A DNA stretch of 64,000 nucleotides from Phycisphaerae bacterium. Lineage in GTDB: Bacteria; Planctomycetota; Phycisphaerae; UBA1845. Where the stretch lies: assembly GCA_963666835.2 (NCBI GenBank), contig CAXXGO010000006.1:704001-768000 (forward strand). Direction: 5' to 3'. Positions within the stretch are counted from its first letter, which is position 1; each line of letters starts with the position of its first letter. This document shows positions 1-64,000 of this stretch, piece by piece. A model generated the notes under the pieces. It did not search any database and was not told the DNA's origin. It worked only from the letters and a program-made list of their open reading frames with translations. Both the position numbers and the translations under genes were made by a program.

Positions 1-645
1 GCGATCCCAATACGGAGCGCCGTAACCGAAGGTGGCTACTTCCGGGCTATCCGCGGTCAGGCGGTCGAATTGCATGGGGACCGGCTCGACGGCTACCGGT
101 ACCCGGTGGATCCGGTCCAACGCGTCCGGAGGAATGGGTGACGGAAGATTGACACTCCAGAAGCCCGGTCCGGGTAGAGTCTCATCGAGAAGATCGGGGA
201 TGACGGCGGCGCACACCTCGGCGGCTCTGGTCCAATCGAGCTCGACTCCGCGCCGAATCGCTTGGGATAATGCGATGGAGCGAATGCCCAGGATGGCCCC
301 CTCGCGCGCCCCGGCGATCGTCCCCGAGTAGAAGACATCCACCCCGGAGTTGGCGCCCCGGTTTATCCCGGATACGACCAGATCGATCGGGCCGTTCATC
401 AGTTCCGCATGGGCCAGTCGAACGCAATCGGCGGGAGTTCCGCCAACCGCAAAGACCTGCCCGGCCACGTCGCAAGTCCTGTGCTCCACCGTTATCGGTC
501 CGCGCAGGGTGATCATGTGGCTGCACGCCGAGCGCTCTGAGGCGGGGGCGACCACGTAGATCTTGCCCAGCCCGGCCAGAGCCCGATAGGCGGCGAGAAT
601 CCCGGGAGCGTCCCATCCGTCGTCATTGGTAAGCATGATATTCAT
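1..645 (-). CDS. surE: 5'/3'-nucleotidase SurE (runs off the window edge)
   Basis: Manual minus-strand translation from 645: MNIMLTNDDGWDAPGI...APASERSACSH...GTPADC...SGINRGANSGVDVFYSGTIAGAREG, the SurE signature motifs. Not in the ORF track because it is truncated. Confidence 0.93.
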   Translation of the reverse strand, partial: MNIMLTNDDGWDAPGILAAYRALAGLGKIYVVAPASERSACSHMITLRGPITVEHRTCDVAGQVFAVGGTPADCVRLAHAELMNGPIDLVVSGINRGANSGVDVFYSGTIAGAREGAILGIRSIALSQAIRRGVELDWTRAAEVCAAVIPDLLDETLPGPGFWSVNLPSPIPPDALDRIHRVPVAVEPVPMQFDRLTADSPEVATFGYGAPYWDR

Positions 646-1039
646 GTTTGGTGTTTCGCTTTATTGCGGGTGAGCTGCCGGGCCCGGGGTACACCTTGCC
701 CGAACGGCATCGCCGACTTTGTGTTCAAACCTTGCAAGACCCGCGCCGCGGGGCGGGACTCGACTTACGGGCAACACTCGCTCCCATAAACCCGGATCAC
801 GGAGAACCAACTATATTACTTGGCCGGGCTCGCTCCCCAATCGTAGGCTTCAACGGGCTAGATACTCCAAATTGCCCAGGCTCTACAAGCGCGTCTGCCG
901 AGGCCGATCTCACCGGCGCGCCGGAGTCGATCGCGTCGGGGGAGCGTGCGGTCGTCGCATTGCGACGGGATAAGAAGTGATGCCCAGTCAGTTTCAAGAC
1001 TGGAGGGTCTAACGTCTGGATGTTCGAGGGAGAGGGGGC

Positions 1040-2323
1040 ATGCACAGCACTACGGCACATCCGAGCGGGTCGATCATCGATCTGCCAAGCAGCGCACCTA
1101 CCGTTCGCGTTACGGCCGGCGTTGGTTCAGCAGGGCAGAAGACCTGGAACATCCGGCGTCCGGTGACGTTAATCGGTTCACGGCGTCCTGCGCACATCGT
1201 CCTGCACGATCGCAACGTCAGCGTTGCCCATTGCGTTATCGTTCATACGGGAACCGAAGTGCTGCTGAAGGACCTGCACACCACCGGCGGCACGCTACGC
1301 AATAACGATCCTATCGATCTGATTGTGCTCAACGACGGCGATGTTGTTGCAATAGGGCGGACGAAGATCCAGGTGGCGATTCAGGCTTCGCAGGATGTTA
1401 ACGAAGACTCGGGTTGCGGGATCGAGTATGTGGAGCCCACAAAGCTCCCCAAACCACTGACCCTGCGGCTGGAGCATACGGATCGGCGATGGCAGGTTGA
1501 AGATGCCGTGACGCTGATCGGCCGGCACCGCAAGGCTGCGATAAGGATCGAAAAAGAGGACGTGTCCACCCGCCACGCGATCTTGTTTCGCTTTGCCAGA
1601 GAGGTGGCAGTCTTTGACCTGGGGAGTCGCACCGGGACCTCCGTAAACGGCGAGCCCTGTTCATTGGCTCGGATTCCCAGCGGAGCGTGCATAGGTCTGG
1701 GAGCCTGCAGTCTGCTTGCCGGCTTGGCGGATGTGCCGGCAGCAGCGCCGCAGACGCCTGCTACGCCCCAGCCACAATCCGATCGTGCCGAGAACCTCGG
1801 GGCGTCAGGCAGGGCGGAAGCTCCTCCGCGGCCCCAGGCGCCGCCGCCGCCGTTACCCCGGCGCGAGGACGCGCCGGCGCGATCACTTGGGGAGATCCAG
1901 ACCGAGTTGACCTCGTTGCATTCCAACATCTCTGAGTCGTGGGATCGCCTTAACGCCTGGCAATCTCAGCTCCGACAGGACGCTGACCGCCTGAGCGAGC
2001 AGGATGAGAGCCTGACCAGTCGCGAGGCCGAGTTGGATGCTCGAGACGCCGCGCTTCGTGGGCATTTGCATGATGTCACCAGCTACAACGAGCAGATCCT
2101 GGAGCGAGAGCGCGAGCTGGCCGCCGAGGCCGCCCGCATTCAGGAGAAGCGCGACGAGCTGGCCTCAACGATGGCGGACCTAGCCAAACGGGAAGCAGAA
2201 GTTGCCCGTCGGGCAGATGAACTAAAGCGCCGCGAGCACGTAGTAGCCCAGCGATGGGCGCGGGTTCAATCCGCCACCTGTCCGCACTGTCGGAAGCCGA
2301 TCCGGAGCGATTCGGCCCCTTAA
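1040..2323 (+). CDS. Tandem FHA-domain protein with C-terminal coiled coil
   Basis: Two FHA-like motifs (LIGS..VSVAHC..DLHT..GT; LIGR..VSTRHA..DLGSRTGTSVNG), Pro-rich linker, coiled coil, terminal CPHC. Confidence 0.8.
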   Translation: MHSTTAHPSGSIIDLPSSAPTVRVTAGVGSAGQKTWNIRRPVTLIGSRRPAHIVLHDRNVSVAHCVIVHTGTEVLLKDLHTTGGTLRNNDPIDLIVLNDGDVVAIGRTKIQVAIQASQDVNEDSGCGIEYVEPTKLPKPLTLRLEHTDRRWQVEDAVTLIGRHRKAAIRIEKEDVSTRHAILFRFAREVAVFDLGSRTGTSVNGEPCSLARIPSGACIGLGACSLLAGLADVPAAAPQTPATPQPQSDRAENLGASGRAEAPPRPQAPPPPLPRREDAPARSLGEIQTELTSLHSNISESWDRLNAWQSQLRQDADRLSEQDESLTSREAELDARDAALRGHLHDVTSYNEQILERERELAAEAARIQEKRDELASTMADLAKREAEVARRADELKRREHVVAQRWARVQSATCPHCRKPIRSDSAP

Positions 2324-2389
2324 GCGCACCGGATGGCCGAGAAAACCAGCCCGTGGTGCGCACGCTGGAAATCACCGGGTGACCGGGCA

Positions 2390-2869
2390 CTATTCGCGCA
2401 GGATCATCCCGGTTACTTCCGCCTCAAAGACCATCTTCCCGTTAACCACACCTTGCGTGGCGGAGATGATCCGACGGGACCGGTACGTTTTCCCCGCAGC
2501 GAGTATGTACAGACGGCAGGGGGCCACGACCGCATCGCGGAACTTGCACTGATCAATGCCCCCGAACCCCATGAACCCGTCGTAGACGTTGAGCAGCTTC
2601 GCCAGTACGGCCGATGCCTGCCCCGCCATCTCCAACATAAGCACCCCCGGCAGCAGAGGCCTGTCCGGCACGTGCCCCCGGAACCACCAGTCATCGGGGC
2701 GGATGTCCCGGTAGGCCACGATCTGTCGGGCATCGAGGTCTACGTGGCAGATCCCGTGCAGCAACATGAACTCGTGGCGGTGTGGCAGAAGCTCGTAGAT
2801 CTGCTCCTGGGTCAGACGAGTTTGGCTCAGGTCGGTTTCGTCAAGGTTGACCAAGAACGGGGGAGGCAT
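2390..2869 (-). CDS. fabZ: 3-hydroxyacyl-ACP dehydratase FabZ/FabA family
   Basis: LPHRHEFMLL, WFRGHVP..PLLPGVLMLE, CKFR motifs; start placed at MPPPFLV. Confidence 0.85.
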   Translation of the reverse strand: MPPPFLVNLDETDLSQTRLTQEQIYELLPHRHEFMLLHGICHVDLDARQIVAYRDIRPDDWWFRGHVPDRPLLPGVLMLEMAGQASAVLAKLLNVYDGFMGFGGIDQCKFRDAVVAPCRLYILAAGKTYRSRRIISATQGVVNGKMVFEAEVTGMILRE

Positions 2870-3045
2870 GAAGGCCGCTCCATCCACTTTGTCCACGTAT
2901 GCCCGGCACCGCGCCGGGCCGCGGTCATTCCCCACAGGCAAGGCCGACCCGTCGGTCGGCGCGCGCCCCCGAGCCTCGATGGAGCAGCGGCTCCCTCGCC
3001 AAGCCGGAGCAAGGCACCCAACCGATCGGTCGAGCCACTTTGGTA

Positions 3046-3225
3046 CTACGCTCTATCTTCCGCGCGGACTTCCAGGATCTTCTTACGAACCTCCTGCGCG
3101 GCCTCCTTGACATCCTGCATTGTCTTGCGAACACGCGTACCCGCAGCCTTATTGCCGCCCGACGCCTTGCTGACATCATCAGCAGCCGCCTCAACCAGCT
3201 CTCTCAGGCGTTCGTATTCTTCCAT
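3046..3225 (-). CDS. Small histone H1-like (Hc1-type) protein, 59 aa
   Basis: Manual translation MEEYERLRELVEAAADDVSKASGGNKAAGTRVRKTMQDVKEAAQEVRKKILEVRAEDRA; GNKAAGTRVRK motif; upstream GGAGG RBS. Confidence 0.85.
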   Translation of the reverse strand: MEEYERLRELVEAAADDVSKASGGNKAAGTRVRKTMQDVKEAAQEVRKKILEVRAEDRA

Positions 3226-3690
3226 GCCGGCGGACCTCCCGTTAGTAGCAGCCCTCGGGTGCGGTCGTTACGCAACCGCACGTTGGCAGAAAGTCTAGCA
3301 GAGCGAGGGCGCGGCTGCAAAGGACCCGGCCGCGTAAAAACCGTGCTGGCGTACGCTGTAACGCAGTTTTTATTGGCCGGATCAGCGAACCGTTAATCCG
3401 GCCCTATTTTGTCTTGCGACGTAACCTATGTATTTTTAAGGCTTTACGGGGATAGGCTTTCTCGGCCTGCCCCAAGCCTGAATCCCGCGTGACAACCCAG
3501 TTAAGGCCGCCGGGAGGCTCCAATAATACTGAAATCGCAGATTCGACAATTCGACCTGAGGCAAGAGTGATCGGTCGAGAGCGGAGCCTAATTCGTATAG
3601 TGAACTTCTTAATGCGTCCGATATCTGGCTCGTGTTCGCATGGAGGCGGCACACCGGTTCGAGAAGGCGAAAACCCAGCAGAGAAGGTGC

Positions 3691-4950
3691 ATGATGCGAT
3701 CTGCAACGATCTGGCACGGATGCCTCATCGGCATGGCCGTCACTTGCGTACCGGCGTTGGCCGGCGACGTTGATCCCGTACGCGTGCAGTCTCGCACCTT
3801 CGAGATTGAGTACGAGGTCAATCCCGCGGCTCTTCCGCTGACTGCCGTCCGTCTGTGGTACACTCTAGACGAAGGGCGAACCTGGACTGCGCACGCCAAC
3901 GATGAGGACTGTGTGTCACCGGCTACGTTCCATGCAACTCAGGAGGGCTTATACGGGGTCTTCTTCCAGCTCGAGAACGCGACCGGGGTGTCCAGTACAC
4001 CTCCGGGCTCGTCCACCATTCCCCATCAGTGGGCTTTCGTCGACGAAACTCCGCCGGTCGTTCAGCTTCACGAGTTGCGGCAGACCACCATGTTGGGGCA
4101 GCGCGTCGTTCAGATTCGCTGGACGGCGGTTGACGCGAATCTGACGCCGCGGCCTATAGAGATCGAATACCAGCGGCTACCCGGTGGGCAGGCGACTTCC
4201 GTGGTCGACGATCCCATCGCCAATACCGGTCGCTATGACTGGCGGTTGCCGGACGATCTGGCAGGCTCCGCAGCGGTGCGTCTCTTCGTCAACGATTGCG
4301 GGGGGCATCGCGTCGCCAGCGAACGGCAGATTGTCGAGATCCTTCCTCTTCCAGGGCATGCAACGCCTGTGGGGCTCTCTGCGACGGGCCTTGCGGAGCC
4401 TTCTCGCCAGCAGGTGGCTGTGGCCACCAGTTCCGACTTCGAAGGTCGGAACGCCCTTCGAGGCCGTCAGCTTTACAGGGAGGCCTTAGCGTTTCGTGAT
4501 CTCGGTGATTATCGCCAAGCGGTGTCGCGGCTGCGTGAAGTAGTCAAGCTGGATCCGCAGATGGCGGAAGCGTTTTCCGAGATGGGGGCGATGCTCTACC
4601 TGCTCGGTGATTACGACGAAGCCCTGGCCGCGTTCGACATAGCCTTGGCACAGAAACCCGCACTGCGTTCCGCTTTGCAGGGGGCGGCGAAGGTCTTCCG
4701 GCAGAAGCACGATTACGCCTCCGCGGCCGCGCACCTGCGGACGATTCTCAGGTATAACCCGAACGACGCCGAGACCTGGATGTTCCTCGGGGACGTGGGC
4801 ATTTTCCAGGGTGACGAGGCTCTGGCACGAGAATGCTACATTCGTGCTACCCAGATCGACCCGGAGGCCACGGTGGTCATTGAGCAGGCGGGGAAACGGC
4901 TCGCGTTGATGGCGGATGTTTCGCGATCATATCGGCAAAAAGGACATTGA
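3691..4950 (+). CDS. Secreted tetratricopeptide-repeat protein
   Basis: Signal-like N-terminus, beta-rich middle region, several C-terminal TPR repeats. Confidence 0.75.
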   Translation: MMRSATIWHGCLIGMAVTCVPALAGDVDPVRVQSRTFEIEYEVNPAALPLTAVRLWYTLDEGRTWTAHANDEDCVSPATFHATQEGLYGVFFQLENATGVSSTPPGSSTIPHQWAFVDETPPVVQLHELRQTTMLGQRVVQIRWTAVDANLTPRPIEIEYQRLPGGQATSVVDDPIANTGRYDWRLPDDLAGSAAVRLFVNDCGGHRVASERQIVEILPLPGHATPVGLSATGLAEPSRQQVAVATSSDFEGRNALRGRQLYREALAFRDLGDYRQAVSRLREVVKLDPQMAEAFSEMGAMLYLLGDYDEALAAFDIALAQKPALRSALQGAAKVFRQKHDYASAAAHLRTILRYNPNDAETWMFLGDVGIFQGDEALARECYIRATQIDPEATVVIEQAGKRLALMADVSRSYRQKGH

Positions 4951-4954
4951 TTGA

Positions 4955-5953
4955 ATGGAAGCACCGTCGGCAAAACTGAAACCGGTGTTCGCAATCGTCG
5001 GACCCGATCGGTTTCTGCGCCGGGAAGCTCTGCAGGGTATTCTCGCGCAGGCCGGGGAGGATTTCGACCATATCGAGCGGGTCGAAGGCGCTACGGCCGT
5101 ACTGGCCGAGGTGCTCGATGGTGTCCGAACTATGTCGCTGCTGGGTTCGTGCCGGGTAGTAGTCGTCGATGGGGCCGATCCGTTTATTACCGCCCATCGC
5201 GCCGCTCTGGAGCGTTACTGTGCGGAGCCGGCTCCGGGTGGGTGTCTTATTCTCGGCTGCAACTCTTTGCCGAAAAACACGCGCCTCTATCGGATCATCA
5301 ACGAACAGAATGTCGTTATCCACTGCGAGCCCCCGAAAGGTCGCGCGGTGACCGCGTGGATCACGGCTCGAGCCCGTTCCGTTCATGGAAAGAACCTCGG
5401 GGCGGTAGCGGCACAGGCGCTTCGCCGCCAGATCGGCGACAGCCCCGGACTCCTTGATGCCGAATTGGGCAAGCTCTCCGCTTACGTCGGATCACGTCCG
5501 GAGATTGCCCCGGAAGATGTCAGCGCCCTTACCGGGCATCATCGCGAGGAGAAGGTGTTTGCCATTACCGATGCGATTTCCTCCGGCGACACTAAGACGG
5601 CACTTCGCCATTGGCGGCAAGTGCTGGCCACGGATCGCGCCGCTCCGGCTCGAGCTATCGCCGGTCTGGCGTGGGGGGTCCGGCGTCTGCTGCAGGCCAA
5701 GTGTGATTGGGCGGACGGTACGGATCTTCGCGAACTGGCCCGCCGGATGTACGTGGACCCCGGAGTGTTACGAGACCGGCTGGAAGGTTTCACTATCGGG
5801 GAGTTCGAGGACCAACAACAGGATCTTCTCTCTGCGGATGTAGCCATAAAGACCGGCGCCACAACCGCAGATATCGGGGTCGAGAAGTTCATTGTGAAGC
5901 ACAGCGAACGCCGACGAACAGCGCATACTCGGCGAACAGGAAACGCATCATGA
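4955..5953 (+). CDS. holA: DNA polymerase III subunit delta
   Basis: G.DRFLR, MSLLGSCRVVVV, ELGKLSAY, VFAITDAI, ADVAIKTG motifs; 332 aa. Confidence 0.88.
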   Translation: MEAPSAKLKPVFAIVGPDRFLRREALQGILAQAGEDFDHIERVEGATAVLAEVLDGVRTMSLLGSCRVVVVDGADPFITAHRAALERYCAEPAPGGCLILGCNSLPKNTRLYRIINEQNVVIHCEPPKGRAVTAWITARARSVHGKNLGAVAAQALRRQIGDSPGLLDAELGKLSAYVGSRPEIAPEDVSALTGHHREEKVFAITDAISSGDTKTALRHWRQVLATDRAAPARAIAGLAWGVRRLLQAKCDWADGTDLRELARRMYVDPGVLRDRLEGFTIGEFEDQQQDLLSADVAIKTGATTADIGVEKFIVKHSERRRTAHTRRTGNAS

Positions 5954-7233
5954 CGGGTAATCACGTTTCTTCGGCTATCCGGCATAGCTTGTTGGTGCTG
6001 GCAATCGCGGCGTCTTTGGCCGGCTGTGCGAATCTCCAACCGCATTATTCCGGACCGGTGCAGACCACTCCGGCACCGGCCCAAGTCGAGCCGCAAACCG
6101 CCGCCGAGCCCGATCCGGCCGGTGAGCCGCCGCAACGTGAGATGCTTGCCGCAATCGCCGATTTTCTGGAGCGGACCGGTGAATACGGGCTGAGTCCCGA
6201 GACACAGCCCCTTCCCGAGATCACGCGCACGGCGGTGACGCCGCCTTCGTGGGACTCCGCACCGGCCGGTCCCCGAGCCGCACGCGCCGCTGTCGAACCG
6301 CGGCAGGTTGTTTCTGAAGCGGTCGCACCGGAGACGGCTATCGCCAACACCCGCATGGTGCTGACCGACGCTGAGCCGGCCGCGACCGGTCCGGCCTTGC
6401 CGGTGGTCAAACGTGTTACGATTCGTTCCGCACAGCCGAAACCGACACCGCAAGCAGCGCCTCCGGATAACACTACCAACGAGCCGATGGAGTTCTACCC
6501 GAATGAGGCGGTGGTTACGGTGGACAAGTTTCTCGAGCACCTCGAGGCTGCCCATCAGCAGAATCGGGATTTTGATTCTGAGTGGCAGCTTCGTCTCGTA
6601 AGAGCGGCTCTGAATCGCGAAGATCAATCGGGTGAATCCGCCACGAACCTCAGTCCGAACGCTTGGAGTATCCTGACCGACCTGATCCGCGTGGGAGTCG
6701 CCGCCCGACGGGTCGCCCGGAACCCGCTTCTATCCGGGGAGGAGGCGCTCACATGCGTCGATGACCTCCGTTTGGAGTTGGCCGACCGAGCGGATCCAAT
6801 CATCTCGACCATAGCATTGTGCCGCAAGGTTGTCACTTTCGGGGTGTTTGAGGAGCTGGATGCGGATCGGTTCGTCGCCGGCCGGTCCGTCGCGGCGATC
6901 GTTTACTCGAGCATTCGCAACTTGCGGTCCGAGCAGACGTCCGACGGGCGGTACCAAGCCCGGCTCGCCACCCGGCTGGAGGTGCTCACTGCGGCCGGGC
7001 AACCCGTTTGGCAACATGAAGAGCCCGAGATTGTGGACACGTGCCGGGAGCGGCGGACGGACTTTTTCGTTGCTCAGCGGATCGTTCTGCCGCCCACCCT
7101 TGTGGCCGGTGACTACGTGCTGAAAGTGATGGTCGAGGACAAACTTGCGGAAAGGACCAACGAGGGTCTGCACCGCTTCTCGATTGCGGCGTCGACCTCG
7201 GTAGCGTCGAGGCGTTCGGGTTGGCCGCCGTAA
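5950..7233 (+). CDS. Hypothetical lipoprotein
   Basis: Lipobox LAGC; Pro/Ala-rich linker; conserved-looking C-terminal domain (LCRKVVTFGVF...RRTDFF); ATGA overlap with holA. Confidence 0.7.
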   Translation: MTGNHVSSAIRHSLLVLAIAASLAGCANLQPHYSGPVQTTPAPAQVEPQTAAEPDPAGEPPQREMLAAIADFLERTGEYGLSPETQPLPEITRTAVTPPSWDSAPAGPRAARAAVEPRQVVSEAVAPETAIANTRMVLTDAEPAATGPALPVVKRVTIRSAQPKPTPQAAPPDNTTNEPMEFYPNEAVVTVDKFLEHLEAAHQQNRDFDSEWQLRLVRAALNREDQSGESATNLSPNAWSILTDLIRVGVAARRVARNPLLSGEEALTCVDDLRLELADRADPIISTIALCRKVVTFGVFEELDADRFVAGRSVAAIVYSSIRNLRSEQTSDGRYQARLATRLEVLTAAGQPVWQHEEPEIVDTCRERRTDFFVAQRIVLPPTLVAGDYVLKVMVEDKLAERTNEGLHRFSIAASTSVASRRSGWPP

Positions 7234-7458
7234 TCTATGCTGATAAAGAAGGTTATGGTGCGGTGCCCACTGTGGGGTATTGCCGCTTCGGTGGAACAAG
7301 GGCAGAGAATCGACAGGATCTTGATAGATCGCTAACTGAAACGGCTTGGCGCCGTCTACCTGGACGGTACACTCAATGTTATCGGTTGTGCGGCGTTCCG
7401 CCGGCGCGGTCCGGAGCGCGCAACCCGTGTTTAGTCACGCGTTAGTTCAGAACGGAGT

Positions 7459-8367
7459 ATGATTATGAAACGAGTGCTCAGTCTGGTATGCATTCTGGTG
7501 GTTTCGACCGCCGCGTTCGCTCAACAGTCGGAATCGACGGAGATCACCACAGTAACCACAACGGTTAGCGGCGGTGAAGATCTGATGACCCAGCTTTGGT
7601 TCATGGAAGACGCTACGCCGTTAGAGACGGGCAAGCTCGATTTGCGGCTGGGCTTCTCCTGGGTTACAGAGTCAGAACACGCGAATCTCGGTGAATCCAG
7701 CGACGACTTCGTGTTGACGTCGGCGCTTGTCTGGGGAGCTGCCGAGAATCTGGAGCTGTCGCTTGCCGTAGGAAGCTGGTTGGGTGACGGCGGTGATGTC
7801 GGACCGTTCGAAGACGGCAACCACGATACTACCGTCGGTTTGCTGTGGCGCATCCACGAGCAGGGTGACGAGTGCCCGGGGCACGGGTGTATTCAGTTAC
7901 CGAGTATCGCCCTATCGGCCGCTGTACGCATCCCGACAGGCTGCAGCTCGAGTGGGATGGATGGTGAGCTCCGCTTGGTTATGACGCACAACTACGACAA
8001 CGGCATTCGCTCGCATCTGAATGCCTTTGTGAAGGCGGTGGACGACGATAATCTGGAGAGCGTCAACCCTGACTACCGCTGGTGGTGGGATAACCGCGAC
8101 GACGTGGATGTTCGCAGTACCCAATGGGGTGTCGTCATCGGTGCAGACGGCCCGCTGTGTGCTGATGGAGCGGTCCGCTGGGTAGCCGATTACGTCCACC
8201 GCAGCAGTCGGTTCGATGGCGGAGACGAATTGGACATTCTCGAGCTCGGTTGGGAATGGACCGCGGACAGGCATAAGTTCGGCATGTCGGTGCATGGCGG
8301 CTTGGATCACACCGGTGAGAACCCGAACTTTGGTGCCGGCTTGATGTACTCGCTGTCGCTGGGATAA
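7459..8367 (+). CDS. Secreted/outer-membrane beta-barrel-like protein
   Basis: Signal peptide AAFA/QQ; amphipathic beta-strand pattern; RIPTG motif; terminal GAGLMYSL strand. Confidence 0.6.
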   Translation: MIMKRVLSLVCILVVSTAAFAQQSESTEITTVTTTVSGGEDLMTQLWFMEDATPLETGKLDLRLGFSWVTESEHANLGESSDDFVLTSALVWGAAENLELSLAVGSWLGDGGDVGPFEDGNHDTTVGLLWRIHEQGDECPGHGCIQLPSIALSAAVRIPTGCSSSGMDGELRLVMTHNYDNGIRSHLNAFVKAVDDDNLESVNPDYRWWWDNRDDVDVRSTQWGVVIGADGPLCADGAVRWVADYVHRSSRFDGGDELDILELGWEWTADRHKFGMSVHGGLDHTGENPNFGAGLMYSLSLG

Positions 8368-8499
8368 TCGGCCGAACGGCGTAATAATCTGCAAACGACT
8401 TACGGGAGCCCGAGCGCCGGTCGCTTGGGCTCCCGTTTCTGTTGCCCGCACCGGATGAGCCACACCGCCGCGGGAGGCGTCGGTCGTGTTTCCGGGGGT

Positions 8500-8641
8500 G
8501 GGTTGGAAGCCTGCGCTACGGGGGGCGTATTCCGTTACCGTGGAGCCGGCGTTTCCCAGGGGCAGGCTGGAAGCCTGCGTTACGGGAGCGTGTCTTGTTG
8601 CGGTTGCCCTGTGTTTGGGCAGGCTGGACGCCTGCGTTACG
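8500..8641 (-). repeat. Three tandem REP-like palindromes (family GTA[AG]CGCAGGC-N-GCCTGC)
   Basis: Copies at ~8500-8520, 8562-8584, 8619-8641; related copies at ~15047, 17078-17148, 22624, 30633, 32188, 33618, 54633, 63203. Confidence 0.8.
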
Positions 8642-8693
8642 TTGCCGTTGCTTTCTGCATTGACGAGAGCCGGAGGATGAGCCGCGAGCGTCT

Positions 8694-9503
8694 ATGAAAG
8701 TCGGAATCCTCACCAGCGTCGACACCCGCCATCGCTATTTTGCGCGGGCGCTGGCTCGCGCCGTTAAGGTCGTGGCGGTTGGTTATGAGCAAACGGGGTA
8801 CTCGCCGGCGGCAGTATCCCCAACCGGCCTGTCTCCGGAAGAGGCCTGTGTTGTCGAGCGTCATTTCGCCGAGCGTTCCCGACAGGAAGAGCTGTTCTTC
8901 GGGACTGATAGCGAGTTCCTTAACGACGAGGCCGGGATTCGCGTTATCCACTTGGCGCCCGGTACGTTGAACGACGTCGAGACCGTATCGACGTTCGAGG
9001 ATGCCGGGGTAGATACGGTGGCGGTCTATGGAACGAACCTGCTCAAGCCGCCGCTGCTGGGGCGGTGGGGCGATCGGATGATCAACCTCCATTTGGGCCT
9101 TTCGCCGTACTACCGTGGGACGGCCACGAACTTCTATCCACTTCTGAACGAAGAGCCGCAGTATGTAGGGGCGACGATCCACGTGCTGGCGTCCGGTATC
9201 GACAATGGTCCGATTCTGCGTCATGCCCGCCCCGAGATTACCGCCGCCGATATGCCTCATACAATCGGATGCAAGGCGATTCAGGCCGGAATCACCGCGA
9301 TGATCGGGGTGCTGGCCGATCTGGAGAACGGTGTATTCAATCCCGTCCCGCAGTGGCCGGTGCCCAACCCGCGCCTCTACCTGCGCAAGGACTACCACCC
9401 CCGCCAGGTTGTGGAACTCTACCGCAAGATCGAAGCCGGTCTGATCCGCGACTACGTTGCTGCGGGCTGCGCTCGTACCGAGCGGATAAGACTCGTGGTT
9501 TGA
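8694..9503 (+). CDS. Formyltransferase-domain protein
   Basis: INLHLGLSPYYRG, GATIH, IDNGPI motifs. Confidence 0.85.
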   Translation: MKVGILTSVDTRHRYFARALARAVKVVAVGYEQTGYSPAAVSPTGLSPEEACVVERHFAERSRQEELFFGTDSEFLNDEAGIRVIHLAPGTLNDVETVSTFEDAGVDTVAVYGTNLLKPPLLGRWGDRMINLHLGLSPYYRGTATNFYPLLNEEPQYVGATIHVLASGIDNGPILRHARPEITAADMPHTIGCKAIQAGITAMIGVLADLENGVFNPVPQWPVPNPRLYLRKDYHPRQVVELYRKIEAGLIRDYVAAGCARTERIRLVV

Positions 9504-9596
9504 CGCCGCGGTGACCCTTCCTTCGCCCGGTGTTATATCGCAGTGGACAGAAACTCTCGTACACAGATAAAGACGCGGCACCCGCTTTGCGTTTTG

Positions 9597-9725
9597 GGCG
9601 AAGGGTGGGGAATCGATTGTGGAAGGCGGGTGTCCGTCGGATTATCGTCCGTCCCCCACCCATCCCGGCGGTGAGCTGACGCGGTTGTTCGAGGGCGGCG
9701 GGCGCCGGTATGGGGCACCCGCGCC
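9597..9725 (+). repeat. Dispersed ~130-bp hairpin repeat (family D), unoccupied group II intron target
   Basis: GGCGAAGGGTGGGGAATCGATTG...CGTCCGTCCCCCACCCAT..CCGGCG...GGGGCACCCGC; homologous to 15285-15368, 33340-33470, 48514-48591 (rc) and the split copy at 22680-22753/24681-24737 (rc). Confidence 0.8.
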
Positions 9726-10155
9726 GGGCGCGCGGCGGCGGTTACCGGACACTGACGCGGTTGTTTGGGCGGTTGGCCGGCGGTGCTCGCGGGTTGCGTC
9801 TCAGCGGTTGAAGCGGAAGCCCTATAAGAGCCAGACTGGCGGCACTGAATTCCAGTAACGAGATTTTCCTAAAGAACCTGTTTGCCCGAGCCCGGATTGT
9901 TTCTTACATCATAAGTGTGAGCATTGGACACGCAGAAGTCGACCGATCCGGAGGGCGAAAGAAGCAGCATTCATCGTCCAGTCCTATCGGCAACGCGTCG
10001 CGAAGCGATCGTGACTAGTCGACACCGCGCCTGTACCACAATCCGCGACCCCTGGGAGGTCCGGGTTTCCATCGAGGGACCAGGCCCCAGTTTGGGCTTT
10101 GCTCGTCCTTCGAAGGCGGCATGATCCGCCCAAAAACGGAAGAGGAGTTGAAGAT

Positions 10156-10320
10156 ATGAATACGTTGAAGAGGTTCCTGAAGTCCGAAGACGGCCCGACG
10201 GCAACGGAATACGCTGTTATGCTGTCGCTGATCATCGTCGCCTGCATTGCCACGGTATCGCTGCTGGGCTCGTCGGTGAACGATATGTTCGCCAGTGTTG
10301 ACGATGCGCTCAGTGAGTAG
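10156..10320 (+). CDS. Flp family type IVb pilin
   Basis: MNTLKRFLKSEDGPTATEYAVMLSLIIVACIA; G/xTxxEY prepilin motif; GAGGAG RBS. Confidence 0.92.
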   Translation: MNTLKRFLKSEDGPTATEYAVMLSLIIVACIATVSLLGSSVNDMFASVDDALSE

Positions 10321-10378
10321 GACGGCGTTTAAGGACAACCGGCCGGGTAGATCGTTGCGGTCGGGAGCTTGACAACTC

Positions 10379-10426
10379 AGCGGTGGGCGCTGCCGAACCT
10401 TCGGTGGCGACCCACCGCTTTTTTTG
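10379..10426 (+). terminator. Rho-independent terminator after the pilin gene
   Basis: AGCGGTGGG...CCCACCGCT hairpin followed by a T-run. Confidence 0.75.
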
Positions 10427-10546
10427 ATTCTTCGTGAGCCGGTGGGAGGGCATGCGTTGCGAAGGTCAGTCACGCGCAAATCAGCAGGCGATTGCTGCGC
10501 AGTACCGGTTTGAGCCGGTCAACGTTGGGGTCCGGTTGCGGTGGGA

Positions 10547-11527
10547 TCAGTCGACGGCCACTACGGACCTATACACTTCTCCGCAAGGTTTGAAGTACTC
10601 TGCTCCAACCGCTTGCCAGTCTACGCAATCCCGGCAGACCGGAGGTAGCCGATTCCATTCGTGGTTGCGATGGTCCTGGCGGAGCTGCCGCATAGTCGAG
10701 GTCCAGATCTGCTCGATGGACTGCTCGTTGACGTTTCCACCGACGAAACGCCCCTCGCTGTCAACGGCGCAGGCTACGACGTCGCCGTTCCACTGGATAG
10801 TGCAGGTGTTATTGACCCATGGGCAGGCGATACGCTGATTGTAATCGGTGGCCAGGTTGACGGCCTCGACGTGCCCCGTCCAGGTGAGTTTCTCGCGGAT
10901 CTTCACGTCTGCTCCGAGACTGAGCCAATACTCGGCGAAGGCCGCGGCCTCGTGCTCGTTATCGTCCATTTTAGAGAATTGGCAGATAATCAGCGGCGTC
11001 TCGATTCCCAAAGAGTCCAGCTCGCGTTTCCGTTCCAGCAACTCGCGTACTCCGGCATAGACCGGCTCGAACTTCCCGTGGGGATCGCGGGTGAAGCGAA
11101 TGCGCTCGAACGTCTCTTTGGTGAACCCGTCCAAGCTGAGCAGGAATCGGCGCAAGCCGCACGTCAGAATCTCGTCGATGAACTCGCCGCGGCAGAACGA
11201 TCCGTTGGAATTCAACACGATGTTGGTCAGACCGAGTTCGCGGGCTTGGCGGATCTTAGAATAGAGCCGATCGCGCAGTACGAGCGCCTCGCCGTAGAAG
11301 GTCGGCCAGAATTCGGCATCCGGAGCCTTCTCGGCCACCTCTTCGACGATCTTCGTCCAAAGCTCGTCGCTCATGGTTCCTTTCTTCCGCTGCAGCGCGG
11401 CGTGGTGGCAGTGGCTGCACTGGAAGTTGCACAGCGCCGTCGTCTCGGCCACGATCTGCGGAGGAAAGTCGTGCTCCCTGAGGTTCGCTTCTATTCCCAA
11501 CAACGCCCGTAGTTTCTCTTTGTTCAT
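10547..11527 (-). CDS. Radical SAM protein with SPASM/twitch domain
   Basis: CNFQCSHC motif, YGEAL, C-terminal CPW...GDVVAC...CRDC. Confidence 0.9.
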   Translation of the reverse strand: MNKEKLRALLGIEANLREHDFPPQIVAETTALCNFQCSHCHHAALQRKKGTMSDELWTKIVEEVAEKAPDAEFWPTFYGEALVLRDRLYSKIRQARELGLTNIVLNSNGSFCRGEFIDEILTCGLRRFLLSLDGFTKETFERIRFTRDPHGKFEPVYAGVRELLERKRELDSLGIETPLIICQFSKMDDNEHEAAAFAEYWLSLGADVKIREKLTWTGHVEAVNLATDYNQRIACPWVNNTCTIQWNGDVVACAVDSEGRFVGGNVNEQSIEQIWTSTMRQLRQDHRNHEWNRLPPVCRDCVDWQAVGAEYFKPCGEVYRSVVAVD

Positions 11528-11551
11528 CCGTTTCAGCCCTCAGGTCTTGGA

Positions 11552-12739
11552 TCAGTTAGTTGTCACCGCTGCGCAAACCGGCTGCTCCGCGGCAATCTGC
11601 GCGTTACCGACGGTCTCGACCACGGCCGCGATTACCCGTTCGACCTCGTCGTCGGTCATTTGGGGGAATAGCGGCAGGCTCAGGGTCCGGTCGCCAATGG
11701 ATTCGGCGTGGGGCAGGTCGCCGCGCCGGAACCCGAAGGACGTTCTGAAATAGCGGAGCAGGTGAATCGCCCGGTAGTTGACGACCACGCTGATTCCGCG
11801 CCGCTCCAATTCGGCGATGATCTTGTCACGCCTGTTCGCATCGACCCAAATCGGGAACAGATGCCGTGCCGACCAGGACGCCTTTTGCACCAAGGGCATA
11901 TCGAGCCCGGCAAGGCCTGCGAAGGCATCCTCGTAACGTGCACAGATTTCCCGGCGCCGCGCACATTGCTCGTCCAACTTGCGGATTTGCGGGACCAGCA
12001 ACGCCCCACGGATGTTGTCCAGATTGTATTTCCACCCCGGCTCGTCCATGTCCCAATGCCGATAAGGCTTGTGATAACGATCTGCGGCGGACGAGGTCAT
12101 TCCGTGCAGCGCCAGTCTTCGAACCCGTTTCGCCAGCGCTCGGTCATTAGTGGCCAACGCCCCACCCTCGCCGCAGGTCATGGCCTTGGTGGCATAGAAC
12201 GAGAAGCAGGCTGCGCGGCTGTGGCTGCCCGGCCGGACCACGCCGCGGCGGGCTTCGACGCAGTGGGCGCTGTCCTCGATCAGCGAGAGGTCTCGCGCCC
12301 GGGCGAAGCGGCTCAGCGACTCCATATCGCAAAGCAGACCGTACAGATGGACCGGGATGATAGCACGAGTGAGCGGGGTTACCCGCGATGCTACGGTTTC
12401 GGCGGTCAGACAGCCGGTTTGCGGATCGACATCCGCGAAGACGGGGACCGCCCCGGCCATGAGTACGGCATTGGCCGTAGCCACGAATGTCATCGCCGGG
12501 ACGATGACTTCGTCACCGGGGCCGATGTCCTCGGCCAGCAGGGCCAGGTGGAGCGCGGCCGTGCCGGAATCCAGGCAGACCACTTCGGCCACGTCAAGAT
12601 AGTCGGCCAGAGCCTGCTCGGCGCGGGTTACCGCGGCTCCGGTTGTGAGGATCGGGTCGTTAAGAGCGGCCAGCACCGCGGCCTTCTCTTCGTCTCCGAG
12701 AGCGTGCCGGAAGAACTCGACGCGTTTATCAGAAGACAT
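11552..12739 (-). CDS. DegT/DnrJ/EryC1/StrS family sugar aminotransferase
   Basis: SGTAALHLAL, PVHLYG, IEDSAH, SFYATKAMTCGEGG, LSLPLFP. Confidence 0.93.
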   Translation of the reverse strand: MSSDKRVEFFRHALGDEEKAAVLAALNDPILTTGAAVTRAEQALADYLDVAEVVCLDSGTAALHLALLAEDIGPGDEVIVPAMTFVATANAVLMAGAVPVFADVDPQTGCLTAETVASRVTPLTRAIIPVHLYGLLCDMESLSRFARARDLSLIEDSAHCVEARRGVVRPGSHSRAACFSFYATKAMTCGEGGALATNDRALAKRVRRLALHGMTSSAADRYHKPYRHWDMDEPGWKYNLDNIRGALLVPQIRKLDEQCARRREICARYEDAFAGLAGLDMPLVQKASWSARHLFPIWVDANRRDKIIAELERRGISVVVNYRAIHLLRYFRTSFGFRRGDLPHAESIGDRTLSLPLFPQMTDDEVERVIAAVVETVGNAQIAAEQPVCAAVTTN

Positions 12740-13790
12740 CGCCGGCCTCCGCGGCGCGCTGCCGGGGCGCCGACCGGGTAAGGCTACCCAACCACCGGAA
12801 CCCGGATCGCAGCAGTGCTACCGTCGCTCCGGCACAGATGAACCAGCTCAGGAAGGTGTGCATGGCCAGGGCTACTACGGCGAATGCGATTCCGCGTTCC
12901 TGCAGGCACAGCCGCAGGAACCGGTGGTTCAATCCGACCGCCGCCAGGCCGCAGAGCAGGGCCAAAGTCCAAACCGGCGGGTGCCACAGGGCGAGAACTG
13001 CAGTCAGACAAGTTAGCGTTGACAGAATGGCCACCGCGGCCTCGCGGCTGGTGCTCCCTACGCTGTCCGCGCCGGGCGATTCCGAGCGTAGATCCCACCA
13101 CATGATGACCCGGCGGAAGTATAGCTTAGCCTGATTCAGCAGGGTGTCATACCTATGACGCACGCGGATGTTGGTACTGAAGGGGATCATGCCGTGCGCC
13201 CGGCGGAAGCGATAACCGAACTCGTAATCCTCGACATCGGCCGACGGGAGGTCTTCGTTGAAGCCGCCCACAGCGAGCATTGCCGAGCGTTTTATCGTAA
13301 AGGCCCGAGCACCGATGTGTCCGACGTACGTGATTCCGCTTTCGCGGTCCATCACCCAACTGGCATCGAGCAGGGCCTTGTATTCCGGAAAGAGCCCCGA
13401 GTTGATCGGGTGGCGGTCGCAAGATCCGCCGCATACGAGGAAGTCGGGATGCTCCTGGTAAATCTGCAGAATCGCGTCTATGACTCCCGGCACCACCGCG
13501 GTGTCGGAATCCACGAAGAAGAGCAACTCGCACCGGGCCTGGCGGGCACCGCGATTGCGCGCCGCGGCCGGGCCCCGGTTGTGCTCCTGACGAACGAAAC
13601 ACACTTGCGGGTAGCGGCTTTTGAGCCGGTCGTAGATACCGGGATCCGGCGAGCAATCATCGACCACGATCACTTCGATCCGATGGAGGTCGCCCTCCAG
13701 GGACTTAAGGAGGGTGGCGATGTCGTCAGGCCGGTTGTACGCCGGGACTACGACGCTCAGTACCGGATTGCGCGGAGTCTCTTCCATCAT
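12729..13790 (-). CDS. Glycosyltransferase family 2 with C-terminal TM helices
   Basis: SVVVPAYN, VVDDCS, GPAAARNRG, FVDSD, EDYEF; start placed at MMEETP. Confidence 0.9.
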   Translation of the reverse strand: MMEETPRNPVLSVVVPAYNRPDDIATLLKSLEGDLHRIEVIVVDDCSPDPGIYDRLKSRYPQVCFVRQEHNRGPAAARNRGARQARCELLFFVDSDTAVVPGVIDAILQIYQEHPDFLVCGGSCDRHPINSGLFPEYKALLDASWVMDRESGITYVGHIGARAFTIKRSAMLAVGGFNEDLPSADVEDYEFGYRFRRAHGMIPFSTNIRVRHRYDTLLNQAKLYFRRVIMWWDLRSESPGADSVGSTSREAAVAILSTLTCLTAVLALWHPPVWTLALLCGLAAVGLNHRFLRLCLQERGIAFAVVALAMHTFLSWFICAGATVALLRSGFRWLGSLTRSAPRQRAAEAGDVF

Positions 13791-14892
13791 GGTCCTTTGT
13801 TTGATGGAGCAAACCGGCCAGCACCCGCGGGTATTGCAGCGGATTGAAGGCCAGCGACGCATATATGGCACACTCGAAAGTACACCGGCATTTGCTCTTG
13901 CGGATATAATCGCGGATATTCCGCGCGTTCTTGTCGCCGAGCAGCTTAACGATGTCGAGATCATAATCGCGGACGTTTCCGAGCAGGGACTCCCGGCGGT
14001 CCGCGAGGATCTCGCACGGTACGACGTCGCCGTTGGAGTAAACCTCCACCAGCTTGCGCCCGGCCACGCAGGGGATGACGTATTCATCGTGCTTGGCCAC
14101 CCGGGTTACCACGGAGCGCATCGCGTTGGCCAAGGCTCTTAGCGGCAAACTGAGATATTGCCCGGAACGGTTCTCCTCGCGGTGCAGGAGATCCGTCATG
14201 GTTTCGTAGGCCTCAAGGGGCACATCCTTGGCATCCGGCTCCTTGGTCGAGCCGCGGGCCAGCAGATAGGCGTGCGAATCGACGGCGAACCGGTCCTTGA
14301 CGAACTCGTATAGCTCGGTTGTGTGTTCCCAGTTGTATTTGCTGACCACGGAGGTTACGCCGACGCTGAGGTGATCGCGGCGACCCGCCCGGTCGCGCAG
14401 TTCAACGAGCCGGTCGATGCACCGGCAGGCCTTATCGAAACACCCGGCCACCCCGCGAACGCGCTCGTGGGTTTTCCTCAGACCGTCCAGGCTGGTGGTG
14501 ACCATCAGGTCCAGATCCGGGCAGCGATCGAGGATTTCTTCCACCTGCTCGACCGCCCGATCGGGAAGGGTGCCGTTGGTGATCAGCGTACACTTGGCCA
14601 CGTGGGAGTTGCGGTAGAAAGCCTCGGCGATCTTGGGAAGGTCGCGATTAAGCGTAGGCTCGCCGCCCGTCAGAGTGAGCTGCACGAGATTACGGAACGA
14701 CCGCGACAGCGTCGTGAACTCTTCGAGAGTCAGGTCGTTGGTGCGCTGCTGCATTCGTCCCCACGTCAAGCACATGTCACAACGAAGGTTGCACATGTTG
14801 TTGACGTACAGGATCAGATACGCCGGTTCTCGCGGGCGGGCAAGTGCCCGACCCATGGCGGAGACGACCCGGAGTTTCTTCGCGACGCTCAT
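13726..14892 (-). CDS. Radical SAM/SPASM protein
   Basis: CNLRCDMC, TGGEP, CVAG...GDVVPCE...CRCTFEC. Confidence 0.9.
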   Translation of the reverse strand: MSVAKKLRVVSAMGRALARPREPAYLILYVNNMCNLRCDMCLTWGRMQQRTNDLTLEEFTTLSRSFRNLVQLTLTGGEPTLNRDLPKIAEAFYRNSHVAKCTLITNGTLPDRAVEQVEEILDRCPDLDLMVTTSLDGLRKTHERVRGVAGCFDKACRCIDRLVELRDRAGRRDHLSVGVTSVVSKYNWEHTTELYEFVKDRFAVDSHAYLLARGSTKEPDAKDVPLEAYETMTDLLHREENRSGQYLSLPLRALANAMRSVVTRVAKHDEYVIPCVAGRKLVEVYSNGDVVPCEILADRRESLLGNVRDYDLDIVKLLGDKNARNIRDYIRKSKCRCTFECAIYASLAFNPLQYPRVLAGLLHQTKDHDGRDSAQSGTERRSPGVQPA

Positions 14893-15046
14893 GCAGTCCT
14901 CCCGGCAACGACCGTGTTGGCCGCCGGTACGAGGTATTTCCCCGGGAGGTCATCGGCCCGGCGGTTACCATGTAGGATATCGGTCTATCCCCGATGCCGG
15001 ATAAGCAAACGGCGCTTTTCTCGGACCGACAGGCCTGGGCAGCCAC

Positions 15047-15368
15047 GTAACGCAGGCTTTTAGCCTGCTAGAGCGTGGGTGCCCCGTCCTTCGCCCTGGG
15101 CGATATCGCAGTAGGCTGAGAGGTCTCGTGTATAGGCGTAGTTGCGGCATGCCGGGTGCCATGGTCCACGCTTGCGTGGCCATGAAGGTCGGCAGCCCCG
15201 TAGGGCACGGTCGAGGCACGAGACCTGCCGCAAAGGCGCGCGGCGCGCGAAAACTGATTGCGGAACAGGATCACCTCTCGGATCTTCATCCGTCCCCCCA
15301 CCCATTCCGGCGGGGAATCGGCGAGGCTGTTCCAGGTCGGCCCGCGCCGGAATGAAAGGGCACCCGCC
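15047..15368. repeat. Mosaic intergenic repeat cluster
   Basis: Family-2 REP at ~15047, GGGTGCCCCGTCCTTCGCCC unit at ~15077, GTAG-REP at 15200-15229, family D copy at ~15285-15368. Confidence 0.75.
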
Positions 15369-15415
15369 GCCACATTGATTTACCGGTTGCACTTCGCTTT
15401 GATGGACAATTCGGG

Positions 15416-16924
15416 CTAGCCAGTCATGGCTGGGGCGGTTTCGGGGGCGGTATCACCTACCGAGAGTGGGGCGGGTCTCCAGCGCTTATTCCGCCGCCGA
15501 CGGAGTTTTCGCAGCAGTGGGTTGATCCCGAACAGGCGAATGTGCGACAGGTATTGCCCGAAGGAGACTCCGCCGAACTTGTAGACGTAGAAGGCGAAGT
15601 GCGTCATGAAGAGGACGTTGAACAGCAGGGGCAGCCGGAACTTCGTTAACCACACCAGCAACGGCGTCAACCGAGGGAAGATCATACACAGGTAGTACAC
15701 TCTCTTGAGGTTGGCAAGGCGCTGGCGGTCCGGCAGATCCAGGTGCATATCGTGATGGAACGTGGAATCGAATTCGCGGTCGGCCGGAAGGTACTTCTGG
15801 ACCTCCGGCAGCTCCGTCATGGGGATGCCGGGATACGGCTGGAAGAACGTAGTCCACAGATACGTCGGTTTAAGCGCCCGGTAGAAAGGAAGGCGGTCGA
15901 CGTGATCCTGTACGGTATCTCCCGGGAGCCCGAAGAAGGCCCCGGATACGTACTCGATCTTGTATTTCCTGAGCAAGCGTCCGACTCGCAAGTACTCTTC
16001 GTCCCGGACGTGCTTGTTCATCATGTCGCGACGTTGTGCGTAGCTGCCGGTCTCGGCGGAAACCCCCATACTCTTCGCCCCGGCCTCGGCCATCAAACGG
16101 ATATCATCCTCCGTAGTAATCCCGCCGAAGCGGAAATTGGCCTTGAACGGCAGACCGATTCGGTCGCGGTAAAGGGTCAGAAACTCGCGTAGCCACCTGT
16201 TATCCAGCCAGAGCACTTCGTCGGTGAAATAGACTTCCTTGATCTTGACCGGTCGCCGGCGAATCCTCAATTCGATCTCTTGAATGACTGCCTCGGGTGG
16301 GCGTTTGCGAACGTAGCCGCGTCCGAAGTGCTTGGACAAAACCGCGTTCGCGCAGAACGCGCAGCAAAACGGGCAGCCGCGGCCCGCGGCAATCCGCAGG
16401 TGGCCGCTCTTAAGAAACCGGGGGTATTTGTCGTAAAGCTCCAGGTCGTGGAGCGGCAGCTTATTGATGTCGAGCAGCGCGCTCGGGTGAGGGTTTTTGA
16501 TAATTCCGTTCTCCGTCTTCACCCAGCAGCTTTCAAGATGCGTGAAGGGTTCTTTATTATCGAGGCGACGGGCTAGTTCCGTCATAGGAAGCTCGCCCTC
16601 GCCGTGGCAGACGATATCCACGCCGGGATTCTCGATGATGTCCGGATTCATGATTGCGTGGACGTTGCCGAAGATGGTGACGGCCCCGGTTGTTTCCTTC
16701 ACGCGCTGCGCCATTCGCAGGGCCCACGGAACTGTCGGAGTCAGGATCGAGAAACCGACGATGTCCGGTCGGAAGGCTGTAACTTCTTGCAGAAGCCGGT
16801 TTCCGTCGGTTTCGCATTCGATGAAGACCTCGACGGAGTGCCCGGCCTCTTTGAGGACGGCGGAGATGGACATCAGGCCCATGTACTCCATCATCACATC
16901 CTGACACAACGCTACCCGAGCCAT
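15416..16924 (-). CDS. Cobalamin-binding (class B) radical SAM protein
   Basis: N-terminal B12-binding fold (GLMSISAVLK, GNVHA, GEGE) plus GRGCPFCCAFC. Confidence 0.9.
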   Translation of the reverse strand: MARVALCQDVMMEYMGLMSISAVLKEAGHSVEVFIECETDGNRLLQEVTAFRPDIVGFSILTPTVPWALRMAQRVKETTGAVTIFGNVHAIMNPDIIENPGVDIVCHGEGELPMTELARRLDNKEPFTHLESCWVKTENGIIKNPHPSALLDINKLPLHDLELYDKYPRFLKSGHLRIAAGRGCPFCCAFCANAVLSKHFGRGYVRKRPPEAVIQEIELRIRRRPVKIKEVYFTDEVLWLDNRWLREFLTLYRDRIGLPFKANFRFGGITTEDDIRLMAEAGAKSMGVSAETGSYAQRRDMMNKHVRDEEYLRVGRLLRKYKIEYVSGAFFGLPGDTVQDHVDRLPFYRALKPTYLWTTFFQPYPGIPMTELPEVQKYLPADREFDSTFHHDMHLDLPDRQRLANLKRVYYLCMIFPRLTPLLVWLTKFRLPLLFNVLFMTHFAFYVYKFGGVSFGQYLSHIRLFGINPLLRKLRRRRNKRWRPAPLSVGDTAPETAPAMTG

Positions 16925-17269
16925 AGTTGATCCTCACGGCAGACCTATGACGGCGCGCACGCGACGGCGCGCGCGGTTTCTGCCATCTCTGTTTATCGGA
17001 TGTTGCCGGGGGGTACTGATGTTATCGGTCGCGCGGGCCGGGCGCGGGCGGACGGGATGGCTGCGTTGCACAATCCAGCAGGCAGGATGCCCGCGTTACG
17101 CGACCGTGCAGGCAGGATGCCTGCGTCACGCAAGATGCCTGTGTTACGGTCGTAAATTCGTTATTGCGAATGTCCGATATTCCCTCTGAGAGGTGTGTTA
17201 TCGGCCTTCGGGTCTGCTCTTTCCGGTTATGGCGAAGGGGGTGTGCCCGATCGTCCAAGAGGTCTACAA

Positions 17270-19237
17270 GTGTGTGGAATCTGCGGGTTCGTTGGGAAAA
17301 GCGACCGGTCGAAGTTGGCCGCGATGACTGCCGCTCTGCGCCATCGCGGCCCGGACGATGAGGCATTTTTCGTCAGCGATCAAGCCTGTCTGGGGGCACG
17401 GCGGCTGGCCATCGTAGATGTGGACCACGGCCGGCAGCCGATGACCAGCGAAGACGGCTCGATTGTCGTCGTCTTCAACGGCGAGATCTACAACGCCGAT
17501 GCTCTTCGGAGGCAACTCCAAGCGCGGGGGCATCGTTTCAGCACCCGGTGCGATACCGAAGTCATCCCCCACCTCTATGAGGAGTGCGGCGACGGCTTTG
17601 CGCAAGTACTGAACGGGCAGTTCGCCATCGCGGTTTGGGAGGTTCGAAACCGGCGGCTGTTGTTGACTCGCGATCGGATCGGCATCAAGCCCCTTTTCTT
17701 CGGTCAACGGCATGGGCGTTTCTTCTTCGGTAGTGAGCTCAAGAGTATTCTGGCCGGTTTGGGTGAACCTCCTCCGATCAGCCTGGAGGCGTTTTACCAT
17801 TATTTGTCGTTCAAGTGCGTTCCGGCTCCATTAACCATCTATGAGGGGTTGTCGGCCGTCCGGCCTGCCGAGCAAGTGGTCTTTCATGACGGCAGGGTGA
17901 CACGCCGTTCGTATTGGTCCTTTGACGGCGCGGTCACCGAGGCTATGGATGAACGGGAAGCGGTCGACCGGTTGGACGCCGCGCTGGCCCGCTCCGTAAA
18001 GCGGCGGATGATCGCCGATGTTCCCGTGGGCGCCATGCTCAGCGGCGGGTTGGATTCGAGCCTGATCGTATCCTACGCGGCCGAGTTGAGCGATCGCCCG
18101 CTCCAGACCTTCACTCTCGGTTTCACCGACGACTTCGCCAACAAGCGCGCGGAGATCGAGGCGGCCCGCAAGGTCGCCCGGCTGTTCGGCACGGAGCACC
18201 ACGAGCACTTCACCACGCACGAGGAGTTGCTCGCCGGGCTGCCGGGGGCGCTGCGGGCGTTTGACGAACCGTTCGCCGGCGTGATGAGTCCGTATTTCCT
18301 TAACCGTCTCGTTCGTCAGCACGTGAAGGTGTGCCTGTCGGGAGACGGAGCTGATGAGCTGTTCGGTTCGTACCTGGCGCACCGTCTGGCTCAGCCGGTT
18401 CGACAGGTACTGTCCCGTGGCGCAGATGCGGTTCGACGCGCGCCCCACCTGCTCGCCCCCTTTGAAAAAGAGGTCGAACGCGTAATCGCCGTCGCGCACC
18501 GCCAGGATTGGGCGTGGCGGGCATCGTTGCTGGTCTTCAGCGATCAGGAGAAACGCGAGTTGCTCAACCCGGACTATCCCGCCTTCGCGACGTTCAGCAC
18601 GGCGGCGATGGTGCGAAGCACTTTTGCGAGGTGCCGGACCAACGACGTCCAGAACCGCCAACAGGAATACGACTGTCGCACCCTGTTGCCGGATCTGGTT
18701 CTGAATTTCAACGATCGGTTGTCCATGGCGCATTCGATCGAAACTCGGGTGCCGTTCCTCGACCACGAGCTGACGGAATACGCCTTTGCCCTGCCCGGGC
18801 GGATGAAGATCCGCGACGGCTGTTGTAAGTGGTTGCTCAAACAGGTCGGGCGTCGGCGGTTGCCGGACGAAATCGTCGATCGCCCCAAAGAAGGCTTCGT
18901 AATGCCGATCAACGCCTGGCAGCGAAGCGCATTCCGTCAGGCTATCGAACAGACTCTTACCCCGAAACGTCTCGCTCGGCACGGCTTCTTCCGCCCGCAG
19001 CGCGTGCAGAACCTGGTCCGTGAGTACTACGCCGGAGAGACGGACCTGCAGTACAAGGTGTGGGCTCTCTACTGTTTTCAAACCTGGTACGAGGGCGCTG
19101 TTGACGGTTACGGTGCCGACGAGTCGGCAGTGGTCCGGCATGACGCGTTAGATATGACACCTGTGCGACATAACCCGGCTTCAGATGTTCGTGTGGAAAC
19201 GCGACTGGAGCAGGCTAACGCGGCGGTCACGCCATAA
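17270..19237 (+). CDS. asnB: Asparagine synthase-like glutamine amidotransferase
   Basis: GTG start then CGICG, HRGPD, RLAIVD, NGEIYN, LSGGLDSS, SGDGADELFG, ETRVPFLD. Confidence 0.92.
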   Translation: MCGICGFVGKSDRSKLAAMTAALRHRGPDDEAFFVSDQACLGARRLAIVDVDHGRQPMTSEDGSIVVVFNGEIYNADALRRQLQARGHRFSTRCDTEVIPHLYEECGDGFAQVLNGQFAIAVWEVRNRRLLLTRDRIGIKPLFFGQRHGRFFFGSELKSILAGLGEPPPISLEAFYHYLSFKCVPAPLTIYEGLSAVRPAEQVVFHDGRVTRRSYWSFDGAVTEAMDEREAVDRLDAALARSVKRRMIADVPVGAMLSGGLDSSLIVSYAAELSDRPLQTFTLGFTDDFANKRAEIEAARKVARLFGTEHHEHFTTHEELLAGLPGALRAFDEPFAGVMSPYFLNRLVRQHVKVCLSGDGADELFGSYLAHRLAQPVRQVLSRGADAVRRAPHLLAPFEKEVERVIAVAHRQDWAWRASLLVFSDQEKRELLNPDYPAFATFSTAAMVRSTFARCRTNDVQNRQQEYDCRTLLPDLVLNFNDRLSMAHSIETRVPFLDHELTEYAFALPGRMKIRDGCCKWLLKQVGRRRLPDEIVDRPKEGFVMPINAWQRSAFRQAIEQTLTPKRLARHGFFRPQRVQNLVREYYAGETDLQYKVWALYCFQTWYEGAVDGYGADESAVVRHDALDMTPVRHNPASDVRVETRLEQANAAVTP

Positions 19238-19259
19238 CGGTGACCAGGAGCCGACATCT

Positions 19260-20339
19260 ATGAAGGAATGGTTGCTCAACTACCTCCGTTGCCCTAAGAC
19301 CGGCGCCCCGCTTCGCCTGGAGCAGGCGATCTGGCAGGGAGACGACATCGAGAGCGGCATGCTGGTGACGCCGGCAGGTGGCCAGGCGTACCCGATCATC
19401 CGCGGTATTCCGCGTCTGGTGGAAGGCATCCGCAGCGAAGCGGACCTGCAGCAGACTTATGTAGAGAGCTTCGGGAACCAGTGGAACGGTTTCGATTCCT
19501 GGCGCGATGTGGACGAGCGGGAGTTCTTCTCCGTAAGTGACCGCACCCCGGAAACGCTGGCCGGCAAGGTCGTGCTCGATGCCGGGTGCGGCGTCGGGCG
19601 CTTCTCGCGCGTAATGGGGCAGCACTGTCGGCGGTTAGTCGGTTTCGACCTGTCGGTCGGAGTAGACCGGGCCCGCCGGCACACGCGGCACCTGGGCAAC
19701 TGCGAGTTCGTGCAGGCCGACGCTCACGCCCCCCCGTTTGCCCCCCAACGCTTCGATTACGTGTGGAGCCATGGCGTGCTCCATCATAGCCGAGACACCA
19801 AGGTGGCATTTGAGAAGCTGGCGCCGCTCGTCACTGAGGGCGGAACCTTCCAACTGATCGTGTTTTTCAAGGCCTGGCTACCGCTGCGAATCACTGACTC
19901 GCTGGCTCGGGCTCTGGTTCGTAACTTGCCGGAACGGTTGGCCTTACGGGTATGCCGGGCGATGGGTGGCTTGCGACACCTGCCCTTCCCGTCGTGGTGG
20001 AAGCGATTCTTCTGGTTCAGTCTCTATCCCACCGCTGAGCTGCGTACCTTCTGCAACCACGACTGGTACATGCCCCGGTACCATCACGAGCACACGGTCC
20101 CCGAAGTGAAGGGCTGGTTCGAAGAGCAGGGCTTCGTCGGTCTGCGGTACATCAACGGCTGGCCTTACGCACCCCTGTCCGAGAAGTACACCGAGCCCGA
20201 CTTCGGGAGGGGAGCGCGACTGGGGCAACTCCTCGGGGTGGTCGGGCAAAGGCCCGGAGTCGTGCGACAAGCTGGAGCCGCTCGATCGCCGGGGGAAACG
20301 GCTTGCCGGACTTATGCTGCGGCAATGGACGGTTGTTGA
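19260..20339 (+). CDS. Trm112-like domain fused to class I SAM-dependent methyltransferase
   Basis: YLRCPKTG...YPIIRGIPRL; VLDAGCGVGR; GVLHH. Confidence 0.85.
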   Translation: MKEWLLNYLRCPKTGAPLRLEQAIWQGDDIESGMLVTPAGGQAYPIIRGIPRLVEGIRSEADLQQTYVESFGNQWNGFDSWRDVDEREFFSVSDRTPETLAGKVVLDAGCGVGRFSRVMGQHCRRLVGFDLSVGVDRARRHTRHLGNCEFVQADAHAPPFAPQRFDYVWSHGVLHHSRDTKVAFEKLAPLVTEGGTFQLIVFFKAWLPLRITDSLARALVRNLPERLALRVCRAMGGLRHLPFPSWWKRFFWFSLYPTAELRTFCNHDWYMPRYHHEHTVPEVKGWFEEQGFVGLRYINGWPYAPLSEKYTEPDFGRGARLGQLLGVVGQRPGVVRQAGAARSPGETACRTYAAAMDGC

Positions 20340-20376
20340 GGCCGAAGCGCAGATTACCGAAAGAACCGGTAGAACG

Positions 20377-21267
20377 ATGCGCGTCTTATTGACAGCAATG
20401 ACTGGGATGGGGAACGCAGCGCTCAGCGCCCTGCGTACCGCCGGGATCGAGGTTGTCGCCGTCATTGCCGATCCGCTTCCCGGACCCGGGTTTCCTCACT
20501 ATCCGTGCAAGGAACTGTTCGATCAGTGTCTCGCGTGGCGAATTCCGGTTTGGCCGGGAATGAGCCTTCGAAGCACCGCAAACGCCAGGCGGATCAGGAA
20601 TGTCGGCGTGGACGCATTCATCATAGCCACCAGCCACAAAATCGTATCTCAGGACCTGGTGGATGCTATGGAAGGTCGGGTTATCAATTGTCATCCGTCG
20701 CTGCTATCGCGGCACCGCGGACCGACGCCTGTGGCTTGGACCATCGAGTGCGGCGACCGCGAGACCGGTTTGACGTTCATCCAGCCCACGGCCGAAATCG
20801 ACGCCGGCCCGGTCTGGTATCAGTGCCGTACTCCGGTCGGAAGCACCGAGACGGCCGGTAGCCTACGGCAGCGGCTCGACTGGTCGATTCTGCCCAGCGT
20901 TCTGCCGGAGGTGGTGGAAGGGGTGGTTACCGGGCGTTTGCAGCCCATGCCGCAGCAAGGTGCTCCCACGTACGAACCCCGGTTCCGCGAAGCTGACATT
21001 GAATGGGGCAATGAGACTGCGGAGAGTTGCCTGAGGCGGTTCCGGGCTCGGACGCCGCACCCCGGAGTGTTCATCCGTTACTCCGGGCGGCGTTATCGCG
21101 TCGAAGCGTTATCTGTGACCGCCGATCGTAACGGAAGCTGCCCCGGAGCAATCGAGCAACTCGGACCGGGGCGATTTGCGACTCATGTTACCGACGCGCT
21201 CCTCACCGCTGAGGTCGCCGGTTGCACGGAAGGGCAGACGCTTACCTGCCCAGGACAGAGGAAATGA
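20377..21267 (+). CDS. Formyltransferase (Fmt/ArnA-N-like, probably sugar N-formyltransferase)
   Basis: INCHPSLLSRHRGPTP, ETGLT, IDAGPV. Confidence 0.85.
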   Translation: MRVLLTAMTGMGNAALSALRTAGIEVVAVIADPLPGPGFPHYPCKELFDQCLAWRIPVWPGMSLRSTANARRIRNVGVDAFIIATSHKIVSQDLVDAMEGRVINCHPSLLSRHRGPTPVAWTIECGDRETGLTFIQPTAEIDAGPVWYQCRTPVGSTETAGSLRQRLDWSILPSVLPEVVEGVVTGRLQPMPQQGAPTYEPRFREADIEWGNETAESCLRRFRARTPHPGVFIRYSGRRYRVEALSVTADRNGSCPGAIEQLGPGRFATHVTDALLTAEVAGCTEGQTLTCPGQRK

Positions 21268-22001
21268 CTACCGAACCAGACAGCCCGACCCGAACGTGTG
21301 TGGTATTGCAGCCCGGCTACCTGCCCTGGCTGGGGTTTTTCGAGCAGTTGTACCGCGCGGATGCATTCGTCTACCTCGATGACGTACAGTTCGACAAGCA
21401 CGGCTGGCGTAACCGTAACCAGATTAAGGGGCCGAGCGGAGCACAGTGGCTCACGGTGCCCGTGCGGATCAGCGGACTAAAGCAGCCGCGGATCAACGAC
21501 GTTTTGATCGACCGAACCAAAGCGAACTGGGCGTCTAAGCATCTCAAGAGCCTCAGTATGAACTACGGGGCCACGCCGTTTTTCGATTGGCTGTACCCCG
21601 AACTTGCGGAGATGCTGACGAGAGCGTGGACCAACCTCGCGGAGCTGGATATCGCCCTCGTGGATCTGCTCTGTGCCAAGATGTCACTGAGTCGTCAGAT
21701 AGAGCGCAGTTCGGCCTTGAACATCTCCGGCCGGCGCAATGAACGACTGATCGAGATCTGCCGCCACTTCGATTGCCGGACTTACTACACCGGAGCGGCC
21801 GCGCAGGTCTATCTCGATGTCCGCGCGTTCCGAAACGCGGGGATCGAACCGGTTTTCCAAGACTATGTCCATCCGACGTACCCGCAACGGTACGGTTCGT
21901 TCGTCTCGCACCTGTCGGTTGTCGACCTGCTGTTCAATTGCGGACCACAGAGCCTGGACGTGCTTCTTTCCGGAGCGCTGACCGCCGTTGAAGTCGGCTG
22001 A
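21264..22001 (+). CDS. WbqC family protein
   Basis: LQPGYLPWLGFF, DDVQFDKHGWRNRN, WLTVPV, YPQ, LSVVDLLFNCG. Confidence 0.92.
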   Translation: MTTEPDSPTRTCVVLQPGYLPWLGFFEQLYRADAFVYLDDVQFDKHGWRNRNQIKGPSGAQWLTVPVRISGLKQPRINDVLIDRTKANWASKHLKSLSMNYGATPFFDWLYPELAEMLTRAWTNLAELDIALVDLLCAKMSLSRQIERSSALNISGRRNERLIEICRHFDCRTYYTGAAAQVYLDVRAFRNAGIEPVFQDYVHPTYPQRYGSFVSHLSVVDLLFNCGPQSLDVLLSGALTAVEVG

Positions 22002-22012
22002 AGGGTATCTAT

Positions 22013-22618
22013 ATGTTCTCAGACGGTACGGTAACGCTGGCACCATTTGAACGGACCGATTTACCGAAGGTGCTGTCGTGGATCAACGATCCCGAGCTGT
22101 GTCGGGCCGTAGATCGCGTTTTGCCCGTGACCAGCCTTGAACACCAGTCGTGGTATGAATCGCTGGTCAAGCGGAACGATGCCGTCGCTTTCGCCATCGG
22201 CTATGACGACGAGACGATTGGGCTTTGCGGACTCAATGGCATTCATCCACGCTGCCGCCATGCGGACTTGTGGATCTACATTGGCGACGCTCATTACCGG
22301 GGGCGGGCCCTCGGACGCCGGGCCGTGTACTTGTTGTGTCGCTTCGGTTTTGAGCAACTCAATCTTCACCGAATCTGTCTGTCAGTCGTCGACGGTAACG
22401 AGATGGCCATCCGCAGCTACCTGACCTGCGGTTTTCGCGAGGAAGGGCGGGCGCGCGAGCACACTTACATCGACGGCGCCTATCGCGATATCGTGTGCAT
22501 GGGCCTGCTTTGCCATGAACTGACCGACGGCCACTCCGGCCGGCAAGGCCAAACCGTAAGCCGAGCGACCGCCGTAACCAAGCCAGCCGACGAAGTCTGC
22601 CTCCAAGGCGTCGAGTGA
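22013..22618 (+). CDS. GNAT (RimJ/RimL-like) N-acetyltransferase
   Basis: YRGRALG, LNLHRICLSV, N..AIRSY..CGFREEG. Confidence 0.88.
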   Translation: MFSDGTVTLAPFERTDLPKVLSWINDPELCRAVDRVLPVTSLEHQSWYESLVKRNDAVAFAIGYDDETIGLCGLNGIHPRCRHADLWIYIGDAHYRGRALGRRAVYLLCRFGFEQLNLHRICLSVVDGNEMAIRSYLTCGFREEGRAREHTYIDGAYRDIVCMGLLCHELTDGHSGRQGQTVSRATAVTKPADEVCLQGVE

Positions 22619-22753
22619 CTCGCGTAACGCAGGCTTGAAGCGGTTGCGGCAGGTCTCGTACCTCGACCTGCCCTATATCGCGGGTGCCCCATCCATTCCG
22701 GCATTTGCCAAGCTGGGACAGTAACGCCGGCTCCCCGCCGGAATGGGTGGGGG

Positions 22754-24680
22754 GAAAGCGCCGGTAAGCCGGTGAGGAGTAGTGGATGAGAGAGCCATAC
22801 GGTGAAGGAATAGCGAACCACACCGACCCCGAGTCATACTGTGGTGTCCGCAAGGGCATGGCGGGAGCGTTGACAGGGGCACGTGCGGGCCGGCCATTGA
22901 GCCGTGAAAGCCTTTTACTCCGGAGTGCCGACGCCGTCCCCCAAGGCGGAAGGCAACACCGGAGGGCGTCGTTAACGCGAGACGCCTTTCGGACTCCGCG
23001 CGGTCTTAGAACCCGAGCACGCACGGAAACTCCTCACGCGGAACCCGGGAGATCCCGCGTTCGGCCTCGAACATGGCATCGAGGTCCGCAGTGTGAATCC
23101 ATAGGAGCACGACACTGATGCACGGGCGCGGGAAGTCGGACAGGCCCATAGTACCGAAGAAGACTGCGAACAACGGTGATCCCCCGGCGGGGAGGTCGTC
23201 CGCGGAGCAGTTGGAGGAAAGGGGCCTGGCCAAGGGCAACTCGATTCGACACGACAGGCACCGTACGCAGAGCCGGGATCGTCTGCAAAGCGGGTTGGAT
23301 CGGGTACGACAGGCAGCGGTAAAGGATAAGGATTTACAGTTCACCACGCTTTGGCACCATGTCTATGATGTCGCTCGCCTCCGGGAGGCGTACTTGAGCC
23401 TCAAGCATGCTTCGGCACCGGGGATGGACGGCATGACATGGGAGGCGTACGGCAGGGACCTAGAAGAACACCTCTTGGATCTGTCGGCACGTCTACAGCG
23501 CGGAGCGTACCGAGCGAGGCCGGTCAAGCGGGTCTACATTCCGAAACCCGATGGACGGCAGAGACCAATAGGGATTCCCGTGTTGGAAGACAAGATCGTC
23601 CAACGGGCGATGACCGATGTGCTCTCGGCTGTCTACGAGGCAGACTTCCTCGGGTTCTCCTACGGATTTCGACCAGGACGGGACGCCCATCAGGCGTTAA
23701 GTGCCCTGACTGTCGGCATCGAGAGGAAGAAGGTGAATTGGGTGCTGGATGCAGACATTCGTGGATTCTTCGATGCCATAGACCACGATTGGCTGATCAA
23801 GTTCGTCGAGCACCGGATCGCAGACCAGCGTGTCGTGCGTCACGTGAAGAAGTGGCTGAACGCCGGCGTGCTGGAGGACGGGTGTCGAAGGGACACGGAG
23901 ACGGGGACGCCGCAGGGGGGCAGTATCAGCCCGCTATTGGCGAACATCTATCTCCATTACGCCTTCGACTTGTGGGCCCGCCAATGGCGACGGACGCAAG
24001 CTCACGGAGATGTGATTATCGTGAGATATGCGGACGACTTCGTGGTGGGATTTCAACAGCGAGAGGATGCCGAGCGGTTTCGGGATGAGCTGACGGATCG
24101 CCTCCGGAAGTTCAAGCTGGAGCTACATGCGGACAAGACTCGTCTGATTGAGTTCGGCCGTTTTGCGTCGACCAATCGCAAGCGAGAAGGCCGCGGCAAA
24201 CCGGCGACCTTCGAGTTTCTGGGTTTTCGCCACATCTGTGGCAAGACCCGGCGTGGGAGGTTCACGGTACTACGGCAGACTGTCGCGAAACGACGGCGTG
24301 CGAAGCTCAAAGCGATTAAGCAAGAGCTTCGGCGACGTATGCATGCCCCCGTCCGAGAGGTGGGCGCGTATTTGCGGGCGGTGGTTCGCGGGTACTATCA
24401 GTATTATGCGGTACCGCGGAACTACCCGGCCTTAACGGCATTTCGGGATGAGGTTGTCCGTCTTTGGCGCTGGACGCTCCGGCGTCGCAGCGAGAAGACT
24501 CGGATTACCTGGGCCCGCATGAACCGTTTGGCCAAGCAGTGGATACCTGCTCCCAAAATCCTACATCCTTACCCCGACCGACACCTGGCCGTTATGACCC
24601 AAGGCAGGAGCCCAGTGCGGTAGTCCCGCACGCTGGGATCTGTGGAGGGGGTCCCGGGTAACCGGGATTCCTACTCCGAC
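22754..24680 (+). mobile_element. Group II intron (bacterial; class E-like by inference)
   Basis: Domain V GAGCCCAGTGCGGTAGTCCCGCACGCTGGGATCTG (~24608-24642), domain VI hairpin ending CCTACTCCGAC (24680). Boundaries come from comparing the interrupted repeat with its empty copies. Confidence 0.9.
23118..24623 (+). CDS. ltrA: Group II intron reverse transcriptase/maturase (no En domain)
   Basis: APGMDG, IPKPDGRQRPIGIP, SYGFRPGR, GTPQGGSISPLLANIYL, RYADDF, FEFLGF; ends HPYP; overlaps domain V. Confidence 0.95.
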   Translation: MHGRGKSDRPIVPKKTANNGDPPAGRSSAEQLEERGLAKGNSIRHDRHRTQSRDRLQSGLDRVRQAAVKDKDLQFTTLWHHVYDVARLREAYLSLKHASAPGMDGMTWEAYGRDLEEHLLDLSARLQRGAYRARPVKRVYIPKPDGRQRPIGIPVLEDKIVQRAMTDVLSAVYEADFLGFSYGFRPGRDAHQALSALTVGIERKKVNWVLDADIRGFFDAIDHDWLIKFVEHRIADQRVVRHVKKWLNAGVLEDGCRRDTETGTPQGGSISPLLANIYLHYAFDLWARQWRRTQAHGDVIIVRYADDFVVGFQQREDAERFRDELTDRLRKFKLELHADKTRLIEFGRFASTNRKREGRGKPATFEFLGFRHICGKTRRGRFTVLRQTVAKRRRAKLKAIKQELRRRMHAPVREVGAYLRAVVRGYYQYYAVPRNYPALTAFRDEVVRLWRWTLRRRSEKTRITWARMNRLAKQWIPAPKILHPYPDRHLAVMTQGRSPVR

Positions 24681-25010
24681 ACGGACGAAAATCCGAAAAG
24701 CAACCACGCTAGGCAATCGATTCCCCACCCTTCGCCTGGTGCACGGCGCGCATCCGGCGATTGCGCCGGCATACGAGAGCTCTCGGCCTAATGCGAGACA
24801 ACCCAGGGCGAAGGACGGGGCACCCCGCTCGTACCTCGACCTGCCCTACAGCCTGCGATATGCCCCGGACCGAAGAACGCGGAACTCTCGCTTTCGAGAA
24901 CCCTGACCGAATCCCGCTGGGGCGGGCGGATGGCTACCGATTCACGGTATGGTAAACTGACGCTGCCGGGGTCAAGGTCGCCTCGGAGAGCGCTGAATCG
25001 AAGGGATATC

Positions 25011-26138
25011 ATGAGCAATAACGTTGCCTTTCGGATCATCGACGCCAACTTCAACCGGGCGCGCGAGGCACTACGTGTTATGGAGGAGTATGCCCGGTTT
25101 GTGCTTGATGACGCTGCGCTGGCATCTGAAGTCAAAGGGCTTCGCCACGACCTTGGCCGGAGTATTACGGCTTTCGAAGAGCGCGGGCAACAGGCCATGC
25201 AACCGGGAGAAACAGAATCGCTCGGGGCGGGCGCGGAAATATCACCGGGGCAGTCGGACCCCGTAATACGGCACCGGGATATCGTCGGCGATGTCGGGCG
25301 GAATGTAACCACGCCCGGGGAATATGAGCGGGCGGATCTCGGCCACGTTGCCCAAGCGGCCGGGAAACGACTTAGCGAAGCGCTGCGGGCGCTGGAGGAG
25401 TATGGTAAGACCATCCGTCCGGACTTCGCGGCCGCGATCGAGAGCCTCCGTTATCGTGGATACGAACTGGAGCGGCGAATCGGCCTGGTCACAACCGCCC
25501 GGAAGCGCTTCTCCGGAATTCGGCTGTACGTTCTCATTACCGAGGCTCTGTGCCAAAGCGACTGGTTCGCCACCGCCGAAGCGGTTCTGCGGGGCGGAGC
25601 GGACTGCCTGCAACTTCGCGAGAAAGGTTTGCCCGATCGGGAGTTGCTCGAACGGGCGCGGCGTCTTGCCGAGCTCTGCCATGAACACGAAGCACTGTTG
25701 ATTATCAATGATCGCCCGGATATCGCCGCTTTGAGCGGAGCGGACGGAGTTCACGTTGGCCAGGACGACCTCTCGGTTGCGCAGGCGCGGCGAGTCGTCC
25801 CGGCGACCGCCGTTGTGGGGATCAGCACGCACACGCGTGGGCAGTTGGATGCGGCCGTCGAGGCAGCTCCCGACTACATCGCCGTCGGACCGATGTTCGC
25901 TACGGTAACGAAGCCGCAGGAGTACCTCGCCGGTCCGCCGGCTCTGACCGCCGCTAGGAAAAGAACGGCCCTCCCATTGGTAGCCATTGGAGGGGTGGGC
26001 GAACCCAACGCCGCCGAAGTTCTTGCGGCAGCGCCCTGTTGCTTGTGTGTCTGCCGATCGGTGGTTTCCCAAACCGATAGTGAAGCCGCCGCGGCGCGCT
26101 TGCGGGAGCTGATCGACGGTGCGGCGAATACTCGTTAA
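25011..26138 (+). CDS. thiE: Thiamine-phosphate synthase with N-terminal extension (cyanobacterial/planctomycete type)
   Basis: RIIDANFNRAREALRVMEE; LQLREK, IINDRPD, GVHVGQDD, GISTH, VAIGG. Confidence 0.92.
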   Translation: MSNNVAFRIIDANFNRAREALRVMEEYARFVLDDAALASEVKGLRHDLGRSITAFEERGQQAMQPGETESLGAGAEISPGQSDPVIRHRDIVGDVGRNVTTPGEYERADLGHVAQAAGKRLSEALRALEEYGKTIRPDFAAAIESLRYRGYELERRIGLVTTARKRFSGIRLYVLITEALCQSDWFATAEAVLRGGADCLQLREKGLPDRELLERARRLAELCHEHEALLIINDRPDIAALSGADGVHVGQDDLSVAQARRVVPATAVVGISTHTRGQLDAAVEAAPDYIAVGPMFATVTKPQEYLAGPPALTAARKRTALPLVAIGGVGEPNAAEVLAAAPCCLCVCRSVVSQTDSEAAAARLRELIDGAANTR

Positions 26139-26212
26139 CGACCATCCGTAAAGCAGCGCAGGGATAGAGCCCGGTTGTGGATGGGCCCCGAGCTTCTACA
26201 TGTGCCAAAGCG

Positions 26213-27655
26213 TTAGAACATATTCCACAGGTGTTGGTTGGTTACTTCGTGGTGGAACATGACTTCACCGCGTTTGACGAGCGCGCCGAGTTCCCGCGGG
26301 CATCGATCGGCGGCCATTAGCTTCACCTCCGCAATCCTGCTTTGGCAATCCTCCCCGAGAATGGTAGCCATCCAATTGCTGGCCTTGAAGAAGCGAATGG
26401 CCTCGTAGATATCCCCCGGCAGGACCGCTGACTCTGAGCCACTCCGCGCCGAGGAAGGGGACTCACCGATGGGTCCTTCCAGCCCGGTCCGCAGCAGGGT
26501 GTAAAGCAGCAGATACGGATTGGCGTCCGGCGCGATTGAACGTAGCTCTATCCGGGCGGTGCGTTCATTGGCCAGCGGAAACCGGGCCATCGCCGCCCGA
26601 TTGGTGGCCGACGCGGTTATCTGGTTCGGGGCTTCGAAATTCGGATCCAGGCGGCGGTAGGCGTTGACGCTCGGGTTGAGTACCAGGCACATGTCGCCGG
26701 CGTTGGCCAGGATTCGCCTGATGAAGTCCCACGCTGATTCGGACAAACGGTCCTTGCCCGCGGCGTCGAAGAAGAGGTTCTTGCCCTCACGATTCAGTGA
26801 GAGGTTGCAGTGCATCCCGTTGCCGTTGATCCCGGCCTTGGGCTTGGGTAGAAACGACGCAGTCAGCCCGAGATTAGCGGCTACCTGCCGGCAGATGAGC
26901 TTGTAGAGTTGGATCTGGTCTGCGGTGACCATCGCCTCGGCAAACGCGAAGTTCATCTCGAACTGCGACGGCGCGACCTCCGGATGGTCCTTCTCGTTGA
27001 GGAAGCCCATCGCCCGCTGAGTCTCCGCGGCCCGATCGATGAACTGCCGCAGAGGGTCCTGCGGCAACGAATGGTAATAGCCGCCGGTTGAGATGAACTC
27101 GAACTGACCGGTCTCGTAATAGCGCCGTTCCGCGTCTATGCCCTTGAACAGGAACCCTTCGATCTCCGGGGCGACGTTGAGAATCACGCCTTGGTCGTGC
27201 AGAAGCTGCTCGGTAAGTTGCCTCAGGCGGGAGCGGAAGTCTGCAGGATACGGGCTGCCGTCCTGGGCGCAGACCTCCCCGAACACGATCACCTTGCCCG
27301 GGCCGAAGATGTCGGCCGGAAGCCAGTAGAACGCCGACCAGTCCACGATCAGCTTCAGGTCGGATTCACTTATCGCAGAAAACCCGCGGATGGATGATCC
27401 GTCGAAAGTGAGGTTGTCCGCCGAGGCCAGAAGGAACTTCTTGTCGTAATCGAGCATGTGGAAGCGGCCTTCGAGGTCCGAGAAACAGACCGTAACCGCC
27501 TTGATGAGCTTCTCGTCGGTCAGGTACTTGCGACGCTCCTGCTCGACCGTCTCGCGCGGGACCCGCTCCAAACGTGCGCGGCGAGCCTCGAGGTTCATCT
27601 CCTCCAGGCGTTCGTACGGAATCTCGAGAAACCCGCGAAGGTGGTTTCGTTCCAT
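26213..27655 (-). CDS. glnA: Glutamine synthetase family protein
   Basis: FSDLEG, FDGSSIRGF, HPEVAPSQFE, FLPKP..GINGNGMH, NAYRRL..FEAP, RIELRS...ANPYL. Confidence 0.9.
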   Translation of the reverse strand: MERNHLRGFLEIPYERLEEMNLEARRARLERVPRETVEQERRKYLTDEKLIKAVTVCFSDLEGRFHMLDYDKKFLLASADNLTFDGSSIRGFSAISESDLKLIVDWSAFYWLPADIFGPGKVIVFGEVCAQDGSPYPADFRSRLRQLTEQLLHDQGVILNVAPEIEGFLFKGIDAERRYYETGQFEFISTGGYYHSLPQDPLRQFIDRAAETQRAMGFLNEKDHPEVAPSQFEMNFAFAEAMVTADQIQLYKLICRQVAANLGLTASFLPKPKAGINGNGMHCNLSLNREGKNLFFDAAGKDRLSESAWDFIRRILANAGDMCLVLNPSVNAYRRLDPNFEAPNQITASATNRAAMARFPLANERTARIELRSIAPDANPYLLLYTLLRTGLEGPIGESPSSARSGSESAVLPGDIYEAIRFFKASNWMATILGEDCQSRIAEVKLMAADRCPRELGALVKRGEVMFHHEVTNQHLWNMF

Positions 27656-27979
27656 GATTACTCCATCCTGCCCGATGACTCTGTCAACCGTACCGCGGAC
27701 GATCACTCGACCATCGCCCGTCTCTACATCTCCTGTCGGCCAAACCCGGACGATCTTGGCGTAAGTTACATGTGACGCCCGATAACCACAACGGTCTCGT
27801 CAGCGGGGCGCGGTGGGTTTGGCGTCTCGATGGTACGAGCGAGTACCGCCGCAAACCCCGCGGCGAATCTCGTACCTCGGCCTTGCCGACGTTGCTGCCA
27901 CTCTCCTGGCACGAAGTTTTGTAGAGCTCGATCTGAAAGCCGGGCGCGAGTCCTGATTGTCCTACACATCATCCGACGC

Positions 27980-28276
27980 ATCCACGGACTGCAGTCGCTC
28001 GGCTTTCGAACCGGTCCACCCAGCCCAAGGGGCTAAGCGATGGACGGAGGCAAGTCCGCCATCCGCGGACGCTGCCCCCGGACCGGCCGGCGCGACCAAT
28101 CTGACCCTGCGAAGGGTCAAACGGTCCCGGCGAATTTGCCTCGTGATGCCGCCGTGCCTTGTGATGCATTCGGTAAGAGGCCGGGTAGCCGCAACAGAAG
28201 TGCGCTCTACTACCCGCATCCGGCCTCGTTGACACGTTCGGGTGGGGGCGGTAGGTTACGAAAAAGAGCGGTGGAT
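27980..28276 (+). ncRNA. Large structured ncRNA, OLE-RNA-like, apparently circularly permuted and minimised
   Basis: About ten nested helices readable by eye, including long-range ATCCAC/GTGGAT, CGCTC/GAGCG and GCTGCCCCC/GGGGGCGGT; GCGA tetraloop; motifs GAAGGGTCAAACGGTC, GGTAAG, GTAG..GCAACAGAAGTGCG..CTAC and GTAGGTTACGAAAAAGAGCGG resemble OLE RNA as recalled; terminator immediately downstream. Confidence 0.7.
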
Positions 28277-28282
28277 ATTTGT

Positions 28283-28308
28283 GGGGCCGAGCTCGGCCCC
28301 CTTTTTTT
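28283..28308 (+). terminator. Rho-independent terminator closing the putative ncRNA
   Basis: GGGGCCGAGCTCGGCCCC palindrome followed by CTTTTTTT. Confidence 0.85.
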
Positions 28309-28513
28309 GCCGGGATCAGACGATCGGCGGAACAGCGTAGCGTCGCCCTCGTTGTAATACAGCCCGGGATTCTACAACGGATTTCCGGCTTGGAGCTCGT
28401 GGCGCTACGTCACACCTGGTTCTCGGGTGTGCCACTGCTTTTTAGCAGTGCCGGGACATGGTGTGGATTGGATCCGGACCTTTACGAGTGACCAGTAATC
28501 CAGGACGCCCGGA

Positions 28514-29857
28514 ATGAGTTCTCCAACGATGCCCAACACGTGCGTCTTCGGCCTTAGCTGGGGCGACGAGGGCAAGGGTAAGCTCGTCGACCTGCTCTGC
28601 AGTAACTTCGATGTGGTTGTGCGCTTTAACGGCGGGGCCAACGCCGGGCACACGGTCTGCATCGGGGATCAGAAGTTTGCCCTTCATCTGCTCCCAACCG
28701 GCGTGCTCCGCAAAGACACTACGGGAGTAATCGGGCCCGGCGTAGTGGTCGATCCGATCACTCTGCTCGAAGAGATTGACGGCTTGGCCCAGCGCGGGAT
28801 GGACGTAACCGGCCGGCTGCGAATCAGTGATCGAGCACACCTGGTGCTGGCGTATCACAAGATCGAAGACCGCCTCAGCGAGGGGGCCGCGACCGATACC
28901 GCCCGAATCGGAACCACGGCCCGCGGAATCGGCCCGTGCTATGCCGACAAGATGAAGCGCAGTACCGCAATCCGCTTCAACGATCTCATTCACGACCCGG
29001 GGCTCGACGAGCGGGTCCGTGCGATCGTCGCTTCCCGGAAAGCGGCCTTACTGGCGATGTATGGCGACGACGGCGGGCTCGATGCCGATCGCGTGATTGC
29101 CGACATCGCCACCGCGCGATCACGCCTGGGCGAACTGGTGGGTAATACTACCGAATTCCTTCAGCAAACCATGGACTCCGGGCGGGCGATCCTTTTTGAA
29201 GGTGCCAACGGCATGCTGCTCGATGTGAACCACGGGACGTATCCGTTTGTCACTTCGAGCAACACGGGCCCGCACGGGATCGGACCGGGTGCGGGCATAC
29301 CCGCCGCCCGCGTGACCCGCTCGATCGGGGTGGCCAAGGCCTACGCCACGCGCGTCGGTGCCGGGCCGTTCGTGTCCGAGTTACACGACGAGACCGGCGA
29401 ACGAATCCGCCAGGCCGGGCACGAGTTCGGCACCACTACCGGTCGCCCCCGCCGTTGCGGCTGGTTCGACGCCGTTTCCTGCCGCTACTCGGCACAGAGA
29501 AGCGGGGCCACCGACGTTGCCCTGATGCACCTCGACACGCTTAGCGGTTTTGAGGGGGTGGGCGTTTGCGTTGCCTATCGCGTTGACGGCCATACCTATG
29601 ACACGGTAATGGCAGATGCGACGTTGCTGGCCCGGGCGGAACCGGTAGTTGAAATGGTGCCCGGTTGGAAGGAGAACCTGCGCGAGGTTCGGCAGTTCGA
29701 GGATCTGCCCGCTGCAGCCCGAAGCTACGTCCAGCGTATAGAGTCTCTGGTCCATGTTCCGGTATCCATAGTCGGGGTGGGCCCCGAGCGCGCCCAGACC
29801 TTGGCCCGTGGAGATCTTCAGAACATGTTGGAGCCGGCGGGGGATTCTGCACCTTGA
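28514..29857 (+). CDS. purA: Adenylosuccinate synthetase
   Basis: WGDEGKGK, GGANAGHT, IGTTARGIGPCYADK, HGTYPFVTSS, EFGTTTGRPRRCGWFD. Confidence 0.97.
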   Translation: MSSPTMPNTCVFGLSWGDEGKGKLVDLLCSNFDVVVRFNGGANAGHTVCIGDQKFALHLLPTGVLRKDTTGVIGPGVVVDPITLLEEIDGLAQRGMDVTGRLRISDRAHLVLAYHKIEDRLSEGAATDTARIGTTARGIGPCYADKMKRSTAIRFNDLIHDPGLDERVRAIVASRKAALLAMYGDDGGLDADRVIADIATARSRLGELVGNTTEFLQQTMDSGRAILFEGANGMLLDVNHGTYPFVTSSNTGPHGIGPGAGIPAARVTRSIGVAKAYATRVGAGPFVSELHDETGERIRQAGHEFGTTTGRPRRCGWFDAVSCRYSAQRSGATDVALMHLDTLSGFEGVGVCVAYRVDGHTYDTVMADATLLARAEPVVEMVPGWKENLREVRQFEDLPAAARSYVQRIESLVHVPVSIVGVGPERAQTLARGDLQNMLEPAGDSAP

Positions 29858-29865
29858 CTCAGTCT

Positions 29866-30636
29866 ATGACCGAACCGCCGCTCGACCCCCAGGAAGTTCT
29901 CGGGCTCCGCCCCGAGCAACTGCCCCGGCATATTGCGATCATCATGGACGGCAACGGCCGGTGGGCTCAACAGCGCGGGGAACCCCGCATCCGCGGGCAC
30001 GAAGAGGGTGCCAAGAGCGTCCGCAAGGTCGTCACTCACTGCGCCCGCCTCGGAATCGGAGCTCTCACCCTGTATAGCTTCAGCACCGAGAACTGGCGGC
30101 GGCCTCCCGATGAAGTCAACTTCCTGATGGACCTTTATGTGCGGTACCTTATGGCCGAGCGCGAGACCATCATGAACAACAACGTCCGGTTCCTCCACGT
30201 CGGCCGGCGTAGCGGGCTACCGGACGCGGTGCTCGCCGAAATGGACCGGACCGTCGAAATGAGCCGGGCGAATTCCGGGCTCAAGCTGTGCTTGGCGCTG
30301 AACTACGGTTCGCGCGATGAGATCGTCGAAGCCGTTCGTGCCATTGCGAATCGCGCTGTGGCCGGGACAGTCAAACCCGAGGAGATCGACGAGCCCATGA
30401 TATCGAACGCACTCTACACGGCCGGGCTGCCCGATCCGGATTTGTTGATCCGCACGGCCAGCGAGCGGCGTTTGAGTAACTTCCTATTATGGCAGATCAG
30501 CTACGCCGAGTTTCACGTTTGTGACACCGCCTGGCCCGACTTCGGGGCCGAAGAGCTGAACGCTGCGATCACTGACTATGCCAACCGCGAACGCCGGTTC
30601 GGCGGCGTCTCAACCCCGGCGCGCGGCGCCACGTAA
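29866..30636 (+). CDS. uppS: Undecaprenyl diphosphate synthase (isoprenyl transferase)
   Basis: HIAIIMDGNGRWA, YSFSTENWRRP, LNYGSR, PDLLIRT, RLSNFLLWQISYAE, RERRFGG. Confidence 0.96.
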   Translation: MTEPPLDPQEVLGLRPEQLPRHIAIIMDGNGRWAQQRGEPRIRGHEEGAKSVRKVVTHCARLGIGALTLYSFSTENWRRPPDEVNFLMDLYVRYLMAERETIMNNNVRFLHVGRRSGLPDAVLAEMDRTVEMSRANSGLKLCLALNYGSRDEIVEAVRAIANRAVAGTVKPEEIDEPMISNALYTAGLPDPDLLIRTASERRLSNFLLWQISYAEFHVCDTAWPDFGAEELNAAITDYANRERRFGGVSTPARGAT

Positions 30637-30650
30637 CGCAGGCTTCCTGC

Positions 30651-32187
30651 CAATAATGTCCGGAACCCGTTGATTTCACGGCGGATCCGGGCTCGCTGGC
30701 GTGAGCCGCGAGCTGAGGCGGTGCGCGGGCGGCGCAGGCCCCGTGGAGCGACGGGCGCAAGCTGCCTTACTCGGCGCATACCGATAGCCGCGCTGGTCGG
30801 GCTGCGGACCGGCGCGGAACGCTACTTCCTGTTTTTTTCGCGTTGCCGTTCGGCGGCGCGGCGGCGTTCACGACGCCGTCGCTCAGCAATCTCGAACGAT
30901 CCTTGCCGCGGCATTAACCCGGAAACTACGGCTGAGACAATCACAAAGTCGTATTTCGATGGCCGCGAGCCAGTCTCGACCGCGATCAGCAGCAACGCCA
31001 CCATCATCACGTAGACCTGCACGGTCATCCCGGATTCGTCTTCCGAGAAGAAATGCTGGAAACTCGCAGAACTCTTCAGCCATCGGAAGAACAGCTCTAC
31101 TTGCCACCGGTGCTGGTAGATCAGCGCGATCATCCAGGCCGGGATGTCCAACAAGTCCGTAAGCAAACGCATCCGCTTCTGTTTACCTTCGCGGTCGGTG
31201 AACTCGACCACTACCTCACGTAAACGCGGTAAGTCGTGCGCCTCGGGATCAACGCCCAAGGTAACCTCGGTGTCGATCGCAACACCTGCGGCCACATCCT
31301 CATCGCTGAGCGGTTTGACCCTTACGGAATTGGTATGCACGTTCTTACGCAAACGCACGACGAAGGAACTCTTGACCTTAATGATTTCCTCGAGGAGGCC
31401 ATACGATTGAAAACCGCGGTCCATGACGTACAGGCAATCGGGCTCAAGATGCGTTCCGAGCACCTTGGCTTCACGCATCTGTCCATCCGTGACCGTGCAA
31501 CATTCGGGAACGCCCTTGAGGACATCGAAATCGACGTGCACGCGGATCTGGCCCTTACGGACCCCCTTCTTCTCGGATTGGTTGTACAACGCCCAGGCGA
31601 TTCGCGGAGCCACCGCGAAGAAGGTGCCGTCGACGGCCAGGAGCTTCTGTGTCAGGCTATCCAGGCGGTTGTCATGCGGTTGGATGTCGGCACGCTCCAC
31701 AAGCGAGTCGATCAACGGCAGCAGTAGGGCCGGGTCGAAGACCTTCTGGGCGTCGGAGACTGTGCTCTTGGGCATCCGAGGGATTCCATACCGCTTTCGA
31801 ATCCGAGGATGTTCGAAGAGATCCTCGATGCTGCGCAGGCCTGTAACCGACGGGTTGAAGAAGGCCAACAGGTGAGCCACCACCAGTTGATCGTAGAACA
31901 CGTCCCGGTTGGCGTGGGCCGGCTGGTCATGGAGGTGTTCGAGGTAGTCTTCGATCAGTCGTGTGTAGCGGATTCCGATCAAATCGGGCGGCAACTTGGC
32001 CCGGCGCGCACGCCTTTTGCGCTTCTCCTCTGCTTTCTGGGCTTTCTTTCGCCTGCGCGTCATCGTGCCCAGAGTAGAGCACAAAGTGAGGCTGGGCGCA
32101 AGTTTGGTTTATGTTAGGTTGGCTGCACGCCTTCTGAGGGCCCGCGCCCACCGCCCCGAACTCCCCCGAGAATCCCGGACACTATTG
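30651..32187 (-). mobile_element. IS4-family insertion sequence, copy 1 (1537 bp)
   Basis: Terminal inverted repeats CAATAATGTCCGG / CAATAGTGTCCGG (12 of 13 match) enclosing a DDE transposase; near-identical copy starts at 63223. Confidence 0.92.
30822..32063 (-). CDS. IS4 family transposase
   Basis: AVDGT, MDRGF, Y..RWQVELFFRWLK (YREK motif). Confidence 0.93.
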   Translation of the reverse strand: MTRRRKKAQKAEEKRKRRARRAKLPPDLIGIRYTRLIEDYLEHLHDQPAHANRDVFYDQLVVAHLLAFFNPSVTGLRSIEDLFEHPRIRKRYGIPRMPKSTVSDAQKVFDPALLLPLIDSLVERADIQPHDNRLDSLTQKLLAVDGTFFAVAPRIAWALYNQSEKKGVRKGQIRVHVDFDVLKGVPECCTVTDGQMREAKVLGTHLEPDCLYVMDRGFQSYGLLEEIIKVKSSFVVRLRKNVHTNSVRVKPLSDEDVAAGVAIDTEVTLGVDPEAHDLPRLREVVVEFTDREGKQKRMRLLTDLLDIPAWMIALIYQHRWQVELFFRWLKSSASFQHFFSEDESGMTVQVYVMMVALLLIAVETGSRPSKYDFVIVSAVVSGLMPRQGSFEIAERRRRERRRAAERQREKNRK

Positions 32188-32385
32188 GCAAGATGCCTGC
32201 GTTACGGGTGCGCGTCCCCCACGGCTAAAGCCATGGGCCACCCGTTCTACACAATCAGTACGGCAAGCGTGAGCGACCCGCCCTATGCCATCGGCGTGGC
32301 GTGACCCACGGGTCAACAAGTTGGCCCATGCCACCCACGCGGCACCAATGTAGGGCAGGTCGAGGAACGAGACCTGCCGCAACGG
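32188..32385. repeat. Mosaic repeat cluster adjacent to the IS
   Basis: Half REP (32188-32206), GGCTAAAGCCATGGGCCACCCG unit, and a ~130-bp module CAATCAGTACGGC...GTAGGGCAGGTCGAGG also at 35360 and 35825. Confidence 0.75.
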
Positions 32386-32476
32386 CTGTTAACCGGCGGA
32401 TGGCGAGCCCGGAGCCGGGGCGATAAGCCACCGGCTCCGAGCGCGCTTTCAGATTCAACCCGCCGACCGCGGACTA

Positions 32477-32803
32477 CTAAATCGTCCCGCACGGGCAGGC
32501 GACCTCAATCTCGTCTTGCTCACAGCCGGATCCGAAGCGTTCTTCACAGTCTAGACCATCCCAACAACAGACCGCCATCGGCTCCCCGTTTCCGGGATCG
32601 GTCGGATCTGCGCGCAAAGCGTCGGGCATTTGCACCGGCTCGATAGCCGCCGGCAGCGGCGTTGGAGCAACGTCAACCGCCGCGTCCTTCGCCGAGGCAT
32701 CGGCTCCGACCATAACCGCCAACAGGCCCAGCAGAATGAAGCTTACTCCGAGAGTCCTCGTATTGACCAACCGGCGTGCGATACTCCCATAGTCACTCGA
32801 CAT
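32477..32803 (-). CDS. Small exported protein with Cys-rich C-terminus
   Basis: Hydrophobic signal/TM segment, Pro-rich linker, AVCCWDGLDC...C...ACPC; upstream AAGGAAG RBS-like sequence. Confidence 0.6.
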   Translation of the reverse strand: MSSDYGSIARRLVNTRTLGVSFILLGLLAVMVGADASAKDAAVDVAPTPLPAAIEPVQMPDALRADPTDPGNGEPMAVCCWDGLDCEERFGSGCEQDEIEVACPCGTI

Positions 32804-33251
32804 TTGACACTTCCTTTCATCTTCTGAGCGCGTACGTTCTCCGGGACCGAGGTGCCGAGCGTTTGACACATCAGCCGTTTCCGATTAGGAATGTGCCGCG
32901 GTCACAAACCGGACGGCGGGGATGTAAGCCCGAAACACCGAACGCGTGCATGCCGTGCGGGATGCCCGCTATGACCGGTGCATCTGCATCGGTCGGGGCG
33001 TCCCGGTCGGCAGGAAGGCCCCGAAGGACCTCGGCGCGCAGAGCAAGCCCGCCGGCGCGCTGAAGTTCGTTCAAACGCACCAGGCCGCGTTTTAGGGCGA
33101 GACAAACTCGCCCGCCCCCGCGACCTTTGGGGGTGTCTCAGGCTCTACATCTCGTCGTCTACCCTTACCCGGACAGATTCGAGGGCGTGATTTTCGCGCG
33201 CGTGGTATTTTTTTGAGTTTTTTTTTGGCGAGGTCTTGTGGAGTGTCTCTG

Positions 33252-33782
33252 CGGGTGCCCCGTCCTTCGCCGTGGGGCTCATCGCGGTAGGCAGAGAGCC
33301 TCGTATTCAGACGCGGTTACGGTATGCGCGCCACGTTTCAGGCGAAGGGTGGGGAATCGATTGCGGAGGGGGAGTGTTTTTCGGGTTTTCGTCCGTCCCC
33401 CACCCATTCCGGCGGGGAGGCGGCGTGGCTACTGCAGATCGACAGACGCCGGAATGGATGGGGCACCCGCGCAGATGGCGGATAGCGTTGTCGGAATGGA
33501 TCGAGCAGCGCCGGCGGGTGAAGGGCACGGTCGAGGTACGAGACCTGCCACAACGGCGCGCATTGTCCCAAGCCATGTCCGGGGAACAGCGTTGTTCGGT
33601 GCATTGCGCGAGGTGCTGCAGGCAGGATGCCTGCGCTACGTGATGGTGTCCCCCACGACTAAAGCCATGAGCCACCCGCGTGGGTGCGATCTCGGATGTG
33701 TTCCCGTCCCGGCGGGCCGGCGGACGCTTGCGGGGATCGCGCGAATACCAACGGCAGGTCTCGTACCTCGACCATGCCCTAC
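33252..33782. repeat. Mosaic intergenic repeat cluster
   Basis: Family D copy 33340-33470, inverted GTAG-REP pair 33520-33549/33753-33782, family-2 REP ~33618-33640, CTAAAGCCATGAGCCACCCG unit. Confidence 0.8.
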
Positions 33783-33968
33783 ACTCGCTGCCGTACGGTA
33801 AACCGTCCCGTTGGCGACGCGGGTATATGGCCGTGGGTGGATTGCAGCGGGCGTCGGTGTGCCCTCGCGATCCAACTGGCAAAATAAGACACCTAATTCG
33901 GGAACAGATTCGGATCGGGGGTCTTATTATGGGTGTGAGGACGACGTGATCATGGTCGTGAGGGTGAA

Positions 33969-34565
33969 GTGAGTTTGGTTCAGACCCAGGCAGGTGCAAT
34001 CGAGATCGCTACGGCGGCGATGGAGCCGGAGCACGAGCTGATCGAGCGGGTAGCGCGAGATCGGGAGGCTTTCGGTGCGTTCTACGAGCGGTATTGCCCG
34101 ATGCTCTCGGCGTATGTGTATCGCCGGACGGGCGACGTGCATGCCACCGAAGACCTCGTGGCCGACGTGTTCCTGATCGTCATTCGGAAGATCTCCGGGT
34201 ACCGATGCCGGGGAATCCCCGTGCGGTTCTGGCTCATGCGGATCGCGACGAATGTCGTGAATCGCTGGGCTCGGCGGCAACGGCGCGGGGCGCTGAAGTC
34301 CCTCAAGGCCGACGAACTGATCGACGAATCCGGGTCGTCCTCACAAGGCGCAGGCGACGAAGAGCACCTTCAGCGTGCGCTGTTATCGCTACCGCCGAGG
34401 TACCAGGCCGTGCTGGCGCTGTGCCACCTGGAGGGCCTCTCCGGTAAGGAGGCCTCCGCGATTCTGGGCATCCGCGAAGGCACGGTGAGATCAAGATTGG
34501 CGCGAGCGCGTGACGCACTCCGCATGAAACTGAGCGAACGGAGACAGTACCGTGCAAGATCATAA
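33969..34565 (+). CDS. ECF RNA polymerase sigma factor
   Basis: EDLVADVFL, WLMRIATN, LPPRYQAVLAL..LEGLS..E...LGIREGTVRSRLARAR. Confidence 0.92.
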   Translation: MSLVQTQAGAIEIATAAMEPEHELIERVARDREAFGAFYERYCPMLSAYVYRRTGDVHATEDLVADVFLIVIRKISGYRCRGIPVRFWLMRIATNVVNRWARRQRRGALKSLKADELIDESGSSSQGAGDEEHLQRALLSLPPRYQAVLALCHLEGLSGKEASAILGIREGTVRSRLARARDALRMKLSERRQYRARS

Positions 34566-35172
34566 CGATCCGGTTGACGAAGCGCTCGAGTCTCTTGCGG
34601 GCCGAGGACGACCCGCAGGTTTTCGCGAACATCAGATTAAGGAGAAGCTCATGCAGGAGATCGGACCTAATAATCCGGCGGCCCGTGGGGGCGGCCGCCG
34701 CGTGTTGATGGCTATCTTGGGCCTGCTCGTTCTGGGCAGTGTCGGGTTCGCCGCGGCCGGCGGGATCGAGGCGGTTCAGAGCTGGCTGATTACCGTAGAG
34801 GTGAACGGTGAGCAGATCGACGTTCAAACCACCGCCGAAATCGAGATCTACGAAAGCGATGAAGAAATCGCCGTTTGGCTCGATCGCACCGGGATCGCCA
34901 CCGACACGGACCAGCCTTCTCTGGCCAGGATCACGATCGCTCCCGATCCTGATCAGGACGGCGCGTTCACCATTCAAAGTGAAGACGGCGAGCCGAAAAC
35001 CGTTCATTTCACCGACGTGTCGGAGGACGGCGCCGCGACCATAACCATCGCCGATATTGAGGAGCCCGCCACAATATTGCGGGGCAGCGTCGGCGGCGAG
35101 ATGACTACGGTTACCGTTACGGTCGCCAAACCGGAGCCCGAAGAGGCTGACGAAACCGAAGCGGACGAGTAG
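34552..35172 (+). CDS. Putative membrane-anchored anti-sigma factor
   Basis: Overlaps the ECF gene; short cytoplasmic N-terminus, one TM helix, acidic periplasmic domain. Confidence 0.65.
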   Translation: MQDHNDPVDEALESLAGRGRPAGFREHQIKEKLMQEIGPNNPAARGGGRRVLMAILGLLVLGSVGFAAAGGIEAVQSWLITVEVNGEQIDVQTTAEIEIYESDEEIAVWLDRTGIATDTDQPSLARITIAPDPDQDGAFTIQSEDGEPKTVHFTDVSEDGAATITIADIEEPATILRGSVGGEMTTVTVTVAKPEPEEADETEADE

Positions 35173-35359
35173 ATCCCGCTACGACCGGCTTTGGGAAGAG
35201 GGGCGGGCGGGTACCCAGCCGAGACCATCTCTGGATGACGCGAGCGGGCATCTGCCCGGAGCCGGTCCACCCTCCTTTCGGCAGAACGTCGAGCGCCCGC
35301 GATGCAGTTGGTGTCGCGGGTGCTTTATTGTGCCTGCGCCCGTGACATTAGGCGCGCCG

Positions 35360-36138
35360 CAATCAGTACGGCGAGCGTGAGCCACCCGCTCTATGCCTCC
35401 GGTCTCTCACGCCCACGAATCAACAGGTTGCCCCATGCCACCCATGCGGCACCCTTGTAGGGCATGGTCGAGGAACGAGACCTGCCGTTGTTTTCGCGCG
35501 ATGTGCACCATGTAAACTCACGCCGAAGGCGTTTCACAGCAAAGCCCAGGGTAAACGAAGCGGCGTAGCCGCGCAGTGCCACCCTGGGTCACGAAGCCCC
35601 CTTGCGCACCAACCCCGAAGTGAGTTGAACAACGCCGCAACCCCATCGGGGTTGATCTTCGATGTGACCGTGATCCCAGGGTAGCCGCTGCGCGGCAACC
35701 CTGGGCTATAGGACGCAACGCCTACCTTCCTGACATATGTCACTATCTTCGGCGTATTTCGCCTGCGGCCGGGTGGCCCATGGCTTCACCCGTGCGGGAC
35801 TCAAACCGTCGTCTGGGTGCTACGCAATCAGTACGGCGAGCGTAAGCGACCCGCTTCGTGCCCCTGGGCGTGTCACGCCCCACGGCTCAACAAGTTGACA
35901 CGTGACACCCAGGTGGCACCGTACGTAGGGCAGGTCGAGGCACGAGACCTGCCGCAACAGCGCGCATCGCGCGAAGGCTGCGTAACGATTCGAGTCCCCC
36001 ACCTCTAAAGAGGCGGGCCACCCAGCCACATGACACTCCGGTGTCACCGTACGTAGGGCAGGTCGAGGTACGAGACCTGCCGCAACAGCGAGCATCGCGC
36101 GAAGGCTGCGTGACGATTCGAGTCCCCCACCTCTAAAG
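35360..36138. repeat. Dense mosaic repeat cluster with 128-bp-period tandem duplication
   Basis: ~130-bp modules at 35360 and 35825; CCCAGGGT..ACCCTGGG palindromes at 35545-35588 and 35675-35706; duplicated 35917-36010 / 36045-36138. Confidence 0.85.
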
Positions 36139-36314
36139 GGCTTGTCGGTTTAATCGATTTCGCGAGATTTAGATGGCTGGCTCGGAGCCAAAACATAGGT
36201 TTTCATTCTTGACAGCCAACTCGTGCGCTCGATTTCGATTAAATCGACAGCCCCTAAAGAGGCGGGCCACCCGGCTTCGGCGTATTTTGCCTACGGCCGG
36301 GAGGCCGCACAATC

Positions 36315-38123
36315 TTACATCTTCTCCAGAGTCTTGATGCCCAGCAGGTCCAGCCCGAGCTGGAGGGTGCGGGCGGTCAGATCGCACAACCGCAAGCGCG
36401 ATAGCCGCGTGGCTTCCGGCGACGCGTCAATGACGCGAACGCCCAGCTTCTTGTCGTAGAACCGGCTGAACTGCTTGGCCAGGTCAAACAGGTAATCGGT
36501 CAGCAGGTTCGGGCGCAAGTCGCGGCCCAGCATCCTGACGACGTCGACGAACTGCAAGAGCTTTGCGGCCAGCGCCAGCTCCGCCGGATGCTCGAGCGCC
36601 ACCGGCAGATCGCGCGGTAGCGTCTCGAAGTCAATATCGGCCTTGCGGGCAATCGAACGAATCCGGGCGTAGGCGTAGAGCATGTACGGGGCGGTGTTCC
36701 CCTCCAAAGCCAGCATGGTATCGAGGTCGAATTTGTAGTCGCTTGCCAAAGAGTGCGACAGATCGGCGTATCTGACCGCTCCCAGGCCCACCGTTTCGGC
36801 GATTCGGGTAATCTCGTCCGAAGTGAACGCCCGATCGGACTTGCCCGCATCGTCAACCTGCTGCTCCACAACCCGCCGCGCCCGTGCGACGGCCTCGTCC
36901 AACAGATCCCGCAGTTTCACCGTACCGCCTTCGCGCGTTTTGAAGGGTCTGCCGTCGGCGGCCAGCATGTTCCCAAAACCAAGGTGGACCATTGACACGT
37001 CGTCGCCTGCCAGCCCGACCTTCCGAGCGGCCGCGAAGACCATGTCCAGATGCTGCTTCTGGGCCAGCCCGACCACGTAGATCAGACGCTTGGCCGCCAG
37101 CTCTTCAACCCGATGCACGATGGTGGTCAGGTCGGAGGTCGCGTAGTTGAACGCCCCGTCGGACTTCTGCACGATCAACGGCAGGGGATCACCGTCGCGC
37201 GTAGTGAAACCCTCCAAAAAGACGCACAGGGCTCCATCACTTTCGCGCACGGCCCCACCCGGTTCACTTTTCTCGATGTCCTTGAGTCGTTGGACCAGGG
37301 TTTCCATCCCGGCGGTGTAGAAGCTCTCGCCGCGGTCGATCACCTCAACCCCGAGCCGGTCGTAGATGGCGTGACAATGGCGTAAGGACTCGTCGCAAAA
37401 GGCCTGCCAGATCTTCCGGGTATGCGGGTCGCCCTGCTGCAAGGCAACCACGGTTTCGCGCGATTCATTCTTGAAATCGTCGTCCGCGTCGAACCGGGCT
37501 TTCGCTTCGACGTAGAACGACTCTAAATCGCGGATGACCAGCTCGTCCGGGCTCTCGGCCACGTCCGGGCGGACCCGGCGAAGGTGGGCCACCAACATCC
37601 CGAACTGCGTGCCCCAATCGCCCACGTGGTTTTCGCGATGGACGGTGTGCCCCTCGAACTCCAGAACCCGGGCCACGCAATCGCCGATCACCGTGCTGCG
37701 CAGGTGGCCGACGTGCATTTCTTTGGCCAGGTTCGGACTGGACAGATCGACGACGCAAACCGTCGGCTCCGCCACCCGAGCGATGCCCAACCGATCGCCG
37801 TCGGGCTCTCCAACCGGTGGGATCTCCTCCAGACACCGGGCGAAGTACTCCGGCCTGATCTTGAAATTGATGAACCCGGGTCCGGCGATTTCCGGCGGTG
37901 CGCAGATATCATCGATGTCCAACTGCTCCACGATCGCCCCGGCGATGTCGCGTGGCTTGCGGCCAAGCTGCTTGCCCAACCCCATAGCGCAGTTTGACTG
38001 GTAGTCTCCGAACTTGCGGTTCTGGGCCACCGTTATCAGTGGGTCGCCGACTCCGCCGACTCGTTGAATCGCTTCTTGGACACGTCGTGAGAGTTCATCA
38101 TGGATAGACTTCAATGCTCGCAA
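36315..38123 (-). CDS. argS: Arginine--tRNA ligase
   Basis: GDYQSN, IAGPGFIN, SSPNLAKEMHVGHLRS, GDWGTQFG, KSDG, KTR.G, YAYARIRSI. Confidence 0.97.
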   Translation of the reverse strand: MRALKSIHDELSRRVQEAIQRVGGVGDPLITVAQNRKFGDYQSNCAMGLGKQLGRKPRDIAGAIVEQLDIDDICAPPEIAGPGFINFKIRPEYFARCLEEIPPVGEPDGDRLGIARVAEPTVCVVDLSSPNLAKEMHVGHLRSTVIGDCVARVLEFEGHTVHRENHVGDWGTQFGMLVAHLRRVRPDVAESPDELVIRDLESFYVEAKARFDADDDFKNESRETVVALQQGDPHTRKIWQAFCDESLRHCHAIYDRLGVEVIDRGESFYTAGMETLVQRLKDIEKSEPGGAVRESDGALCVFLEGFTTRDGDPLPLIVQKSDGAFNYATSDLTTIVHRVEELAAKRLIYVVGLAQKQHLDMVFAAARKVGLAGDDVSMVHLGFGNMLAADGRPFKTREGGTVKLRDLLDEAVARARRVVEQQVDDAGKSDRAFTSDEITRIAETVGLGAVRYADLSHSLASDYKFDLDTMLALEGNTAPYMLYAYARIRSIARKADIDFETLPRDLPVALEHPAELALAAKLLQFVDVVRMLGRDLRPNLLTDYLFDLAKQFSRFYDKKLGVRVIDASPEATRLSRLRLCDLTARTLQLGLDLLGIKTLEKM

Positions 38124-38219
38124 ACTCCATCTGACCGGAGGGGAAAAAGGCCTCTGAGCAGAGGATAGTACCCGCGGATGGGCGGCTGGGAAGGGTGGTG
38201 GATCCCACGGACGAGCGGA

Positions 38220-38591
38220 TCAGGCCGAGGCCGACTCGCTACGAGCCCAGTCTACGCGAGGTGCGTCCCCCCAGAGCAGCTCCAGGTCGTAGTACGTCCG
38301 ATATGGCTTGGCGAACCCATGGAACACCACGGTCACGAAGTCCACGAGGACCCAGGTGGCCTGGTCGTACCCGCTTTTGCCGAACGGGCGCTCTCCGTGC
38401 TGCTTGGCGCGTTCGATCACCATGTCGGCCATCGCCCGGATCTGCCGGTCGGACGTGCCGGTGGCGATGACGGTGAAATCAGTAACCGGGCTGATTCCGC
38501 GCAGATCCAGCACGACAACATCCGTGGCCCGCGCGTCATGCGCGACGCGGGCCATCTCGATGGCAAGCTGATGGGCCGTTCCTTCTGACAT
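38220..38591 (-). CDS. rsfS: Ribosome silencing factor
   Basis: DFTVIATGTSDRQ, WVLVDF, R.YYDLE.LWGD. Confidence 0.93.
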   Translation of the reverse strand: MSEGTAHQLAIEMARVAHDARATDVVVLDLRGISPVTDFTVIATGTSDRQIRAMADMVIERAKQHGERPFGKSGYDQATWVLVDFVTVVFHGFAKPYRTYYDLELLWGDAPRVDWARSESASA

Positions 38592-39005
38592 AGGGTTAGT
38601 CTACCCGAAAACAGGTGATTCGGCCACAGTCAAAATTCAGGCGTTACCGGACTCGCCCGTGAGTTCGGTGCAGAGAACTGTCTGATGTGTCTGCCGACAA
38701 ACCGTCCTGCGCGCAAGCGCGAGTGTCGTTATCTCAGTGCCATAATCCGGGATATCAAGCCGAGGATCCTGTGGATCGGTCATGAGAACATGCCCGTGCG
38801 CACCGCTCATCACGAGCGTTACGCCCGACGCCTGGGTCCAGTTCCGGTCCTGTCAGGACAGACGAAACCTCATTATCGCTTTGCGTGGCCTCGTGAGGTG
38901 TGGTAGCCTAGAGCGGTGCGACGGACCCGTGGAGGATCGCGCACGACCTGTTTCGGCCGCTCATGGAGGTGCGGCCTGCTTGGGCACAGGGAGGTAGCCG
39001 AATCG

Positions 39006-42000
39006 ATGTTCCTCAAACGCGCCACACTTTACGGTTTCAAGAGCTTCTGCGACCGGGTCGAGTTCGAGTTCGGTCCGGGGGTGACGTGTGTCGTTGGCCC
39101 CAACGGTTGCGGTAAGAGCAATCTCGTCGACGCTTTCAAATGGGTGCTGGGGGAGCAGTCGGCCAGGTCTCTCCGTGGCCGGCAAATGCTCGATATGGTC
39201 TTCAACGGGTCGAGCTCGCGCCGCAGCAGCAGTATGGCCCAGGTCGACCTGGTCTTCGACAACAGCGACCAGTCACTGCCGATCGACCACCACGAAGTAA
39301 CGATAACCCGCAAGCTCTACCGGTCCGGGGAAAGCGAGTATCTGCTCAACCGCGAAGCGAGCCGGCTGAAGGACATCCGCGAGCTTTTCATGGACACTGG
39401 GGTGGGCGTCGATGCCTACTCGGTCATCGAACAGGGCCGGGTTGACGGTCTTCTGCAGAGCAGCCCCACGGAACGACGGACCATCTTCGAAGAGGCGGCC
39501 GGAATCTCCAAATACAAAGCCCGGCGGCGCGAGGCGGAACGCAAGCTCGAGCGGACCCAGCAGAACCTGCTCCGGGTGGCGGACATTATCGAAGAGATGG
39601 AGAAACGGCTGCGCAGCGTCCGGCTGCAAGCCGGCAAAGCCCGCCGGTTCAAGGAGCACGAGGCTCGGCTGAACGAACTTAGATCGACCTTCTCCCTGGC
39701 AGAGTATCACCGGTTTACCGAAGAGATCGGCCGGTTGACCGGCGAGGCCCAAACGCGCACCGATCGGGCAACGGCACTCCGCACGGAAATAGACCGCAAC
39801 GAAGCGGAGAACTCCCAGGTTACTCTGCGGCTCGATCAACTGGCGGAGGAGATCAGCACCGCAGACAATCAGCTTGTTCAGGCCAAGTCCGACTTGGCGG
39901 CGCAGCAGGAGCGGATCGAGGCGGCCGGGCGTCGTGCTGAAGAACAGCAGGCTCTGCGCGGGCGGCTGCGGGAACGGCTGGCCACCGATGACCAGCGAAT
40001 GGCCGAAGCCCGGTCGGAACTGGACGAGGTGCAGCAGGCGGCAGTTGCCCTGCAGCAACAGACCCATGACCGGCAAGCGGAGATTGACGGGCTGCACGAA
40101 CGGGACCAGGCGCTGGCCCGCGAGTTGACCGAGGCGCAGGCTATCTTGGAGGACGAGAAAGCCGGCATTATCGACTTGCTCCGTCAAAGCGCGCAAACGC
40201 ATAATGAGATCATCCGTCTGAACACTCACCGAGAGTCGTTGCTTGGCCAAAAAGGGCGGCTCTCTCAGCGCGACGAGCAGATTTCCAGTGAGCTGGCGAT
40301 TCAACTTGAGCAGCGGGCTGCTTTGGAAATGCGTCTGCGCGAGGTCGAGGAACTGATCGCCGCAGAAACGCGGCGGCTCGAGGACAAGAAACGCGAAACC
40401 GCCCAGATGAGTGCCCTCCAACAGCGGCTCGAAGATGAACTAGCCTCTACGAGGGAGCGGCGTAGCGCTTTGCTCTCGCGTCGCGAGGTTCTGCAGGATC
40501 TCGAGCAACGCATGGAAGGTGTCGGGGCGGCCGTTCGCAGCATTATTGACGAACGGCAGATGGACGATGCCGCTGAGGAACTGGACTGCGTTGCCGGAAT
40601 CGTGGCGGAGCTTTTCGAGACGGATGTAGCCCACGTTCGCGTCATTGAGGCGGCTCTGGGAGATTCGGATCAGAATCTGGTCGTCACCGACACGTCCCGT
40701 TTCCTTAGCTACTTGGCGCGAACCGGGGAACTGCCCGGTCGACTGAACACGATCTGCCTGGACCGCTTACCGCCGCTGGTGAACGAGCGAGACTTCTCCT
40801 ATAAGCCGGGGTTCGTCACGCGGGCTTTGGATCTGGTGCGCTTCTCTCAAGAACACACGCAACTCGCCGGGCAATTGCTGGGCAAGACCGTGGTGGTGGA
40901 GAACCTCGCCGCTGCTCTGGAGATGGCGACCGATGACGTGGCCGGTCACCGGTTCGTGACGTTAGGCGGTGAAGTGATCGAGCCGGATGGGCGCGTTCGC
41001 GTCGGTCCGACTTCGTCGGGAGCGGGTCTGATCTCGCGTAAGAGTGAGCTGCGCGATATTGACAGTCAGATGACATCTATCGATGGACGGATTACATCGC
41101 TGGCCGACCAGCTTAATCGCACCCAGGCCGAAGTCCGCCATCTTGACGGCGTGCAGCAGGAACTGCGTACCGCTATCTACGAATCGAATACCGCCAAGGT
41201 GGAAGCCTCCGCCGCTCTGCAGAGTATTGCCGAGACCATCGAGCGGCTCACGAACGAGCAGCCCCTAATCACCCGGGAAGTGGAGTTCATCGAACAGCAG
41301 ATCAACGAAGTGCTCGAAAAGAGCGAGGAGGGCGGACGGTCTCTCCAGGAGTTAGAGCGTAGAAACAAGGAGCGCGAAGAAAGCGTCGAGAAGCATCAGC
41401 AGCGCATTGATGAAACCGTGGCGGCGCGGCGTGAGGTCCAGGAACAGCTTACCCAAGCTCGGGTCCAGATCGGTCAGCTTACCGAGAAGCGGGCCGCAGC
41501 CGCGGACCGAATCCATGCGTTGCGGCGCGGTATTCGGGAAGTCGAAGAGTCTTTGGTTACAGCCCGGCGCGACATCGAGCAATGTGCCACGCGGATCGAG
41601 GAAGCTGAAGCCACCATGTCCGCCGGCCGGGAGCAGCTCTCCGTGCTAGCCGATCGAATCGGTGAACTGGAAGGCAGGGCGGGGCGATTGAGAAACGAAC
41701 GGGATCAGCTCCGGCTCGATATGGACGGCCGAACCCAGGCCATCAAAGCCGCGCGCGGGCAGCTTGCGGCGTGCGAAGCTGAACTCCACGAGTATCAGAT
41801 GAGCCTCGCGGAGACGAATGTGCGGCGCCATGAACTGGTTACCCGCGTGCGCGACGAGTTGAACATCGACCTGGCCGCACGATACGAACAGTACGAACAC
41901 CAGGAGCAGGACTGGGAGGCCGTCGAGGCCGAGATCGCCGATCTACGCGGGAAGATGGACCGGCTCGGTAATGTCAACCTCGACGCCATCAGCGAGTTGC

Positions 42001-42572
42001 AGGAACTCGAGGAACGCCATACCTTCTTGAGCACCCAGCGAGACGATCTGACGGACTCGCAGCGACAGCTCGAGCAGTTGATTGCGATGCTCAATACGGA
42101 ATCTCGTGATCGGTTCAAGGCGGCTTTCGAGCAGATTCGCGAGCACTTCCGCGGTATGTTCCGCAAGCTGTTCGGCGGCGGGCGGGCGGACATCATCCTG
42201 GAGGACACGGAGGATGTTCTCGAATGCGGGATCGACATCGTCGCCCAGCCGCCGGGCAAGGAGCTGCAGTCCATCTCCTTGATGTCCGGTGGTGAGAAAT
42301 CGATGACGGCCATCGCCCTACTCATGAGCATCTTCAAGAGTCGCCCGGCCCCGTTCGCGTTCCTGGACGAGGTCGATGCTGCGCTGGACGAGGCGAACAA
42401 CGATCGATTCAATCGGATCATCCAGGAATTCGTAACGGAGTCACAGTTCATCGTCATTACGCACTCGAAGCGAACGATGAGTATCGGCGACCGCCTCTAC
42501 GGCATCACGATGCCCGAGCCGGGAGTGTCAACCCCGGTGAGCGTGCAGCTCGCCGACGTAAACGTAGCCTGA
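39006..42572 (+). CDS. smc: Chromosome segregation protein SMC
   Basis: GFKSF, GPNGCGKSN, coiled coils, hinge, MSGGEK, LDEVDAALD, ITH. Confidence 0.97.
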   Translation: MFLKRATLYGFKSFCDRVEFEFGPGVTCVVGPNGCGKSNLVDAFKWVLGEQSARSLRGRQMLDMVFNGSSSRRSSSMAQVDLVFDNSDQSLPIDHHEVTITRKLYRSGESEYLLNREASRLKDIRELFMDTGVGVDAYSVIEQGRVDGLLQSSPTERRTIFEEAAGISKYKARRREAERKLERTQQNLLRVADIIEEMEKRLRSVRLQAGKARRFKEHEARLNELRSTFSLAEYHRFTEEIGRLTGEAQTRTDRATALRTEIDRNEAENSQVTLRLDQLAEEISTADNQLVQAKSDLAAQQERIEAAGRRAEEQQALRGRLRERLATDDQRMAEARSELDEVQQAAVALQQQTHDRQAEIDGLHERDQALARELTEAQAILEDEKAGIIDLLRQSAQTHNEIIRLNTHRESLLGQKGRLSQRDEQISSELAIQLEQRAALEMRLREVEELIAAETRRLEDKKRETAQMSALQQRLEDELASTRERRSALLSRREVLQDLEQRMEGVGAAVRSIIDERQMDDAAEELDCVAGIVAELFETDVAHVRVIEAALGDSDQNLVVTDTSRFLSYLARTGELPGRLNTICLDRLPPLVNERDFSYKPGFVTRALDLVRFSQEHTQLAGQLLGKTVVVENLAAALEMATDDVAGHRFVTLGGEVIEPDGRVRVGPTSSGAGLISRKSELRDIDSQMTSIDGRITSLADQLNRTQAEVRHLDGVQQELRTAIYESNTAKVEASAALQSIAETIERLTNEQPLITREVEFIEQQINEVLEKSEEGGRSLQELERRNKEREESVEKHQQRIDETVAARREVQEQLTQARVQIGQLTEKRAAAADRIHALRRGIREVEESLVTARRDIEQCATRIEEAEATMSAGREQLSVLADRIGELEGRAGRLRNERDQLRLDMDGRTQAIKAARGQLAACEAELHEYQMSLAETNVRRHELVTRVRDELNIDLAARYEQYEHQEQDWEAVEAEIADLRGKMDRLGNVNLDAISELQELEERHTFLSTQRDDLTDSQRQLEQLIAMLNTESRDRFKAAFEQIREHFRGMFRKLFGGGRADIILEDTEDVLECGIDIVAQPPGKELQSISLMSGGEKSMTAIALLMSIFKSRPAPFAFLDEVDAALDEANNDRFNRIIQEFVTESQFIVITHSKRTMSIGDRLYGITMPEPGVSTPVSVQLADVNVA

Positions 42573-42676
42573 TAGGTCGGGATTGTCTCTTGACTCTCTC
42601 GGCACAAGAAGGCGGCCGGGCGATGGTGAACACCGAAGCGTGACCGGAGCATAATCAGGGAGCCTTGCGGGCAGCG

Positions 42677-43618
42677 ATGTTGCGTGATTACGCCAGTCTT
42701 TTACGCCCCAGTCAGTGGGTGAAGAACGTGGTCGTGTTCGCCGGACCGGTGGCGGCTTTGAAACTGGTCTCGGTAGAGTCGCTCGGGCAGGCGCTGATTG
42801 CTTTCGCCGCGTTCTGCCTGGTGGCTAGCGCCGGCTACGCTCTTAACGACGTGGTCGATCGTCGAGCCGACGCCGCCCACCCCGAGAAACGCGAGCGGCC
42901 CGTTGCCCGCGGGGCCATCACTCCAGCGGCCGCCTTAATCACCGGAGGTCTGTTACTGGCGGCCGCCTTGCTTTTGCCGGCGGTGTTTCTGAACCGCTCG
43001 GCGGCGTTGGTGGTCTTGCTCTACTTCCTTCTGACTTTGGCCTATTCGCTGGTCCTCAAGCGCCACATGATCATCGACGTCATCGTGATCGCTTCGGGGT
43101 TTGTCTTGCGGGCCTGGGCGGGCTCGCTGGCGGTCGGCGTAGTGACTTCCGAGTGGCTCGTGGTGTGTATGTTCACCTTGTGCCTGTTCATGGGGTTCGG
43201 CAAGCGGCGCTGTGAAGTGGCGATGATCGGTCGCGCCGAGGAAGCCGAGCAGCACCGGCGGACGCTGATTCGCTACACGCCCGACCTGCTCAATCACTTG
43301 ATTACGGTCTCCGCGGGTATCGCCATCGTGACCTTCCTGCTGTACACCATGGAACCATCGCGTAGCCCGGTTCCGTTCCACAAGGAACATCTGTTCTACA
43401 CCTTGCCGCTGGTCGTTTACGGGATCTTCCGTTTCGCCATGTTGACCGAGTTGGGCGCCTATGCCGGCCCGACGGAGATCATTCTGCGTGACAAGGCCTT
43501 CACGGCCACCGTGGCCCTTTGGGCAATAGCGGCGCTCGTTATCGTCTACCAAACGAGGTTGTTCGGCCCGGAAGGTCTGACCAGGCTGACCGGATGGATG
43601 GGGGCACCGGCACCATGA
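42677..43618 (+). CDS. UbiA-family decaprenyl-phosphate phosphoribosyltransferase-like protein
   Basis: LRPSQWVKN, Y.LND..D...D..HPEKR.RP..RG, AYSL.LK, GFVLR, GKRR.E. Confidence 0.88.
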   Translation: MLRDYASLLRPSQWVKNVVVFAGPVAALKLVSVESLGQALIAFAAFCLVASAGYALNDVVDRRADAAHPEKRERPVARGAITPAAALITGGLLLAAALLLPAVFLNRSAALVVLLYFLLTLAYSLVLKRHMIIDVIVIASGFVLRAWAGSLAVGVVTSEWLVVCMFTLCLFMGFGKRRCEVAMIGRAEEAEQHRRTLIRYTPDLLNHLITVSAGIAIVTFLLYTMEPSRSPVPFHKEHLFYTLPLVVYGIFRFAMLTELGAYAGPTEIILRDKAFTATVALWAIAALVIVYQTRLFGPEGLTRLTGWMGAPAP

Positions 43619-44916
43619 CTGATTCCACCGTAGCCGTAGTACGCACTTCTCCTGCAACCGTACTGGCCGACTACTATCGGCTCATGAACCTCGCGGGATA
43701 TCAAGATGTCGTGGCGAAGGATGTCGACACAGCTTTGAAGATCAACATAAGCTGGCATTTCTTCTACCCGGCCGCGTCGACGACGCCCTGGCAGTTGGAG
43801 GGTGTCATCCGCACTCTCAAGCGCGACGGCTACGACCCGAATCTGATCCACGGCTGCCACAACCGCACGGTGGTCATCGATGCCCGCTTGGGCGAGCGGG
43901 AGAATAAGCAGGTTGACGTCGTTGAAGCGCACGGGTTGCGCAACATCCACCTTTACGAAGAAGACGTTGAGTGGATCGACATTCGCGACGCGGTAGGCGA
44001 TCTGACCGAGAAGTTCTTGTGTCTCAACGAGGTGTATCCCAAGGGATTCAGCATACCCCGGCGGTTCATCGGTGAGAACATCATCCATCTTCCGACGGTT
44101 AAGACGCACGTGTTTACCACCACGACCGGCGCGATGAAGAACGCCTTCGGGGGGCTGCTCAACGAGCATCGGCATTGGACGCACCCGGTGATTCACGAGA
44201 CGCTCGTCGACCTGTTGATGATCCAGCAGAAGATCCACCGGGGCGTGTTCGCGGTTATGGACGGTACCTTCGTCGGCGACGGGCCCGGACCGCGCTGCAT
44301 GATCCCTCATGTGAAGAACGTGCTGTTGGCCTCGAGCGACCAGGTAGCGATTGACGCCGTCGCGGCCAAGCTGATGGGGTTCGATCCGCTCTCCGACATC
44401 AAGTTCATCCGCCTCGCCCACGAGCGCGGCCTTGGGTGCGGTGATCCGCGGGAAATCGAGATCGTTGGTGACGACGCGGCGGCACAAGAGAACTGGCACC
44501 TCGTCGGCCCGTTCAAGAAGATGACCTTCGCCGCCCGAATGCAGCATCTGATCTACTGGGGATGGCTCAAGGGCTTCTTGGAGTGGTCCCTCAAAACCTG
44601 GCTGGCGCCCTGGTCGTACATTGCCAGCGTTGTCTATCACGATACGTTCTGGTATCCCGCACACGGCAAACCGCAGATGCGCAAGGCCCTGAGCAGCGCG
44701 TGGGGGCGGCTCTTCCAGAACTTCGGCTCGGTTGATCCCGACGAGAACGGCTACCCTCAGGTCGGCAAGGACGAGCCCGGATTCGTACGCAGCACGGCCA
44801 AGCATATCGCGTTGGCTCTGCGGATTCTTTGGACGTGTATCAAAGAGGCTCCGGAGATCGCCGTGCGCCGACGCCGCCGGGTACTTTCGCAACGTCACTC
44901 GAAACCAATCGAGTAG
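43615..44916 (+). CDS. DUF362 domain protein
   Basis: LKIN, HLPTVKTH, TGAMKNAFG, DQVAIDA...MGFDP. Confidence 0.8.
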   Translation: MTDSTVAVVRTSPATVLADYYRLMNLAGYQDVVAKDVDTALKINISWHFFYPAASTTPWQLEGVIRTLKRDGYDPNLIHGCHNRTVVIDARLGERENKQVDVVEAHGLRNIHLYEEDVEWIDIRDAVGDLTEKFLCLNEVYPKGFSIPRRFIGENIIHLPTVKTHVFTTTTGAMKNAFGGLLNEHRHWTHPVIHETLVDLLMIQQKIHRGVFAVMDGTFVGDGPGPRCMIPHVKNVLLASSDQVAIDAVAAKLMGFDPLSDIKFIRLAHERGLGCGDPREIEIVGDDAAAQENWHLVGPFKKMTFAARMQHLIYWGWLKGFLEWSLKTWLAPWSYIASVVYHDTFWYPAHGKPQMRKALSSAWGRLFQNFGSVDPDENGYPQVGKDEPGFVRSTAKHIALALRILWTCIKEAPEIAVRRRRRVLSQRHSKPIE

Positions 44917-44948
44917 CGGCTGCGGCCGCACAGGAGGCTTTTCATATA

Positions 44949-45896
44949 ATGAGCGTACTGGTCACCGGCGGCGCGGGGTTCATCGGGTCTCATGTTTGCG
45001 AGGCGTTGTTGCGCGCCGGGTGCGAAGTTGTTGCCCTCGACTGTTTTGACGACTTCTACGACCCGGCGATAAAGCGCGCCAACTTGCACGGATGCCTGCA
45101 GTCGCCGCAATTCACGGCCGTCGAAGGCGATATTCGCGATGCGGATTGCGTCGACACCTTGCTGGCGAAACACCACGTCGAGACCGTTTTGCACTTTGCC
45201 GCCCGCGCCGGGGTGCGGCCTTCGATCGAGCAGCCGTTGCTGTACGAAAGCGTCAACGTCGGCGGGACCACGGTATTGCTGGAAGCGGCCCGCCGTAAGA
45301 ACGTCGGCAAGTTCATCTTCGCAAGCAGCTCGAGCGTGTACGGGAACAACGAGAAGGTCCCCTTCGCCGAGTCGGACAACGTCGATTTCCCAATCTCACC
45401 CTACGCCGCCACCAAGAAGGCCGCGGAGTTGCTCTGTCACAGTTTTCATCACCTGCACGGCATGGACATCACGTGTCTGCGGCTCTTCACCGTGTACGGG
45501 CCGCGACAGCGTCCCGACCTGGCGATCCACAAATTCGCCAGGCTGATCGAGCAGGGACTCCCCATCCCGGTTTTCGGCGACGGGAGTATGATGCGCGACT
45601 ACACGTTCATCGACGACATCGTCGACGGCGTACAGCGGGCAATGGAACGCTGCAGTGGGTTCCACATCTACAATCTCGGGCATAGCCGGCCGGTGAGCTT
45701 GTTCGACCTTATCGCCGCGTTGGAGCAAGCCCTCGGCAAAGATGCCCAGATCGAACATCTCCCCCTGCAGCCGGGCGATGTCCGGCGCACCTTTGCTGAC
45801 GTAATATTGTCACAGAAGGAACTCGGGTACGAGCCGTCCACGGCATTGGCGGACGGCCTGAGGAGCTTTGTAGATTGGCTTCGGCAACCCCGCTGA
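44949..45896 (+). CDS. NAD-dependent epimerase (UDP-glucuronate 4-epimerase-like)
   Basis: VTGGAGFIGSH, AGVRPS, ASSSSVYG, SPYAATKKA, FTVYGPRQRPD. Confidence 0.9.
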   Translation: MSVLVTGGAGFIGSHVCEALLRAGCEVVALDCFDDFYDPAIKRANLHGCLQSPQFTAVEGDIRDADCVDTLLAKHHVETVLHFAARAGVRPSIEQPLLYESVNVGGTTVLLEAARRKNVGKFIFASSSSVYGNNEKVPFAESDNVDFPISPYAATKKAAELLCHSFHHLHGMDITCLRLFTVYGPRQRPDLAIHKFARLIEQGLPIPVFGDGSMMRDYTFIDDIVDGVQRAMERCSGFHIYNLGHSRPVSLFDLIAALEQALGKDAQIEHLPLQPGDVRRTFADVILSQKELGYEPSTALADGLRSFVDWLRQPR

Positions 45897-45981
45897 CGGT
45901 GCCGCATTCCTTCGCCCCCCGCCGGGCACATCACCCTATCCCGGATCATTCATCCAAGCGAAGTATGCGTCGTGAACCAAT

Positions 45982-46006
45982 GTAGCGCCAGGGCTTGTCC
46001 CTGGCG
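45982..46006 (+). repeat. GTAG-type REP, family 3
   Basis: GTAGCGCCAGGG-CTTGT-CCCTGGCG; identical at 57259-57283, degenerate at ~62722-62746. Confidence 0.75.
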
Positions 46007-46106
46007 TCGAAGCTTCGGCGATAGTCCACCCTATTACGCAAGCCGCCTCCGGTACTCACGTAACCGGAGGCGGCTGAATGTCAAACCCAATGGTAATCCG
46101 ATGAGC

Positions 46107-48218
46107 TTATGGGTTCGGCCCGGTGAAGCCTTGCTCGAACCAGTAGTAATCGTAGAGATCGACGTCCCCGTCGTCGTCCACGTCGAAATCGCCACAAGTA
46201 CCCACGTTCACCGAAACCGTGTACTCACTCCAGTGATGAACGGCGCTGTTGCAGTTGACCTCGGCCTGATCGGTGACCAGCAATCGCAAAGTGTACGCAC
46301 ACGGCTCCAGGGACGTCGTGTCCCAGATGCCGAGGGAGCCGTCCACGATTGATGTCGTTCCCGAATCGATCGTTACCCAACCCGATGCGTCCCCGCCGGT
46401 GTACTGTAATCTCCAACTGGCGATATTGGCGTCGAAGGCCGTACCGATCACGTTCACCGCGCCTTCGACGTAGTCACAAGGCTCGGGGCTCGTGATTTCC
46501 GCGTCGGGCCAGGTATTGTCGATAACGACCTTGCGGTATTCCTCGGCCCCATTGCCGCAGTCATCGGTTGCCCGGGCGCGCAAGGCGTATTCCCCGTCCG
46601 GAAGACCGAGATCGATGGTCTCCCAATGGGCGATCGGGTCATTGATAACCGTTGCCGTGTAGACCGGCTGCGTCGGATCGACCGGATTCCATCCGGATCC
46701 ACCTTGCGGTAGGTATTCGACGTAGTATTCATCGAAGCAGTAATTGTCCCACGCAGTCCCATCAACGCAGACCGTACCGCCCAAGATGTCGCCCTCGTCG
46801 GGCTCGCGCACGGTCAGATTGTCGAACACCGTGCCGAGCCAGACCATGTTAACGGCCGTCGCGCTGTGCCCGCACGCATCGTTGACCGTCAGGCGGATCA
46901 GATAGTGCCCCTGCGCAAGCCCCGCGGCGTTCCACGTTCCGAGCAGGCCGTTGACGACCGGCGTTGTCCCCAGTTCGATCTCGTGCCAGGTCGCCTCCGT
47001 CACGCCGCGATACTCCAGCAAGTACTGGTCGAAGTTCGCGTCGTCGGCCGTGCCGATGATCTGCGTGGGATCACAGACACACGTGGCCGGCGGCGGGGCG
47101 AGAAGCTCCGCGATCGGCGGCACATCATCGTCGAAGCAGACATCAGGCGTACACAGGATATTGTCGATCCAGAATTCCTGACCGCCGATGCTCACTTCGT
47201 AGATGTTGCCCTCCAATACGATCCTACCGCAGCCGTTCCCCGGATTGGGCTCGTATACGTCTACGGTCACCCCGCCGACCATCGGTGGGAAATTGCTGAC
47301 ATAGGCTTCGCTGACACATTGCCCGTTAACGGTGAGATTGACGTTTCCACCGTATTCGCCGAAGTAGATCACCAAGTCCGTTAGCGGCTCGCCGTAATCG
47401 AACGCGACGTTCACGTTGTTGACCATCAGATCCTGTCCGGAACCGCAGGCCAAACCGTCATCATCGATCATCACGGACCCGTTCATGGTCGGGTTCGTGC
47501 AACTGCCTACATCCCAGTAGAACTCTTCAAGGTGCATGAGCACCCCGTTGGATGCAAAGCTGCCCCCGGCCGGGAACATCGTCCCCACGGGAACATCTTC
47601 GAACCTGATCGGACGGCAGCCGGGCTCGGTATACCGAACCGGACTCTTGACCAGCATCGTGGCCTTCTCGCCGGTAGTCAGTGCGATCGTGCACTTCCCA
47701 GCTTCCTCATACTCCACGGCCTCCGTTATGGCATGGAGGAACTTCGAATGCTGCGCGCCGTAGACCGGCGACTCATTGAACTGAAATCCGACAACCGATC
47801 CGCTGTTGCTCCGCCAGCCAGTATCCGGGGTGACCGTACCCACGCTCGTCGTGGAGTAATCCACGTCCGTCAGAAACGACGTTAATCCGGAGCACGCGAC
47901 CTCCGCCACCCGGCCGTTCAGCGCCCCGTTCGATCCGCGGACCTGCCTGACAAACGCCAGCGTTCCGGTGGCATCGAGGCGGACAATGCGGTCCCGCAAG
48001 GTTCCCTCGTACAAGAGTGTCCCGCCGCTGCTGTTAATCTGAAAGGGAATCGAGGTCTCGTGGATGACCGTCCCCGGACCGCATCCACCCGAAACGCCGG
48101 ACAAAGGCGCGCTGCCGCCGGGTGGCAGATCGACGGCCATGACCGCAACGGGCATTAATGTCGCCGCCAACAACATCACGAAACTGTGAACTCGAAGTAA
48201 TCTCGCATTTGTGTACAT
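46107..48218 (-). CDS. Secreted multidomain protein with three ~100-aa beta-rich repeats and a C-terminal dockerin/EF-hand-like motif
   Basis: Signal peptide; repeats GTA.D.N...Y.L.Y...W...L..G.Y.LRL.V.D; C-terminus GDFDVDDDGDVDLYDYYWFEQGFTGP. Confidence 0.75.
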   Translation of the reverse strand: MYTNARLLRVHSFVMLLAATLMPVAVMAVDLPPGGSAPLSGVSGGCGPGTVIHETSIPFQINSSGGTLLYEGTLRDRIVRLDATGTLAFVRQVRGSNGALNGRVAEVACSGLTSFLTDVDYSTTSVGTVTPDTGWRSNSGSVVGFQFNESPVYGAQHSKFLHAITEAVEYEEAGKCTIALTTGEKATMLVKSPVRYTEPGCRPIRFEDVPVGTMFPAGGSFASNGVLMHLEEFYWDVGSCTNPTMNGSVMIDDDGLACGSGQDLMVNNVNVAFDYGEPLTDLVIYFGEYGGNVNLTVNGQCVSEAYVSNFPPMVGGVTVDVYEPNPGNGCGRIVLEGNIYEVSIGGQEFWIDNILCTPDVCFDDDVPPIAELLAPPPATCVCDPTQIIGTADDANFDQYLLEYRGVTEATWHEIELGTTPVVNGLLGTWNAAGLAQGHYLIRLTVNDACGHSATAVNMVWLGTVFDNLTVREPDEGDILGGTVCVDGTAWDNYCFDEYYVEYLPQGGSGWNPVDPTQPVYTATVINDPIAHWETIDLGLPDGEYALRARATDDCGNGAEEYRKVVIDNTWPDAEITSPEPCDYVEGAVNVIGTAFDANIASWRLQYTGGDASGWVTIDSGTTSIVDGSLGIWDTTSLEPCAYTLRLLVTDQAEVNCNSAVHHWSEYTVSVNVGTCGDFDVDDDGDVDLYDYYWFEQGFTGPNP

Positions 48219-48513
48219 AAATCCTCTCCCCCGCAAAGGCCGGACTCCGCGCGGTATCCGGGCCGCGCGCATCGACTCGATGCCGACCTTGTGCGTTATT
48301 GCCAAAAACGAAGCGCAAAAGCAGCACATGCCTTTCCCCACGGATACCCCCCGGTGCGTTCGGCCCACGACGCCGCCAAGTGCATCCGCCCAGGGTCGCC
48401 CACTTGTCAACCCTGAACGATTGATCTTACCGGAACAGAGCGCCGGATTCAACCGGGTCGGTTTATCTGCCGCATCAAGGGGGTGCATCCCGTTTAGGGT
48501 GGCAAATCTCCGA

Positions 48514-48639
48514 GCGGGTGCCCCGTCCATGCCGGCGTTTGCCACGCCGGAACGTTGCATCGCGCCGCCGCCAGCATGGGTGGGGGACGGATTGCGGTCC
48601 TGAAGTTACGTAGGGCACGGTCGAGACACGAGACCTGCC
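48514..48639. repeat. Family D repeat (rc) followed by a GTAG-REP
   Basis: GCGGGTGCCCCGTCCATGCCGGC...GCATGGGTGGGGGACGG; GTAGGGCACGGTCGAGACACGAGACCTGCC at 48610-48639. Confidence 0.75.
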
Positions 48640-49180
48640 TCGAAGGTGCGCGTCATGTAGAGGTCGCGGAAGAAGGCGCGTGTCGTGCGAGGGTGTGCCG
48701 CCCACGACGGGCCGGGTCCGAAACGCCTGGAGGCCCCCCCCAGACTTATGCCGTGGGGCTGGATGGGCTGTCGCTCCAAACGACTCAATGCCGGCCTCTC
48801 ACAACATGATCGAAGTCGCGTATGGCAGATTTGTACGATTTTCGCCCACGGCAACGGCTTACGCTGGCGACAGGACGTTCCGGCCGTGCAAAGCTATCGT
48901 GTCGGTTGTCGCGGCGAGCGCACTCGACAACACAGGCCAGATCGGCACTCGTCTCGTTGGCCAACATGAAAAAAACCTCAGCTTTATCCTTGTCGTAGCA
49001 GGTTTCGGGGTGTATTATGCTTCGGAGGGGTCCGCTAATCCTCCGTGCCTCAGGGGTCCTATGTGCGGTTTGTCTCGAAGATCAGCCAAGGGTAAAGAAC
49101 CGCGCCTCGGCCCATTGGTAATTTGGACCGACGTCTTTAAGTTCATATTGGGTTACTTAAACGGGCAAGGGGCAAACACG

Positions 49181-52100
49181 ATGCAAACAACGAATCTCTG
49201 GACGTTCAGCCTGATGGCGTCCGTCTTGGCTGCGACAACGGTAGGGGCTCGTGAGACGGATCAGGTTCCAGGCATGGCTCCTACGGCAGCCAGGGCAGCC
49301 TCTGCTGTAGCGGTCTCCAGCGTGAACAGCGCCCGGATTAAGGGTGTGCTCACTCCCCTGCCGGAGTCTGCGCAGGTGATTCGGCATTATATTGATGTCC
49401 CCGGCAGACTGGCGGGGGCGGACGACCCCGAAGAGAAGCTCATTTACAGCAACACGTACGGGGACTTCCTGTATGTTCCCGGTTCCGGACTGGGGATCGC
49501 GGACGACATTATTACCGACGCGGTGGCGGAGTGCGGAGTGAAACGCATCGTATTCCAGGTGAATGGCGGGGTCGAGGCAGGCGACGGCGAGTTCTCCGTC
49601 AAAATCAGCATTTGGGATCGATGTCCGGGCCTTCGTGACGCCGTGAACCTCTTCGGTCCGGGCAGCGAGTTCACATTCGACGGCCTCTCGGACAACATCA
49701 CAGAGAATCACGAACTGCAGATTGACTTCGCGGATATAGGAGCCTGCGACGACCAGGCTCTATGCCGGGTGTCGGAGCAGGACTGCGCGGACGGCTCGCA
49801 ATGCCAACCTCGGACGGTACCGGAACTTCCTCCGACAATCTGGATGATGTACCGCTTCAACACCAACACGGCCGGGGTGATCGTGGGAAGCCCGGCAGAG
49901 GTGGGATTCTCCTCAGATGCCTACCACCACCTATACGCGCCCTGTTGGGCATGGCTCGGGGGCTATCCGCGGCATCCGCACTCCAGCTTCTGGGTGCAGG
50001 TCTTCGTGGATGGGACTCCCTACGAACAACACCCTGACTTCTGCCCTACGCACTTTCTGGCCTACCGGGCGGTGTCCACCAACAGCGAGTTCTTTTTGCC
50101 GCTGGACCCCATGCACACCATGGTGTCCGACGACATTACGTTGGTTAGGGCCGTGACCGGATCACCCTATCCCCGGCCTATCTCGTGCGAGATCAGCGCC
50201 CTGGAAATCGGCGTGATAGGTAATGCCGGGGACTTCACCTTGGATGTCGACGTCCGCTGGCCGGAGCGCGATGATGTAGTCCCGGGGATGCAGCGAACTT
50301 ACGAGGGACGCGGTGAGGGAAGTTTATCGGTAGCCCGGTTCTTGTATGATGAGGGACATTTCATCAACGCCAATGACCAGCCGTTCTATGTGAACTGGCT
50401 GCCGAACATAGGCAACGTAGCAGTGCCAATTGTCGGGCGTACCCAAGCCGGCGCTAGCGATGTGTGGCTTGGCATGCAGGATGTTACCGATCCGGATAAT
50501 CCGGGTGACTGGGAACTTGTCCGTCCTGACTCCGGCATTCCTGGAATCGCTCACATCGCCGTGTATTGCCGCGGTGAAACGCCGACCGGGGCCTGCTGTC
50601 CGGACCAGTCGGCGGAGCCGGGTCTGGACCCGGTCTGTCACGACGATGTTCCTGTCACCAGCTGCCCGTCGGCGCGTTGGATCATGGATTCCACTTGCGC
50701 CGCCAACGAATTCGCCCCCCCCCTGCGGGACGCACCAGTGTTGTATGCCGAACGGCAGCTGTGACAATCTAACATACGATGAATGCCATGCTCTACGGGC
50801 TCCGCAGTTCGACCCCGTTATATGTGCCGTTGACGAGGACTGCCCGGGCTCCCGGACGTGTGGTATTCTCGGAGAATGCGTGGGTGGTTCCAAGGAACAA
50901 CAAGATTGTGAAACTGACGCAGACTGTAATGAGCCGGGTGAGACCGCGGGTACCTGCGTGGGCGACGTCGTGCCGGGGCAATGCGACCTGAGTCGCGGGC
51001 AATGGACAACCGGGACATTCTGTGATGAAGGCGACCCCTGCACGATATTCCAGTGCTACGATGCCGAGGGTGATTGCATGGAAGGGGATGTGGAGTTCAT
51101 CCTTTGCCCCAGCGGCGATTCCGATTGCCCGAATGGGCGAATGTGCTACCAGCCGCCGGTTGGGCCGGCCAGGTGCCTTATGCGGGCCGGTTGCGGCAAT
51201 CTGGAGTGCTGCAACGCGGTTTGCGAGGTAGACCCCTACTGCTGCAACGCTCTTGACGGCGGATGGGATCTGGGATGCGCCAGTCGGGCACGACAAATGG
51301 CCGATGCGGAATGTTCCTACGCCCCGGAGAACGACAGGTGCTGGGATCCGGGCAATCCGGAAGCAGGTGCTACTGAGATAGAAATCCTCGAAGAAGATAC
51401 CGGCGACCCCTGTACGCCGGAGTCGGAATACTGTTCGGGCTGGGCGATGGCCAACAACATCACCGCAACGTCTCACCCGACAGATCCCGGATACTGCTGC
51501 AACCTCGCGGGGCTGAACTTACCGGGTGCCGGAAACCTCTGGTACAAGTTCACCGCCGTGCACTCCAGCGCCCAGATCAGTACGTGTGATACGCCGGGAT
51601 GGACAATGGACTCTCTGATCCAGGTGTTTGAGGCCGGGGACGATTCGACGCCGCAGGCCGCATGCGAGTCCCTGGAGATAATCGGATGCGACGATGATAC
51701 TCCAGGCTGCGGTGAAGTGGGATCCATGTCGCAGGTCTGCGTCACCGGTCTTTCCGAAGGTGTAACTTACTACGTGGTTGTGGGTGGGAGTACTCTGGCA
51801 GAACAGCCGAAGGGGCAGTACATCTTGGACATAGAGTCCCCGTGTCCCTCGCTCCCGCCGGACGGCAGCCTGTGCGAACTCGCCGTGTACGTCCCGGAGG
51901 GGACAACGCCGTTCAGCCTCCAGTATGCGGATCTTGATTGTCCGGGCGAAGACGCCTTGCCGGCAATGATGAATGACATTTGGTTTGCGCATGCCCCTAC
52001 CTGTATCGGAAACCTGGAGGTGCGGACTTGCGGCCTGACACCGGAAGATGAGGATCCGGACACGACCCTGGCGGTTTACTGCGCGCCGTTCGGTGAAGAT

Positions 52101-53576
52101 AACTGCCCGCCCGTCGCAGTCGCGTCGGCCGTTAATGACGATTCCGAATTGAACAAAACCTGCTCAATCGGTGGACAGGCGTGCGATGAAGCGAGCGATT
52201 GCGTCCTCGGATGCACCGGTTTGGGGATCCTCTGCCAGAGCGATGATGATTGCCCGGGTACGACGAAATGCGATCTGCGGTTGCAGTCCGAGTGCAGCGT
52301 CTCGGGCGTGAACTGCTTTACCGATTCGGATTGCACGGCGGGTTATTGCCACAATAATGAATTAGTAAGCTGCGACACAGAGGTCTTTGAGATGCGGTGC
52401 ACCGAAGGAACGGTGATTTATTGCCCGAATGGAGATGAATGCGATTACGGAGCGGAATGCGTGGAGTACTGGCCAAGCTGCGGATGGACCGTGGATGGCG
52501 ATGACACTGTAGCCCGCCAGTGCGTCAAGGACGACGAATGTGAGGCGGCAACCTGCGATAGCGATTGTGCTCCGGCCTCCTCGGTTGTCGCGCCGGTAAT
52601 GCCCGGTGATGTATGTAAGATCCGTATCGGAGGTGAGTACGGCTCTGAGCCGGTGGGCGATCTTACGATTGCCTGTGTGGAAGACGACTGCAACTGGAAC
52701 CTCGTGCCGGACCTCATCGACATCGAGCACGGGCTTTCGGCAGACTGCAACCTCAACGGCAACCCCGACGAGTGCGATGTCGATCCGAGCGATCCGGACG
52801 GTGACGGGACCGTGGCGGATGACTGTGACGGCAACGGCATTCCGGACGAATGCCAGATCCCCGTTTGGCCGGAGGTGATCTGCAAGGAGTGCATGCGTGG
52901 CGACATCCGTACGGGCCGTCGGTGCAGCTACGATTTCGATTGCTACACCTGCTCCGGTGCCGGGGGATATTGCAGGAGCGACGACGATTGCCCCAGTGGC
53001 CAGGTATGCGAGAGTGTGGAAGTTTGTGTAAGCCATAGCCCCTGCAAATCGGGCCCGTTCTTCTGCACGCAGGAGTGCGACCCTGACGCCGACAGGAACG
53101 GTATCCCGGACGTCTGCACGGCGGAGGACTCGGACGGTGACGGGGTTTCGGACGACCTGGATAACTGCCCGGTGAATCCGAATCCGGGCCAGGAGGACGG
53201 CGACGGCGACGGTGTCGGTAACGTCTGTGACAACTGCGGCAGCACGCCGAACCCGGGTCAGGAAGATGCTGACGGCGACGATTTCGGTGATGCCTGTGAC
53301 AACTGCCCGCTCGATGATATGAAGACTGAGCCGGGTCAGTGCGGTTGCGGCGAAGGCCCGATGTGCGGCTTCAACGTCGAGTGTAACGAGGATGCCGACG
53401 GCGTCTCGGATTGCATCGATGCTTGCCCGTTCGGCGAGTGGGATCCGGAGATGGACGGCATCGAGGGCTGTGATGATGCGATCCCGACGATGTCGCAGTG
53501 GGGTCTGGTCGTTATGGCGCTGTTGCTGTTGGTTGCCGGAAAGGTGTACTTCGGCCGTCGAACGGCGAGGGCCTAA
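49181..53576 (+). pseudogene. Giant Cys/Asp-rich surface protein with thrombospondin type-3 repeats and IPTL-CTERM; split by +1 frameshift at a C9 tract (50715-50723)
   Basis: Signal peptide in ORF1; Cys-rich sequence continues in ORF2 right after the C tract; DSDGDGVSDDLDNCPVNPNPGQED repeats; C-terminal IPTMSQWGLVVMALLLLVAG..RR. Confidence 0.8.
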
Positions 53577-53940
53577 TTCGGGTCCAATCGCCTAACGGTG
53601 AATAGTCTCTAACCCTCCCGCCCTCGGAGGCCGGTACAGTCGGCCCCGGGGGCGGAGCTTCTTCACCGAATCGAGTCCGAGAACTGGACCCGGTTTGACC
53701 TTACGAAGGACCGCGCAAGCCGAACGTCGCTGCTCGGCCGTTGCTGAGCTGGTGCGGGAAGGTGCCACGCGCGCAGGAGGTACGGCCGAATCGCGTGAGC
53801 GCGACTGCCGAATCGAGGCGGTTTCTTACAGACCAACCGGTCCTGGACCGGTTTCATTGTGTGATTCCTTTCTGGGTCGTGTTCCGGGGGCGAGTGTCCG
53901 GTGATGATCCGTCAGCAGACTTGCCTACTTGAGGTGTGCT

Positions 53941-54273
53941 ATGCCAGAGTATGCGTTCTTCTTCGGGTACGAGACGCCGCGCCAGTTGAAGAACAACGAT
54001 GCACACGGTTGGGATGACGACGACTCGCTGACGATAGTGATTGAAGCTCGCTCGGAGCAACAAGCGTTTGAGTGGGGAAGAAGGCTGGCCGACTCATTCT
54101 GCTCGCAACTTCACGGCGATCGGTTCAGCTGGACCCAATCAGGCTACGCCCATTGCATCAGATACGATTTCACTCGAGAACAACTGGCTAATCTAGAGAT
54201 CAAGCGTGTCCAAGTCGGTGAGTTTCCCGACTTCTCGCAAACGTTGGCACGCATCCACGACCAGGATTCGTAG
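53941..54273 (+). CDS. Hypothetical protein
   Basis: GAGGTG RBS before ATG; protein-like composition (MPEYAFFFGYETP...). Confidence 0.6.
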   Translation: MPEYAFFFGYETPRQLKNNDAHGWDDDDSLTIVIEARSEQQAFEWGRRLADSFCSQLHGDRFSWTQSGYAHCIRYDFTREQLANLEIKRVQVGEFPDFSQTLARIHDQDS

Positions 54274-54291
54274 AAGTTCTGCGCAAGCAAC

Positions 54292-54655
54292 GGGGCTTTG
54301 TGACCCAGGGTGGCGCTCCGTGGCTACGCCGCTTTCGTTTACCTTCGGCTTCGTTGTCGAACGGCGTACGTTCAAAAAGGCACGAGACCTGCCGTGAAGG
54401 CGCGCGATGCGTGAAGACCTTGTAGGGCATGGTCGAGGTACGAGACCTGCCGAGATGTCGCGTGTCGCGCGAATCTCTAACCGCGTCACGTGGCCACGCG
54501 GTGAACCGTCCCGAAGGGCCGGCGGAGGATTAACCGCATGACGAAAAGACCAACGGCAGGTCTCGTTCCTCGACCGTGCCCTACACCCGCCGAAGCCGCC
54601 GTACCCATTGAGCCGGCATGCGGGCGCGCTCTGCAGGCAGGATGCCTCCGTTACG
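54292..54655. repeat. Mosaic repeat cluster
   Basis: rc of the 35545-35601 unit at 54292-54343; inverted GTAG-REP pair 54422-54451/54555-54584; family-2 REP ~54633-54655. Confidence 0.8.
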
Positions 54656-54709
54656 GGCGCTGGGCGCGTTCCGAACACGTTTCGCGCATGCCTGCGTGAC
54701 ACCCTGCGA

Positions 54710-54909
54710 CGATGACGTTATCGAGTCACCTCATTAGCTGAATGGCCCGCGCGCCCGGCGGGCGGACTAGCTCTCTGTCACACGTGGACGTTCGGGTTTG
54801 ATTCACACCGTGTTCCGTTTCTGTATCACTTAAGAGCAATGGCGCACGCGCGATGACGTTATCGAGTCACCTTATTAGGGGAATGCGCGCGCGCCAACCG
54901 GCGGACCAG
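54710..54909 (+). repeat. Two ~60-bp direct repeats with palindromic core
   Basis: CGATGACGTTATCGAGTCACCT.ATTAG..GAATG at 54710 and 54851 (141-bp spacing). Confidence 0.8.
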
Positions 54910-54973
54910 ATCGGGGTGGTTGAGCATCTTCGAGACACTCACGGATACGCGCGGAGATTCCCATTGAATGACC

Positions 54974-55002
54974 TTGACATAAGCACGCTCAGGCTATACA
55001 TT
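54974..55002 (+). promoter_or_regulatory. sigma70-type promoter
   Basis: TTGACA-17 nt-TACATT. Confidence 0.6.
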
Positions 55003-55581
55003 AGCGCCATCGCGTTGACGGGGCATTCTCGGCATACGCGACGGCATCGGCGGAGCTTGGTGCCTCAGCCACATCGGTCACCGAGCGCGGGTCTGGAACC
55101 GTCGTGATCTGCCGGACTGCTATAAGGCAGAGCGAGGACTACCTTTCTTTCGGTCACGACCGCGATAGCGAATAAGAACGTGCGCCTGCGGGTCTTTGCG
55201 TTCCACGCAGGCGAGTCTGCCGTGGATTCTGTGGGACAGGCAGGCTCTCGCCACTGACAACGCCGGCTTGCCGGTTTGTGGGCACGGCCAGGGCGGTGGC
55301 AGCTCGTCTCTTGTATCTGTCGCAGTTGTGCAGTGGGTTCGGACAGTAGGCGGAGATTCCACTTGGTCGGGGTTGTCTGATCGGCCGGGTGTGAGTCGTG
55401 CGTGACGGGTTTGCGCGCTGGGGTCGCTGGAAGAGCGGGGTGGGTTCGAGCAGATTCCGTTGCGCGGGCTCGAAGGGTGGCCACGCCCCTCTTTCGGTCA
55501 GAGAAGCCCGGACGACTCTCGCGAGCCTACACGGCCTGATCCACAGGGCAGATCGAAGTCCAGACAAGCGGAGGGAGTCTG

Positions 55582-56430
55582 GTGTTTACGCGGCCACGAG
55601 GTATCGCGTTCAAACGCCTGTTACAGGAAGCACCGGAGGCGGTCTTGCCGCGCCGAATCGCCAGTTTGATCGTAGGTAGCATCGTCAAGGGCGCCGCACA
55701 GGTGGGCCGCGCGATGCCGTGCAGTTCCCAAACGGTGGCGCTGGCTGCTGCGCTGGCTTTGAGTGCCCTGTTCACTGTCGTAGCTCTGCGCGTTCCGGGT
55801 CGGCAGGGGCTGGCCTGGATCAGCTTCCTCCCGCTGTTCGCGGTCGTTCGATCATTGCGGCCGCCCGCGGCCGCACTGGCCGGGGGGTTCTGGGGCGTCT
55901 GTCTGTACCTCCTCGTCTCGGCCGGAGCGAATCCTGCAATCGGTCCATCCGCGCACGAACCCTCGCAAGCGAGTCCGTCGGTGTGGCTGTTGGCGTTGTT
56001 GATCGCAATACCCGCGGTTTACGTCGGTCTGGCGGCCCGACCCACTCGGCGCAGTGCCGGGGTATTGTCAGCGTCTTCGGCAAACCGGCTTTTTACACTG
56101 GCCCTAGGTTGGACGTTGATCGAGGTCGTCCTTCATCTGTTCAGAGTATCGGGGCCACAAGAGGGTTTGCTTACCGGCGCGACGGGCGAAGGCGAGTCGC
56201 TTCACTGGTTTGCCCGTTTGCTGGGCTACGTCTGCTCGGCTTTTGCGGTGGCTTGCATTAACGCCTCGTTGGTCGGTTTCTTGAGCGGGCTCCGCCTCAC
56301 TTTCCCCGCCTTGCGGCCATCGGCGAAAGCGCCCAGCCTCGTCGGGCGACTGCCAATGTCCGTATCTATAGCAATCCAGTCTTGGAATCTACGCCAAGTC
56401 TATCCGCGCGGACCGCCGGTGCGGCTCTGA
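55582..56430 (+). CDS. Multi-pass membrane protein resembling the Lnt N-terminal TM region, ending in RGPP
   Basis: GGAGGGAG RBS; LAWISFLPL..., LGWTLIEV; about 5-6 TM segments; no nitrilase domain; C-terminus YPRGPPVRL. Confidence 0.6.
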   Translation: MFTRPRGIAFKRLLQEAPEAVLPRRIASLIVGSIVKGAAQVGRAMPCSSQTVALAAALALSALFTVVALRVPGRQGLAWISFLPLFAVVRSLRPPAAALAGGFWGVCLYLLVSAGANPAIGPSAHEPSQASPSVWLLALLIAIPAVYVGLAARPTRRSAGVLSASSANRLFTLALGWTLIEVVLHLFRVSGPQEGLLTGATGEGESLHWFARLLGYVCSAFAVACINASLVGFLSGLRLTFPALRPSAKAPSLVGRLPMSVSIAIQSWNLRQVYPRGPPVRL

Positions 56431-56538
56431 ATCACCGTTTGAAGTCACGTAACCCAATTCCACGATGAGAAATCGCAGACCAAACCAATGGCGGGGCGAA
56501 CTCGCCTTACATGATAACGACGAGAGGACAACACTGTT

Positions 56539-57054
56539 ATGAAAGCGCGCAGTCTATTCTGTTATGGAGTGATCACGACGCTATTGGCCGTTCTGGCGTT
56601 TCAATCGCCCGCGATGGCCGACGGATCGACTACTGTGACTACAGCGACGAGAAACGCCGCCGTCGCGGCACCTAATCGCACGCAATACCACCTAGCCGGA
56701 ACCGCGACCGGTTTCGAAGGAGAAGTGTACACGATTCGAATTGAGATTGTTAACGGCGCTGGTATGAAGATTGACGCGATTACAAGAACATATACAAAAC
56801 GAACATCTCCCAGTGATTGGAGTATATGTTGGAACGGCGTAAATGGTGGCGTCGCGTATAGGCTCTTCTACATTGACACGCCTGGAAAGAGCGCAAAACT
56901 CGCTGATGTAGAAGGCAGTCTGGAAGAGACAACAGATGTGTGCGCCCCTTCGGTTCCCTCTGTATCCGAATGGGGCTTGATGATCATGGCGCTCTTCGTG
57001 CTGACCGCGGGGACGATTGTGATTCGGTGGCAACGCCGGTCTGCGGCAGTGTAG
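56539..57054 (+). CDS. Small secreted protein with IPTL-CTERM-type sorting signal
   Basis: Signal peptide PAMA/DG; C-terminal VPSVSEWGLMIMALFVLTAGTIVIRWQRR; GAGG RBS. Confidence 0.8.
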   Translation: MKARSLFCYGVITTLLAVLAFQSPAMADGSTTVTTATRNAAVAAPNRTQYHLAGTATGFEGEVYTIRIEIVNGAGMKIDAITRTYTKRTSPSDWSICWNGVNGGVAYRLFYIDTPGKSAKLADVEGSLEETTDVCAPSVPSVSEWGLMIMALFVLTAGTIVIRWQRRSAAV

Positions 57055-57359
57055 CGGGACGGAGGTTTGCCGGTTTCGGACTTAAAGGTCGCGTAGGAAG
57101 CGACAATCCAACGGGGTCCGCCGTGCGGGACGGTCTTGCCGGGGCTTGCCACCCTGCCAAGATGGCCCGCACGGTGAGGCCCTACCGGCTGCACCTGTCG
57201 CCGCGGCGCGGTCCAGACCGGGTCGTTCCCTCAAACGAAGTACGGCCTGTAACCCAATGTAGCGCCAGGGCTTGTCCCTGGCGTGGAAACGCGATGTGTT
57301 TCCACAACGCCACCCACGAGGGATGACGCTACAGTGGTTTACGCACATTCATGCGAACA

Positions 57360-59156
57360 TCAGGAATAATCCGGGCCGGTCTTGTCGTCAGGTTTGCCAG
57401 CATCGGCGGGTGGCACGTTAGCAGATTCGACGACTTCGGTGCGGGCTAAGATGTCTCCGAGCCGTTGCTGGGCAGGCGTCACGGCAAGCAACAGGATAAG
57501 CGGTGGAAATTGGAACTCCACGATCCGCACCAGGTTTCTGACCACCAGGGTGGCGAAAGAACACCGCGTCGCGCCCTCGCCGGTGACCTTCAGACCCAAA
57601 AGCCACTTTCCGAGCGTCGCCCCAATGACCACTTCCAGGATTGCGGCGTAGACGCTGACGATGGCGCCGATGACCGCCTTCGACCAGTACACCCACGAGG
57701 TCATGTCCTGGGCACCCTGGGGCAGCCATTCGGCCAAGGTGAACCCCCCGGCCTCCCGGACCCACAGCGTGTACAGAGTCAGCCCCCAGACCGGAAAGAG
57801 GACCGTAATGTCGATGGCCATCGCCAGGCTGCGTCGGCAGAGCCGCGAGATCGCCTGGCCGGGCTGCATTGGGGCGACGTCGAGAATCCGCTCACGCCGC
57901 CAGAAGAACACGACGACCAGCATCCCGGCCAGTATCCCGTACTGGATCAGCAGCCGAACGGTCACGTCGCCCTGGTTCGACATTGGGTGGGAAAGGGCGA
58001 GAACGGGTGCAGACTGCTCGACCGCTATCCCGGTTTCACCCGACCACAGGCCCACCTGAACGACCCCGGCGTCGTCGAGGTGAGCTATAGCGATTGACTG
58101 ATTGTGCGCCGCCACCCCAGCCAGACCGGAAAACCTCGCGGGTGCCCCTGACTCGTCGAGCAGATGCGGCTTGGCTTCCCAAACCCCGTCGATCAGGGCA
58201 ACGCTGTATACGGACTCTCCTTCGTCGTACCGCTGAGTGAGCATTACCGTCGGACGCCCGCTCGTCCAACCGGATCCCGCCAACTTGGCATCGGGGCCTG
58301 CAGACACGGGGCACGCGTCTCCCCAAGGCTTGTCGGGCGCTGCCGAGAAGCGATAGATAAGTGAGGCAGAGGCGTCTTTGCCGGGTCGGTACAACAGGTG
58401 GATTTGCCCTTCGTCGACCAACAACGCCGCCAGGCTTACGCCAAACGTAACGTCGGCCGGGATGTTGCGGTCCTTAACCCAGCGGTTGCCCTCGTAACGC
58501 ACAATGGCAAAGTCGGTCGGCATTCCGGCAGCGCGGGGGATCGCTGAATCACCTCGCTCGTCGGCTTGCCAGGGACCGAGCAGTTCCGAATCGGCGTCCC
58601 CTGCGCCACTCGCCAAGTACGCCTCGACCGCTACGTACAGGACGCCGCGACTTCGATCGCCGGCCAGGGCAAGTGGCAGGGCGGCGGACGGCAGGGATAG
58701 CTCGGGAAACTGCGTCGGCGAAGGCGTCCGGCTCCAGGAGATTCTTCGAGGGACGTAACGCCGGTGAGTGCCGTCACCGAAGAACACGTGCAGGTCCGAC
58801 CCGCAGGCGGCGCCTATCTTCACCTGTCCGCGAACCGCATCGATTAACAACGGGAGAAACGTCTTACCTCTGGGGTCTGCCGCTCGACGATAGGCGAACT
58901 GACGCGGGTGCTCGTCGCTTTCCAGTTCCAGGTTGTGGCGATAGATCCATAGGACCTCGTCGGCACCATAAAGCTCAAGCATCGGCGGGTCGGCCGCGAA
59001 CGACGATGTCGGCGCCGCCACGGACATTGCGACCAACACCATCGCAGTTGTTATCCGTGTCCACACCGGAGGCAACCCCGGCCGGCGGCACGCGAAGTCC
59101 GCAGGCCGATTACGGACGGCGACAGACATGGCCGTATCGCCGCCCTTACCGCTCAT
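57360..59156 (-). CDS. RDD-domain membrane protein with large extracytoplasmic N-terminal domain
   Basis: RRSLAMAID, GATLGKWLLGLKV, RNLVRIVE, QRLGDILART.VV. Confidence 0.8.
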   Translation of the reverse strand: MSGKGGDTAMSVAVRNRPADFACRRPGLPPVWTRITTAMVLVAMSVAAPTSSFAADPPMLELYGADEVLWIYRHNLELESDEHPRQFAYRRAADPRGKTFLPLLIDAVRGQVKIGAACGSDLHVFFGDGTHRRYVPRRISWSRTPSPTQFPELSLPSAALPLALAGDRSRGVLYVAVEAYLASGAGDADSELLGPWQADERGDSAIPRAAGMPTDFAIVRYEGNRWVKDRNIPADVTFGVSLAALLVDEGQIHLLYRPGKDASASLIYRFSAAPDKPWGDACPVSAGPDAKLAGSGWTSGRPTVMLTQRYDEGESVYSVALIDGVWEAKPHLLDESGAPARFSGLAGVAAHNQSIAIAHLDDAGVVQVGLWSGETGIAVEQSAPVLALSHPMSNQGDVTVRLLIQYGILAGMLVVVFFWRRERILDVAPMQPGQAISRLCRRSLAMAIDITVLFPVWGLTLYTLWVREAGGFTLAEWLPQGAQDMTSWVYWSKAVIGAIVSVYAAILEVVIGATLGKWLLGLKVTGEGATRCSFATLVVRNLVRIVEFQFPPLILLLAVTPAQQRLGDILARTEVVESANVPPADAGKPDDKTGPDYS

Positions 59157-59961
59157 CGCACTCTTGCGGGGTGGCGAACTGCCTGCTGTCGGGCGTGACC
59201 CGCTCGACAAGAGTCCACTTTGCCACGCGGAACCACATTTCCGTCTGCTCCTTCGGCCACGTTGCGGCCATCGCGTGCGGCAGCAGGGGCCCATTCGGTG
59301 TCAGCGGTCGGTAATCGTCCAACCGCGATTCCATTTCAACCGCGCCGTTGAGGTCTCGAAAGACCACTCGGCGGATAAGCTGGGGTGGATACCGATCCAG
59401 CCAATACTCCTTCTCGATCATCGGATGTCCGGACTCGTCGTGTTCAAGAAACAAAACCTGCTGGTATTCGTCCACAATCCGCTGCACGAGAGGTCCGGAC
59501 GCGTTGGCCCCGGTAATCGGGCTCAAACCCAGCGCGTCGGCGATCTGGTCCGGGCGAATCGGGATGCCCGCAGGAAGATCCTCCGGGGCGCCGTGCTGTC
59601 CGCAGTAGAGTGGGTCGTTCTCCTCAGCCCGGTACCAGTAGCCTTTGTCGTTTGAGCCCAGCAGAAACTGGCTGTTCCCCAGCTTCTTCATCTCGAAGCG
59701 AACGTAGCACGGATTCAGATAGAAGAGCACCGCGTCCACGTGATAGTTGCGGGTACGCCCATCGATAACGAAACGACCGTCCACCGATCCGCCGGCCTTG
59801 AGCGTTCCGCCGATGCCGGCCGCGTTCCGGTTAACGATCTGCACGGCCTGGTGCATCGGGATCGGGTCAAAAGGCGGGGGACGTGTGGGCGAGACGCATC
59901 CGCTCCCGATTATCAGGGATGCAATTGCCGCGCTTGCCACCGGGATCTTACGAGTCGCCAT
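59146..59961 (-). CDS. Hypothetical lipoprotein
   Basis: Lipobox-like GSGC; LLGSNDKGYWY motif; overlaps neighbours, operon-like. Confidence 0.65.
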   Translation of the reverse strand: MATRKIPVASAAIASLIIGSGCVSPTRPPPFDPIPMHQAVQIVNRNAAGIGGTLKAGGSVDGRFVIDGRTRNYHVDAVLFYLNPCYVRFEMKKLGNSQFLLGSNDKGYWYRAEENDPLYCGQHGAPEDLPAGIPIRPDQIADALGLSPITGANASGPLVQRIVDEYQQVLFLEHDESGHPMIEKEYWLDRYPPQLIRRVVFRDLNGAVEMESRLDDYRPLTPNGPLLPHAMAATWPKEQTEMWFRVAKWTLVERVTPDSRQFATPQECDER

Positions 59962-60526
59962 CAGGTACCTCGTTATTCTCCGCGGGGGTCGCCGTGGCGT
60001 CGGATTCTCCCTCGGCGGGCAACTCTGCCCATTGCCCCATATCGCCGTGGAGGATTGCGGTAAGCTGCTGGCTGACCCCGTCGATCTGGTCGTCGGTAAG
60101 ACGCGGGTTTACCACGCGATGTTCGGTCTTCTCTCGAACGAGGGTCATCTGCCAGGTTTCAACACCGTCCTCGACGGTCGAGTTATCGTAACGCAGAAGC
60201 CGCTTGCGCATCAGGATGAGCGCCAGGACGAACCGGAACTGTATTCGAAGCGGCTCGGTCTCGTCTTCAAGCCGCAGAAAGAAGTTGACGAGCAACTCGT
60301 CATCGACGAGCAGCCTCTTTCGCTTCTCCTTCACCGGGACCCGGGTCTTGAAGTAGCAGAAGCAGTCCTCGGGCGGGGCCTTCCAGGAATCCAGCGAGTA
60401 ATCGATCCGCCGGAACGAGTCCCCGTCATCGAAGAGGACCGTGTAGTACTCCTCGCCCTCCTCGAGTTTGCGTCCCGTGTTCACGCACACCCCGGTCGTC
60501 GGATCAACCTGCCACTGTTGCGCCAT
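59948..60526 (-). CDS. Conserved hypothetical protein
   Basis: C..TGRKL, RRIDYS..W, FRFVLALILMRKRLL, V..P.L; first gene of a three-gene operon. Confidence 0.7.
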   Translation of the reverse strand: MAQQWQVDPTTGVCVNTGRKLEEGEEYYTVLFDDGDSFRRIDYSLDSWKAPPEDCFCYFKTRVPVKEKRKRLLVDDELLVNFFLRLEDETEPLRIQFRFVLALILMRKRLLRYDNSTVEDGVETWQMTLVREKTEHRVVNPRLTDDQIDGVSQQLTAILHGDMGQWAELPAEGESDATATPAENNEVPDGDS

Positions 60527-60876
60527 CTTGCTTTAGAGTCCTTAATCGTGCTTGCCGCGGACCGACCCACTCTAACCGGCCCAAACGGACCGCCGCCGCC
60601 AGCCATTGGAGAAGGACCGTGCCGCCGCGTCAAGCCGCTTCCAGGAAACGGCATCCGCAACGGCGACGTCCCCAGCAGAAAAGCCGCACCACACAACAAC
60701 CGCCGGGGTTGTGATTTGTCAGATGCCGCGTCGGGAGTTGTAACGACCGCCGATCAGGGCCTTCGCGCAGGGGCCGAATTGCCTTATCCTGGCGGGTCGT
60801 CGGACGATGCTGATTCCCCGGTTGGGTCACAGCTTCGGTACCCCGGCGGCATTCCTCTGGCATGGAGGCCTCGGTC

Positions 60877-61887
60877 ATGGCAAGGCGCCGGCGAAAGAAC
60901 AACAGCGGAATGGTCCTCACCGTTTCGATCCTCTCGGTAGCAATCGTGCTGAGCTGGTGGTGGGTCTACTCCGGCGATAGTCCGGAATCACCGTCGGGCC
61001 CGACGGTTGCGTTGGCACCCAAGCCGGTTCTCACCTCGGATCGACCGGAGATCGTTCCGGATACTCCCGTTCAGCCAGACATAACCGAGAAGGGCACGAA
61101 CCCCCGGCCGGAGAACCCGCAGCCTGCAAGTGACGAGAAAATCAAGCGGGCGGGTGCCCTTATTGACGCGGGGCGGCAGGCCCTTGCCGGAAACGACTTG
61201 ATCGCAGCGCGGGCCCACTTCAGCGAGGCTATGTTGCTCGGCGTGGACGAGCAGGAGGCCACGTTCCTGCGGGCGGAACTCAGCCGCATCGGTACGGAAA
61301 CGCTGCTCTCGCCGCGCATCTTCGATGGGGACCCGCTGGTGCAGCGGTATATCATCCAGCCGGGCGATTCGCTGGCTAAGATCGCCTCGAAAAATCGAGT
61401 GTCGGCCGATCTGCTGGCGTCCATGAACAACATCGCCAACAAGAACCTGATCCGGGCCGGGCGGACTATCAAACTGGTTAAAGGGCCGTTCAGTGCCATA
61501 GTGGACAAGCGCTCGTTTTCGCTGGATGTCTACCTGGGCACCACCCTGGTGCGGCACTATCGCGTCGGCTTGGGGGCCGAGGGCAGCACTCCGACCGGTG
61601 AATGGCGCGTCGGTACGAAACTGGTTAACCCGACGTATTACCCGCCGCGCGGTGGCGACATTATGGGCGCGGACGATCCGCGAAATCCTCTGGGGGATCG
61701 CTGGATCGGCCTGATCGGCACGGCCGGTAACGCGGTGGGACAAGAGCGCTACGGGATCCACGGGACCATCGAGCCGGAGTCCATCGGCCGGGAGGCGTCT
61801 CTGGGCTGTATTCGTATGTACAACGAAGACGTCAAAGATGTCTACGATTATCTCGTCGAGAAGTACTCGACCGTTACGATCAAGTGA
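60877..61887 (+). CDS. LysM-domain L,D-transpeptidase
   Basis: YIIQPGDSLAKIA (LysM); TPTG; YGIHGT...ASLGCIRM (YkuD catalytic motif); N-terminal TM anchor. Confidence 0.92.
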   Translation: MARRRRKNNSGMVLTVSILSVAIVLSWWWVYSGDSPESPSGPTVALAPKPVLTSDRPEIVPDTPVQPDITEKGTNPRPENPQPASDEKIKRAGALIDAGRQALAGNDLIAARAHFSEAMLLGVDEQEATFLRAELSRIGTETLLSPRIFDGDPLVQRYIIQPGDSLAKIASKNRVSADLLASMNNIANKNLIRAGRTIKLVKGPFSAIVDKRSFSLDVYLGTTLVRHYRVGLGAEGSTPTGEWRVGTKLVNPTYYPPRGGDIMGADDPRNPLGDRWIGLIGTAGNAVGQERYGIHGTIEPESIGREASLGCIRMYNEDVKDVYDYLVEKYSTVTIK

Positions 61888-61897
61888 TTCGGAAACG

Positions 61898-61933
61898 AAA
61901 ACCGTCCCAGTTGGATCGACCGGGACGGTTTCC
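61898..61933. terminator. Hairpin after the L,D-transpeptidase gene
   Basis: AAACCGTCCC...GGGACGGTTT inverted repeat. Confidence 0.5.
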
Positions 61934-63222
61934 TCTCGGTGCGGGTGCCAGCGGCACCCTTTGATATTGTCGCCCCCTCCATCGAGCTTACGCCGTCGCC
62001 CGGCGAACCGCCCGGAATGCCAGGGGCTTGTCAGCCTAAGTCGGCGGGTTGGAGTCCGGTCCGTTCTTGCGATTATCGGGGCGGTGTGTCTGGCCGGGCC
62101 CCACCCGCCATTACAGTATAGGACACGCCGGCGGGCGGTTTCCACTTCCCGGCGGTATCGGTGGAAAAATCGCGGCACGCCGGGTCCGGGTTCAATTCAC
62201 ACTGTGTCCAGCCCCTACCCTGCTCAGAACCAGTGGCACACCCGAGAAACAGGTGTAACGCAGCGCTAGCAAGATTCCCGGGAAAGCGATACGTCCGAGA
62301 TTGTGCCGGGATTCGACACTGCCAACAAGATGGGAAAGACAGATAAGTATACGGGCGGGAGACCGGGTCGGTAGTCTTTAACAAGTTCGTGACGCTGCAG
62401 ACTTCCTTGCCAGCGAGTCCCGCCCGCTAATATTACCATAGGATCCTCCCGCATAGATGTCCACTCAGTGACACTCGTTCTTTGATCCAGGGCGTCCGTT
62501 TTGCAGCTCTATACTAAAGGAAAACGCCCATTCCCTCTCACCGACCAAAACGAAGAAGTAGGTTCTCGATACGGTCTCCGCGGAAGGAACAAGTGCCACG
62601 GTGGTTTTCCAGCCCATGCGCAGAATCGTCCCTTCCACCCTTCCGTGTAATGCCACCCGCGCGGCAGTTGCGACGCTATCCCGGATCATTCATTCAAGCG
62701 AAGCATAGCCCGTAGATTCATATAGCGCGAGGGTTGCCCCCGGCGCGGGACCGTGTTGTGTCATTACACCGGCACCTACAAGGGGGATGGCGTTACAGTA
62801 AGTTACGCACATTCACGCGAACGTCATGAATGACTCGGGCGATGATGTCGCCCGTCAATTGCCGCGTCGACACCCGACGCCGTCCATGGACTCGAACCAA
62901 TAAAACGCTCGCCGGAGAAGGACTACCACCGCCGGAGAATGGTGGGTTCGCAGAACGGCAGGCGGAAAGTACCTTCCACGATGGCGGGAAGGATCGCCGT
63001 TGTGGAGCCATCGCGTCTGTTGACCTTCCGCCCGCCAGTCAACTATAGGCATGCCTGCGGGTCGCGATCCACAGTTCTGACCTCTGATGGGGTCTTCTCC
63101 CCATCGCTATGCGTGCGAGGTAAAACGATGTTCCGAGATCGCCCAGTTTCGTTTCTCAGAAGATCATCAAAGGTCCTCCCCGCTCTTGCCAGGTGGGTTC
63201 ACGCAGCAGGCAGGCATCCTGC

Positions 63223-64000
63223 CAATAGTGTCCGGGATTCTCGGGGGAGTTCGGGGCGGTGGGCGCGGGCCCTCAGAAGGCGTGCAGCCAACCTAACATA
63301 AACCAAACTTGCGCCCAGCCTCACTTTGTGCTCTACTCTGGGCACGATGACGCGCAGGCGAAAGAAAGCCCAGAAAGCAGAGGAGAAGCGCAAAAGGCGT
63401 GCGCGCCGGGCCAAGTTGCCGCCCGATTTGATCGGAATCCGCTACACACGACTGATCGAAGACTACCTCGAACACCTCCATGACCAGCCGGCCCACGCCA
63501 ACCGGGACGTGTTCTACGATCAACTGGTGGTGGCTCACCTGTTGGCCTTCTTCAACCCGTCGGTTACAGGCCTGCGCAGCATCGAGGATCTCTTCGAACA
63601 TCCTCGGATTCGAAAGCGGTATGGAATCCCTCGGATGCCCAAGAGCACAGTCTCCGACGCCCAGAAGATCTTCGACCCGGCCCTACTGCTGCCGTTGATC
63701 GACTCGCTTGTGGAGCGTGCCGACATCCAACCGCATGACAACCGCCTGGATAGCCTGACACAGAAGCTCCTGGCCGTCGACGGCACCTTCTTCGCGGTGG
63801 CTCCGCGAATCGCCTGGGCGTTGTACAACCAATCCGAGAAGAAGGGGGTCCGTAAGGGCCAGATCCGCGTGCACGTCGATTTCGATGTCCTCAAGGGCGT
63901 TCCCGAATGTTGCACGGTCACGGATGGACAGATGCGTGAAGCCAAGGTGCTCGGAACGCATCTTGAGCCCGATTGCCTGTACGTCATGGACCGCGGTTTT
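63223..64000 (+). mobile_element. IS4-family insertion sequence, copy 2 (truncated by the window edge)
   Basis: Starts CAATAGTGTCCGG; reverse complement of copy 1 with one noticed substitution (QKVF vs QKIF). Confidence 0.92.
63347..64000 (+). CDS. IS4 family transposase (partial)
   Basis: MTRRRKKAQKAEEK... matches copy 1 N-terminus. Confidence 0.9.
   Translation, partial: MTRRRKKAQKAEEKRKRRARRAKLPPDLIGIRYTRLIEDYLEHLHDQPAHANRDVFYDQLVVAHLLAFFNPSVTGLRSIEDLFEHPRIRKRYGIPRMPKSTVSDAQKIFDPALLLPLIDSLVERADIQPHDNRLDSLTQKLLAVDGTFFAVAPRIAWALYNQSEKKGVRKGQIRVHVDFDVLKGVPECCTVTDGQMREAKVLGTHLEPDCLYVMDRGF

Follow-up and report, generated by a model that had tools for sequence, protein, structure and literature searches.

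Structure and class of the intron

The window, the stretch of 64,000 nucleotides that was analysed, carries on its plus strand a group II intron of 1927 nt (22754-24680), which begins with GAAAGCG, ends with AC and is inserted in a dispersed repeat. Its 5' exon (22680..22753, plus strand) is the first half of that repeat and comprises a left arm (22682-22702), a spacer of approximately 32 nt and a right arm (22737-22753). The 3' exon (24681..24825, plus strand) starts with the IBS3 base A24681 and constitutes the remainder of a composite repeat containing a second, inverted unit of the same family. The boundaries proposed in the original prediction were right: all 12 full copies of the intron in the genome are preceded by GGGTGGGGG and followed by A(C/T), and the rejoined flanks match window positions 33339-33470 on the minus strand (85% identity over 135 nt, E value 2e-37).

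Part of domain I (22789..23013, plus strand) matched the Rfam model RF02005 (group-II-D1D4-6) with 169.4 bits, compared to a gathering score of 49. The hairpin CGCC-GTCCCCCAA-GGCG (22932..22948, plus strand), which had been predicted to display the exon-binding loop, is the terminal hairpin of domain Id3 in the RF02005 alignment and is present in the MFE fold; it contains the delta position (U22937) and EBS1 (CCCCCA, 22938-22943). Domain V (24608..24640, plus strand), with an AGC triad and a five-base loop, was identified from sequence and fold, and domain VI (24644..24677, plus strand) from its fold, in which the unpaired A24673 is the putative branch point. The ribozyme structure formed by domains I, V, and VI surrounds an ORF (23118..24623, plus strand) for a reverse transcriptase/maturase of 501 amino acids with an intact YADD motif, the organization of a group II intron retroelement. 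The protein exceeded the cut-off of TIGR04416 (370.6 vs. 300 bits), and a Pfam search gave RVT_1 only and thus no endonuclease domain.

The 5' end GAAAGCG was found in all 12 copies and is two bases longer than GUGYG. This start is fixed by the comparison of 12 filled with many empty sites and by an ORF-less relative that has the same start in another repeat. In a set of 28 intron 5' ends (described below), 11 were of canonical length, 10 had one or two extra bases, five began with GAGCG, and two were unclear. The GAAAGCG start occurred in six of the 28 introns, which lie in separate parts of the tree; a single clade of such introns was not seen, as five of these rows fell into three separate groups of a quick, unfinished tree. 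Judged by its sequence, the intron combines a lengthened 5' end with retention of EBS2 and a predicted branch adenosine. No paper describing a 5' end of the GAAAGCG type was found in the literature searched, outside which most subscription papers fell. One RNA run, with a 244-nt contig within domain I, contained no spliced joint.

The intron-encoded protein shares 58% identity with its counterpart in the pBCJ2315 intron (Burkholderia cenocepacia J2315), which the PMC8919778 supplement assigns to class E. Both proteins fell into one clade of 50 rows with a support of 100 in a quick tree of 65 proteins, calculated without bootstrap, from which matches of fewer than 230 residues were left out and which contained pBCJ2315 as its one labelled reference and none from other classes. 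The absence of an endonuclease domain and the five-base domain V loop are listed as class E features in excerpts of PMC3753933 and PMC3552965, and the window intron has both of them together with EBS1, EBS2, and EBS3. By these features it is a class E (IIB-type, endonuclease-less) group II intron. The short IBS1 (3–4 bp) and missing EBS2 of IIC introns contrast with an EBS1 of 6 bp and a covarying EBS2, and in place of a stem-loop upstream of an unpaired IBS1, five of six IBS1 bases and six of six IBS2 bases are paired within a stem. Pairing of delta with the first 3' exon base, as in IIA introns, is possible in only four of 20 introns, the window intron among them, whereas EBS3 pairs with this base in 18 of 20, so that recognition is of the IIB type. 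For class E introns in vitro, splicing by hydrolysis only, with EBS2 dispensable, is described in extracts of PMC3753933.

Intron copies and target repeat

The genome assembly (G000; 6.0 Mb, 7 contigs, 92% complete) contains 12 full copies of the intron, ten on contig C6 and one each on C1 and C7, which are 99.9–100% identical and each have a different flank. Eleven copies have 0–2 substitutions relative to the window copy, the C1 copy is frameshifted by a single inserted base, and three substitution patterns distinguish the copies. All 12 are inserted at the same base of the repeat, none being located in unrelated flanks, and 63 of the 75 such sites are empty. Ten copies are hosted by the long-spacer variant of the repeat and two by a variant with a different upstream core, the G-rich core being common to both. 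All insertions lie between crude ORFs at a distance of at least 99 bases; the ORF flag applied in this comparison was confounded by reading frames within the intron itself. The repeat copies are 72–86% identical to each other and the intron copies 99.9–100%, which indicates that the repeat is older than the intron burst. The 75 bases upstream of the C7 copy (G000:C7:44585-46511) are those of the window copy and its 3' flank is another one, a pattern attributable to recombination or conversion between copies, or to a mis-join. For two of the insertions, an empty near-twin of the repeat is located within 3 kb. The genome also contains a third, more distant group II intron (G000:C6:1065000-1067034; protein 44% identical) and two 3' fragments related to the window intron (C7:69129-69536 and C7:94469-94516), one of which is 95% identical with another 3' flank.

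Repeat arms were collected by a sequence definition, which replaced a first hairpin score that misclassified short-loop copies; this definition, which misses at least three variants, yielded 75 filled and empty arms on both strands. An 11-mer core of the repeat occurs 59 times, compared to two occurrences of the reversed control. Crude ORFs of at least 200 amino acids overlap 15 of the 75 arms, vs. a coverage of 78% of the genome by such ORFs. The repeat is thus a short, multicopy, extragenic palindrome, found also as inverted doublets and in clusters, in the manner of REP/REPIN sequences. On the reverse strand the right arms mostly start with CGTC, and the intron cut lies within this CGTC; the repeat was not matched to a family in the consulted part of PMC3733652. 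The arm motif was present in three of 151 genomes of the order and the left-arm motif in one of 301 genomes of a phylum sample, each including the host genome itself, which shows the repeat to be lineage-restricted. A transposase parent of the repeat adjoins it in neither G000 nor genome G170 (92 and 94% complete, respectively): none of the nine and three PF01797 matches, respectively, that could represent a REP-associated tyrosine transposase lies within 1.5 kb of a repeat. A metagenome scan with the 16-base arm motif returned mostly chance matches, with about one repeat-like locus among the 80 of 119 loci examined, and a home-made profile detected no Y1 gene at these 80 loci.

Besides the filled copy, four empty ones in the window were compared. 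The copy at 33340..33470 (minus strand) is intact, with its site between 33397 and 33396, and that at 9597..9725 (minus strand; site between 9653 and 9652) has full IBS1 and IBS3, as has the copy at 48514..48591 (plus strand), whose IBS2 is weaker. The copy at 15285..15368 (minus strand) is a six-G variant with one IBS1 mismatch. The original prediction had listed all four as reverse-complement copies, which holds for 33340-33470, 9597-9725, and 15285-15368 but not for the plus-strand copy at 48514-48591; and 15285-15368, while indeed an empty repeat, lacks the 10-mer treated below because of its six G and allows EBS1 pairing at five of six bases. The window has at least four more families of palindromic repeats between genes, which often cluster with the target repeat (e.g., 15200-15251, 8560-8601, 32187-32244, and 45941-46011). 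A perfect inverted pair of 791 nt (31410-32200 and 63210-64000, cut by the window end) probably represents two copies of a recent mobile element.

Exon-binding sites

Intron 5' ends were gathered from 54 genome loci, relatives of the host, and the plasmid reference; 34 had enough flank and were aligned, and removal of six near-duplicates left 28. Positions 7–12 of the Id3 hairpin, compared with the exon end, pair at five or more of six bases in 25 of the 28 introns, vs. a shuffled mean of 2.3 and a maximum of 9 in 5000 shuffles with the same offset freedom. This bears out the predicted assignment of EBS1 to 22938-22943 in domain Id3; its partner IBS1 (TGGGGG, 22748..22753, plus strand) is identical in all 12 insertions. 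For the EBS3 base (U23006, plus strand), Watson-Crick pairing of its column with the first base of the 3' exon holds in 18 of 20 introns, the exceptions being L003 and L010 (shuffled mean 7.2, maximum 15). EBS2 (CCUUUU, 22911..22916, plus strand) directly follows the GAAAG motif and pairs with IBS2 (22741..22746, plus strand; positions -13 to -8), the register being derived from covariation; the occupancy of sites in the genome, treated below, is further evidence for this pairing. Across the alignment this pairing has a mean of 3.22, compared to 2.03 for shuffled data and reached by none of 2000 shuffles, and since the register was picked from nine, a best-of-nine test was applied (4.0 vs. 3.39, 0 of 5000 shuffles); all these covariation figures are overstated because the introns compared are kin. 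EBS2 fits both repeat variants about equally.

The complement of 22934-22943 occurs at 9649, 33393, and 48581 and within the intron itself, that is, four times at an expectation of 0.22, a count reached in none of 100 shuffles. The claim built on this 10-mer, a pairing of ten out of ten bases with the rejoined junction, is sound for its EBS1 part; the other four pairs, however, use intron stem bases and delta and show no covariation with the 3' exon (4 of 20), so that the match is largely incidental. A IIA-type delta pairing as the meaning of this match is thereby ruled out for the class, and delta may provide a bonus pairing in the window intron alone.

The site had also been described as lying just 3' of a 10-bp stem. 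In the DNA fold of the 5' exon (z -2.0) the stem is instead 16 bp long, extends to position -2 and includes IBS2 and five of the six IBS1 bases. Folding z-scores of -2 or below were obtained for two of the 28 5' exons. In IIC introns a stem-loop 3–11 nt upstream replaces IBS2, and IBS1 has 3–4 bp (PMC1702495, in the part consulted). The suggestion of an IIC-like combination of pairing and hairpin recognition is not supported: the protein groups with the class E reference, EBS1 has 6 nt, EBS2 and EBS3 covary, and IBS1 and IBS2 are located in the 3' arm of the hairpin. Hairpin-adjacent insertion as the main mechanism was likewise rejected on the basis of the EBS2 covariation, the position of both sites in the stem, and the relatives, most of which have no upstream hairpin; the hairpin may still have a helper role.

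Occupancy of target sites

Perfect IBS1 and IBS3 sequences occur at 888 sites in the genome, among which are the 75 repeat arms, and all 12 insertions are in those 75. On contigs C6 and C1, plus-strand arms with a good EBS2 fit (score of at least 4) were filled in 11 of 26 cases and those with a poorer fit in 0 of 12 (P 0.008). The minus strand of these contigs has 24 arms of good EBS2 fit, none of which was filled, compared to the 11 of 26 on the plus strand (P 0.0003); both P values are overstated, as neither the copies nor the relatives are independent of each other. In both contigs it is the plus strand that is rich in G. The cumulative skew of C6 has its minimum at about 315 kb, and all ten C6 copies are located beyond this cut, which was chosen post hoc; the local GC skew is near zero over 300–800 kb of C6, the region of eight copies. 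Two dnaA genes exceeded the family cut-off (G000:C6:228575-229801 and C3:137958-139253), and with one dnaA at 228 kb of C6 and the other on C3 the origin is not fixed. The strand bias is what would be expected for insertion into the lagging-strand template, since an intron in leading-strand sense is one that entered that template; this preference is known for RmInt1 (excerpts of PMC8632793). Plus-strand sites with an equal fit to EBS1–3 outside the repeat pattern were filled in 0 of 15 cases (P 0.003); ten of these sites lie in long ORFs and three are variants of the repeat. Pairing with the EBSs alone is therefore an insufficient explanation, and selection, protein contacts, or the hairpin would contribute beyond it.

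Contigs of four public runs were aligned to the region, runs with small shares (X8–X22) being left out except X10, which yielded no spliced joint. In run X7, one contig spans 22679-23188 and leads from the 5' flank of site 33396 directly into 435 nt of intron; it shows 12 differences, of which the nine listed individually are confined to the exon. A contig of run X5 covers 24667-24738 with eight differences and joins the last 14 intron nucleotides to the 3' flank. Among 57 repeat copies compared, only that at 33396 fits the letters and the difference counts (12 and 8). According to these junctions, which are from short-read contigs with 14 intron bases at the X5 junction and with the gene flanks of the window uncovered, site 33396, empty in the assembly, is occupied by the intron in two further samples, both from one study. 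This site is on the minus strand, which is never used in the present assembly; the strand rule is therefore not absolute, or the strain in X5 and X7 is rearranged. In run X6, a contig crosses the 3' junction of the copy at C6:319967 into its flank.

Related introns and their targets

An ORF-less class E intron family is represented in G000 by a full copy of 670 nt (C6:259364-260033), a 140-nt remnant with both ends (C6:234347-234486), and a 5' fragment (C1:352764-352856). All three are inserted at the same base of a GTAG-tagged repeat that is present in about 800 copies. EBS1 of this family pairs with the target at six of six bases, and the family is a candidate for mobilisation in trans.

Six of nine relatives tested have multicopy target motifs, although five of these six were picked for their repeat-like look. 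The counts of motif and control copies were 19 and 1 for L001, 22 and 2 for L070, 18 and 2 for L020, 8 and 3 for L029, 4 and 0 for L027, and 8 and 2 for L069, respectively. For the remaining three relatives (L072, L068, and L079) no multicopy motif was found and the introns are in single-copy sites. EBS1 and target both differ in L001, the intron that the tree places closest. Inverted copies of the L029 target motif bracket a Y1 transposase (PF01797) gene (L118:359-1138). In Acidimicrobiaceae genomes, the class E introns L004 and L007 occur nested with further group II introns. The pBCJ2315 reference intron (L066:810-835) is inserted where a palindrome resembling a LexA box ends, upstream of imuA.

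Origin of the intron distribution

Taken together, these data make it very probable that this class E intron has moved recently, and probably still moves, and that its three EBSs fit one arm of a palindromic, REP-like repeat in the host. Observed are the boundaries, the copy number, the common site, the covariation of EBS1–3, the dependence of occupancy on EBS2 and strand, and one site that is both filled and empty; from these we infer splicing, RNP formation, priming at the fork, and a low cost to the host. The spliced RNA with bound reverse transcriptase would recognize 13 bases of the repeat arm by pairing of EBS2, EBS1, and EBS3 and would reverse-splice into the arm. Insertion would mostly take place into the single-stranded lagging-strand template at the replication fork, which would be used because an endonuclease is lacking, and the nascent strand would prime cDNA synthesis. 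As the repeat is intergenic and has dozens of copies, insertions would be tolerated and the intron could accumulate. The core of the original prediction, homing into a multicopy intergenic repeat by means of EBS1 with empty targets left, agrees with the location of all 12 copies in the repeat and with the filling of one empty site elsewhere. Its further proposal that the intron has adapted to the repeat as a safe harbour goes beyond the observed use of the repeat site, since a chance fit followed by the survival of harmless insertions would look identical.

Exactly this reading, to which we give slightly less than an even chance, requires no special adaptation: the EBSs of an arriving or mutated intron happened to fit an abundant and harmless repeat, and it is introns of this kind alone that persist and spread. 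It differs from homing by an adapted intron in history, not in chemistry. The different EBS1 and target of L001, the three relatives in single-copy sites, the nesting of L004 and L007 inside other introns, and the homing waves known to follow an EBS change in T. elongatus (extracts of PMC2882425) are in its favor, whereas it is less readily reconciled with two lineages in G000 that fit different repeat families with six of six EBS1 bases each, an EBS2 that fits both repeat variants about equally, and the multicopy motifs of six of the nine relatives. A broader generalization is that some class E lineages have specialised on REP-like palindromes of their hosts, which would be a fourth kind of target besides gene homing sites, terminators, and attC sites. 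Such lineages would adjust EBS1–3 with each change of repeat family, recognize the repeat in single-stranded or folded form at the fork, and accept a longer 5' end with branching and precise homing preserved. This generalization is tentative and on balance rather doubtful.

That the RNP depends on the hairpin or distal sequence of the repeat in addition to EBS pairing, comparable to the stem-loop requirement of class C introns, appears unlikely. A left arm that could fold is present upstream in all 12 targets, a single-stranded fork template would allow hairpins, the sites of the ORF-less relative and L070 are also near the base of a palindrome's 3' arm, and none of the 15 equally complementary sites outside the repeat is used. 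Ten of those 15, however, are in long ORFs, where selection would purge insertions, and with IBS1 and IBS2 inside the stem, folding would compete with pairing, unlike the IIC arrangement with a stem-loop in place of IBS2 described above. Moreover, the arm spacing among the targets varies from a few bases to about 60, and stable 5' exon folds are confined to the two introns mentioned. Passive spread by duplication or recombination of intron-bearing repeats, or an assembly error, is highly improbable. It could account for the shared upstream flank of the C7 copy and for the near-twin empty repeats, but is largely refuted by the remaining flanks, which differ from the first spacer base; it also conflicts with the three substitution patterns separating the copies and with the C6:319967 junction in X6, and would not predict a strand bias.

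Homing thus makes a palindromic repeat of the host a renewable intergenic target for an intron, as it is for some insertion sequences, and because the target is such a repeat, a site-specific intron can reach a dozen copies with genes left unbroken. The genome amounts to a natural experiment with 75 graded targets on both strands, in which occupancy tracks EBS2 fit and strand, and the proposal for class E that EBS2 is idle in splicing and needed for homing (in the excerpted text of PMC3753933) becomes directly testable. The near-identical intron copies in repeats may also seed rearrangements.

Comparison with known systems

The class E introns Cl.be.I2 (PMC3753933) and pBCJ2315 (PMC8919778) share with the window intron, in the portions of these sources consulted, the lack of an endonuclease, the five-base domain V loop, and the IIB-type EBS1–3. 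The window intron differs from them in its dispersed palindromic target, its 12 copies, and the start GAAAGCG instead of GUGYG, and its occupancy provides genomic evidence for a role of EBS2 in homing, which the excerpts of PMC3753933 only proposed. RmInt1 of Sinorhizobium meliloti (class D, target ISRm2011-2) likewise has no endonuclease, uses a multicopy non-essential target, and prefers the lagging-strand template, the other strand being used later (PMC8632793, excerpts), but it belongs to another class and targets the transposase gene of an insertion sequence instead of a 20-base arm of a non-coding palindrome. Class C introns, which insert after terminators and into attC, are also intergenic at inverted repeats, lack an endonuclease and show a strand bias; with an IBS1 of 3–4 bp, no EBS2, and an upstream stem-loop (consulted part of PMC1702495) they are unlike the window intron, which has an IBS1 of 6 bp, an EBS2, and both sites in the stem. 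Fungal rRNA IIB1 introns and C.te.I1 of Clostridium tetani resemble it in that their splice site, too, lies further upstream of the GUGYG motif than usual. These known 5'-extended introns, however, have lost EBS2 and the branch site according to excerpts of PMC4424553, whereas the window intron keeps both, has moved 12 times, and has precise ends; by its sequence it would be a mobile intron with a lengthened 5' end and a retained branch adenosine.

REP-targeting insertion sequences (ISPpu9, ISPpu10, ISPa11, and IS1397; PMC1525189, in part) occupy a fixed position in a multicopy extragenic palindrome as well, but are DNA transposons, while the window element is a retroelement guided by its own RNA. 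A table in the same source places two of nine group II introns of P. putida at REPs, with no further comment in the sections consulted. The target specificities of bacterial group II introns given in the excerpts of a 2015 review (PMC4424553) are homing sites, terminators, and attC sites, and no paper on REP-like repeats as homing sites of group II introns was found in the searched literature, beyond which most subscription papers lay. The case is real and well supported; its chemistry is that of ordinary homing, and its interest lies in the class of target and in the test of EBS2 fit and strand that the genome itself provides.
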